Of a stretch of 32,000 nucleotides of DNA, positions 1 through 32,000 are shown piece by piece (positions within the stretch are counted from its first letter, which is position 1; each line of letters opens with the position of its first letter). A program made the position numbers and the translations under genes. The notes under the pieces are model-generated. The model searched no databases. It was given only the letters and a program-made list of their open reading frames with translations, and was not told the origin of the DNA. The stretch spans positions 3,240,001-3,272,000 of the forward strand of contig NC_020304.1 in assembly GCF_000341395.1 (NCBI RefSeq). Direction: 5' to 3'. The DNA comes from Desulfocapsa sulfexigens DSM 10523 (GTDB lineage: Bacteria; Desulfobacterota; Desulfobulbia; Desulfobulbales; Desulfocapsaceae).

Positions 1-1
1 A

Positions 2-145
2 GCAATTGCAGTAGCGCTTATCTGTATATTTCTCCTTGGAGTCTATTTAGGGAAAATAAGCAGGCAATTCTGGTTGTGGGCAGGACTGCGCACTGTATTT
101 ATAGCGTTGATTCTGGTGGCAACTATCCTCATGTTTGATATCTGA
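2..145 (+). CDS. 3' end of a membrane protein gene (VIT1/CCC1-like C-terminus), truncated by the window edge
   Basis: Open frame from the window edge to TGA at 143-145. The 47 aa AIAVALICIFLLGVYLGKISRQFWLWAGLRTVFIALILVATILMFDI form two hydrophobic helices resembling the VIT1/CCC1 transporter C-terminus. The family call is from memory and rests on a fragment only. Confidence 0.4.
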   Translation, partial: AIAVALICIFLLGVYLGKISRQFWLWAGLRTVFIALILVATILMFDI

Positions 146-360
146 AAATAAATCCAAAAATTTTCAGGTGATGTTCATCAGACATGAGAACAGAACAGTA
201 ATTGATCAACACTATGATAAATATCATCCAGAGTTATGTTCTCCATTTTGAATCCATGGCAAAAACAACACTGATATGGTAAGAGGTGTCAGGTTGCGGT
301 TTTGGCTGAACCCTGACAAGGAGATTTCAGACTCTGAACTCTAATGAGTTGTTAGATTAA

Positions 361-436
361 TGGAGCCGACAAGCGGGATCGAACCGCTGGCCTACGCTTT
401 ACGAGAGCGTCGCTCTACCAACTGAGCTATGTCGGC
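361..436 (-). tRNA. tRNA-Thr (anticodon CGU), CCA encoded
   Basis: The reverse complement reads GCCGACA-TA-GCTC-AGTTGGTA-GAGC-G-ACGCT-CTCGTAA-AGCGT-AGGCC-AGCGG-TTCGATC-CCGCT-TGTCGGC-T-CCA. This is a full cloverleaf with 7-bp acceptor, D, anticodon and T arms. The anticodon loop CTCGTAA gives anticodon CGT. Confidence 0.92.
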
Positions 437-559
437 TATCAGGAAAAATGATGATCTTTTTGACAAAAATAATGTTCTAATTTCATGGCTTGTATAGCAA
501 GGTCACCTATCAATGTCAAATATATTCCATTACCTTTAGTTGCAGGTAACCGTATCTCT

Positions 560-2047
560 ATGCAGCGTATCTTTTTTTCACTCCTGTTGTTATTGCTTTT
601 AAATGCCTGTTCAGAAGACCAGAAGCAGGAGGAAGGCAACGAAACATCTCCAGCCTCCAACTCTATTTCCACACCCCCCAAAGGATGCAAGGCCTGCCAC
701 AGCATGGTGCTCGATGTTGCTCACGATATGGATTGTACCGTCTGTCATGGTGGTTCAAACGACACTTCTTCCAAGGAACTGGCACACGAGAATCTGATAC
801 TGCGCCCAGCCCATCCTGATAATATGGTTAAGGTCTGCGGCAAATGTCACCAGGATCAGGTTGCGAGCACTGCCCATTCCCTTCACTTTACCTTGAAAAC
901 AGAAGTAAATCGTGTCCGCATCGCCTTTGGAGCTAAAGAAGAGCTTACCAGCCTTGTTGATGTTCCAGTCACCGATTCTCCCCAGACAATAGTCGAGCTC
1001 GCCGACGACCTGCTGAGGCGCCGTTGTCTGCGTTGTCATCCATATTTTTCAGGAGATCGCTACCCGGCCGTCGTGCGGGGAACGGGATGTGCCAGTTGTC
1101 ATCTCCAGTTTTATAAGGGAAAACTTGTTTCTCATTCCTTCCTCAAAACGCCCGGAGATGATCAATGTTTGCAATGCCACTATGGCAACTGGGTTGGATA
1201 TGACTATTATGGACGCTATGAACATGACATGAATGATGAATACCGGACTCCATACACAACTCGCCATGATTATTTTCGTCCATTTGGAGTCGAATTCCAC
1301 CAACTATCTCCAGATATTCACCAGAAAAAAGGCTTAGTCTGCGTTGATTGTCATGGTGGGCGAGAGCTCATGGCCCAGGGTGATACAAAAACACGTTGTG
1401 CGGATTGTCACGATAGGTCGAGAATTGAAAATCAATTATCATACTTTAATATCAACCGGAAAAATAATAAGGAGGATGAATTTACCCTTGTTTCAACTGG
1501 TGATGGCAAGGAACATACCATCCCCTTCATGAAACATGCCGCCCATCAGGAATACGCTGAAGTTGCTGGATGCCAGGTATGTCATGCTCAATGGTCATTT
1601 AATGACCTGGGAACCCACCTTTTAAGAAGTGATCTAAGTGAATATGACGCTTTTTCAAGAGTGTCTGTCCAGGGAAGCTTTGAAGTCGAACAGATTTTGA
1701 AAAATAACCTGAATTTCGACAATGAAGAAATGGCTCATTCAATGACAGATAAATTGAGTGGTGAAGCTAAGGATGGACTCTGGTACAAAGGTTACGAAAC
1801 CAGACGCTGGGAAAATATTATCATTGGCCGCGACAGTTCCGGACGACTCCAGGTAATGCGCCCCATACTTGATATCTATCTTTCCTGGATAGACGAAGAT
1901 GAGGATGTTCTTTTTGATTCAGTGCGCAGTAACGCTCAAAACAATGGATTACTCCCGTATGTCCCGCACACCACCGGGAAAGCAGGCATGTTCTACAGGG
2001 ATAGGATAAAGAATTTCCTGCAATCTGAAGAGGGAGCTGTGAAATAA
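560..2047 (+). CDS. multiheme (nine CXXCH) c-type cytochrome, probable lipoprotein
   Basis: Nine CXXCH motifs are present: CKACH, CTVCH, CGKCH, CLRCH, CASCH, CLQCH, CVDCH, CADCH, CQVCH. I moved the start to the internal ATG at 560 (MQRIFFSLLLLLLLNAC), which gives a signal peptide with a lipobox-like LNAC. The ORF-track start at 485 adds an unlikely 25 aa. Confidence 0.85.
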   Translation: MQRIFFSLLLLLLLNACSEDQKQEEGNETSPASNSISTPPKGCKACHSMVLDVAHDMDCTVCHGGSNDTSSKELAHENLILRPAHPDNMVKVCGKCHQDQVASTAHSLHFTLKTEVNRVRIAFGAKEELTSLVDVPVTDSPQTIVELADDLLRRRCLRCHPYFSGDRYPAVVRGTGCASCHLQFYKGKLVSHSFLKTPGDDQCLQCHYGNWVGYDYYGRYEHDMNDEYRTPYTTRHDYFRPFGVEFHQLSPDIHQKKGLVCVDCHGGRELMAQGDTKTRCADCHDRSRIENQLSYFNINRKNNKEDEFTLVSTGDGKEHTIPFMKHAAHQEYAEVAGCQVCHAQWSFNDLGTHLLRSDLSEYDAFSRVSVQGSFEVEQILKNNLNFDNEEMAHSMTDKLSGEAKDGLWYKGYETRRWENIIIGRDSSGRLQVMRPILDIYLSWIDEDEDVLFDSVRSNAQNNGLLPYVPHTTGKAGMFYRDRIKNFLQSEEGAVK

Positions 2048-2048
2048 T

Positions 2049-2828
2049 ATGCTTTCAAAGTCTTTTCCGATAAGGGGGAGTCTCTCCATCTTTACTCCTC
2101 TGCGAATGTTCCTGTTCTTTACGCTTCTCACCTTCTGTTTAACAACGGGCAGTAGTTCCGCTTCGCGACAAACTAGAAAACCCGCAACCCAGAAACCATA
2201 CGTCATTAATGATCGCCTGTACTCTCCTCTCCCCTCGGCTGATGGATATGAAGAGATTGGTATAGCCTCGTGGTATGGTCGTGACTTTCATGGCCGGCCC
2301 ACCTCAAATGGCGAAACCTATAACATGCACGATATCTCCGCAGCCCATAAACTGCTCCCCATGCATACAATGCTTCTTGTGAAAAATCTGAATAATGGCA
2401 AGGAGGTCGTTGTTCGAGTTAATGATCGAGGTCCATTTGTCCAGGGGAGGATAATTGATCTGAGTTATGGGGCTGCAAAGCAAATTGCTCTGGTTCATTC
2501 GGGGACGGCACGGGTGAAAGTCACTGCACTAGGTGAGTTACAGACAGACATTGAAACCGGGCAAAGATTTTTTAAGTCACATGCGGACCTACGCTCAGGG
2601 GAGTATTTTGTTCAGATTGGAGCATTTACTAAGAAGTACAATGGCCTGAAACTTCAGGAAAAATTTCTTGACGCAGGGCATCATGTAGTAATGACAAAAG
2701 CGGAAGTTAATGGACAGCTCTTTTATCGGGTACAGGTCTTTGTTGGCAGGACTTTAAACAGTGCCAGGAAAAGTGAGCAGGCATTGATTAAAAAGGGATA
2801 TAAGGGAGCTTTTATTCTGGCCAGATAA
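2049..2828 (+). CDS. rlpA: septal ring lytic transglycosylase RlpA family protein (DPBB domain plus C-terminal SPOR domain)
   Basis: GIASWYGRDFHGRPTSNGETYNMHDISAAHKLLPMHT...VRVNDRGPFVQGRIIDLSYGAA matches the RlpA double-psi beta-barrel. The C-terminal YFVQIGAFTKKYNGLKLQEKF...YRVQVF is SPOR-like. The N-terminus is a hydrophobic signal. The gene starts 1 nt after the cytochrome stop. Confidence 0.85.
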   Translation: MLSKSFPIRGSLSIFTPLRMFLFFTLLTFCLTTGSSSASRQTRKPATQKPYVINDRLYSPLPSADGYEEIGIASWYGRDFHGRPTSNGETYNMHDISAAHKLLPMHTMLLVKNLNNGKEVVVRVNDRGPFVQGRIIDLSYGAAKQIALVHSGTARVKVTALGELQTDIETGQRFFKSHADLRSGEYFVQIGAFTKKYNGLKLQEKFLDAGHHVVMTKAEVNGQLFYRVQVFVGRTLNSARKSEQALIKKGYKGAFILAR

Positions 2829-2872
2829 TTTTATAACTCTGTGCCGAGAATATATCTTCCCCAAACAGCACT

Positions 2873-3523
2873 CTATCTGGCGTCCGCCTGTCGTACGATT
2901 CGTACGAATTCCTTGAGCAGCTCATGATCTTTAATGCCCGGCTCCACCTCAACTCCTGAATTAACATCAACTCCAAATGGAGAAACGTTACGGATAGCAT
3001 TCTCGACATTATTAGGCGAAAGGCCTCCGGCAAGGATCATTGGTCGTTGTAACTCAAGAGCTTCGATAATACTCCAGTCAAAACTGGTACCCGTTCCACC
3101 AACACTACCCTTTTCGTAAGTGTCAAGGAGATAGCCGTGTACCAGATCATCATAGGGGGAAAAATCTTCTTTTTTACTGTTAGTACCTACCCTGAAAGCC
3201 TTTATTACATGGCAGGGTGATGTGAATCGTTCTACACGTTCACAATACTTGGGGCTTTCTTTACCATGAAGTTGAGCATGAGATAGACCACAGTACTCTA
3301 TTATCTCTTGGACCTCCTCCCTGTCACGGTCAACAAAGACCCCAACACAGTCTACAAATGGCGGTACCTTGGAGATAACTGCCCGTACAAAATCAGGGTA
3401 AACATTTCGCGGGCTCTTTTCGTAGAAAATAAAACCTAGGGCGTCAAGGCCTGCATTGACACCGGCCTCGACGTCCTTCTCGCGTGTCATGCCACACATC
3501 TTAATACGTGTTCGGGAGTGCAT
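2873..3523 (-). CDS. trpF: phosphoribosylanthranilate isomerase
   Basis: 216 aa. IKMCGMTREKDVEAGVNAGLDALGFIFYEKSPRNV and the C-terminal ILAGGLSPNNV are typical of PRAI. It is the last gene of the trpEGDCF cluster. Confidence 0.9.
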   Translation of the reverse strand: MHSRTRIKMCGMTREKDVEAGVNAGLDALGFIFYEKSPRNVYPDFVRAVISKVPPFVDCVGVFVDRDREEVQEIIEYCGLSHAQLHGKESPKYCERVERFTSPCHVIKAFRVGTNSKKEDFSPYDDLVHGYLLDTYEKGSVGGTGTSFDWSIIEALELQRPMILAGGLSPNNVENAIRNVSPFGVDVNSGVEVEPGIKDHELLKEFVRIVRQADAR

Positions 3524-3532
3524 TGTCTTTCC

Positions 3533-4315
3533 TTATTTCCCTCTCAGTCCCTGCAGACTATTTCCGCCATTTTTTCCACGCATCAATGACTCACCAATAA
3601 GGGCTGCACAGACGCCAGCCTGATCCAGACGATGAATGTCTTCGGCTGTTTTTAATCCAGACTCTCCAACCACTGCAATAGTATCCGGGATCATTTTTTT
3701 CAAGCGGAACGTGGTCTCGGTATCCATTGAGAAATCTTTAAGATTGCGATTATTGATACCAATAAGGTTGGCATCAGTCATGAGAACTGTTTCAAGCTCA
3801 GCCTCATCATGAACTTCCACAAGACAATCAATTGCGTATTCTTCAGCTTGAGCAAGAAAATCGTTCAATTGATGAATGTCAAGAATTGAGGCCATCAAAA
3901 GAATGGCATCAGCTCCGCAGATATGAGCTTCCTCTATCTGCAGAGGATCAATAATAAACTCTTTACGAAGAATGGGAAGATCCACACATTCTCTTACCTG
4001 GAGCAGGTACAGAAGCGATCCTTGAAAAAAACCCCTGTCGGTGAGTACCGAAATGGCCTGCGCTCCATTTTTCTGATAGTTCGTGGCAATGGCAACAGGA
4101 TCAAAATTGGGACAGATGACGCCCTTTGAGGGGGAAGCCTTTTTGACCTCAGCTATAATTGCAACGCCCTGATAATCTACCAGGGCCTGTCTGAATCCAC
4201 GGGGTGACTGAATTTCCTTTTCAGCAAATGCTTCAGGAATATGCACACCATGGTTTCGTAGCAATGCAACTTCTTCTTTCTTTTTCGCGACTATTACGTC
4301 TAAAATATGGGCCAT
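3533..4315 (-). CDS. trpC: indole-3-glycerol phosphate synthase
   Basis: 260 aa. IIAEVKKASPSKGVI, ISVLTD, LRKEFIID and GINNRNL are classical IGPS motifs. Confidence 0.92.
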   Translation of the reverse strand: MAHILDVIVAKKKEEVALLRNHGVHIPEAFAEKEIQSPRGFRQALVDYQGVAIIAEVKKASPSKGVICPNFDPVAIATNYQKNGAQAISVLTDRGFFQGSLLYLLQVRECVDLPILRKEFIIDPLQIEEAHICGADAILLMASILDIHQLNDFLAQAEEYAIDCLVEVHDEAELETVLMTDANLIGINNRNLKDFSMDTETTFRLKKMIPDTIAVVGESGLKTAEDIHRLDQAGVCAALIGESLMRGKNGGNSLQGLRGK

Positions 4316-4356
4316 AACTCAATAGTTAGCTGGTAAATGTAATGTATTGGTTGAAG

Positions 4357-5391
4357 TTAATTGCTATTGCTGTATTCGATTAATTGATCGAGTTTAGAAG
4401 CTGCTCTGCCGGAATCAATTACTTCTGCGGCGGCAAGAATTCCGGATTGCAAATCTTCGCACAGACCAGCAGCCATAAGTGCAGCACCACTATTTAAAAG
4501 AACCATATCCCGTTTAGGACCTTTTTCACCAGTTAACACAGCCCGCATCTGCTGAGCTGATTCTTCAGCATCTGCACCACCCTGCAGATCCTCAATGGTA
4601 GCATCTGCAAAACCAAAGTCAGCAGGATCGACAGAATAGGTCGTCACCTCTCCATTACGAAGTTCAGATACCCGGGTGGTTCCAGTAACTGTCAATTCAT
4701 CAAGGTTTCCCTCACCGTGTACCACCAGTGCCCTCTTAGATCCCAATTTGGCAAGAACTCTGGCCAGCGGTTCTGTCAGGTCACCACTAAAGACACCAAG
4801 CACCTGGACATTGGCACCTGCAGGATTGGTTAAAGGGCCGAGAATATTAAAGATGGTGCGAATGCCCATTTCCCTACGTGGCCCTATAGCATATTTCATA
4901 GCTCCATGAAGTGCAGGAGCAAAGAGAAATCCAATCCCAACTTTTTGAATACACTCTCCAATTTTTTCAGAACTGATATCCAGTGCAACACCAGCCGCTT
5001 CAAGCACATCAGCGCTACCGCAGTTACTGGATATGGAACGATTACCATGTTTCGCAACTGGAACCCCGGCTCCTGCAACGACAAAGGCACTGGTTGTGGA
5101 AACATTAAAAGTCCCAGAACCGTCACCACCTGTTCCGCACGTATCAACCAGTATATCACCAGAGGCCACATCAACTCCAGAAACAATAGCTGTTGCTTTG
5201 TCACGCATAACCCTCACTGCCCCAGTGATCTCCTCAACGGTTTCTCCCTTCATGCGGAGTGCGGTGATAAACGATCCAATCTGAGCATCTGTTGCGCTTC
5301 CACCCATGATTTCGTTCATCACGGCAACCATCTCTTTTTCGTTGAGATCCACTTTCAGGACAACTTTGGCAATTGCTTCTTTGATATTCAT
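4357..5391 (-). CDS. trpD: anthranilate phosphoribosyltransferase
   Basis: 344 aa. [26 protein letters not shown] and LGPLTNPA are TrpD signatures. Its start overlaps the trpG stop (ATGA). Confidence 0.95.
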
Positions 5392-5981
5392 TTTTTATTT
5401 TTTTCCATCATAAAATTCTTAAGGAGTGTGACACCAGCTGGTGTCATAATGGATTCAGGGTGAAACTGAACACCCTCAAGATCCATTTCCCTGTGACGCA
5501 GTCCCATTATCTCTCCCTCCGCGGTCCATGCACTTATTTCAAAACATTCCGGAACTGTATGGTTGTCAACGAGAAGAGAATGATAGCGCATGCCGTCAAA
5601 AGGATTGGGAAGACCTGAGAAAACACCTTTATTGTCGTGATAAACGGGGGAAGTCTTGCCATGCATAATTCGTGAGGCACGAATAACTTTCCCTCCAAAG
5701 GCTTCCCCAATGGATTGATGACCAAGGCATACGCCGAGAAGTGGGATTTTGCCACCGAAATATCTGATAACATCGATGGAAACTCCAGCTTCAGATGGGG
5801 TGCAGGGGCCAGGTGAGACAAGAATGCGATCAGGCTTCATGGCAGCAATCTCTTCTACCCCTATTTTATCGTTACGGAATACCTTGATGTCAGTATTCTC
5901 TTGATTTTTGAGAGCATTTCCAGCAATGGTCTGGACAATATTATAGGTAAATGAATCGTAATTATCTATGATAACAAGCAT
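5388..5981 (-). CDS. trpG: anthranilate synthase component II (glutamine amidotransferase)
   Basis: 197 aa. [17 protein letters not shown], the LGVCLGHQ catalytic Cys and GVQFHPES match the class I GATase triad. It lies between trpE and trpD. Confidence 0.9.
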
Positions 5982-5984
5982 GGC

Positions 5985-7490
5985 CTAAAACCCCTTCTCT
6001 GCAAGTTCGACTGCCCGTCGCAAGCCCATTGATTTGTTGATAGTCTCTTCATATTCTTTTTCAGGATCAGAATCAAAAACAACACCGGCACCAGCCTGGA
6101 TCCAGAGGTTGTCGCCCTGCATAACAAATGTTCTGATGGTAATGCAGAAATCCATATTCCCGGAAAAGCCAAAATATCCTACGGCACCGGCGTAGGGACC
6201 ACGACGTTCAGGTTCCAGCTCATCTATAATTTCCATTGCTCTGATCTTGGGAGCACCGCTTACAGTGCCTGCGGGAAAACAGGCCTTAATGAGATCAAAC
6301 TGGTCCTTATCTTCTGCTATAAGCCCGGTAACTCCTGAAACGATATGCATAACATGGCTGTAGCGTTCAACCACCAGTAAATCGGTAACTTCTACGCTCC
6401 CGGCCTGTGAGACCCTACCCACATCGTTTCGTCCAAGATCTACAAGCATCAGATGCTCAGCACGTTCTTTAGGATCCGCAAGCAGCTCCTTTTCCAAAGC
6501 TTCATCTTCTTCTCTGGTCTGGCCGCGTTTTCGTGTTCCTGCTATGGGACGAAGCTCTATGGCTTCATCTTCTTTACGAACCAGAATTTCCGGAGACGAT
6601 CCTATCTGGATAAGATCCCCAAGTTTGAGAAAAAAGAGATAGGGACTTGGGTTGATATGGCGCAAAGCACGGTAGAGATCCAGTGCTTTTATATCTGTAG
6701 TAGTGTGAAAACGCTGGGAGACAACAACCTGTATGATATCTCCAGCTTTAATGTATTCCCGAGCCTTTTCCACCATGGAACAAAAGTCCTGCTTCTTCAT
6801 GTTAGAGCTAAAAACATGCTCAGTCTTGCTTCCTTCTGAGCTTGATTCATGGAAGGAAATCGGAACCGGGGCCCTCAGGAGATCCACTACGGAGTCAATC
6901 TTGGCAACAGCCTCATCGTATAACTGAGTACTTATGCTCTTTGCATCTTTAGCCACCCAGCAGACAACAGTAACAGTTTGCTTGAAGCTGTCATGAATCA
7001 AAACAATCCTGGGAACCATGAAAGAGGAATCAGGAAAATCAAGAGGAGCCTTATCGCAGGGGAGCTCTTCCATAAATCGAACCATATCATATCCTAGAAA
7101 CCCTACAGCTCCACCGCTAAAACGGGGCAGGTCTGGATTTTCTGCTGCCTTAAAACTTTCCAGTAAAGATTGGAGTGTTTCAAGTGGATTAGACTCTGGG
7201 GCTGTGTTTTGGTTTAACTCCCCACTAAATGAATTGATGTCTATCTTTGATCCATAGGACGAAAATGTGAGGATCGGGTCAAAACCGATAAATGAATATC
7301 GCCCCCATTTCTCGCCACCCTCCATACTTTCGAAAAGAAAAATATGATTTTCCTGACCGGCGATTTTAGCAAAAAGAGTAAGAGGGGTGTCAAGATCAGA
7401 AATTATTTTACGGTATACGGGAACGAGCCCTGCCGTTTCCATGGTAGAGGCAAAATCATCGTACTGTGGAAAATGGGTAGTTGTAGGCAT
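5985..7490 (-). CDS. trpE: anthranilate synthase component I
   Basis: 501 aa. LFESMEGGEKWGRYSFIG, the IAGTRKRG-containing chorismate-binding core and the GAGVVFDSDPEKEYEET tail are present. Confidence 0.93.
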   Translation of the reverse strand: MPTTTHFPQYDDFASTMETAGLVPVYRKIISDLDTPLTLFAKIAGQENHIFLFESMEGGEKWGRYSFIGFDPILTFSSYGSKIDINSFSGELNQNTAPESNPLETLQSLLESFKAAENPDLPRFSGGAVGFLGYDMVRFMEELPCDKAPLDFPDSSFMVPRIVLIHDSFKQTVTVVCWVAKDAKSISTQLYDEAVAKIDSVVDLLRAPVPISFHESSSEGSKTEHVFSSNMKKQDFCSMVEKAREYIKAGDIIQVVVSQRFHTTTDIKALDLYRALRHINPSPYLFFLKLGDLIQIGSSPEILVRKEDEAIELRPIAGTRKRGQTREEDEALEKELLADPKERAEHLMLVDLGRNDVGRVSQAGSVEVTDLLVVERYSHVMHIVSGVTGLIAEDKDQFDLIKACFPAGTVSGAPKIRAMEIIDELEPERRGPYAGAVGYFGFSGNMDFCITIRTFVMQGDNLWIQAGAGVVFDSDPEKEYEETINKSMGLRRAVELAEKGF

Positions 7491-7567
7491 GGAGTAGACT
7501 GAAAAGTTAATATTACTAGTATTTTAACGTGTACAAATAAAAAAAATATGTAACATCATACCATAGT

Positions 7568-7605
7568 AAAAAAAAAAGGCCATAAAGTCTTATGACTTTA
7601 TGGCC
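7568..7605 (-). terminator. intrinsic terminator of rpsT
   Basis: Perfect 12-bp stem ggccataaagtc / gactttatggcc (7578-7589 and 7594-7605) with a 4-nt loop. On the minus strand it is followed by a T10 run (A10 at 7568-7577). It lies 53 nt downstream of the rpsT stop. Confidence 0.75.
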
Positions 7606-7658
7606 CAGTAACTAACCGTGAAAAGTGACAGGAATCACGTATTTAGTGAAAAATACGA

Positions 7659-7931
7659 TCAGGCTACAACCTGCATCTTGTTAACACGTTTGGTTAAACG
7701 GGAAACCTTCCTGGAGGCATTCTTCTTGTGAATGGTTCCCTTGGAAGCAGTTTTTGCAATCACCGGAACTGCCTTCATGAGTAATTCTTGAGCAGTTTCC
7801 TGCGACCCTTCAACTATAGCAGCATCAACTGCTTTTATTGCATTTCTCATACGGGTTCTGTTTATACGATTTCGAATACGACGATCCTGTGATTGACGAT
7901 TACGTTTTTCAGCGGATTTATGATTTGCCAC
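7659..7931 (-). CDS. rpsT: 30S ribosomal protein S20
   Basis: (V/M)ANHKSAEKRNRQSQDRRIRNRINRTRMRNAIK is the canonical S20 N-terminus. A GTG start at 7931 is preceded by GGAG (GGAGATATTTGTG). The ORF-track ATG at 7955 adds 8 non-homologous residues. Confidence 0.9.
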   Translation of the reverse strand: MANHKSAEKRNRQSQDRRIRNRINRTRMRNAIKAVDAAIVEGSQETAQELLMKAVPVIAKTASKGTIHKKNASRKVSRLTKRVNKMQVVA

Positions 7932-8204
7932 AAATATCTCCTGTAAGGGTATCAAATATATTGTTAACCGACTTAAGATGCCGGAAATTCTTTGTAAGTT
8001 TAATGTTACACTGTTAAAACTTGATAAAGAGCAGTATTTTTAATATGGTATCATCACAAAGTCAATAGAAAACACCTGCTGTTTTCGAAAATCTCTCAAA
8101 TGGAAATTTCTAATTGACTTGCCATGACTTCCCGAGATATCTTATATTTATAGATTGTTACTGTTTTGTATCTCTCATCTCGTATTTCTACCACTGGTTA
8201 TACT

Positions 8205-9305
8205 ATGGCCTTTCCAAAAGCAGTTTTTAAAGTTTCAGCAGTTAAAAACTGCCCTCTCTACTCTTTTGGAGATCTTTTCACCGTCGCAGGTATAACTATT
8301 TCAATGGTATCGAAAGAAGAAAACACCTTTGTTAACACAACTATAATTCATTCTCCGCTCAAGAAAGAAAAATGTAAGACCCTGAATGGTGACCTCACAA
8401 AGGTAATTATCCAGTACGAGCGTGCCGATAAAATTCCCGTTTGTATGATCAGTTGCAGCGGTTGCACCGGATCCATCCGCCTTGAATACACCAAAGATCT
8501 GGAACTCACGGCAAATGGTTCTGAAAAGGATTACACCAATGAGCTCGGATCTATGCTTCACCTACTCTCGGATTTTGCGTTCTTTAAAAACATAGATGAA
8601 GAGAATCTGGAAAAGGTGGTGAATTTTTTCCACCTGAACAAGCTCAAGAAAGACGATATTGTTATTCGAAAAGGTGATCCTGGTGGGAATTTTTATATCA
8701 TTATTACCGGATCTGTTAATGTGATTAATGATGTGGGAATGACTATCACCACACTTTCCAAGGGCGATGTCTTTGGTGAAATGAGCCTTATCTGTAATGA
8801 TTCCGTCGGTGCCACCATTCAGGTTCGCGAACCTTCTTCTATTCTCTATATCGATAGAAAGAATTTTCAGAAGATTCTTGAGCAATACCCCTCAATCCAA
8901 CTCTATTTCACACGCTTAATGGCCAAAAGGCTCACAAAATCAAACACTATTCGTACCGAGGATCTCTCTTCAGGAATGATAGGGAACCTTGCAGAGATTC
9001 CTGCAGAAGCGCTGTTTCAGACCCTGAACATGAACAACAAAACTGGAATACTCACCATAAGTGAACTCGTTAACGGCACTGCCAGGTTCTCCTTCAGGCA
9101 AGGTTCTCTCATCAAGGCGAAATATTACACCTACGAAGGAGAGGCTGCTTTTTACGAAATTTTAAAGGAGCAGGAAGGTCGTTTCCGCTTTACTCCAGGC
9201 ATACCTTCAGAAGATTTTGAAGTACCGGAAATCGGATATTTCATGAAGCTTCTTATGGAGGGTATGCGAAGACTTGATGAAGGCAGAAATATCAGGACAA
9301 ATTAA
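8205..9305 (+). CDS. three-part protein: Cys-rich N-terminal domain, cyclic nucleotide-binding (CAP_ED) domain, DUF4388 (PatA-N-like) domain
   Basis: cNMP domain: FFKNIDEENLEKVV...IRKGDPGGNFYIIITGSV...GDVFGEMSL. DUF4388-like C-terminus: GNLAEIPAEALFQTLNMNNKTGILTI...GSLIKAKYYTYEGEAAFYEILKEQEGRFRFTP. N-terminal ~110 aa carry CPLYSFGD and CMISCSGC. The start was moved to ATG 8205 (MAFPKAVF). Confidence 0.75.
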   Translation: MAFPKAVFKVSAVKNCPLYSFGDLFTVAGITISMVSKEENTFVNTTIIHSPLKKEKCKTLNGDLTKVIIQYERADKIPVCMISCSGCTGSIRLEYTKDLELTANGSEKDYTNELGSMLHLLSDFAFFKNIDEENLEKVVNFFHLNKLKKDDIVIRKGDPGGNFYIIITGSVNVINDVGMTITTLSKGDVFGEMSLICNDSVGATIQVREPSSILYIDRKNFQKILEQYPSIQLYFTRLMAKRLTKSNTIRTEDLSSGMIGNLAEIPAEALFQTLNMNNKTGILTISELVNGTARFSFRQGSLIKAKYYTYEGEAAFYEILKEQEGRFRFTPGIPSEDFEVPEIGYFMKLLMEGMRRLDEGRNIRTN

Positions 9306-9530
9306 TGTGTTAGGGCCTGTTGAACAAATCCGTAATTTTCCCCTCTATTCAAAATGGCATAAGCTGATTGCCGATGTGGTATTCATCCACACACCTTAAA
9401 TTCTCAAACTGTTAGCGGCAGATTCTTTTGCTATCCTGAAGGAAAACTTCACAAACCCCACCTCCTTGCACGTTTCATGCTCAAGGAAAAATCAGCTGTT
9501 AATGGACAAATAAAGTGATTACGGAATGGT

Positions 9531-9713
9531 TCAAATAAATTCAGTACATTGCTTAAGCCTATTAACCCTGAACTGATCTTTCTTGAAAATCGAAAAACAT
9601 TTGCCGCATTGATAGTGCAGTGGTGCCTTTAAAATTTTTCTTTTAAAAAAATTTCTATGAATTCTTCGTATTTTGTAGCTACCGCAGGATGGGCAATAAT
9701 GTTTTGATAGCAT
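9531..9713 (-). CDS. hypothetical small zinc-ribbon protein (two CxxC pairs); may be spurious
   Basis: MLSKHYCPSCGSYKIRRIHR...HYQCGKCFSIFKK has CPSC and CGKC about 30 aa apart. No clear RBS. It overlaps another ORF (9629-9895) in a different frame. Confidence 0.25.
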   Translation of the reverse strand: MLSKHYCPSCGSYKIRRIHRNFFKRKILKAPLHYQCGKCFSIFKKDQFRVNRLKQCTEFI

Positions 9714-10015
9714 AAGTGAGCCTTGTAAGTAAATTCCGAAAATGACTTCCATGTTACGAAAAAAGCAAATTCAAGTACTCCTGATCGTATATATGGTAAA
9801 CTGATAACACCATCTTTGTAGTTTGTAAATACATTTATTAGTAAAGAAAACAAACATATGCGAACGATCACCAAACACAAGGCCAACTGTAGCATAATTA
9901 CACAAGTGTAATCAATACCCCTCTGCTTGAAGCAGGCTATATCCTTATAAGGTTTCGCTTGAAAACGGTTTCAATAATGAAACTGGGGGGCTGGAAGGAA
10001 GATCGTAGAATTGCT

Positions 10016-10064
10016 AAAAAAAGAAAGCGTGCCTGAACTGCTTCAAGGAAAAACAATCCAGGCA
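10016..10064 (-). terminator. probable intrinsic terminator downstream of the U32 peptidase gene
   Basis: On the minus strand, UGCCUGGAUUG pairs with CAGUUCAGGCA (plus-strand 10054-10064 and 10030-10040). That is 11 bp including two G-U pairs, with a 13-nt loop, followed by CGCUUUCUUUUUUU. Confidence 0.45.
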
Positions 10065-10080
10065 TACCTTAAAAAAACAG

Positions 10081-12327
10081 TTATTCCAGAGTTCCGAGAT
10101 AATTAAAAGTTGGAAGCTTTGAATACTTTCCAGTTCCTTTCAGCCTCTCAGCCAACTCTTCCATCTCTTTTTTATTGATTTGCATATTACTTAAATCAAT
10201 GACCGCATAATCCAATCCGGCAGATTTCAGCTCAAAGAGGTATGGGAGTAAGGAGAAAGGACGTACCGGAACAGTAGCCGTAACATTTTCTTTTTTAATT
10301 ATGGTAAACTCTTCATTTTTAGGACTGCTCAATGTTTTATTGTACTGAAAATGTTCCGGATCCAATCGGGCCGTAAACAACGCCGGGGCACCGTATACAG
10401 TGAGTCCCAGTTTCATTTCACTCTGATATCTCCGATATCGCGCAATGAGTTCAATCAGAATTTTCTGATCACTCTCAATGGAAAGTTGAGCTGCTTCAAG
10501 CCCGCCCTCTTCAACTAAGGTAACCGCCTGACTATTTAACAGGCTCACGGTAAAATCGGAAGACAGGTAGACCCGTTCTTCATTTTGAAAAAAGGTAAAC
10601 TGGGTAATATGACCAAGTTGAAAACTCCTAAACCCCGAACGGATAAGGAGCTGTATTTGTTTTTTTAACCTCTGCAGCTCTCCTTCAAAAAGAACAGGGG
10701 GGAGGCACCAGGTAAGATCCCGGACACGTCGTCCAAGATAACGTTTAAGCTGGCCGGTCTGGCTGAGATTACTTTTCGTAACCGGTAGCAGATAACGATC
10801 TGGAACAAAGGGTAAGGGGTTGAAAAGTATTTTAGCCTCATCGACCCTGAGCCAGACGTCAAGTGGCAATTTCATTTTTCTTGTCGGCTTTATCCCTTTT
10901 TTGCCAACATATTTGCGTGGTGTAATAATCTCGGGAATCTCTTCATCATGAAGCGGTGAAGCAACCTCTCTCAGGATTTCACGAATTCTCCCGGAATTTT
11001 TGTCAGATATTTGAGCGAGCTCAGTTGCACAGCGTTGAATGTCTGGCAGAACATCCGGGGAAAATGAAACCTTCCTCACATCAACCCTATACACATCAAT
11101 TTTGTTGGATTGTTCGTAATACTGCCATTCCGGTAAGAGCAGCTGTACTTTATCTCCGGCCTCTGCAATCTCAACACTGTCGTTTCCAAGGCGCAGCTCC
11201 TTGAGGCTAAACGCCAATCTCTCCCCTGAAGGTTCAGCATGAAGCCGTAGCCTGTCCCCAGCTGCCAGTTCCTCTTTAAGAGCCAACTTCCCGTACAATC
11301 TGTTCTCATAGGGTTTGACATTCCCGAGCCTCCCAAGATAATCACCCGTGCTACCAGAATGATGTGGAGTAATGGCATCAATTGGCTGCGGAGAAAAGAA
11401 ATAGCCGGACGATGTTTTTCTTCCCATGGCACGGTTACTCAACAGAGTAGCCTCTTTTATCGCGGCAGGAAGGCGTTCCTCGGTGGCATCCATAACGAGC
11501 CTGTAGGCGCGGACAATATGCGAGACATAATGGGCAGAACGGAGACGTCCTTCAATTTTAAGTGAAGCCACGCCAGCTGCTCGAAGATCCGGCACAGCCT
11601 CAAGGGCTGAAAGATCATTCATGGAAAAAAGGTACTGCCCTTTTCCACCAGGCTTCCCCTTGGCGGAATCCTGTTGAGCTCTCTGATTCTTTTTTGATCG
11701 CGAAGAATTTTGCCCACCACGCTGTGCATTCCAGCTATAGTGACGACGACAGGGCTGAACGCATTTGCCGCGAAGACCACTTTTACCACCTAAAAAAGAT
11801 GAAAACAAACAGAGCCCCGAGTAGGAAAAGCACATGGCGCCATGGACAAAAACTTCAATCTCAATATCACTCTTCTGACACAGAAGTTGAATTTCCTTCA
11901 GGGTGAGTTCTCTTGCAAGCACTACTCTTTCAAAGCCCATGGTTTTGAATCCGGCCAATGATTCTGAGTTGTTGGCTGAGAGGAGCGTGGATGCATGGAG
12001 AGGTATGTCAGGGAAGTGTTCCCGAATCATGCGCACCAGACCGATATCCTGGACAATAAGACCATCTGTCCCCATGGCTTCCAGCATCGCAAGGGTTTCT
12101 ACGGCCTGAGGGAGATCCTGTTCGCGAACAAGGCTATTGGCGGCAAGATAGATTTTCTTTTCGTTAGAGTGACAGTACTGAACCATGGAAAAAATTTCTT
12201 CAAGACGAAGATCACGGGCCAGATTCCTGGCATTCAATGCAGGAGCACCGACATACACAGCATCGGCACCTGCGTCCATTGCGGCAAGAAAGTTTTCTCG
12301 GTTGCCTGCAGGTGCCAGGAGTTCCAT
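10081..12327 (-). CDS. U32 family peptidase (long form, 748 aa)
   Basis: N-terminus MELLAPAGNRENFLAAMDAGADAVYVG. EVFVHGAMCFSYSGLCLFS fits the U32 signature E-x-F-x2-G-[SA]-[LIVM]-C-x4-G-x-C. A low-complexity insert reads GGQNSSRSKKNQRAQQDSAKGKPGGKG. Confidence 0.85.
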   Translation of the reverse strand: MELLAPAGNRENFLAAMDAGADAVYVGAPALNARNLARDLRLEEIFSMVQYCHSNEKKIYLAANSLVREQDLPQAVETLAMLEAMGTDGLIVQDIGLVRMIREHFPDIPLHASTLLSANNSESLAGFKTMGFERVVLARELTLKEIQLLCQKSDIEIEVFVHGAMCFSYSGLCLFSSFLGGKSGLRGKCVQPCRRHYSWNAQRGGQNSSRSKKNQRAQQDSAKGKPGGKGQYLFSMNDLSALEAVPDLRAAGVASLKIEGRLRSAHYVSHIVRAYRLVMDATEERLPAAIKEATLLSNRAMGRKTSSGYFFSPQPIDAITPHHSGSTGDYLGRLGNVKPYENRLYGKLALKEELAAGDRLRLHAEPSGERLAFSLKELRLGNDSVEIAEAGDKVQLLLPEWQYYEQSNKIDVYRVDVRKVSFSPDVLPDIQRCATELAQISDKNSGRIREILREVASPLHDEEIPEIITPRKYVGKKGIKPTRKMKLPLDVWLRVDEAKILFNPLPFVPDRYLLPVTKSNLSQTGQLKRYLGRRVRDLTWCLPPVLFEGELQRLKKQIQLLIRSGFRSFQLGHITQFTFFQNEERVYLSSDFTVSLLNSQAVTLVEEGGLEAAQLSIESDQKILIELIARYRRYQSEMKLGLTVYGAPALFTARLDPEHFQYNKTLSSPKNEEFTIIKKENVTATVPVRPFSLLPYLFELKSAGLDYAVIDLSNMQINKKEMEELAERLKGTGKYSKLPTFNYLGTLE

Positions 12328-12395
12328 AATGTATTTTATTTAGTAAAAGGTTTTAGGGTTCGAAAAAAAAAAAAAGCGTTCGAACAGTGGAAAGA

Positions 12396-12941
12396 TTATT
12401 CTTTCTGGTTTTGGAGAAGAACTTCATCCTGTCCACCGTTTTCAGTAAACATTACCTGAATTCTTTCATCTGTACGGACTGTGGTGCTGAGGCCGATATA
12501 ATCTGCCTGAATAGGGAGTTCACGCCCTCCCCTGTCAATCAGTATTGCAAGTTGCACACTGTGGGGACGCCCATAATCCATCAAGGCATCAAGGGCCGCT
12601 CGAATGGTTCTACCGGTAAAGAGCACATCATCTACTAAAATTATGTCCCTCCCTTCAACGGCAAAGCTGATGTCAGTCGTCTTAACCACCGGATTTTGAG
12701 TAATAAGACTCCAGTCATCACGGTATAGATTTATGTCAAGGCTTCCATGGGGCACAGACTGTGAGGTTTGCTGTTCTACAAATTTTCGTATTCTTTCGGC
12801 GAGAAAAACTCCACAGGTGTGTATACCTACTATGGCAAGATTGTCAGGGCTGTGATTTTTCTCAAGAACCTGAAGGCTGATTCGGTTTACAGCAAGTGTG
12901 ATCTCATCACTGTTCAAAAGTATGCTGCTCTTCATAATCAC
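12396..12941 (-). CDS. pyrR: bifunctional pyr operon regulator / uracil phosphoribosyltransferase PyrR
   Basis: 181 aa. The PRTase loop ILVDDVLFTGRTIRAALDAL and the N-terminal part match PyrR. Its start overlaps the purN stop (ATGA, 12938-12941). Confidence 0.9.
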   Translation of the reverse strand: MIMKSSILLNSDEITLAVNRISLQVLEKNHSPDNLAIVGIHTCGVFLAERIRKFVEQQTSQSVPHGSLDINLYRDDWSLITQNPVVKTTDISFAVEGRDIILVDDVLFTGRTIRAALDALMDYGRPHSVQLAILIDRGGRELPIQADYIGLSTTVRTDERIQVMFTENGGQDEVLLQNQKE

Positions 12942-13528
12942 CCCTGTACTCGATTCCAGAAAAATTCTATTCCCCTTGCAGCGACCCTGTTGAGCGCCTC
13001 TGGAAATGCCTCACATTCCGCAGCAAAGACCTTGTCAGCAACTGTATCGGGTGTTTCGTCATAGTCGAGTGCTACGGCCTGCTGGTAAATAATAGGCCCT
13101 TCATCATACACTTCATTGGCAAAATGAACGGTACAACCACTCACCATACAGCCCCGTTTCAGGACCGCCTTATGGACCCGTGAGCCATAAAAACCATCAC
13201 CACAAAATGAAGGAATTAGAGACGGATGGATATTAACCACAGCTTTTTTTAAGTGTGGCGGTGCTGTATATAACTTGAGATACCCGGCAAGAGCGATAAT
13301 ATCCACGTCGTAATCTTTCAAAATGGAATTAACAGCATCATTGTCTTTTGCATGAAAGGCTGGATATCCATACTTCTCCGCTTTTCTAAGGCCGAGAACG
13401 TTTTCAACATTGGAAACAACCACCTGTATCTGTGCCTGAAGACTTCCCTCCTTTATCCGTTCATGAAAATTATCGAGTGTTCTTCCACTTCCCGAGAGCA
13501 GCACCGCCATTTTTAACATTTCAGCCAT
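12938..13528 (-). CDS. purN: phosphoribosylglycinamide formyltransferase
   Basis: 196 aa. AVLLSGSGRTLDNF, DIIALAGYLKL, VNIHPSLIPSFCG and GCTVHF are PurN motifs. Confidence 0.9.
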   Translation of the reverse strand: MAEMLKMAVLLSGSGRTLDNFHERIKEGSLQAQIQVVVSNVENVLGLRKAEKYGYPAFHAKDNDAVNSILKDYDVDIIALAGYLKLYTAPPHLKKAVVNIHPSLIPSFCGDGFYGSRVHKAVLKRGCMVSGCTVHFANEVYDEGPIIYQQAVALDYDETPDTVADKVFAAECEAFPEALNRVAARGIEFFWNRVQG

Positions 13529-13531
13529 TCC

Positions 13532-14152
13532 TTATTTGAAGAAATCGTTACCATCAACATCCACTTTTTCTAGCCATGCGGAGATGGCAGTATCATACTC
13601 AGATGTTAGTTTGAAAACCTTTGCAGCAAGACGGAACCGTGTTTTTAAGGTAGTATTGCCAGTTTCTTTAATTTCTTTCAAAACTTGAGGATAGTCTGCA
13701 GGATCAACAATAACCGTCACATCATTAAAATTTTTAGCAGAGGCCCGCAGCATGGTAGGACCACCGATATCAATATTTTCTATGGCATCACCAAGACTGC
13801 AGTTGGGATCAGCCACTGTTTTTTCGAAGGCATAAAGGTTGACCGCAATCAGATCAATATTTTTAAGACCATGTTCGGCACACTGTTTCTGGTGGTCACT
13901 GTTTGCTCTTTGATTTAATATGCCTCCATGCACCTTTGGATGCAGGGTCTTCACCCGGCCATCAAGCATTTCAGGAAACCCTGTGAATTCAGAGACATCC
14001 ATCACACTGATACCGGCTTCCCTGATCTTGGCGGCAGTTCCACCTGTGGAGAGAATTTCTATACCAAGATCAGCGAGTTCTTTGGCAAAACCTTCAATTC
14101 CTGACTTATCGGTCAGACTAATTAATGCTCTTTCTACTTTGCTCATTTCCAA
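13532..14152 (-). CDS. purH: IMP cyclohydrolase (PurH N-terminal MGS-like domain only, 206 aa)
   Basis: [69 protein letters not shown] is the IMPCH domain of PurH. The ORF stops after ~200 aa and purN follows 3 nt later. No AICAR transformylase domain is present. Confidence 0.85.
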
Positions 14153-14161
14153 TCCTTTTTT

Positions 14162-14557
14162 TTATTCACCCTTGCGGATGAATTCCTTGATCTTTCGTCT
14201 ATCACGTTTTCCGGGCCTTTTGGCCGGTACGGTCTGTCCGGCAAAGAACATGGTGCGTTCTTCCTTCTGCTCCTTCCGGTTCTGTATGGACTGTTCCGTT
14301 TCCTCATACAGGGACTGGGCTATCCTGGCAGGTCCCCTGCGGTTGGAAAGTTCCACAATGATAACGGTATGTGTAACCGGACCTCTGTGAACGCAGAGTT
14401 CGTCTCCTTCGACTACTGCTTTGGATGGTTTGCAGCGTTGTCCATTGAGAAAGACTTTTCCACCCGTTGCAGCCCTGCTTGCAAGACTCCGAGTTTTAAA
14501 AAATCTGGCAGCCCACAGCCACTTATCAACCCGTACAGTTTCCTCTGTTTCACTCAT
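14162..14557 (-). CDS. hslR: ribosome-associated heat shock protein Hsp15 (S4 RNA-binding domain)
   Basis: VRVDKWLWAARFFKTRSLASRAATGGKVFLNGQRCKPSKAVVEGDEL aligns with E. coli HslR (VRLDKWLWAARFYKTRALA...GGKVHYNGQRSKPSK). The start is uncertain: ATG 14557 is chosen by N-terminal alignment, and ATG 14587 is also possible. Confidence 0.75.
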   Translation of the reverse strand: MSETEETVRVDKWLWAARFFKTRSLASRAATGGKVFLNGQRCKPSKAVVEGDELCVHRGPVTHTVIIVELSNRRGPARIAQSLYEETEQSIQNRKEQKEERTMFFAGQTVPAKRPGKRDRRKIKEFIRKGE

Positions 14558-14778
14558 ACACAAAAACCCGTTTACGATCATAGACATTTCAATTCACGAA
14601 ACAGACATTTTACACTGAAACAACATAAATGCATACAAAAAGATACGTATCAGAGGCCTGTTAGGGCTGTATAAAAGGTCTGGCGATAATTGCAACTTGT
14701 CGAACAGAGGAAAAAAGAGTAAAGAAAGCACACTGAAAAATTGAATCCTAAACTGTCTACCCCACACCAGGACCGCAC

Positions 14779-15666
14779 ATGCTTGTTAAAGACCTTCTTC
14801 AAAGCCATAAAACCACCTTTAGTTTTGAATTTTTTCCCCCAAAAGAAGATGCAGCAGCCGATCGCTTACTGCAGACAATATCCAATCTTATGCCCCTTGG
14901 CCCATCCTACGTTAGTGTCACCTATGGTGCCGGAGGCACTACACGGGACAGAACCCATGACCTGGTTGTTCGCATCAAGGAGCAGACCAATATTACGGTA
15001 GTTTCACATCTCACCTGTGTGGGAAGCACCCGTGCCGAGATCCACGGAATTTTAGAAAAATATCAGGATGCCGGAATCGAAAACATCCTCGCTCTCCATG
15101 GTGATCCGCCAAAAGATCAGAAAAATTTTGTCGAGCCCGTCGATGGCTTTGCCTATGCCGCAGATCTTGTAGGCTATATTAAAAAACATTTCCCACAGAT
15201 GTGTGTAGGTGTTGCTGGTTTTCCAGAAGGACACCCAGCAACACCGAATCGTCTTCAGGAAATCCAGTATTTAAAAGAGAAGGTGGATGCAGGGGCAGAC
15301 TATATCGTAACCCAGCTCTTTTTTGATAATCGCGATTTTTATGACTATTGTGAACGCTGTGAACTTGCCGGAATTCACGTTCCCAATATCGCTGGGATCA
15401 TGCCTGTCAGCACAAAAAGCGGTCTGATACGAACGGCAGAACTTGCCGGTGGGGCCAGGATTCCCGCCAGACTGTTAAAGGCGGTTGATCGAGCCGAAAA
15501 TGACGAATATGTTGAGAAGGTAGGTATTCACTGGGCCACTGAACAAATTCGTGACCTACTGGATAACGATGTACGAGGAATCCAGTTCTTCACCCTTAAC
15601 TCCTCACAGGCCACTCAGGAGATTTACAATTCCCTGGGGGTTCGTGACTCAAATCAGCTTCGTTAG
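14779..15666 (+). CDS. metF: methylenetetrahydrofolate reductase
   Basis: 295 aa. FSFEFFPPK, VSVTYGAGGTTRDRTHDLV, LTCVG, NILALHGDPP and ADYIVTQLFFD are MetF motifs. Confidence 0.9.
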   Translation: MLVKDLLQSHKTTFSFEFFPPKEDAAADRLLQTISNLMPLGPSYVSVTYGAGGTTRDRTHDLVVRIKEQTNITVVSHLTCVGSTRAEIHGILEKYQDAGIENILALHGDPPKDQKNFVEPVDGFAYAADLVGYIKKHFPQMCVGVAGFPEGHPATPNRLQEIQYLKEKVDAGADYIVTQLFFDNRDFYDYCERCELAGIHVPNIAGIMPVSTKSGLIRTAELAGGARIPARLLKAVDRAENDEYVEKVGIHWATEQIRDLLDNDVRGIQFFTLNSSQATQEIYNSLGVRDSNQLR

Positions 15667-15673
15667 CTCTACA

Positions 15674-16411
15674 ATGAAAATCCGGTCCGTAGGCATAAAA
15701 GACATCCAGGTTCCTGTCCGTATTCGTGAAAAAAACGGTGGCCTGCAGAACAGTGTGGCCACTATCTCGCTTCAAGCCAGTCTCCCTGGGAAATACAGAG
15801 AAAGTTGTGTCCTGACCTTTACTACTGTACTCAATAAATATATGGACGATTTGAGTGTCACAAATTTCCCCGAACTTCTCGCTGAAGTGAAGGAGGGATT
15901 ATGTGCTGAGAGTGCCAGAGTCGAGATGTCCTTTCCATATTTTATAGAAAAAAAAGCTCCCGTCTCAGGAACCAGAAGCCTTATGGAATATGAATGCAGT
16001 TTTACCGGAGAAGTGGGGACTGATGACGATTTCATCCTATCAGTGAGGGTTCCGATTACCACACTCTGCCCCTGCTCCAAAGAAATCAGTACAGCCGGTG
16101 CCCATAATCAACGTGCTGAAGTGACCCTGAATGTCAAATTCAACAAGTTCATCTGGGCAGAAGATCTCATTGCAATGATAGAAAAATCCGCATCCTGTGA
16201 GCTGTGGGCCCTGCTGAAACGCCCTGATGAAAAATATGTCACCGAGCGCGCCTATGAAAACCCGATGTTTGTTGAAGACGTGGTCCGAAAGGTTGCCGTT
16301 TCCGCACTCGACGATTCGAAAATAACCTGGTTTTCAGCAAGTGTAGAGAGCTTCGAATCCATCCATAAACACAGCGCCTACGCCTATGTTGATTCCAATG
16401 AAATTCGCTGA
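15674..16411 (+). CDS. GTP cyclohydrolase FolE2/MptA-like protein (divergent N-terminal half)
   Basis: TTLCPCSKEISTAGAHNQRAEV, LLKRPDEKYVTERAYENPMFVEDVVR and ESIHKHSAYAY match the FolE2 C-terminal two-thirds. The start was moved to ATG 15674 because the ORF-track start at 15551 overlaps metF. Confidence 0.72.
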   Translation: MKIRSVGIKDIQVPVRIREKNGGLQNSVATISLQASLPGKYRESCVLTFTTVLNKYMDDLSVTNFPELLAEVKEGLCAESARVEMSFPYFIEKKAPVSGTRSLMEYECSFTGEVGTDDDFILSVRVPITTLCPCSKEISTAGAHNQRAEVTLNVKFNKFIWAEDLIAMIEKSASCELWALLKRPDEKYVTERAYENPMFVEDVVRKVAVSALDDSKITWFSASVESFESIHKHSAYAYVDSNEIR

Positions 16412-16529
16412 CAGATACTGCTAAAGATAAGACATCTCGATACCCTTGCCGCTGTTTTTTTTCAAACCACCCGTCTGCTCTTCCAAAACGACAAATTTAA
16501 ATATACATATCCGTCGTAATTCATTCGTT

Positions 16530-17078
16530 TCAGCTGTTCTTTTCAATCCGTTCTTTCAATTCAACAGCTGCCTTCATCATTCGGAAAAGTTCCCGGTAAT
16601 GAAACTTATAATGTGTTTTTACATATTGATACACAACCTGGCGCAGCTCTTTTTCGTTAATGTTCGGGTGCTCTGAGATGATTTCCCGGATAAAATCACT
16701 TTCCCAATCGGGTTCAAAGGGGATCTGCTCCATGAGACACTCCTGATATACTTCCATTGCCTCATTAATTAGCGTGTCCCGCAGTCGTTCAGCCTCATGA
16801 AACTGTTTTTTGGCGTGTAGATTTGAACCTTTTCTGTTTGTTACAAAGAGATACATTTCTTCTAGTGGCCCCTGTCTCAGTACCTTGGCAAGATATTTTA
16901 TCTGACGCTTTCTGGATCCGCCTTTCAGGCCGCGGGTGGCAAGAATTTCTTCATGAATAACAGGACCACCTGGAAAACTTTTCAGTTCCTTGTCCGAAAG
17001 ATCTGCCACCTCTCTTGCAAGTTCCTCGACCTGTTTATATATACGCTTTACTTCTGATCTGCTGATAAAATCTGACAT
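16530..17078 (-). CDS. yjgA: ribosome-associated protein YjgA/DarP (DUF615)
   Basis: SRSEVKRIYKQVEELAREVADL and GSRKRQIKYLAKVLRQ align with E. coli YjgA ([22 protein letters not shown] and GRRRQLQLIGKMLRQ). Confidence 0.75.
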   Translation of the reverse strand: MSDFISRSEVKRIYKQVEELAREVADLSDKELKSFPGGPVIHEEILATRGLKGGSRKRQIKYLAKVLRQGPLEEMYLFVTNRKGSNLHAKKQFHEAERLRDTLINEAMEVYQECLMEQIPFEPDWESDFIREIISEHPNINEKELRQVVYQYVKTHYKFHYRELFRMMKAAVELKERIEKNS

Positions 17079-17185
17079 AGGTCACACCGTTTGCAATAAA
17101 ATTTATTAATTCTCTCAATAACATTGGCGGTCAGGAAAACTTTCCGCAATTTCAAATACCACCGTCCCGTCAGGTAACGTTTACG

Positions 17186-19666
17186 TCAATCCCCTGTTTG
17201 CTGTCGGAGTAAAAGCGAAAGAGCCGTCTGGCGCTTTACCGTATCTATATTATTTATAGCCATAGCCAAAGCCTGACGCGTCCCGATAAACACCGCGAGT
17301 TTTTTTGCACGTGTAAGCCCAGTGTAAATGAGGTTACGAAAAAGCATGTTGAAGTGCTGGGAAACAAGTGGAATGATCACACAATCAAATTCACTCCCCT
17401 GTGATTTATGTATGGTAATAGCATAGGCCAACTCAAGTTCACTCAACTGATCCTTTTGATATTCCACTGTGCGCTCGTCCGAAAAAAATTTCACAAGGCA
17501 TGTCATATCTATTGAGTTTATGTGAGTTATTTGACCTATATCCCCGTTGAAAACCCCAAGATCATAATTGTTTTTACGATGTATCACTCTATCTCCAGTA
17601 CGAAAAACTCTCTGGCCGAGAATAATCTGTCCTTTTTTTTTGGTGTTTTCAGGATTCATAGCCTGCTGTATGGTCTCATTTATCTTCATGGTACCAAGAC
17701 TGCCGCGAGTCATTGGAGAAAGGACCTGAATTTCGGTGTCTGATCCAAAGTATTTGGGTATCCATTCACTATAGAGGCGAAGCAACACCTGCCCTGCCGT
17801 TAAACCATAGTAGAGCGAGGACCAGGGATGCACTTTTTTCAGAACTGCCCGTAACTCGTCAGCATTATTTTCGGCAGTCTGCAGCAGTCCGAAATCGATA
17901 TGTTCAAAGTGAGAGTTTTTCTTTTGTTCCCACTCACGTTTTCCTTCCTGATCTTTTTCAGGATGCGTATGGCAATAAAGATTTTCTTCACCATACTCTA
18001 CTTCACGCAAGTTGAAGCGAAGCTGTTTTTTTGCCATCCGTATGCTACTCAGCTGTTTCTGAGTGGCTTCGTTAGAATCAATAAAAAGGCAGTCGCACTT
18101 TTCCTGCCATAATGTTGGTTTTTTAAATGGAGACTGTATGTGTGGAATTTTTCCACTATTTATATCATGGGCAAAGGAAATAATTTTTGAATTGCGAGCC
18201 TGGCGGAAGACGGCTTTCAACTGAAAAACAGGGACAATTTCAGAGCTTAACAAATCACCAAGGACATTGCCAGGCCCAACAGAAGGTAACTGGTCGGCAT
18301 CACCAACAAGAACAAGCTGTCCGTCTTTGGGCAGGGCGGCAAAAAGAGCAGCACACAGACTGATATCAAGCATGGAGCATTCGTCCACCACAAGAACATC
18401 ACAACTAAGAGGGTTTTCACGACATTTTTTAAATGATCCGTTCTGATATTCAAGTAGCCTGTGTATGGTTCTGGCCTCAACCCCGACAACTTCTTCCATA
18501 CGTTGCGCAGCTCTTCCGGTAGGTGCGGCAAGAAGAACCACCTTCCCCATGGCAAGAAACAGTCTGACAAGTGTCTGGGTGGTAGTGGTTTTTCCACAGC
18601 CAGGCCCGCCGGTAAGAATGGAACAGCCATAGGTGACAATACCTCTTACAGCTTTTGCCTGCTCCTCACTTAAGGAGAAATCCTGTTTTTTATAATACTC
18701 AAAAAGCCATTTTTCCACATGACCACAATCGACGTTCAGGGGTCTGCAGAGGGCAGCTACATCTTCAGCACAGCTTTGTTCATCAAAATAGAGCGTTTTT
18801 GAGTAATAACAGGCAACTAATGAGCCGTCTGATAGCGGCAGTTGTCTTTTTCTCAACAGGTCGGAATTCTCCATCGACCGAAGGTAGTGCTCCATCTGGT
18901 CACTAAGATCAAGGTCAAGGAGTGTTGAGATACTCTCCTGTATTTGACCAACATGCAGATAACAATGTCCCTGTTCCCTGGATGCCGAAAGAATGTGTCT
19001 GATAGCGGCAATGATACGAACAGGAGCGTTCTGTTCAATTCCCAAAGAGAATGCTACCTTATCCGCCGAAAAAAAGCCTATGCCATAGAAATCATTTGCA
19101 AGCTGGTAGGGATTGGCGGTTACTCTTTCTATGGCCTTCTGCCCATATTTTTTAAAGATCCGCACCGCAAAGAGAGTGGAAATACCGTGTCCCTGCAGAA
19201 AAAGCATAACATCACGAATGGCCCTGTGTTCGTTCCAGGCATTGCTGATTCCCTGTAGTTTTTTCTTTGCTATACCTGGAACCAGCAGAAGATCTTCTAT
19301 GGATTCTTCGAAAACTTCTAGAGTGCTTGTCCCAAAATGGGAAACGATTCGTTTAGCAGTTTTGGGTCCTACTCCTTTAATAAGTCCGGAACCAAGGTAT
19401 TTTTCAAGAGCTGCAGCAGATGCAGGTTTACGTTCTTCTGCACTGGTTGCAGTAAACTGACGCCCAAATTTGGGATGGTTTGACCAGTACCCAGTAAATT
19501 TCATGGTAGCACCGGCAAAAACTTTCATCTGATGAACTATTACCGTGGAAATGTCAAAATCATTATAACATTTGACCCTGAGAACACTCCAACCGTTGCT
19601 TTCATTATGAAAAGTAATCCGCTCGACTATCCCCTGAATCTCCTCAGTATTTAATGAGTCACCCAT
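17186..19666 (-). CDS. recD2: ATP-dependent RecD2-like SF1B DNA helicase
   Basis: 826 aa. Helix-hairpin-helix N-terminal region (LIKGVGPKTAKRIV), Walker A TGGPGCGKTT, Walker B VLVVDECSMLD, LVGDADQLPSVGPG, and the C-terminal TIHKSQGSEF and YTGLTRAKK motifs. Confidence 0.88.
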   Translation of the reverse strand: MGDSLNTEEIQGIVERITFHNESNGWSVLRVKCYNDFDISTVIVHQMKVFAGATMKFTGYWSNHPKFGRQFTATSAEERKPASAAALEKYLGSGLIKGVGPKTAKRIVSHFGTSTLEVFEESIEDLLLVPGIAKKKLQGISNAWNEHRAIRDVMLFLQGHGISTLFAVRIFKKYGQKAIERVTANPYQLANDFYGIGFFSADKVAFSLGIEQNAPVRIIAAIRHILSASREQGHCYLHVGQIQESISTLLDLDLSDQMEHYLRSMENSDLLRKRQLPLSDGSLVACYYSKTLYFDEQSCAEDVAALCRPLNVDCGHVEKWLFEYYKKQDFSLSEEQAKAVRGIVTYGCSILTGGPGCGKTTTTQTLVRLFLAMGKVVLLAAPTGRAAQRMEEVVGVEARTIHRLLEYQNGSFKKCRENPLSCDVLVVDECSMLDISLCAALFAALPKDGQLVLVGDADQLPSVGPGNVLGDLLSSEIVPVFQLKAVFRQARNSKIISFAHDINSGKIPHIQSPFKKPTLWQEKCDCLFIDSNEATQKQLSSIRMAKKQLRFNLREVEYGEENLYCHTHPEKDQEGKREWEQKKNSHFEHIDFGLLQTAENNADELRAVLKKVHPWSSLYYGLTAGQVLLRLYSEWIPKYFGSDTEIQVLSPMTRGSLGTMKINETIQQAMNPENTKKKGQIILGQRVFRTGDRVIHRKNNYDLGVFNGDIGQITHINSIDMTCLVKFFSDERTVEYQKDQLSELELAYAITIHKSQGSEFDCVIIPLVSQHFNMLFRNLIYTGLTRAKKLAVFIGTRQALAMAINNIDTVKRQTALSLLLRQQTGD

Positions 19667-19922
19667 ACAAAATATTGATATATTACAGTTAATTTCAGAA
19701 AAACAAACTTAGTGTCAAGAATATCTGCCACACTATTACGCCAGAGAAACAAAGCAGTCCACTACCAAAGTTCTTAAGTTTTTTCTTGACTAGAAATGAT
19801 TATTATGTCAAAAAGTGTTCACTTCCAAATTAAGCCTCTCTAGAAGTCGACTGAGTGGGTGCAACTTCGAGTTTCCCAAATTCTACCTATGGGGAAAACA
19901 CACTGGAAGCAGGAGAAACATT

Positions 19923-20288
19923 ATGACATTTCTTGAAGGGTTACTCTGGCTGACTTTAAATGTGTACCATGAAGCCCGTTCAGAGCCGGAAATCGGCCAG
20001 GTGGCAGTGGCACATGTCACCCTTAACCGGGCAATCAGAAGAGACCTCAGTATTAAAAAGGTTGTTAAACAGCCCTATCAGTTCAGCTGGACCAATCAGA
20101 AAAGTTCTTATATTCCAGAAGACCCGAAGGCCTTTTTTCAGTGCATGAAGTCAGTCTACATTGCCCTGAACTCTACTGATTTCACAGCCGGTGCCACCTA
20201 CTATCATCTCGATAACATTGAACCATACTGGGCTTCAAAGTATACATTCGTGGAACAGTACGGCAATCATAAGTTTTACAAGAAATAA
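19923..20288 (+). CDS. cell wall hydrolase, SleB/CwlJ (Hydrolase_2) family
   Basis: LTLNVYHEARSEPEIGQVAVAHVTLNRA...QPYQFSWTN...ATYYH matches the Hydrolase_2 domain. ATG 19923 is preceded by AGGAG (aggagaaacattATG). The ORF-track start at 19815 is unlikely. Confidence 0.75.
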   Translation: MTFLEGLLWLTLNVYHEARSEPEIGQVAVAHVTLNRAIRRDLSIKKVVKQPYQFSWTNQKSSYIPEDPKAFFQCMKSVYIALNSTDFTAGATYYHLDNIEPYWASKYTFVEQYGNHKFYKK

Positions 20289-20320
20289 TCTAAGATTATC
20301 CCAAATAACATTAGAATAAC

Positions 20321-20354
20321 AAAAGGTGTGGTGGATTTGCCATCACACCTTTTT
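20321..20354. terminator. bidirectional hairpin terminator between convergent genes
   Basis: aaaaGGTGTGGTGG-atttg-CCATCACACCtttt forms a 10-bp stem (one G-T pair) flanked by an A-run and a T-run. It lies between the hydrolase stop (20288) and the aminotransferase stop (20371). Confidence 0.6.
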
Positions 20355-20370
20355 GTTATTACAAACCCTC

Positions 20371-21573
20371 TCAGGCAGTTGCTGCCCTTCCAAGAGCATC
20401 GCACATCTTTTTCAACTGCTCATCGCTCATTTTCACAGATACCGGGTACACCAGTGTTCTTGACATAATATCCGCTGATTGAGGAAGTAAATTGGGGTCG
20501 TAAACTACGCGACGTTTACCGCCTGGTTCTGCAAAGGGCCATCCGGATGCGGTAATTGTTGATCCTTTCATAAGGTGTTCCCAGCTTGGATAAAAATGCC
20601 AGCTGTTTTCACTGAAATTAATTGCGCCAACCCCACTTTCTTTCAGGATAGCATTTATTCTCTGACACTGCTCACTGCTCTCCATGATAAATGCAAAAAA
20701 TGTCGCCGTATCCCCTTCTTCATCGACAAGACTTCTGAATTGTACTCCAGGAATAGCAGATGCTGCCTGGCGGAGTTTGGCCTTATGGTTCTTTTGAGCA
20801 GCAATCATGGAATCAAGTTTAGCCAACTGGGCAATCCCCATAGCACCCTGCAGTTCCATCATTCGATAGTTAAATCCTACAAACCTGCGCCCTTCCCCGC
20901 CACGTCCCCCTGGATTAACCACATGATCGTGACCATGATCATGGTATTCAGACATGGTTCGCCACATTTCTTCATCATTGGTAATGATCATTCCACCTTC
21001 TCCGGTGGTCATGGTTTTCACCGAATCAAATGAAAATGTCCCGCAGTTTCCAAAGGTACCGAGATGCTGACCTTTAATTGTGCCACCTGCCGCCTGGGCA
21101 GTATCCTCAAGCACCGGAATATTATGTTTGCTGGCAATTGCAACAATTTCTTCAATACGGGCCATTGCTCCAAGCATGTGCACCGGGATGATACAGCGAG
21201 TTTTGTCATTGATCTTTGTTTTCAGATCTTCGGGGTCCATATTTAAGGTTTCATCAATTTCAGTGAAAACCGGAATAGCACCAATATCAAGAATTGCCTC
21301 CCAGGTGGCTACAAAGGTGAATCCCTGGGTAATGACCTCATCTCCAGGGCCCACTCCAAGTGCAGCAAGCGCAACCTTTAATGCAGCCGTTCCAGAAGTC
21401 ACTGCCTGAGCAAAACCTGCACCGCAGTAGCTTGCGAAATTCTTCTCAAATTCTAGGACCTTATAAACATTCTTGCGCTGTTCACCAAACTCATATCTAA
21501 AAAGGACACCAGTGTCCAGAACGTCACTGATCTGCCTTTTTTCCTCATCTCCAAAGACTTCAAAACCGGGCAT
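20371..21573 (-). CDS. DegT/DnrJ/EryC1/StrS family PLP-dependent aminotransferase
   Basis: 400 aa. AQAVTSGTAALKVALAALGVGPGDEVI, TFSFDSVKTMTTGEGGMI (PLP lysine context) and FNYRMMELQGAMGIAQL are characteristic of the family. Substrate is unknown. Confidence 0.85.
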   Translation of the reverse strand: MPGFEVFGDEEKRQISDVLDTGVLFRYEFGEQRKNVYKVLEFEKNFASYCGAGFAQAVTSGTAALKVALAALGVGPGDEVITQGFTFVATWEAILDIGAIPVFTEIDETLNMDPEDLKTKINDKTRCIIPVHMLGAMARIEEIVAIASKHNIPVLEDTAQAAGGTIKGQHLGTFGNCGTFSFDSVKTMTTGEGGMIITNDEEMWRTMSEYHDHGHDHVVNPGGRGGEGRRFVGFNYRMMELQGAMGIAQLAKLDSMIAAQKNHKAKLRQAASAIPGVQFRSLVDEEGDTATFFAFIMESSEQCQRINAILKESGVGAINFSENSWHFYPSWEHLMKGSTITASGWPFAEPGGKRRVVYDPNLLPQSADIMSRTLVYPVSVKMSDEQLKKMCDALGRAATA

Positions 21574-21592
21574 GGGATAACTCCTTTGTCAA

Positions 21593-21955
21593 TTATTTGG
21601 TGAGCATTTCTTTGATTCTATTGTTTTTATCAAGCAATGCAATAACAGGATGATAGGTTTCAAGATCCTGTGGTGAGTAGAATCCAAAGGTTACAATAAT
21701 GATCAAATCGCCAACCATCCCTTTACGGGCAGCAGCACCATTCAGACCAATAACACCAGATCCGGCTTTCCCTTCAATAGCATAGGTGTCAAAACGCTCC
21801 CCATTATTTATATTATAGACCTTTACCCGCTCGAAGGGCACTATTCCTACAGCATCGAGAAGTTCACGGTCAATGGTAAGACTACCTTCATAATTAAGAT
21901 CTGCTTCAGTAATAGTGGCCTTGTGTAACTTGGCCCTGAGCATTTGACGCTCCAT
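21593..21955 (-). CDS. panD: aspartate 1-decarboxylase (pyruvoyl-dependent)
   Basis: MLRAKLHKATITEADLNYEGSLTID contains the self-processing Gly-Ser site. The downstream NGERFDTYAI...GLNGAAAR aligns with E. coli PanD. Confidence 0.92.
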   Translation of the reverse strand: MERQMLRAKLHKATITEADLNYEGSLTIDRELLDAVGIVPFERVKVYNINNGERFDTYAIEGKAGSGVIGLNGAAARKGMVGDLIIIVTFGFYSPQDLETYHPVIALLDKNNRIKEMLTK

Positions 21956-22005
21956 AGCAACTATCCTGTAAAGTGATGGTTTTCGGAAAACCTGTTTTTA
22001 ATGTT

Positions 22006-22866
22006 TTATGATTCCATTAATAGAGAATTATCTATTAATCGTATCCGCTTATTAATCTTTACCGCCATAACCAGCAAGGACTGTTCACTCAAGTGAGTGC
22101 AAACCTGTAGTGTCGTTTTATCAACTATTTCTATATAATCAATTTCGCATTCAGGATGTTCTGTTACTATCTGACAGGCTATATCCTTAAGGTCAGCAGG
22201 TGTTATTGTTTGCCCGCTGTTGTTTTTAATGGCATTTTTAACAGCAGTAATGCTCAAAGAAAGGGAAAGTGCCGCTGGGATTTCATCTTTTTGAAGGTAC
22301 GTGTTGCGCGAACTCATGGCCAGGCCATTTTTTTCGCGAACTATTGGATGACCAATAATATCTATCGGAAAATCGAGATCTGCAACCATCCGCCGTATCA
22401 CCGCCAGTTGTTGAAAATCTTTTTCCCCAAAAACGGCAAGGTGTGGCAGTGTCAGGTTGAAAAGTTTTGCTACAACGGTGGTTACTCCGTCAAAATGCCC
22501 AGGCCTGCTTGCTCCGCAAAGGGAAGATGTTAACCCACTGACAGAAACGGTAGTGGCAAAACCCTCCGGATACATACTGCCCTTGTCCGGGGCAAAAATA
22601 ATATCAACTCCTACTTCTTCAGCCAGTCTACAGTCTCTTTTTAGGTCATAGGGATAGTTATCCAGATCCTCACCTGGCCCAAACTGCATGGGATTTATAA
22701 AAAGGCTGACTATTACGCGGTCGACGGACTGCCTGGCTCTTCGCATAAGCGAAAGATGCCCTTCATGAAACCAACCCATGGTTGGTACAAGCCCGATCAG
22801 TAACCCCTGAGATCGATATTGCTGGGCAAGTATCTGGATCTCTTCAGGACTGGTTACTACCTTCAT
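22006..22866 (-). CDS. panC: pantoate--beta-alanine ligase
   Basis: 286 aa. LVPTMGWFHEGHLSLM (HIGH-like), FGEKDFQQL and MSSRN are PanC motifs. Confidence 0.93.
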   Translation of the reverse strand: MKVVTSPEEIQILAQQYRSQGLLIGLVPTMGWFHEGHLSLMRRARQSVDRVIVSLFINPMQFGPGEDLDNYPYDLKRDCRLAEEVGVDIIFAPDKGSMYPEGFATTVSVSGLTSSLCGASRPGHFDGVTTVVAKLFNLTLPHLAVFGEKDFQQLAVIRRMVADLDFPIDIIGHPIVREKNGLAMSSRNTYLQKDEIPAALSLSLSITAVKNAIKNNSGQTITPADLKDIACQIVTEHPECEIDYIEIVDKTTLQVCTHLSEQSLLVMAVKINKRIRLIDNSLLMES

Positions 22867-23558
22867 TCCTGAGCGCTGAGACGGGTAATCTTTTGCTGAA
22901 TCATTCTGGTGAGCTGAGAGTTCTGCTCCTCACCGAGAAAGGTCCCGAGATATTCCTCATAAACCGCCAGAGCTTCCTTGTTTTTTCCTTCAGCCTCGAG
23001 TACCCGGGCCATCCCCATGAACCCCTCATCCTTATAGCCATCAATTGCTTTCAGAGCCGAATAAGATGCCGAAGCCTGACTATACAATTTGTCTGCCTCT
23101 TCGGCCTGGGCTATTGCAAAACTTAGCAGCCCATACATTGGATTTGAGGTTGAAATGTCATCACGAACCTCGGAGTAATACTGTTTGGCTTTGGAATAGG
23201 CTTTATCCTTCATGGCCATATGACCAAGTTCTACACTTGCCCACAGAGCCGAGGGTGTTCCTGAATAATTATCAACAACATGTTCAAGAGCCTTAATCCT
23301 ATCTGCGCCTTCCGCATTCATGGATAGGGAAAGATTGCTTGCACTATCTTCAAGACGTCCAGTTCGGTAACTCTGATAAAGAGATCCAACAACCACGACA
23401 ATTACTATCAAAGTGCCGCTAATTTGCAGTATTCGTTTATTATTCCTAACAAATTTCACAAAACCTGGTGGAAGATTGAGTTGATCCAGCACACCGCTCG
23501 GTTCAACATAGGCATTTTCTGCCACATGATTCTGATCAAATGCACTTCTTTCACTCAT
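22863..23558 (-). CDS. membrane-anchored tetratricopeptide-repeat protein (YfgM-like topology)
   Basis: It has a single TM segment ILQISGTLIVIVVVVGSLY followed by TPR-like helices (AYSKAKQYYSEV, YSQASASYSALKAI, EALAVYEEYL). The start was moved to ATG 23558, preceded by AGGAG. Its stop overlaps the panC start by 4 nt. Confidence 0.7.
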   Translation of the reverse strand: MSERSAFDQNHVAENAYVEPSGVLDQLNLPPGFVKFVRNNKRILQISGTLIVIVVVVGSLYQSYRTGRLEDSASNLSLSMNAEGADRIKALEHVVDNYSGTPSALWASVELGHMAMKDKAYSKAKQYYSEVRDDISTSNPMYGLLSFAIAQAEEADKLYSQASASYSALKAIDGYKDEGFMGMARVLEAEGKNKEALAVYEEYLGTFLGEEQNSQLTRMIQQKITRLSAQE

Positions 23559-23748
23559 CCTGCACTCCTGGTTTTTTACTTTACCTTTATGAGAAAAACC
23601 TATACCTCTATCTGAGATAGTGGCAGCTGTCTCCATTTTGTTTTCAAAAATAAATAGTGTAATTTACCCTATCCTGATTGCCATGTCTATTCTCAAACCG
23701 CATATATTACGGATTTTTAAAGTTCTATTCACATACAGGCTCTTTTAG

Positions 23749-25107
23749 ATGATCAATCAAGAAGCAGACCAGATGTATTCCGTCACTTCACTCACCAGAA
23801 AACTTAAAAATCTGGTTGAAATGAAGTTTCGTTTTGTTAAGGTGGAAGGGGAAATTTCGAACCTTAAACGACCATTTTCAGGGCATTTGTACTTCACCTT
23901 AAAGGATGATGGTGCCCAGCTCAAAGGTGTACTTTTTAAGGGACAATCCCGCTATCTTGAAAAACCTCTTGAAGATGGACAACAGGTCATATGCCATGGC
24001 CGCATCTCAGTTTACGAACCACGAGGTGACTACCAGCTCGTGGTAGACAGTGTTGATTTTCAAGGGAGTGGAATGCTGCAGCTCCAATTTGAAAAACTCA
24101 AAAAACAGCTGCAGGGTGAAGGACTTTTTGCTCAGGAGAGGAAACGAAGTCTTCCCAGATTCCCAAGGGAGATTGTGTTGCTCACTTCCCCTAGTGGTGC
24201 TGCCGTCCATGATTTTCTAAAAATATGGCGCAAGCGGCATTTTCCTACCACTGTGAGTATTTACCCCGTGCCTGTTCAGGGAAAAGAGGCAGCAGCAGCG
24301 ATTGTCAAAGCCCTGGACATACTCAATGTTGTCCGTCCACACACAGATATCGTGGTGCTTTGTCGTGGTGGAGGATCCCTCGAGGATCTCTGGCCCTTTA
24401 ATGAGGAAATTCTGGCAAGGGCAATTGCACAATCCACCATCCCGGTTGTATCAGCTATAGGACATGAGGTGGATTTCACAATAAGTGACTTCTGTGCCGA
24501 TCTGAGAGCGCCAACACCTACGGCTGCTGCGGAAATGATAATCCCTGACGGTATTGCACTACAGGAAACAGTTGGACGTATGCAACGGATACTCACCAGA
24601 ACTGTTTTTGGAATATTGGAAGACTATCAGTACCGGATCAATCAAAACCGTAGATTGCTTGGAGACATGGATTTTCTCTTCACCAATTATTCTCTTCGTC
24701 TTGATCACGCATCTCTTAAGCTTGTTACCCTGATAAAAAAAGTAATCAGTAACAGGAGTGTTATCTGTGACGAATTTTACGCAAAACTTCATCACAATTC
24801 ACCGGTGGCAAAGGTACAACTTCAGGAACAACATCTTCATTTTGCTGCAGCAAAACTCTCCTATCTGTTCCGGACTTTAGTTGCGGACAAAGAGGCAGCG
24901 TTAGGCCGGCAGGCATCATTGCTTGATGCGGTCAGTCCACTGGCAACGATGTCGAGAGGATATTCCATCACAAATAAAATTGATACAAAATCTGGAAAAA
25001 AAACACTTATCAGAAATAGTGGACAGCTTAAAATTGACGACAGACTGGAAATTCGGTTTCACAGAGGAAAAGTAGAGTGCGGAGTGACCCATGTAACTGA
25101 TGAATAA
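23749..25107 (+). CDS. xseA: exodeoxyribonuclease VII large subunit
   Basis: VEGEISNLKRPFSGHLYFTLKDDGAQLKGVLF, YEPRGDYQLVV, RGGGSLEDLWPFNEE and GHEVDFTISDFCADLRAPTPTAAAE align with E. coli XseA. ATG 23773 is an alternative start. Confidence 0.9.
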   Translation: MINQEADQMYSVTSLTRKLKNLVEMKFRFVKVEGEISNLKRPFSGHLYFTLKDDGAQLKGVLFKGQSRYLEKPLEDGQQVICHGRISVYEPRGDYQLVVDSVDFQGSGMLQLQFEKLKKQLQGEGLFAQERKRSLPRFPREIVLLTSPSGAAVHDFLKIWRKRHFPTTVSIYPVPVQGKEAAAAIVKALDILNVVRPHTDIVVLCRGGGSLEDLWPFNEEILARAIAQSTIPVVSAIGHEVDFTISDFCADLRAPTPTAAAEMIIPDGIALQETVGRMQRILTRTVFGILEDYQYRINQNRRLLGDMDFLFTNYSLRLDHASLKLVTLIKKVISNRSVICDEFYAKLHHNSPVAKVQLQEQHLHFAAAKLSYLFRTLVADKEAALGRQASLLDAVSPLATMSRGYSITNKIDTKSGKKTLIRNSGQLKIDDRLEIRFHRGKVECGVTHVTDE

Positions 25108-25226
25108 ATCGTAGTTGTTCCGACTCGATCTGACAGTTTAAGAGATGAGACGTGATTAAACCTGACACTCAGTAGGCACCTTTTTACAGCGTAGCCACTT
25201 TCACAGTGATATTGCCGGTGAACATA

Positions 25227-26615
25227 TTAAAAATCAAGTGGGCTCTTTGCTTCCTTTTTCGTCGTACTCTTCACCGTATGAGTGTAAATCATGGTTGTCC
25301 TTACATCCGAATGTCCCATCAGTTCCTGTATTGTTCGGATATCATAATTGGCCTGCAGAAGATGGCTGGCAAAGGAATGACGAAACGTGTGTGAAGTAAT
25401 TCTTTTGGGTATTTTTGCCTTTTTCACAGCTCTTCTCAGGGCCTTTTGCAATGATGTCTCATGGATATGATAGCGCCGGTTTTCACCATTTTTGAGGATG
25501 TGTGTTAATTCTTTGGCCGGAAAAAACCACTGCCAGATAAATTCCCTCGGAGCATTCTTATATTTTTTCTCAAGTCTGTCGGGCAGAAAGACGCCATCAT
25601 AGCCTACTTTAAGATCTGCATCATGAACACTGCCAACAAAAGTCAACTGTTCTTTGAGCCTCCCTTTCAGTTTATCCGGAATAGGCACAGTGCGATCCTT
25701 TTTACCTTTCCCGTCATGTATAGTCAATATTCCCATATCAAAATTAAAATTGTGGACCCGAAAAGAAATACATTCAGAGATTCGCAGTCCGCATCCATAC
25801 ATGAGCTCGATCATTAATTTGTAAGGATTACTCATATAAGAAAGTACTATATCGATTTCTTCCCGGGATAAAACAACAGGGATATACGGCTTGTGTTTAG
25901 CCCGAACCACACCGTCAATTTTCCCAAAGTCGGACTTGAAGACATTTCGAAACAAATAAAGCAAAGCATTGAATGCTAAATTTTGACTCGATGCAGAAAC
26001 TTTCTTTTCTGTCGCCATAAACGATAAGAACGCTTTAACATCTTCCACCTCAACGAATTTGGGATCTTTGCTTTTTACAAAAGTCTGGAATTGCCTTGTA
26101 TACCCAACATAAGATTTCAATGTCCTTAGTGAGTAATGTCTCATCCTGATCGAGCTTTCGAGCTCCGAGTATACCTGCCGCCAGTCTACTCCCTTGTGTT
26201 TTTCAGCACTTTTTTCCGTTTCAGGGAGTACCTCTTTCATTTTTCTGGTAGCGATAGCAGTCTGTTTTACGCGGTTATCTTTGGCAACCTGAGCCTCGAT
26301 ATCATAAAAATTATGACTCTTTTCTGGTGGTTTCTTTTGTTGCCCTATTACTTCTTCTGAATTTTTCATCTTCCATAGCAAATGGATGGCGTCTTCTGCT
26401 TGCTTCAACATGAACGGTTTTTGATTTTTACTTTTCAGCTTAATCAAAAAAGCAGGCAAAGAGTCTTTTTCGCTCCATTTTAAAGAATATTTCGTGCAAA
26501 AATCGAGATAATATCGTAACCATTTCAGGTAGAAAGATTGGAAGCGTTGTTCCACACCCTGATCTTTGAGAAATTTTGAGTATTGGGCTGAGAATTCTTT
26601 GGGTAGCTTGATCAT
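25227..26615 (-). CDS. intI: integron integrase (tyrosine recombinase) with ~135-aa N-terminal extension
   Basis: It aligns along its length with IntI1. RHYSLRT, LMYGCGLRISE and HDGKGKKDR match. The IntI-specific insertion FLPDRLEKKYKNAPREFIWQWFFPA...RRYHIHETSLQKALRRAV matches IntI1 [23 protein letters not shown]...RRHHMYDQTFQRAFKRAV. The C-terminal HTFRHSFASHLLQANYDIRTIQELMGHSDVRTTMIYTH carries the catalytic Tyr. Confidence 0.92.
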   Translation of the reverse strand: MIKLPKEFSAQYSKFLKDQGVEQRFQSFYLKWLRYYLDFCTKYSLKWSEKDSLPAFLIKLKSKNQKPFMLKQAEDAIHLLWKMKNSEEVIGQQKKPPEKSHNFYDIEAQVAKDNRVKQTAIATRKMKEVLPETEKSAEKHKGVDWRQVYSELESSIRMRHYSLRTLKSYVGYTRQFQTFVKSKDPKFVEVEDVKAFLSFMATEKKVSASSQNLAFNALLYLFRNVFKSDFGKIDGVVRAKHKPYIPVVLSREEIDIVLSYMSNPYKLMIELMYGCGLRISECISFRVHNFNFDMGILTIHDGKGKKDRTVPIPDKLKGRLKEQLTFVGSVHDADLKVGYDGVFLPDRLEKKYKNAPREFIWQWFFPAKELTHILKNGENRRYHIHETSLQKALRRAVKKAKIPKRITSHTFRHSFASHLLQANYDIRTIQELMGHSDVRTTMIYTHTVKSTTKKEAKSPLDF

Positions 26616-26641
26616 AAATCGACTTAGGGTGTTAACTGGAA

Positions 26642-26764
26642 TCTAGATAACATTCACTGTGACTGGTTAACCAGAAGAAAATAGCCTATCATGGACCACT
26701 TCAGATTGTCAATGGAGATGGCGACCCGGAGTTATCTAGAAAACTAGACAATAACTTGTTGGGC
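26642..26764 (+). other. attI region with recombination core GTTGGGC (26758-26764) and candidate cassette promoter
   Basis: GTTGGGC is the exact complement of the inverse core GCCCAAC of the first attC, placing the crossover between G26758 and T26759. TAAC/GTTA-containing elements lie at 26642-26651, 26731-26740 and 26752-26755. A candidate outward promoter is TGGTTA (26664-26669), 17 nt, TATCAT (26687-26692); this is weak and unverified. Confidence 0.55.
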
Positions 26765-26773
26765 AACAAAAAA

Positions 26774-27118
26774 ATGAACAGACTACTTGCCTTAACCCTT
26801 ATACTTGCCACAATAACATTAACAAGTGGCTGCAGCACGATACTAGAGCGGGTTACCTACTCAGAAGAGAATCGAGGACAACTCAATTATTATCCGGCTA
26901 CACAATTTGACATTTTCACAATTAAAAGTGGAGGCGGACTCTATTGCAGTCCTGGTCCGGGAACATTGATTGTCGTCCCTCTTTCAATTATCGATTTGCC
27001 TATCTCATTAGTCACAGACACAATTATGCTTCCTGCCGACATAGCAAGGAAAAACAAAATAGATAAACAAAAACAAAACGAAGCAACCCACAAAGAGCAA
27101 GGCTCGGTGCCTAAATAA
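26774..27118 (+). CDS. cassette 1: YceK/YidQ-like small lipoprotein (DUF1375-like)
   Basis: MNRLLALTLILATITLTSGC has a lipobox. NYYPATQFDI and IIDLPISLVTDTIMLP resemble E. coli YceK (QYYPGVQWDV and ILDLPFSLVFDTLLLP). The start was moved to ATG 26774. Confidence 0.7.
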   Translation: MNRLLALTLILATITLTSGCSTILERVTYSEENRGQLNYYPATQFDIFTIKSGGGLYCSPGPGTLIVVPLSIIDLPISLVTDTIMLPADIARKNKIDKQKQNEATHKEQGSVPK

Positions 27119-27154
27119 ACAAAAACTACCTCAATACGTAGAGTTAAAAAAATT

Positions 27155-27278
27155 GCCCAACAATACGCTCAAGCACGACGCGCAAACTTGCGCTTTGCTA
27201 AATCGGCTTCGGCCATCTCAACACAACCCGAACTTACTTTAACCCAAGCTAGGCGCGCGTCTTAGCTTTGCGTTATAC
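27155..27278 (+). repeat. attC site 1 (124 bp, subtype A)
   Basis: R'' is GCCCAAC at 27155-27161 and R' is GTTATAC at 27272-27278. The arms GCTCAAGCACGACGCGC and GGCGCGCGTCTTAGC pair, with bulged bases on the 5' arm. The AAC-AATAC-GCTCAAGC layout resembles aadA-type attC (AAC-AATTC-GTTCAAGC). Confidence 0.88.
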
Positions 27279-27288
27279 CAATCAAACC

Positions 27289-28017
27289 ATGAAAGCACCT
27301 TGTACCCTACTCCTTATAACCTTCCTTTTTTCCCTGAATGGTTGCGCAGTTGTGACACATATTGGGCCGTATGAAGGAAAAATTGTAGATGCAGAAACTG
27401 GTAAGCCTATTGAGGGAGCTTTGATTTATTCTTACATATCCACAGAATCTCCTAGTGTAGCAGGAACGGTGTCACACTATGCTGGTTACACACAAACTTT
27501 TTCAGACCAAAATGGCTGTTTTAAAATAAGCAAGTTACTTTTCGCGTTTAGGCCACTAGCAATATGGGGTGATGAACATTTTATAATATCAAAACCTGAA
27601 TACATATCATCAGCATATACTTCACATGGTAACAACATTGAAGAATCTAAAGAGAATATTATTAGGTTAAAAAAATTTAAAAAAGAACCATATTTGAAAT
27701 CAAAAATTTATGAACCATATATACCTTACAGTATAACATATGAAGAACAAAAATACTTGGGAGTGATAAATGATATAAACAGAATGTATAAACTTCTTTC
27801 TCCATCCAAATTAACCATAGAAGAATATTACAATGTATTAAGTCAAACTAAAAACAAGGGCAATGTCGAATCAAAAAAATATTCCCATTATGAACTTGAA
27901 CTGTGGAAAGACTTTGGGGTAGCGTTACAAGTATATGAGCAAGAGTGGAAGAAAAGATCATTTACTCAAGAAAAACCAGGAGAGACTTTAGGAATTGAGT
28001 CACAAATCCTTAAATAA
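27289..28017 (+). CDS. cassette 2: orphan lipoprotein, N-terminal carboxypeptidase-regulatory-like beta domain, novel Lys/Tyr-rich C-terminal half
   Basis: MKAPCTLLLITFLFSLNGC has a lipobox. GKIVDAETGKPIEGALIY...DQNGCFKI resembles the CarboxypepD_reg fold motif. I do not recognise the remaining ~150 aa. The start was moved to ATG 27289, because the ORF-track TTG start lies inside attC1. Confidence 0.7.
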   Translation: MKAPCTLLLITFLFSLNGCAVVTHIGPYEGKIVDAETGKPIEGALIYSYISTESPSVAGTVSHYAGYTQTFSDQNGCFKISKLLFAFRPLAIWGDEHFIISKPEYISSAYTSHGNNIEESKENIIRLKKFKKEPYLKSKIYEPYIPYSITYEEQKYLGVINDINRMYKLLSPSKLTIEEYYNVLSQTKNKGNVESKKYSHYELELWKDFGVALQVYEQEWKKRSFTQEKPGETLGIESQILK

Positions 28018-28026
28018 ACAACAATG

Positions 28027-28146
28027 GTATAACAATTCGCTCAAGCACGACGCGCGAGCACGCCAGTTTTATCGGCTTCGGCCAACTCACTTCAACCCGA
28101 ACTTACTCAACCTCTGCTAGGCGCGCGTCTTAGCTTTGCGTTAGGG
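28027..28146 (+). repeat. attC site 2 (120 bp, subtype B)
   Basis: R'' GTATAAC (28027-28033) is the complement of the attC1 R' GTTATAC. R' is GTTAGGG at 28140-28146. It shares the arms GCTCAAGCACGACGCGC and GGCGCGCGTCTTAGCTTTGC with the other sites. Confidence 0.88.
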
Positions 28147-28152
28147 CCAAAA

Positions 28153-28620
28153 ATGAATGAGCCTGATATTCAAATTGAAATAGCATCTAAAAATGATGCT
28201 AATGAAATTTTGGAAATCCAAAAATCAGCCTTTCTAGGCCAAGCAGCCATTTATAACAACTATGAACTGCCACCGCTTACACAAAGCCTGGAGTCAATTG
28301 AAAATGAATTCGGTGAAAAAACCTTTTTGAAAGTTGTAATCAATGGGCAAATCATTGGGGCAGTCAGATTTAAGCAAAAAGAAGGCATCGTAACTATCGA
28401 TCGAATCGTAGTTAAACCAGAGTATCAAAATAAAGGCATTGGAACATTATTGCTTAAACAAATTGAAAAAATAGCTACAAATCCAAAGTCTTATCAATTG
28501 TTCACGGGCAACAAAAGCTCCAGAAATATTCATCTATACGAAAAATCAGGTTATAAAGTTATAAAAAAAGAAACTACTAACCAGGGTATCGAACTACTAA
28601 AAATGGAAAAATTGCCCTAA
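28153..28620 (+). CDS. cassette 3: GNAT family N-acetyltransferase
   Basis: 155 aa. The acetyl-CoA motif A is IVVKPEYQNKGIGTLLLKQIE, followed by HLYEKSGYKV. The ATG lies 12 nt inside the cassette boundary. The stop TAA (28618-28620) lies inside R'' of attC3. Confidence 0.88.
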   Translation: MNEPDIQIEIASKNDANEILEIQKSAFLGQAAIYNNYELPPLTQSLESIENEFGEKTFLKVVINGQIIGAVRFKQKEGIVTIDRIVVKPEYQNKGIGTLLLKQIEKIATNPKSYQLFTGNKSSRNIHLYEKSGYKVIKKETTNQGIELLKMEKLP

Positions 28621-28739
28621 CAATACGCTCAAGCACGACGCGCAAACTTGCGCTTCGCTAAATCGGCTTCGGCCATCTCAATTACAACTCTAACTTAACT
28701 TAACCCCGGCTAGGCGCGCGTCTTAGCTTTGCGTTATAT
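28615..28739 (+). repeat. attC site 3 (125 bp, subtype A)
   Basis: R'' CCCTAAC (28615-28621) is the complement of the attC2 R' GTTAGGG. R' is GTTATAT at 28733-28739. The 5' half is nearly identical to attC1. Confidence 0.88.
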
Positions 28740-28781
28740 GGCAAAACAATCACGAACTACACTTCATCTCTAATCTGCAAC

Positions 28782-28810
28782 TTGACAGAAAAGCTCATCA
28801 CAATTATAAT
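28782..28810 (+). promoter_or_regulatory. consensus sigma70 promoter of the vapBC cassette with repeated operator-like motif
   Basis: TTGACA (28782-28787), exactly 17 nt, TATAAT (28805-28810). The 9-mer ACAATTATA occurs twice (ACAATTATA-ATT-ACAATTATA) across and after the -10. The GAGGTG RBS lies 6 nt before ATG 28850. Confidence 0.65.
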
Positions 28811-28849
28811 TACAATTATATTATGAACAAATCTCAGTGAGGTGCGATT

Positions 28850-29083
28850 ATGGGTCAAGTAACTATCTATCTCGACAATGAGACAGAAAACAAATTGAAA
28901 AAAGCTGCCAAATCTAGTCACCTTTCCGTTAGCAAATGGGTTGCGGGGGTTATAGAAGAAAAAGTAACAACTGAATGGCCTCAGGATGTCGTCAAGTTGG
29001 CAGGCAGCTGGAAAGACGATTTTCCAACCATCCATGAGATAAGATCGACCACCGGCCATGACTCCCCAAGGGAGGAACTCTAA
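28850..29083 (+). CDS. vapB: cassette 4: type II antitoxin, ribbon-helix-helix (VapB-like)
   Basis: 77 aa. MGQVTIYLDNETENKLKKAAKSSHLSVSKWVAGVIEE is an RHH fold signature. The stop lies 2 nt before the PIN toxin start. Confidence 0.8.
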   Translation: MGQVTIYLDNETENKLKKAAKSSHLSVSKWVAGVIEEKVTTEWPQDVVKLAGSWKDDFPTIHEIRSTTGHDSPREEL

Positions 29084-29085
29084 AA

Positions 29086-29478
29086 TTGTATCTCCTTGAC
29101 ACAAACACACTTATTTATTTCTTCAAAGGTCTGGGTAATGTGGCAGAGAACCTACTGTCTAAATCCCCAAAAGATATTTCCATACCTTCAATTGCTCTTT
29201 ATGAACTTGAGGTGGGGATAGCAAAATCAAACAGCCCGAAAAAAAGAAAGAAACAACTAGAATCGCTAATCTCACGCATCACCGTATTACCCTTTGCTTC
29301 AAAAGAGGCCGAAGTTGCCGCAGTGATCAGAGCAGAACTTGAAAATATAGGCACACCAATAGGCCCCTATGACACTTTCATCGCAGGAATTGCCTTGAGT
29401 TCAAACGCTACACTAGTCACACACAACACAAAAGAATTCAATAGAGTTGAAGGCTTGAGCCTTGAAGACTGGTTCTAA
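29086..29478 (+). CDS. vapC: cassette 4: type II toxin VapC (PIN domain ribonuclease)
   Basis: (M)YLLDTNTLIYFFKG, YELEVG, YDTFIAGIAL and THNTKEF carry the PIN acidic residues. It uses a TTG start and is coupled to vapB. Confidence 0.88.
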   Translation: MYLLDTNTLIYFFKGLGNVAENLLSKSPKDISIPSIALYELEVGIAKSNSPKKRKKQLESLISRITVLPFASKEAEVAAVIRAELENIGTPIGPYDTFIAGIALSSNATLVTHNTKEFNRVEGLSLEDWF

Positions 29479-29488
29479 AAAAACTGCC

Positions 29489-29605
29489 ATATAATTCGCT
29501 CAAGCACGACGCGCGAGCACGCTAGTTTTATCAGCTTCGGCCAACTTAATACAACACGAACCTACTCAACCTCTGCCAGGCGCGCGTCTTAGCTTTGCGC
29601 TAATA
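29489..29605 (+). repeat. attC site 4 (117 bp, subtype B), degenerate at both R boxes
   Basis: The internal arms are identical to the other attCs. R'' reads ATATAAT-TCGC, lacking the AAC triplet; GCCATATAACAATTCGC is expected from attC3 R' GTTATATGGC, so 3 bp are missing. R' reads GCTAATA (29599-29605) instead of GTTRRRY. Confidence 0.75.
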
Positions 29606-29696
29606 TTGCCATGTCGAAGTTCTTAATATCCTACCAATACCTCTATTTTACCTTAGTCCTGACAGGGTAGAACCCCCTAGTTTTCCGGAATTGTTT

Positions 29697-29742
29697 AGAA
29701 ATGGAGCAACCACAAAGAAGAGCTTACCAAAGAATATCACGA
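29697..29742 (+). repeat. direct repeat copy A flanking the parDE module
   Basis: agaaatggagcaaccacaaagaagagcttaccaaagaatatcacga matches 30495-30540 at 41 of 46 positions. It overlaps the last two codons of parE. Confidence 0.7.
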
Positions 29743-30054
29743 ATCAATGAGGGCTTCATAATGCCGCCCTCCATAAAAAACATTTAGAATCTGTACCGTC
29801 GAATCTGCCTCATCTACAAGGAATGCTGCAACAGCTTTGTTATCAAGAGGATAAATTCTTAACCCGTCCATCAGATCACTTCGCAATTGACCTCTTATTG
29901 GAAAAGTTTCTAGCTCCTGACACTTGGACTTGAGCCTTTCCATATAGTTCCAAGCCCTTTCGGGGAAACCACTTTGCTCAACTATATAAAGATAAATATC
30001 TTCTAGGTCCTTGATCGCATCCGGCATAAAATAGACACGATATTTATCCATCAA
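29737..30054 (-). CDS. parE: type II toxin, RelE/ParE family
   Basis: 105 aa. YRVYFMPDAIKDLEDIYLYI...FPERAWNYMERLKSKCQELETFPIRG...ILNVFYGGRHYE is the ParE pattern. It overlaps parD by 11 nt. Confidence 0.85.
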   Translation of the reverse strand: MMDKYRVYFMPDAIKDLEDIYLYIVEQSGFPERAWNYMERLKSKCQELETFPIRGQLRSDLMDGLRIYPLDNKAVAAFLVDEADSTVQILNVFYGGRHYEALIDS

Positions 30055-30331
30055 TTTCCCCTTTCAGTTTTCGTTTGTGTAACTCCTCAATTCTGCTAAA
30101 TGCTTCTTCAATGGGTACTGGTTCACCATTATTCTTGGATTTCTCCAAACGGTTACGTATGAGGGCCAGACGTATTTCATGCTCTTCTTCTTTTTTTTGC
30201 CAAAGCCTCATCGCTTCTCTTATCAACTCGCTGGTAGAGCCATAGGAGCCAGAGCTCACTTTTTGCTTGATTGAGGAAAGCATATCCCGGGGTAGAGTAA
30301 TTGTAATTCGTTCCGCTTTTTCTTGTTGCAT
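30044..30331 (-). CDS. parD: type II antitoxin ParD (RHH, COG3609-like)
   Basis: ITITLPRDMLSSIKQKVSSGSYGSTSELIREAMRLWQKKEEE is the ParD signature. An AAGGAGG RBS lies 8 nt upstream of the ATG. Confidence 0.85.
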   Translation of the reverse strand: MQQEKAERITITLPRDMLSSIKQKVSSGSYGSTSELIREAMRLWQKKEEEHEIRLALIRNRLEKSKNNGEPVPIEEAFSRIEELHKRKLKGEIDG

Positions 30332-30393
30332 TGTGTTGACCTCCTTGTGAGTATGATTTAATCATACCACTATTAATTACATGGGGCAACCGC

Positions 30394-30424
30394 AATGCAA
30401 CTCAATATTTTGAGCTGTTGCATT
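30394..30424 (-). promoter_or_regulatory. imperfect palindrome upstream of parD, candidate operator/promoter
   Basis: AATGCAACTCAA-tatt-TTGAGcTGTTGCATT lies 63-93 nt upstream of the parD start. On the minus strand, TTGCAT, 17 nt, ATTAAT could serve as -35 and -10. Confidence 0.4.
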
Positions 30425-30494
30425 TAAAATGTGCTTAACTAAATGGTGACTTTAACCACAGTAAACAGACTTGACTATTCAATTGAAATTGATC

Positions 30495-30540
30495 AGAAAT
30501 GGAGCAACTACAAAGAAGAGCTTACCGAAGAACACCTCGA
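30495..30540 (+). repeat. direct repeat copy B flanking the parDE module
   Basis: agaaatggagcaactacaaagaagagcttaccgaagaacacctcga. Weaker similarity continues on both sides: gaaattgatc versus ggaattgttt upstream, and tcaatcgggtttcacaa versus tcaatgagggcttcataa downstream. Confidence 0.7.
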
Positions 30541-30711
30541 TATTTCAATCGGGTTTCACAAGTTGCGTAATACTTAATACTATTGGGTCGGACCAAGTTA
30601 CCCAACTGATATAGCAATAGAAATACCTCAAAAACACCCGTTTTAATCCCTTATGGCCTCCTTCCCCCCAAAAAAAAGGACCCTCTAAGGAAATACAGAG
30701 GGCTGGTATCC

Positions 30712-31245
30712 ATGCCAAGAGCAAACTAACATTATATACCCGGCTGCGTCTGGCACATCACCCACAGATGTCTATGGACCCTGTGTACCTGACTATATTG
30801 CCACTTCCAACCATATCCACCTGCTGGTGGTGGACACCAGGGAAGATGTAATTCCCAACAGCATGCTGCTCATTGCAGGCCGGACTGTACAGGAGTATAA
30901 CCAGCGAAAGAGTCGAAAAGGCACCTTCTGGGAGGATCGATACCATGCCAGTGCGGTGGAGACGGATGAACATCTGGCAAAGTGTCTGGTCTAGATCGAC
31001 CTCAACATGGTGCGGGCAGGAGGGGTGAAACACCCGTTGGAATATACGTTGAGCGGCTTCAATGAAATCCAGAGGCCGAAACAGCGGTATACCGTGATCG
31101 ATCGCCTTTGATCGATCTTTTTTCCGTTGGCAGTCAAGAACATTTTCGTTAGAAACATAAACAGTGGGTTGAGACAGAACTGGGGGCAGATAAACAACAA
31201 CGGAAGGCTTTTTGGAGTGAATCAATCGCTGTATGCGTATTCCAG
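30712..31245 (+). pseudogene. decayed IS200/IS605-type (RayT-like) Y1 HUH transposase
   Basis: Frame 1 reads MPRAN*HYIPGCVWHITHRC. Frame 2 reads DYIATSNHIHLLVVD...GTFWEDRYHASAVETDEHLAKCLV*IDLNMVRAGGVKHP...SGFNEI. A third frame reads KAFWSESIAV. There are stops at 30727 and 30992, at least two frameshifts, and about 35 aa missing between HRC and the HUH motif. Confidence 0.7.
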
Positions 31246-31251
31246 TGAATC

Positions 31252-31327
31252 CGGCCACCCAGTCCACTTGATTCCGGCCAGTAATTCCACGGCAAAGCGG
31301 CCACCCAGTCCAGAGGATTCCGGCCAG
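31252..31327. repeat. two 30-bp direct repeats in the IS21 terminus
   Basis: CGGCCACCCAGTCCA-ctt-GATTCCGGCCAG at 31252-31281 and CGGCCACCCAGTCCA-gag-GATTCCGGCCAG at 31298-31327 match at 27 of 30 positions. Confidence 0.7.
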
Positions 31328-31379
31328 GGTGTCGGAGCGTAGCGACGCGAATATTTCCTTCTTACTCTGTGTGTTGCTC

Positions 31380-32000
31380 TCACGTCAAGCGTGCTTTCTT
31401 TTTTCTCATAGATTCTCCTTTCAGTTTGATTTTGTGAGCGGCATGTACCAGACGGTCAAGAATGGCGTCGGCTAAAGTCGGATCTCCGATCCGCTCATGC
31501 CAGTGCTCTACCGGTAATTGACTGGTTACCAAGGTAGATTTGAGGCCGTGTCTGTCTTCCAGTATTTCTAGTAAATCATGGCGTTGCTCCTGGTTGAGTG
31601 TGGCCAGTCCATAGTCATCAAGTACCAATAGATCTGTTTTTGAATAGACAGTCAGTAACTTCAGATAACGGCCATCCCCCTTGGCAAGAGCCAGATCTTC
31701 AAAGAGTTTACTCAGACGGAGATAGAGAGCACTATAGCCTTCTCTGCATGCCTTTTGGGCCAAGGCACAGGCAAGATAGGATTTGCCGACTCCAGTGGGG
31801 CCGGTAATAAGCAGATTGGTATGTTCCTTTATCCAGTTGCAGTCAGCCAGCCTGGTTACCAGTGACCTATCCAGACCACGCGGATGACGGAAGTCTACAT
31901 CCTCGATTGAGCCATCCTGCCGCAGCTTTGCCTTTCTGAGTCTGGTCTGAAGTTTTCTGGTTTCCCTGACCGCCTGCTCGCGGTCAAGTAACAGACCGAG
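31380..32000 (-). CDS. istB: IS21-family helper ATPase IstB (5' end outside the window)
   Basis: The frame is open from the window edge: LGLLLDREQAVRETRKLQTRLRKAKL...LLITGPTGVGKSYLACALAQKACREGYSALY...LLVLDDYG...LVTSQLPVEHWHE...ADAILDRLVH. It has Walker A, Walker B and the IstB C-terminal motifs. The ORF-track start at 31763 is an internal Met. Confidence 0.9.
   Translation of the reverse strand, partial: LGLLLDREQAVRETRKLQTRLRKAKLRQDGSIEDVDFRHPRGLDRSLVTRLADCNWIKEHTNLLITGPTGVGKSYLACALAQKACREGYSALYLRLSKLFEDLALAKGDGRYLKLLTVYSKTDLLVLDDYGLATLNQEQRHDLLEILEDRHGLKSTLVTSQLPVEHWHERIGDPTLADAILDRLVHAAHKIKLKGESMRKKKARLT

Follow-up and report, generated by a model that had tools for sequence, protein, structure and literature searches.

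A textbook four-cassette chromosomal integron with an unusual integrase in Desulfocapsa sulfexigens

We analysed a window of 32,000 nucleotides from the Desulfocapsa sulfexigens DSM 10523 chromosome and found that a locus beside xseA is very probably a complete chromosomal integron with four cassettes. The integron is genuine but ordinary, since its architecture is textbook and its cassettes are mundane. Its sole unusual feature is the integrase, in which the DNA-binding domain is present a second time, at the N-terminus. An earlier note, made from the sequence alone, had proposed a complete integron next to xseA, and every element that it described was found in its place. The intI gene on the minus strand diverges from the plus-strand array, in which four cassettes are each closed by an attC site of about 120 nt. 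On its other side, intI is convergent with xseA, with 119 nt between the two genes. The xseA product exactly matches AGF79465.1 of D. sulfexigens DSM 10523, and GenBank already lists intI as an integron integrase (AGF79466.1). The features of the locus, numbered by window position, are as follows.

23749..25107, plus strand: xseA, exodeoxyribonuclease VII large subunit (TIGR00237, E 4.2e-127), core gene flanking the integron
25227-26615, minus strand: intI ORF, 462 aa
26663..26674, no strand: CTGGTTAACCAG, a perfect palindrome of 12 nt, some 50 nt upstream of where intI begins
26731..26764, plus strand: attI, GTTATCTAG-AAAA-CTAGACAATAAC-TT-G|TTGGGC
26759..27272, plus strand: cassette 1, 514 nt, with ORF 26774-27118, a YceK/YidQ-type (DUF1375) small lipoprotein
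27155..27278, plus strand: attC1, 124 nt, subtype A (134.9 bits by the family model)
27273..28140, plus strand: cassette 2, 868 nt, with ORF 27289-28017, a 242-aa lipoprotein-like protein (UWK_02938)
28027..28146, plus strand: attC2, 120 nt, subtype B (142.7 bits by the family model)
28141..28733, plus strand: cassette 3, 593 nt, with ORF 28153-28620, a GNAT N-acetyltransferase
28615..28739, plus strand: attC3, 125 nt, subtype A (131.5 bits by the family model)
28734..29599, plus strand: cassette 4, 866 nt, a VapBC toxin-antitoxin module
28782-28810, plus strand: promoter of cassette 4, TTGACA-17-TATAAT (12/12)
28850-29083, plus strand: vapB-like antitoxin of cassette 4 (weak DUF6364/DUF6290 matches only)
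29086-29478, plus strand: vapC PIN toxin of cassette 4 (NF047863, E 4.6e-39; PF01850)
29486/29489-29605, plus strand: attC4, 120/117 nt, subtype B, decayed (133.4 bits by the family model)

Profile searches confirmed that the recombinase is an IntI protein, as had been proposed. With the NCBIfam model TIGR02249 'integron integrase' the score is 362.7 bits, where the curated cut-off is 265, and the match spans model positions 3-313 of 315 (IntI aa 150-461); Pfam matches in this canonical part are PF13495 and PF00589. The protein is 39% identical to VchIntIA (2A3V; phmmer E 7.7e-72), the integrase of the Vibrio cholerae superintegron, and has the same fold. Residues 341-385, which hold the IntI-specific insertion, align without gaps to 2A3V, and 2A3V is also the best structural match of IntI in Foldseek. 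The catalytic R-K-H-R-H/W-Y set is intact. Among 39 homologues, R278, H409, R412 and Y444 are invariant, H435 is nearly so, and K303/K306, aligned to VchIntIA, are invariant or nearly so. The dN/dS ratio is 0.06-0.09 for the canonical part and 0.06-0.12 for all three folded domains. Judged from its sequence, IntI is an intact tyrosine recombinase, apparently under strong purifying selection. Its parts are encoded as follows.

25227..26180, minus strand: canonical part of intI (aa 146-462), core-binding (SAM-like) domain and catalytic domain with the IntI-specific insertion
26181..26345, minus strand: linker (aa 91-145), low complexity, predicted disordered
26346..26615, minus strand: N-terminal extra domain (aa 1-90), four-helix, a diverged second core-binding domain

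The earlier note had described a repeat of 117-125 nt with attC architecture after each ORF or ORF pair, and four such sites of one family were identified. Their mean column identity is 83-87%, far above chance for 120-nt units, their GC content is 0.50-0.54, and they form two alternating subtypes, A and B. Read from the sequence, each site consists of R'' (7 nt), a 5-nt spacer and L'' GCTCAAGCACGACGCGC, which pairs with L' GCGCGCGTCTTAGC, followed by a 5-nt spacer and R' (GTTATAC, GTTAGGG or GTTATAT). The bulged bases expected on the 5' arm are present as three single bulges on the top-strand arm. The proposed core consensus, RYYYAAC / GTTRRRY, describes some sites (R'' GCCCAAC) but not others (GTATAAC and CCCTAAC). 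In attC1-3 the AAC/GTT R boxes are perfectly preserved, and each complements the start of its own cassette: GCCCAAC/GTTGGGC (attC1; cassette 1 itself opens TTGGGC), GTATAAC/GTTATAC (attC2) and CCCTAAC/GTTAGGG (attC3) are exact reverse complements. Such a match between R'' and the opening bases of the cassette that it closes is the footprint of cassette recombination at G|TT. attC4 is degenerate. In place of GTTxxxx its R' has GCTAATA, which lacks the required AAC/GTT, and its R''/spacer reads ATATAA with a 3-nt deletion, so that the expected R'' ATATAAC, the complement of the cassette-4 start GTTATAT, is there but truncated. Because attC4 has lost both R-box halves, cassette 4 is probably fixed in place.

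Bottom strands of the four sites (-16.3 to -22.6 kcal/mol) fold better than top strands (-14.4 to -18.9 kcal/mol), but only attC1 and attC2 are clearly better than shuffles (Z-scores of attC1-4: -2.05, -2.75, -0.10 and -1.65). In the minimum free energy folds the preferred register is slightly shifted from the canonical one with three bulges. Among 53 family members from other genomes, compensatory changes occur in 15 of the 25 bottom-strand pairs, and 89% of cells are paired versus 26-45% when the partner is slid; the observed values were reached in none of 500 shuffles (0/500). A model derived from another attC family is weakly supportive: it recovered attC2 (E 0.0019), attC4 (0.24) and attC1 (1.1) with exact ends, with attC2 as its top match in the window and all three among the top four, and it missed attC3. 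According to the family model, the repeats are confined to this array within the window, and neither this model (R1) nor an inverted-repeat scan found a further attC beyond 29605. The apex of the 120-nt attC family, a GGCCGAAGCC hairpin, is unusually conserved.

By the mechanism established for integrons, each attC would act through its bottom strand, folded into an imperfect hairpin. This hairpin would contain an R box and an L box separated by an unpaired spacer, three extrahelical bases in the L box and a conserved stem at the apex. IntI would recombine this hairpin with attI, which leads to cassette insertion, or with another attC, which leads to excision. The attI crossover lies between G26758 and T26759, and a third CTAGATAAC copy is found nearby at 26643-26651. 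Homology to the relative L001, whose IntI is 80% identical, runs up to the attI GTT and stops exactly there, at 26760. The window, L001 and Hydrosulfovibrio L008 (IntI 49% identical) all have GAATAACTTGTT unchanged, and divergence begins right after it. The palindrome CTGGTTAACCAG is also unchanged in L001 and may be an operator. A promoter scan found no convincing cassette promoter Pc in the region of attI or of the 5' end of intI. It gave 17 promoter-like sites versus 13.4 expected, and the best candidate (26566-26595, inside the intI 5' end) matches at 9/12 positions, no better than background.

The ORF of cassette 1 (AGF79467.1) matches PF07119 (E 8e-21), and the cassette 2 protein has a weak CarboxypepD_reg-like N-terminal match (PF13715, E 0.0035) that is below the cut-off. 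The cassette 3 ORF matches PF13673 (E 9e-19) and PF00583 (E 2.5e-15), and its stop codon lies inside R'' of attC3. This GNAT protein scores far under the cut-offs of the AAC(6') models. Phage-defence genes had been suggested as possible content; none of seven proteins matched PADLOC at E <= 0.001. The cassettes had also been called AT-rich, which is true of cassettes 2 and 3 (GC 0.33 versus 0.44 in the core) but not of cassette 1 (0.41) or vapBC (0.41-0.45). The start codons of the three promoterless cassettes lie 15, 16 and 12 nt inside the boundary, within the predicted 12-16 nt, and a clear Shine-Dalgarno sequence is likewise absent from cassettes 1-3 (in cassette 3, the core site places AGGG 6 nt upstream of the ATG). 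Without their own promoter or clear ribosome-binding site, cassettes 1-3 would depend on read-through, which may start from a promoter close to attI or to the 5' end of intI. VapBC of cassette 4 would be expressed from its own perfect sigma-70 promoter.

Comparison with a metagenome contig of the same species (L002) revealed cassette turnover. This contig is 99.2% identical over window positions 21335-26475 (panD-panC-xseA-intI) and carries completely different cassettes and other attCs; the attC family of the window is absent from it. Thus, the array is variable between strains, not invariant. L002 is the only same-species comparator and a single metagenome contig in which intI is 5'-truncated. 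Its intI 5' end and attI are replaced or deleted beside a MITE-like element, and for this reason L002 might be a chimeric assembly. The position of intI beside xseA is seen only in L002, and relatives with 65-80% identical IntI carry it at other chromosomal loci with other neighbours. The attC family is common to many Desulfobulbales genomes, across genera whose IntI proteins are only 37-49% identical. The earlier note had labelled the integron sedentary and VCR-like. The attCs are indeed long and highly similar, but there are only four cassettes and the location is not conserved; because of this short array, its unconserved location and the spread of the attC family across many Desulfobulbales, the label 'sedentary' is only partly apt.

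The locus might instead be a relic, that is, a true integron by descent which has lost recombination and whose four cassettes are now ordinary fixed genes. We regard this as unlikely. attC4 without either R-box half, the shortness of the array and a Pc that the scan did not find would fit such decay, and the deleted or replaced intI 5' end and attI in L002 indicate that the locus does decay. However, intI in the window is intact, with its catalytic residues kept and strong purifying selection, the R boxes of attC1-3 still complement their cassette starts perfectly, and genomes with 99% identical flanks have wholly different cassettes. These observations favour an integron that would still be able to recombine.

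It was also considered whether the array is longer than four cassettes. Immediately after it lies one further module:

29737..30331, minus strand: parDE toxin-antitoxin pair (PF05016, E 5.7e-11; PF03693/TIGR02606)

Integron arrays frequently contain toxin-antitoxin modules, which are often inverted. This pair could be a fifth, inverted cassette that has lost its attC, perhaps through the IS200-like and IS21 transposase remnants that follow it. It begins 132 nt past attC4 and is flanked by a 54-nt direct repeat (87%), and a ParE/RHH pair is present in the array beside the relative P0009. Yet the family model and the inverted-repeat scan detected no attC-like site past parDE, and only TATTAAT at ~30371, which has no hairpin partner, resembles the expected R'' TATTAAC. 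Because no attC follows, parDE is not demonstrably a cassette, and a fifth cassette seems improbable to us; the array is read here as one of four cassettes. Finally, the reading that there is no integron at all, only REP- or MITE-type intergenic repeats lying by chance beside a Xer-like recombinase, is extremely unlikely and already contradicted: the repeats are long, GC-rich, palindromic and present in many genomes, and Rfam holds no family matching them, but the recombinase passes the IntI-specific model, each repeat's 5' end complements the start of the unit before it just as cassette recombination predicts, and the same repeats adjoin IntI genes in other genomes (L008, L033 and L026) while occurring in the window only in the array.

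The four-cassette integron thus stands as the preferred reading, and what distinguishes it is the N-terminal extension of its integrase. This extension of about 145 aa is very probably a diverged tandem duplicate of the core-binding domain, joined by a disordered linker. AF2 predicts the extra domain (aa 1-90) with a pLDDT of 88 and a pTM of 0.78. Without exception, the top 23 Foldseek matches in the PDB are core-binding domains from the N-terminus of Cre, Xer, XerA or VchIntIA; the rmsd is 2.1-2.5 A for Xer, XerA and VchIntIA. At the sequence level, the domain matches Pfam SAM_4 (E 0.012), its only PDB match is 2A3V aa 10-80, and hhalign aligned it to IntI's own core-binding domain over 69 collinear columns (E 0.0066). 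With a dN/dS of 0.12, the domain too appears to be under purifying selection. The linker has a pLDDT of 26-37 and a dN/dS of 0.44, and it varies in length and sequence among the 39 homologues so that it is unalignable. RefSeq places the start of intI at residue 69, midway through the extra domain; the sequence is conserved from Met1, which argues for the 462-aa GenBank call. The domain was found in at least 1328 cluster representatives (clusters at 50% identity) and begins no more than 40 residues from the N-terminus in nearly all of the 150 matches listed. Homologues of about 600 aa contain three SAM_4 stretches. IntI is a member of a large Desulfobacterota clade that carries one or two additional, diverged core-binding copies: two copies in total here and three in the ~600-aa relatives.

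In the parts of their paper that concern this group, Nemergut et al. (2008; PMC2426708) described deltaproteobacterial IntI proteins, 'clade 15', that are ~120 aa longer than others, ascribed the length to 'a single gene fusion event' and suggested that these proteins are functional. The 462-aa IntI fits that description in length, as do over 100 homologues of ~460 aa that come from Desulfobulbaceae, Desulfopila and Desulfobacteraceae. Beyond what those parts of the paper state, the fused part is identified here as a core-binding copy plus linker, with three-copy variants. Literature searches found no later account of the length difference noted in 2008.

Compared with known systems, the locus resembles the Vibrio cholerae superintegron in being chromosomal, in the divergence of intI from the array, in ~120-nt attCs of one homogeneous family and in toxin-antitoxin cassettes with their own promoters. 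It differs in having four cassettes versus >100, an attC family that, unlike VCRs, is not species-specific, and an IntI with an N-terminal domain that VchIntIA lacks. With class 1 mobile integrons it shares intI, attI with a G|TT crossover, promoterless cassettes and attC. It lies on neither a transposon nor a plasmid, its attCs are homogeneous and long whereas class 1 attCs are heterogeneous (57-141 nt), and the array has no 3' conserved segment, no resistance cassettes and no Pc detectable by the scan. Like lambda-type integrases, IntI has an extra N-terminal domain of DNA-binding type on a flexible linker; this is an architectural analogy only, as the domain is four-helix and SAM-like, unlike the three-stranded-sheet arm-binding fold.

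Integron integrases have been classed as 'arm-less' simple recombinases (bioRxiv 10.1101/542381). We tentatively suggest, while thinking it somewhat doubtful, that the long-IntI clade is an exception, in which tandem duplication of the core-binding domain gave a linker-tethered accessory DNA-binding module for accessory sites. Such a function is conjecture. Conceivable sites are the CTAGATAAC-type repeats of attI and the GGCCGAAGCC hairpin at the attC apex, and the domain, by analogy with the arm domain of lambda Int, might set directionality or site choice.

As an integron, the locus adds little to knowledge, but it cleanly illustrates, for an anaerobic bacterium that disproportionates sulfur, both cassette footprints and the turnover of cassettes between strains. 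Its possible importance lies in the integrase, since extra core-binding copies occur in at least 1328 clusters at 50% identity. If the extra domain contacts DNA, integron recombination could use accessory protein-DNA contacts, and this would give a handle on how IntI chooses between attI and folded attC substrates.

The integron integrase gene intI is convergent with xseA on the 3.99-Mb chromosome of D. sulfexigens DSM 10523 (exact protein match).

23749-25107, xseA (TIGR00237, E 4e-127; AGF79465.1)
25227-26615, minus strand, intI, ORF of 462 aa

Its product, AGF79466.1 (462 aa), carries the GenBank label 'integron integrase', and therefore the integrase annotation already existed; the RefSeq version, WP_208598476.1, has 394 aa. 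No paper on this integron was found with 'Desulfocapsa sulfexigens' and 'integron' together. The earlier note recognized an integron here, and as such the finding was correct and well observed. The recombinase is an intact member of the IntI family: TIGR02249, the NCBIfam model 'integron integrase', is matched almost from end to end by residues 150-461 (362.7 bits, cut-off 265), and in a phmmer search of the PDB the Vibrio cholerae integron integrase VchIntIA (2A3V) was matched with E 7.7e-72, the IntI-specific insertion being aligned without interruption. 2A3V is also the top structural match of the AlphaFold model of IntI (39% identity, E 5e-22), and the catalytic residues are invariant in 39 homologues.

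Four homologous attC-like repeats follow the plus-strand ORFs, as had been noticed from the sequence. Their mean column identity is 83-87%, and they form two alternating subtypes, 1/3 and 2/4.

27155-27278, plus strand, attC1, ~120-nt repeat; R'' GCCCAAC, cassette start GTTGGGC (attI junction)
28027-28146, plus strand, attC2, ~120-nt repeat; R'' GTATAAC, cassette start GTTATAC
28615-28739, plus strand, attC3, ~120-nt repeat; R'' CCCTAAC, cassette start GTTAGGG
29486-29605, plus strand, attC4, ~120-nt repeat; R'' ATATAA- (3-nt deletion), cassette start GTTATAT

The R'' boxes of attC1-3, whose R boxes are intact, are exact reverse complements of the GTTxxxx heptamer that opens their own cassette, and that of attC4 corresponds in the same way apart from its 3-nt deletion. 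This footprint is expected if each unit had once been circular, with its ends joined at G|TT, and was then integrated by site-specific recombination; at the sequence level it is the strongest evidence that the units are cassettes. The consensus strings RYYYAAC and GTTRRRY proposed earlier describe these sites only loosely. Each site begins with R'' (7 nt), a 5-nt spacer and L'' GCTCAAGCACGACGCGC, continues with ~60 nt including a conserved GGCCGAAGCC hairpin (bottom strand), and ends with L' GCGCGCGTCTTAGC, the spacer TTTGC and R'. The L''/L' stem has 3+3+3+5 base pairs interrupted by three one-base bulges, all on the R''-L'' arm, which is the arm that carries the extrahelical bases of characterised attC sites (VchIntIA complex, 2A3V). 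attC4 is decayed, with R' GCTAATA and a truncated R''/spacer.

The sites were folded with DNA parameters, as the earlier note suggested. Bottom strands are overall more stable than top strands (-16.3 to -22.6 against -14.4 to -18.9 kcal/mol), but z-scores against shuffled sequences (-2.05, -2.75, -0.10 and -1.65 for attC1-4) are clear only for attC1 and attC2, and the register favoured by the minimum free energy fold is slightly shifted. Twenty nucleotides of the attC 3' arm matched 32 stretches in GTDB genomes, mostly MAGs of Desulfobulbales and Thermodesulfobacteriota plus Hydrosulfovibrio ferrireducens; D. sulfexigens itself was not among them. A covariance model, R1, built from the four window attC sites, gave 53 hits across those loci and, within the window, four and no more. 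In an alignment that was itself fitted to R1, the proposed pairs are retained in 89% of cells, a share that drops to 26-45% on shifting the partner by 1-3 columns, compensatory changes occur in 15 of 25 pairs, and none of 500 shuffles reaches the observed values. Conservation extends over the full 120-nt attC, not the arms alone, between genera with IntI identities of 37-49%. A second model was built from a different attC family in the contigs L003 and L012; over the whole window it ranked attC2 first (E 0.0019), attC4 third and attC1 fourth, all with exact ends, and missed attC3, which weakly supports the attC identity. Only this coherent family was used, as a MAFFT alignment of heterogeneous attCs from the comparison loci L001, L002 and L005 was too poor for a model. 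An Rfam scan of 24000-32000 (E <= 1) returned no match at all, and hence no curated attC family.

The second family (~123 nt, branched centre) occurs on these GTDB MAG contigs in the same arrays as the window family, and retains the same R/L-box geometry by way of many compensatory changes; RNAalifold gave 38 pairs, 10 with compensatory changes. Desulfobulbales-type attC was also seen on short contigs (L007, L012, L016, L025, L026, L028, L003) of MAGs labelled Chloroflexota, Bacteroidales, Kiritimatiellae, Flavobacteriales, Planctomycetota and Sulfurovum. These could be mis-binned repeat-rich array fragments or could reflect cross-phylum cassette transfer.

Comparison between loci defines the attI crossover. 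Homology of the window to L001, a contig whose IntI is 80% identical, covers 25189-26760 and ends exactly at GTT 26758-26760, where another cassette follows. The window, L001 and the Hydrosulfovibrio locus L008 (IntI 49% identical) share the motif GAATAACTTGTT without any change, and all three diverge directly after it. The crossover is preceded on its 5' side by GTTATCTAG-AAAA-CTAGACAATAAC, and a third CTAGATAAC copy lies ~90 nt further upstream. These repeats are plausible candidates for IntI-binding elements. A perfect palindrome, CTGGTTAACCAG, at 26663-26674 upstream of intI is conserved in L001 and is a candidate operator.

The array carries the following cassettes.

Cassette 1, plus strand, YceK/YidQ (DUF1375) lipoprotein (PF07119, E 8e-21; AGF79467.1)
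Cassette 2, plus strand, 242-aa lipoprotein-like protein with only a sub-threshold CarboxypepD_reg match (AGF79468.1)
Cassette 3, plus strand, GNAT acetyltransferase, far under the cut-offs of aminoglycoside-resistance models
Cassette 4, plus strand, VapB-like antitoxin and VapC PIN toxin (NF047863, E 4.6e-39)

By the established integron mechanism, bottom-strand attC hairpins would recombine with attI for insertion and with each other for cassette excision, and promoterless cassettes would be read from a promoter near attI. The start codons of the three promoterless cassettes lie 15, 16 and 12 nt inside the cassette boundaries, none with a clear Shine-Dalgarno sequence, in agreement with the earlier description. 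The promoter scan gave no convincing promoter for them near attI; the best candidate (9/12 match) was no better than background. The vapBC cassette has its own promoter, a perfect TTGACA-17-TATAAT at 28782-28810 ahead of the genes. Because of the altered R' and truncated R''/spacer of attC4, this toxin-antitoxin cassette can probably no longer move from its place as the last unit of the array. The AT-richness ascribed to the cassettes holds for cassettes 2 and 3 (GC 0.33 versus 0.44 in the core genes and 0.50-0.54 in the attCs) but is not marked in the others. Phage defence, raised earlier as possible content, is unsupported, as PADLOC gave no match for any cassette or parDE protein. The array had been considered the best place in the window for new biology; its cassettes hold no obvious new biology, and the element is of a known kind with an integrase annotated before.

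Cassette content does vary between strains, as judged from a single metagenome contig. L002 (JGI 3300009451 Ga0127402_1001422), from the same species, is 99.2% identical to window 21335-26475, spanning panD, panC, a TPR gene, xseA and most of intI. Past the end of this identity its cassettes are wholly different, encoding an Acetyltransf_3 GNAT protein, a YkuD transpeptidase and an alpha/beta hydrolase. Two or more of these cassettes end in attCs of other sequence families, in one of which R'' GCATAAC is complementary to the cassette start GTTATGC; L002 has no window-family attC. Its homology ends inside the 5' end of intI, at about codon 47, so that the L002 intI lacks the first helices and attI is gone. 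The following element starts 9 nt past the homology end.

L002 2652-2921, ~270-bp element with 20-nt terminal inverted repeats AAGGGGTCGGGCCGCCGCAA / TTGAGGCGGCCCGACCCCTT

The element is MITE-like, is absent from the window, and may be connected with the deletion that removed the start of intI, attI and some of the array. In relatives with IntI 65-80% identical, the place of xseA next to intI is taken by other genes, and thus the location beside xseA is specific to this species. BLASTN of the four cassettes and the post-array region against 34 comparison loci found no shared cassettes. Overall, the locus is, as proposed, a chromosomal integron; it shows real cassette turnover at a species-specific site and is not a large 'sedentary' array.

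The sequence beyond attC4 contains the following features.

29737-30331, minus strand, parDE pair
29689-29742 and 30487-30540, 54-nt direct repeat (87% identical) flanking parDE
~30700-31110, plus strand, IS200-like / RAYT-type Y1 transposase pseudogene (Pfam Y1_Tnp, E 4.7e-5)
31252-31327, 30-nt GC-rich unit, three copies 23 nt apart, directly 3' of the Y1 transposase remnant
31380-31763, minus strand, C-terminal fragment of the IS21 helper ATPase IstB (PF01695, E 3e-41, profile positions 112-236 of 238)

No fifth attC was found 3' of 29605 by R1, and an inverted-repeat scan gave short hairpins only. One at ~30385-30420 is too short for an attC and lies upstream of parD; it is more likely a parDE operator. 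Both copies of the 54-nt repeat resemble pieces of a single short coding sequence (…KWSN(H/Y)KEELT…). The transposase pseudogene is N-terminally truncated and has an in-frame stop (SNHIHLLV … FWEDRYH), and the three 30-nt units may be REP-like sequences associated with it. The transposase remnant and the IstB fragment show that IS debris borders the array.

The first 148 residues of IntI lie outside the curated models (150-461), and no Pfam match in them is above threshold. More than 100 homologues of ~460 aa align across 100% of the 462-aa query. The alignment shows a nearly invariant Met1 and invariant W32, Y36, D38 and C40, then a linker of low complexity that varies between homologues, and then canonical IntI. 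Relative to the 80% identical homologue, dN/dS is highest in the linker (0.44); residues 1-90 have 0.12, the catalytic domain 0.09 and the core-binding domain 0.06. This conservation and dN/dS indicate that the extension is translated and under constraint. A search with residues 1-148 against 1.84 billion cluster representatives found 1328 proteins at E <= 0.001, and nearly all of the 150 matches listed start within the first 40 residues. P0179 (6837 aa, 11 matching stretches) is a low-complexity E/K-rich repeat protein and was set aside as a compositional match. The RefSeq start is at residue 69, within helix 4 of the extra domain.

26409-26615, intI codons 1-69, the last of them being the RefSeq start

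This start is probably wrong; the 462-aa GenBank call is favoured by the conserved Met1 in >100 homologues and the dN/dS of 0.12.

The extension very probably arose by tandem duplication of the core-binding domain, the SAM-like domain of canonical IntI, and has since diverged. In the AlphaFold model, residues 6-90 form four helices whose order and lengths match those in the core-binding domain (146-225), and a disordered stretch (90-139) separates the two. Predicted alone, the extra domain reached pLDDT 88 and pTM 0.78. In a Foldseek search of the PDB, all of the top 23 matches are N-terminal core-binding domains of tyrosine recombinases, including archaeal Xer 4A8E (TM 0.72, rmsd 2.3 A), XerA with similar values, VchIntIA (TM 0.68, rmsd 2.4 A) and Cre; probabilities are ~1.0 with E-values of only 0.06 to ~2, as expected for 82 residues. 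Profile matches are weak and collinear: Pfam Phage_int_SAM_4 over residues 15-81 (E 0.012), the protein's own core-binding domain by hhalign (E 0.0066, 69 columns), and, as the sole match in the PDB, VchIntIA residues 10-80. BLASTP did not align the N-terminal 96 aa with the core-binding domain of the same protein, and the kinship is visible only by profiles and structure. In ~600-aa homologues one more, well-preserved core-binding copy is inserted, and Pfam finds three separate SAM_4 stretches; the integron integrases P0019, P0093, P0108 and P0113 (~590-617 aa), homologues of the window IntI, have three tandem core-binding (SAM_4) domains. One of these four is encoded on a 7.3-Mb contig and one on a 1.4-Mb contig.

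In the available part of Nemergut et al. 2008 (PMC2426708), a deltaproteobacterial IntI clade is described as ~120 aa longer, which is put down to 'a single gene fusion event', and as possibly functional; the nature of the fused part is not stated there. No later account of the long-IntI extension was found in the literature, of which coverage was partial. Integron integrases are classed as 'arm-less' recombinases (Smyshlyaev et al.). By conjecture, the extra core-binding domain might contact accessory DNA, for which the attI repeats and the highly conserved attC apex are candidates. The duplicated core-binding domain of this integrase clade is the one feature of the locus for specialist follow-up.

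Follow-up and report, generated by a model that had tools for sequence, protein, structure and literature searches.

Two predicted lipoprotein cassettes, probably the first of a small chromosomal integron in Desulfocapsa sulfexigens DSM 10523

Positions 26759-28140 of a stretch of the D. sulfexigens DSM 10523 chromosome (the window, i.e. the whole 32,000 nucleotides that were analysed) are best explained as two promoterless cassettes, each with a single ORF for a predicted lipoprotein, at the head of a sedentary chromosomal integron with four cassettes in all; taken as a whole, we regard this explanation as probable. The array comprises, in this order, intI, attI, and cassettes for a DUF1375 lipoprotein, a beta-sandwich lipoprotein, a GNAT protein and a VapBC pair.

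Integron organization

The integrase gene intI (25227-26615, minus strand) encodes a protein of 462 aa with the Pfam domains Phage_integrase and SAM_4, and the integron-specific signature is present: TIGR02249 was matched with 362.7 bits (cut-off 265; E 1.8e-108) over model positions 3-313 of 315. Residues 150-461 represent the integron-integrase core; they are preceded by an N-terminal extension of ~145 aa, which is also kept in the IntI homologs of two other loci (L037 and L030) and which gave no alignment with the protein's own SAM-like domain in BLASTP. The attI region (26616-26758, plus strand) was delimited by reading of the sequence; its crossover lies between G26758 and T26759 within GTTGGGC, and cassette 1 is therefore taken to start at 26759.

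Four attC sites of ~120 nt each (84% mean column identity) are found in the array and, judged by their alignment, are all of one lineage-specific type. The invariant blocks CGCTCAAGCACGACGCGC and GGCGCGCGTCTTAGCTTTGCG each occur four times in the window (zero expected), and the bottom strands fold into long imperfect hairpins with bulged bases. The G of R' is located at 27272, 28140, 28733 and 29599; the first two of these positions define cassette 1 (26759-27272, plus strand; from the attI crossover to G27272 of attC1 R') and cassette 2 (27273-28140, plus strand; from the R' crossover of attC1 to that of attC2), in agreement with the boundaries given in the original prediction, which had been made from the sequence alone. 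attC1 (27155-27278, plus strand; R'' GCCCAAC at 27155-27161, R' GTTATAC at 27272-27278) and attC2 (28027-28146, plus strand; R'' GTATAAC at 28027-28033, R' GTTAGGG at 28140-28146) were both assigned by alignment and hairpin folding.

Cassette 3 (28141-28733, plus strand) consists of attC3 and one GNAT ORF (28153-28620, 155 aa; Pfam Acetyltransf_10, 9.3e-19, and Acetyltransf_1, 2.5e-15), which reached no equivalog threshold in NCBIfam; there is no second ORF between 28141 and 28733, and the description of a stand-alone GNAT cassette holds. Cassette 4 (28734-29599, plus strand) encodes a VapBC-like toxin-antitoxin pair, with an RHH-like ORF (28850-29083) and a PIN ORF (29086-29478; PF01850, 4.7e-16), and has a consensus sigma-70 promoter of its own at 28782-28810 (12/12 positions); the R' of attC4 is degenerate (GCTAATA). 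Downstream of the array, IS fragments were observed. An Rfam scan of positions 25000-32000 gave no match, and no homologs of cassettes 1-3 were found in 31 loci with the same attC type.

Only 15-16 nt precede the ATG in each of cassettes 1 and 2; an internal promoter therefore has no room, and the term promoterless was appropriate for both. Transcription of their ORFs would start upstream, at a promoter within the intI/attI region, the cassette promoter Pc being presumed to lie in the attI region or at the 5' end of intI. A sigma-70 consensus scan of this region revealed no convincing promoter; the best candidate, and the only promoter-like site near attI, is weak (TTGAGA-18-GAGAAT at 26566-26595, 9/12 positions). 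No obvious Shine-Dalgarno sequence precedes either ORF.

The array resembles other sedentary chromosomal arrays (the Vibrio superintegron, Xanthomonas integrons) in that intI is divergent from promoterless single-ORF cassettes with homogeneous attCs, in that a toxin-antitoxin cassette has its own promoter, and in that the cassettes are mostly of unknown function, many encoding exported proteins. Unlike those, it is very small (four attCs in the window), is hosted by a sulfur disproportionator of the Desulfobulbales, and has an IntI with the long N-terminal extension described above. No paper on an integron of D. sulfexigens was found in the literature.

Cassette 1: a DUF1375 lipoprotein

The ORF of cassette 1 (26774-27118, plus strand; 114 aa, named 'putative periplasmic lipoprotein' by NCBI) encodes a lipoprotein of the DUF1375 (YceK/YidQ) family, with the signal MNRLLALTLILATITLTSG directly followed by the lipobox Cys. 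It matched PF07119 with 74.6 bits (cut-off 20.3; E 7.3e-21; model positions 2-51 of 51), and its lipobox ILATITLTSGC (Cys20) fits the PROSITE PS51257-type pattern, which bears out the YceK/YidQ-like lipoprotein proposed originally. The length of the frame is unexceptional, as it was equalled in 47 of 2000 shuffles; the ORF is accepted as a gene because of the Pfam match (E 7e-21).

Scores of 39 bits (threshold 123) and 42.1 bits (threshold 91) were obtained against the E. coli YceK/YidQ equivalogs NF007555 and NF008628, respectively, and judged by these profiles the protein is a divergent member of the DUF1375 family only, not an ortholog of YceK or YidQ. It has the lipobox ..SGC, the small size and the motif YYPATQ.D ... 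IIDLP.SLV.DT..LP.DI in common with the enterobacterial proteins, and differs from them by an internal insertion, a Lys-rich tail and an integron cassette as the carrier. Among the relatives found, the nearest (P0266, 39% identity) is encoded in a chromosome, beside a metH-like gene. In the literature, no assigned function was found for YceK, YidQ or DUF1375.

Cassette 2: a predicted beta-sandwich lipoprotein with a helical C-terminus

The ORF of cassette 2 (27289-28017, plus strand; 242 aa) includes the peptide KEPYLKSKIYEPYIPYSITYEEQKYLG quoted in the original prediction and is of foreign composition (33% GC, versus 44% for the core). Its open frame, with 247 codons in DNA of 36% GC, is longer than in all of the 2000 shuffles (maximum 182). 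An alternative TTG start at 27268 (249 aa) was rejected because its position, within attC1, precedes the cassette crossover. Residues 1-19 represent a signal with lipobox (LNG/C), followed by a predicted sandwich (residues 22-127) and helices (residues 134-139, 152-167, 174-188 and 200-226). Lipoprotein-type signals are thereby recognised in both proteins, as had been proposed from LTSGC and LNGC, the latter being off the strict PROSITE pattern and [LVI][ASTVI][GAS]C with its Asn at -2. Export of both proteins would be by Sec, with Cys20 (cassette 1) or Cys19 (cassette 2) as the lipidated residue and signal peptidase II as the cleaving enzyme, and the Lol pathway would send both to the outer membrane, since the Cys is followed by Ser or Ala and not by Asp; this sorting rule is that of E. 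coli, whereas the host belongs to a different phylum.

Structure prediction (AF2) from the single sequence gave a pLDDT of 38, and a model based on the family alignment (127-sequence MSA; pLDDT 86.5, pTM 0.79) was used. It predicts a signal helix, a transthyretin/CarboxypepD_reg-like beta-sandwich (residues 22-127, strands with pLDDT >90) and a helical C-terminal domain, the helices of the latter being modelled from four long-form sequences only. Foldseek matched the sandwich to the TTR-like domain of human carboxypeptidase D (5aq0; TM 0.67-0.70 on target) and to CnaB, pilin and transthyretin-like proteins (E 1e-4 to 1e-2); in PDB and BFVD, only generic beta-sandwiches were matched, and the helical domain was without a match. 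The carboxypeptidase-regulatory-like N-terminal sandwich that had been suggested is thus supported by the model and by 5aq0, with Pfam scores for PF13620 (15.3 vs 32.3 bits) and PF13715 (17.9 vs 32.2 bits) below the gathering threshold; among the relatives, PF13715 was matched in 35 of 47 and PF13620 in 28 of 47 at E<=0.01 (best 1.9e-5 and 1.5e-6). Common to the protein and CarboxypepD_reg/transthyretin domains are the fold of residues 22-127 and the signature G.V.D....P..GA.V ... T.TD..G.F, whereas the sub-threshold Pfam scores and the fusion to a lipid anchor and a helical domain set it apart.

A word-indexed protein search returned only the protein itself, and it had been considered an orphan; this was overturned by an exhaustive HMMER search, which revealed 352 related cluster representatives at E<=1e-3, 38 of these at E<=1e-10; P0002 (1.5e-34) and P0003 (1.2e-33) were among them, aligned over residues 9-220. 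By homology, the protein is a member of a family that is uncharacterised and known almost only from metagenomes, and not of a well-characterised one. Searches of NCBIfam with the protein, and of PDB sequences with it and the profiles A2 and A4, gave no match. The radical-SAM-associated putative lipoprotein model TIGR04134 did not match cassette 2 and no radical SAM neighbour was seen; weak matches to it were obtained for 11 of 47 relatives (best E 1e-4). Most relatives are metagenomic lipoproteins of ~190 aa (Thermodesulfovibrionales, Nitrospiraceae and Rokubacteria MAGs; annotated 'hypothetical' or 'carboxypeptidase-like regulatory domain-containing protein'), to which residues 5-175 align (phmmer E 1e-17 to 1e-6, alignments out to residues 158-175, similarity across the sandwich and the L(P)KLK..ER region), with the lipobox, GPYxGKVVDxETGxPIEGA, an FKPGY-type strand and an L(P/K)KLK motif in common. 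The cassette 2 protein differs from them in being solitary in a cassette, in ~65 extra C-terminal residues, and in having Q for the near-invariant E69; together with T72S, E69Q is one of two deviations of the D. sulfexigens copy at near-invariant family positions. Of the C-terminal ~150 aa, for which no match had been recognised, residues ~110-175 have their homologous counterpart at the C-terminal end of the ~190-aa family, and residues 175-226 are common to three long-form relatives.

These three full-length relatives (35-44% identity) are all in cassette-like contexts with other attC types, and no more than four places were found to harbour the long form, which has extra helices around E..LWK.FG; every one of them is cassette-like. 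Locus L002 is a same-strand array of five ORFs, the intergenic regions of which open with R''-like sites, close with GTTCGCT, GTTGGCT, GTTATGC or GTTCGGC, and fold into attC-like hairpins; at L042, the sequence ...AACGTTATACC lies 20 nt upstream of the ATG of a long-form relative that is frameshifted; and an attC of L002 begins with the very sequence with which L001 ends, AACAAGTCATTCAA. Among the long forms, pS is 0.69-0.82 (saturated) and pN 0.35-0.45, and nucleotide identity by codon position follows the order 2 > 1 > 3. Selective constraint on the long forms is indicated by this comparison, since synonymous sites are saturated while protein similarity is kept; the lack of conservation or purifying selection that would have spoken against the original prediction was not found.

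Gene context of the short relatives and a candidate partner

The short relatives are encoded in a three-gene operon, with a gene for a Glucodextran_B/PKD surface protein upstream and one for a secreted protein of ~800 aa downstream. In all five distinct chromosomal contexts inspected, the gene for the short lipoprotein either overlaps with the downstream gene or lies directly against it, and the ~800-aa proteins are homologous to each other. The latter contain an H-x3-D-x5-H motif and matched Zn_dep_PLPC weakly and below threshold (E 0.02-0.03 in two of four). At locus L006, three paralogs of the lipoprotein alternate with N-terminal fragments of this putative partner. No genes for the operon partners are present in cassette 2 or elsewhere in the 32-kb window.

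Conservation within the family extends to structural residues of the beta-sandwich but to no catalytic motif; for the cassette 2 protein, a non-enzymatic mode of action, in which it binds a partner that is secreted or resides in the envelope, would therefore be most likely. As the partner class, the secreted, weakly Zn-phospholipase-C-like ~800-aa protein appears most likely, a proposal drawn from relatives whose identity to the long form of cassette 2 is only ~30%.

Alternative explanations

The deposited NCBI/UniRef entry of the cassette 2 protein has 221 aa, matching residues 22-242, and would imply a GTG start (V22) and a cytoplasmic protein without signal peptide. However, homologs align from residues 5-10 onwards, with the hydrophobic segment and the G-C lipobox included; P0003 has LNGCAVV in common with cassette 2; and the L042 relative has its ATG 20 nt after R' and the same signal. 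Since 96 of 117 homologs retain the lipobox Cys (Cys19; 85 of 123 retain the Gly at -1), the deposited start is probably wrong, and we consider the deposited gene model extremely improbable. A reading of cassettes 1 and 2 as passengers that are silent or in decay, kept in the array yet unexpressed or non-functional in the host, is consistent with several of the above observations, i.e. the lack of a strong Pc and of a Shine-Dalgarno sequence, the substitutions E69Q and T72S, the frameshift in the L042 relative, the AT-rich foreign composition, and the degenerate R' of attC4 with IS fragments downstream. Yet both cassettes are attI-proximal, and attI-proximal cassettes are normally the best expressed; furthermore, intI is intact, the 242-codon frame of cassette 2 is intact in DNA of 33% GC with none of the 2000 shuffles as long, and constraint at the protein level is seen across the long forms, all of which makes the passenger status unlikely.

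A more specific role than binding would be that of an orphan neutralising or immunity-type lipoprotein. In this reading, members of the family would normally bind the secreted Zn-phospholipase-C-like protein of the adjacent downstream gene, and the stand-alone long form of the cassette would shield the envelope against such enzymes of competitors. Tli-type immunity lipoproteins are small, periplasm-facing and encoded beside lipase or phospholipase genes, and stand-alone copies occur in recombinase-associated arrays. The gene neighbourhood in the five contexts, the motif and weak Zn_dep_PLPC matches of the ~800-aa protein, the interleaved paralogs and partner fragments at L006, and the occurrence of the long forms alone in cassettes would all fit such a role. 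However, the likeness to Tli-type and orphan-immunity arrays is an analogy, without sequence or fold relationship; the lipoprotein gene is upstream of that of the partner, which has a Sec signal and not the architecture of a contact-dependent toxin; the Zn-phospholipase-C assignment is sub-threshold; and the long form, with its extra domain, is ~30% identical to the operon-borne forms. We therefore regard this role as rather unlikely, and still somewhat more doubtful is the wider proposal that CarboxypepD_reg-like lipoproteins may be dedicated binding or neutralising partners of a new secreted Zn-phospholipase-C-like class, whose long form integrons would circulate as a protection cassette. 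An anti-phage or superinfection-exclusion function of the cassettes has general precedent, as some exclusion proteins are lipoproteins and integrons can hold defence cassettes, but appears very improbable: neither lipoprotein matched PADLOC models (E<=0.1) or PHROG, no relatives were found by tblastn in plasmids and phages or in viral and JGI metagenome contigs scanned with the long-form alignment, and relatives reside in housekeeping-type chromosomal operons. The other candidate roles of the original prediction, i.e. toxin exclusion, adhesion and surface modification, gained neither support nor contradiction from the analysis.

Biological implications

Most integron cassettes are without known function, and the two lipoprotein cassettes of D. 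sulfexigens are a modest case of such integron 'dark matter', typical in kind, by which the current understanding is not overturned. Signal peptides have been reported as enriched in cassette proteins (16.1% vs 6.8%; PMC10661359). The analysis places an apparent orphan in a real family, and probably corrects a start-codon annotation by which its signal peptide had been hidden. To date, the long form of this family has come only from cassettes, whose attC sites are of three or more different types; this is direct evidence for its movement as a cassette. The family is furthermore tied to an unstudied operon that is conserved and encodes a putative phospholipase-C-like secreted protein, which leads to the binding hypothesis for cassette 2; if the immunity role were true, the cassette would represent an integron-borne interbacterial defence outside the usual repertoire of antibiotic resistance and toxin-antitoxin systems.

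Integron and cassette array

The region is part of a chromosomal integron. The integrase gene (tyrosine recombinase, 462 aa; 25227-26615, minus strand) scored 362.7 bits against TIGR02249 (cut-off 265), and four repeats of about 120 nt (mean column identity 84%) lie downstream on the plus strand; their invariant blocks CGCTCAAGCACGACGCGC and GGCGCGCGTCTTAGCTTTGCG occur in four copies each in the window, with none expected. The repeats are arranged as attC sites, with R''-like GCCCAAC and GTATAAC and R' GTTATAC and GTTAGGG, and each bottom strand can be folded into a long, imperfect hairpin that contains bulged bases. The G of R' is located at 27272, 28140, 28733 and 29599, and the attI-side crossover follows G26758, before TT within GTTGGGC; these positions fix the limits of the two lipoprotein cassettes, 26759-27272 (cassette 1) and 27273-28140 (cassette 2), exactly as originally predicted.

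The N-terminus of the integrase is about 145 aa longer than the TIGR02249 core (aa 150-461). This extension is kept in homologs beside the same attC type, i.e. in Hydrosulfovibrio ferrireducens (L037, aligned aa 12-461) and in locus L030 (aligned aa 1-461), and gave a sub-threshold match to Phage_int_SAM_4 (E 0.01); a second SAM-like domain, present in one clade of integron integrases, is a possible explanation.

Cassette 2 is followed by a GNAT cassette and by cassette 4 (28734-29599), which encodes a VapBC-like (RHH and PIN) toxin-antitoxin pair and brings its own promoter, a perfect match to the sigma-70 consensus (TTGACA-17-TATAAT, 28782-28810). The attC of cassette 4 has a degenerate R' (GCTAATA in place of GTTA...) and may thereby set the array's end. 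The integron is typical of the sedentary chromosomal kind: its attC sites are homogeneous, a toxin-antitoxin cassette supplies its own promoter, and it includes cassettes of unknown function. Exact copies of the 21-nt 3' block of the attC are present at 31 loci in GTDB genomes. Desulfobulbaceae, Desulfurivibrionaceae and Thermodesulfobacteriota MAGs account for most of them; a few lie on short contigs that were binned as Chloroflexota, Bacteroidales, Planctomycetota or Sulfurovum, pointing to mis-binning or transfer. No homologs of cassettes 1-3 were found in these 31 loci.

Past the last attC, a ParDE-like toxin-antitoxin pair (29737-30331, minus strand) is flanked by a 54-nt direct repeat (29689-29742 and 30487-30540; 87% identical). 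Beyond the array there are also minus-strand ORFs in a GC-richer block (30758-31763, about 50% GC), which by eye look like IS/transposase remnants, e.g. an IstB-like helper (31380-31763), and three repeats spaced 23 nt (31252-31327).

Predicted expression of the lipoprotein cassettes

The description of both cassettes as promoterless follows from their anatomy, because only 15-16 nt precede each ATG. As the sole promoter-like site upstream of them is weak (26566-26595; 9 of 12 positions match), we infer their expression only: an upstream promoter would most likely transcribe both attI-proximal cassettes, and both products would be exported and lipidated, at Cys20 (cassette 1) and Cys19 (cassette 2). 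With Ser or Ala at +2, our reading of the E. coli Lol rule would have them sorted to the outer membrane.

The cassette 1 protein

The 114-aa product of cassette 1 matched Pfam DUF1375 (PF07119) with 74.6 bits (cut-off 20.3) and carries a PROSITE-type lipobox (ILATITLTSG/C), in agreement with its prediction as a YceK/YidQ-like lipoprotein. It scored far under the equivalog cut-offs that NCBIfam sets for E. coli YidQ and YceK, and is therefore a divergent family member rather than an ortholog of either. Its only non-self relative in a word-indexed search was P0266 (39% identity), which is encoded beside a metH-like gene in an ordinary stretch of chromosome. The statement that the family has no assigned function held, in that no paper giving YceK, YidQ or DUF1375 a function was found in a literature search.

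The cassette 2 protein: family, start codon and structure

A word-indexed search with the 242-aa cassette 2 protein returned the self match only; exhaustive phmmer against 1.84 billion cluster representatives, however, yielded 352 proteins at E<=1e-3 and 38 at E<=1e-10, so the protein is not the orphan it was taken for, although its family is uncharacterised. Most matches are short forms of about 180-210 aa, aligned to residues 5-110 and many on to 158-175, which share a hydrophobic leader with (S/T)GC at its end and the motifs GPYxGKVVDxETGEPIEGAVV, T.TD..GEF, FKPGY and LPKLKTxEER. Nearly all come from metagenomes or MAGs (Thermodesulfovibrionales, Nitrospiraceae, Rokubacteria), and all are annotated as 'hypothetical' or 'carboxypeptidase-like regulatory domain-containing'. 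None of the curated Pfam and NCBIfam models takes family members above threshold; TIGR04134 ('radical SAM-associated putative lipoprotein') weakly matched 11 of the 47 members in the family alignment (best E 1e-4), and the cassette 2 protein itself did not match it.

Whole-length relatives, including the last ~65 residues with an invariant E..LWK.FG, are limited to P0002 (285 aa), P0003 (279 aa) and a gene on contig L042. The latter is the closest long form (44% identity after bridging a frameshift); in this Logan assembly the gene (L042:46-710) is split near nt 222, which may reflect a pseudogene or an assembly error.

The deposited NCBI/UniRef model comprises 221 aa from V22 (GTG 27352), and thus is without the signal peptide and lipobox. 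Since homolog alignments begin at residues 5-10, a Cys is aligned to C19 in 96 of 117 sequences and a Gly stands at -1 in 85 of 123, and P0003 has LNGCAVV in common with the cassette 2 protein, ATG 27289 is the likely start, and the product is a predicted lipoprotein by homology. Of the two lipoboxes originally proposed, LTSGC conforms to the PROSITE type; LNGC fails the strict pattern (Asn at -2).

AlphaFold2 on a 127-sequence alignment gave a model with pLDDT 86.5 and pTM 0.79 (the single-sequence model, pLDDT 38, was of no use). In it, residues 3-16 form a signal helix and 22-127 a beta-sandwich, followed by helices at 134-139, 152-167, 174-188 and 200-226. In PDB and BFVD, Foldseek matched transthyretin-like sandwiches only, with weak E-values (1e-4 to 1e-2), including the TTR-like domain of human carboxypeptidase D (5aq0; TM 0.67-0.70 on target), CnaB/pilin domains and transthyretin-related proteins. 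The modelled sandwich and the 5aq0 match support the proposed carboxypeptidase-regulatory-like N-terminus. The C-terminal part, said to match nothing, indeed has no structural analogue in PDB or BFVD for its helices, but it does have sequence homologs.

None of 2000 shuffles of this 36% GC DNA gave an open frame as long as the actual 247 codons (maximum 182). Synonymous differences between the four long forms are saturated (pS 0.69-0.82), non-synonymous ones lie at 0.35-0.45, and nucleotide identity is highest at codon position 2, followed by 1 and 3. This points to protein-level constraint, although two residues deviate in D. sulfexigens, with Q in place of the near-invariant E69 and S in place of T72. 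The ORF has 33% GC versus 44% in the core genes around it, a difference that fits horizontal acquisition.

Genomic context of relatives

P0002 is encoded on L002, a 3.5-kb metagenome contig with five ORFs on one strand. Because its spacers have R''-like starts, end in GTTCGCT, GTTGGCT, GTTATGC or GTTCGGC, and hold inverted repeats that fold as attC-like hairpins, L002 is a cassette array with attC types unlike the window's. L042 starts with ...AACGTTATACC 20 nt 5' of the ATG, an R' identical to the window's, and contig L001 terminates in AACAAGTCATTCAA, which is also how one L002 attC begins. All four known long forms are therefore in cassette-like contexts.

The short form occurs in a conserved, unstudied three-gene module (L003:1-3488; L005:3684-9047; L006:4761-10132; L039; L040:1299-3601). 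Five distinct contexts were inspected (L003/4, L005, L006/7, L039, L040/41), and in each a Glucodextran_B/PKD/beta-propeller surface protein gene precedes the lipoprotein gene, which overlaps or directly adjoins the gene of a Sec-signal protein of about 800 aa, homologous between contexts; this protein has H-x3-D-x5-H and, in two of four cases, weak Zn-dependent phospholipase C matches (E 0.02-0.03). L006 carries three lipoprotein paralogs in alternation with N-terminal pieces (123 and 126 aa) of the ~800-aa protein. On the metagenome contig L040 (3-4114), the module sits between xseA and xseB, and the integron lies directly downstream of xseA (exonuclease VII large subunit, 23749-25107); either chance or an insertion hotspot common to both may explain this.

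Possible function and significance

A non-enzymatic binding role is favoured for the cassette 2 protein, because conservation within the family falls on the sandwich scaffold and shows no catalytic constellation. As a class of partner, the Zn-PLC-like exoprotein with which short relatives appear translationally coupled would be the best candidate; no gene for this ~800-aa partner is present in the 32-kb window. The more specific idea that cassette 2 acts as a stand-alone neutralising or immunity-like cassette is attractive, thinly supported and, in our view, improbable. Phage exclusion, one of the roles first put forward, found no support: PADLOC and PHROG searches gave no matches for either lipoprotein, and no relatives were found in phages, viral contigs or plasmids.

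Delivery of envelope proteins by an integron is an already known pattern, since cassette-encoded proteins are documented to be enriched in signal peptides (16.1% vs 6.8%; PMC10661359). The two-cassette observation is confirmed and its interpretation partly supported; the modest new leads are a cassette-restricted long form and a conserved operon of the short form.
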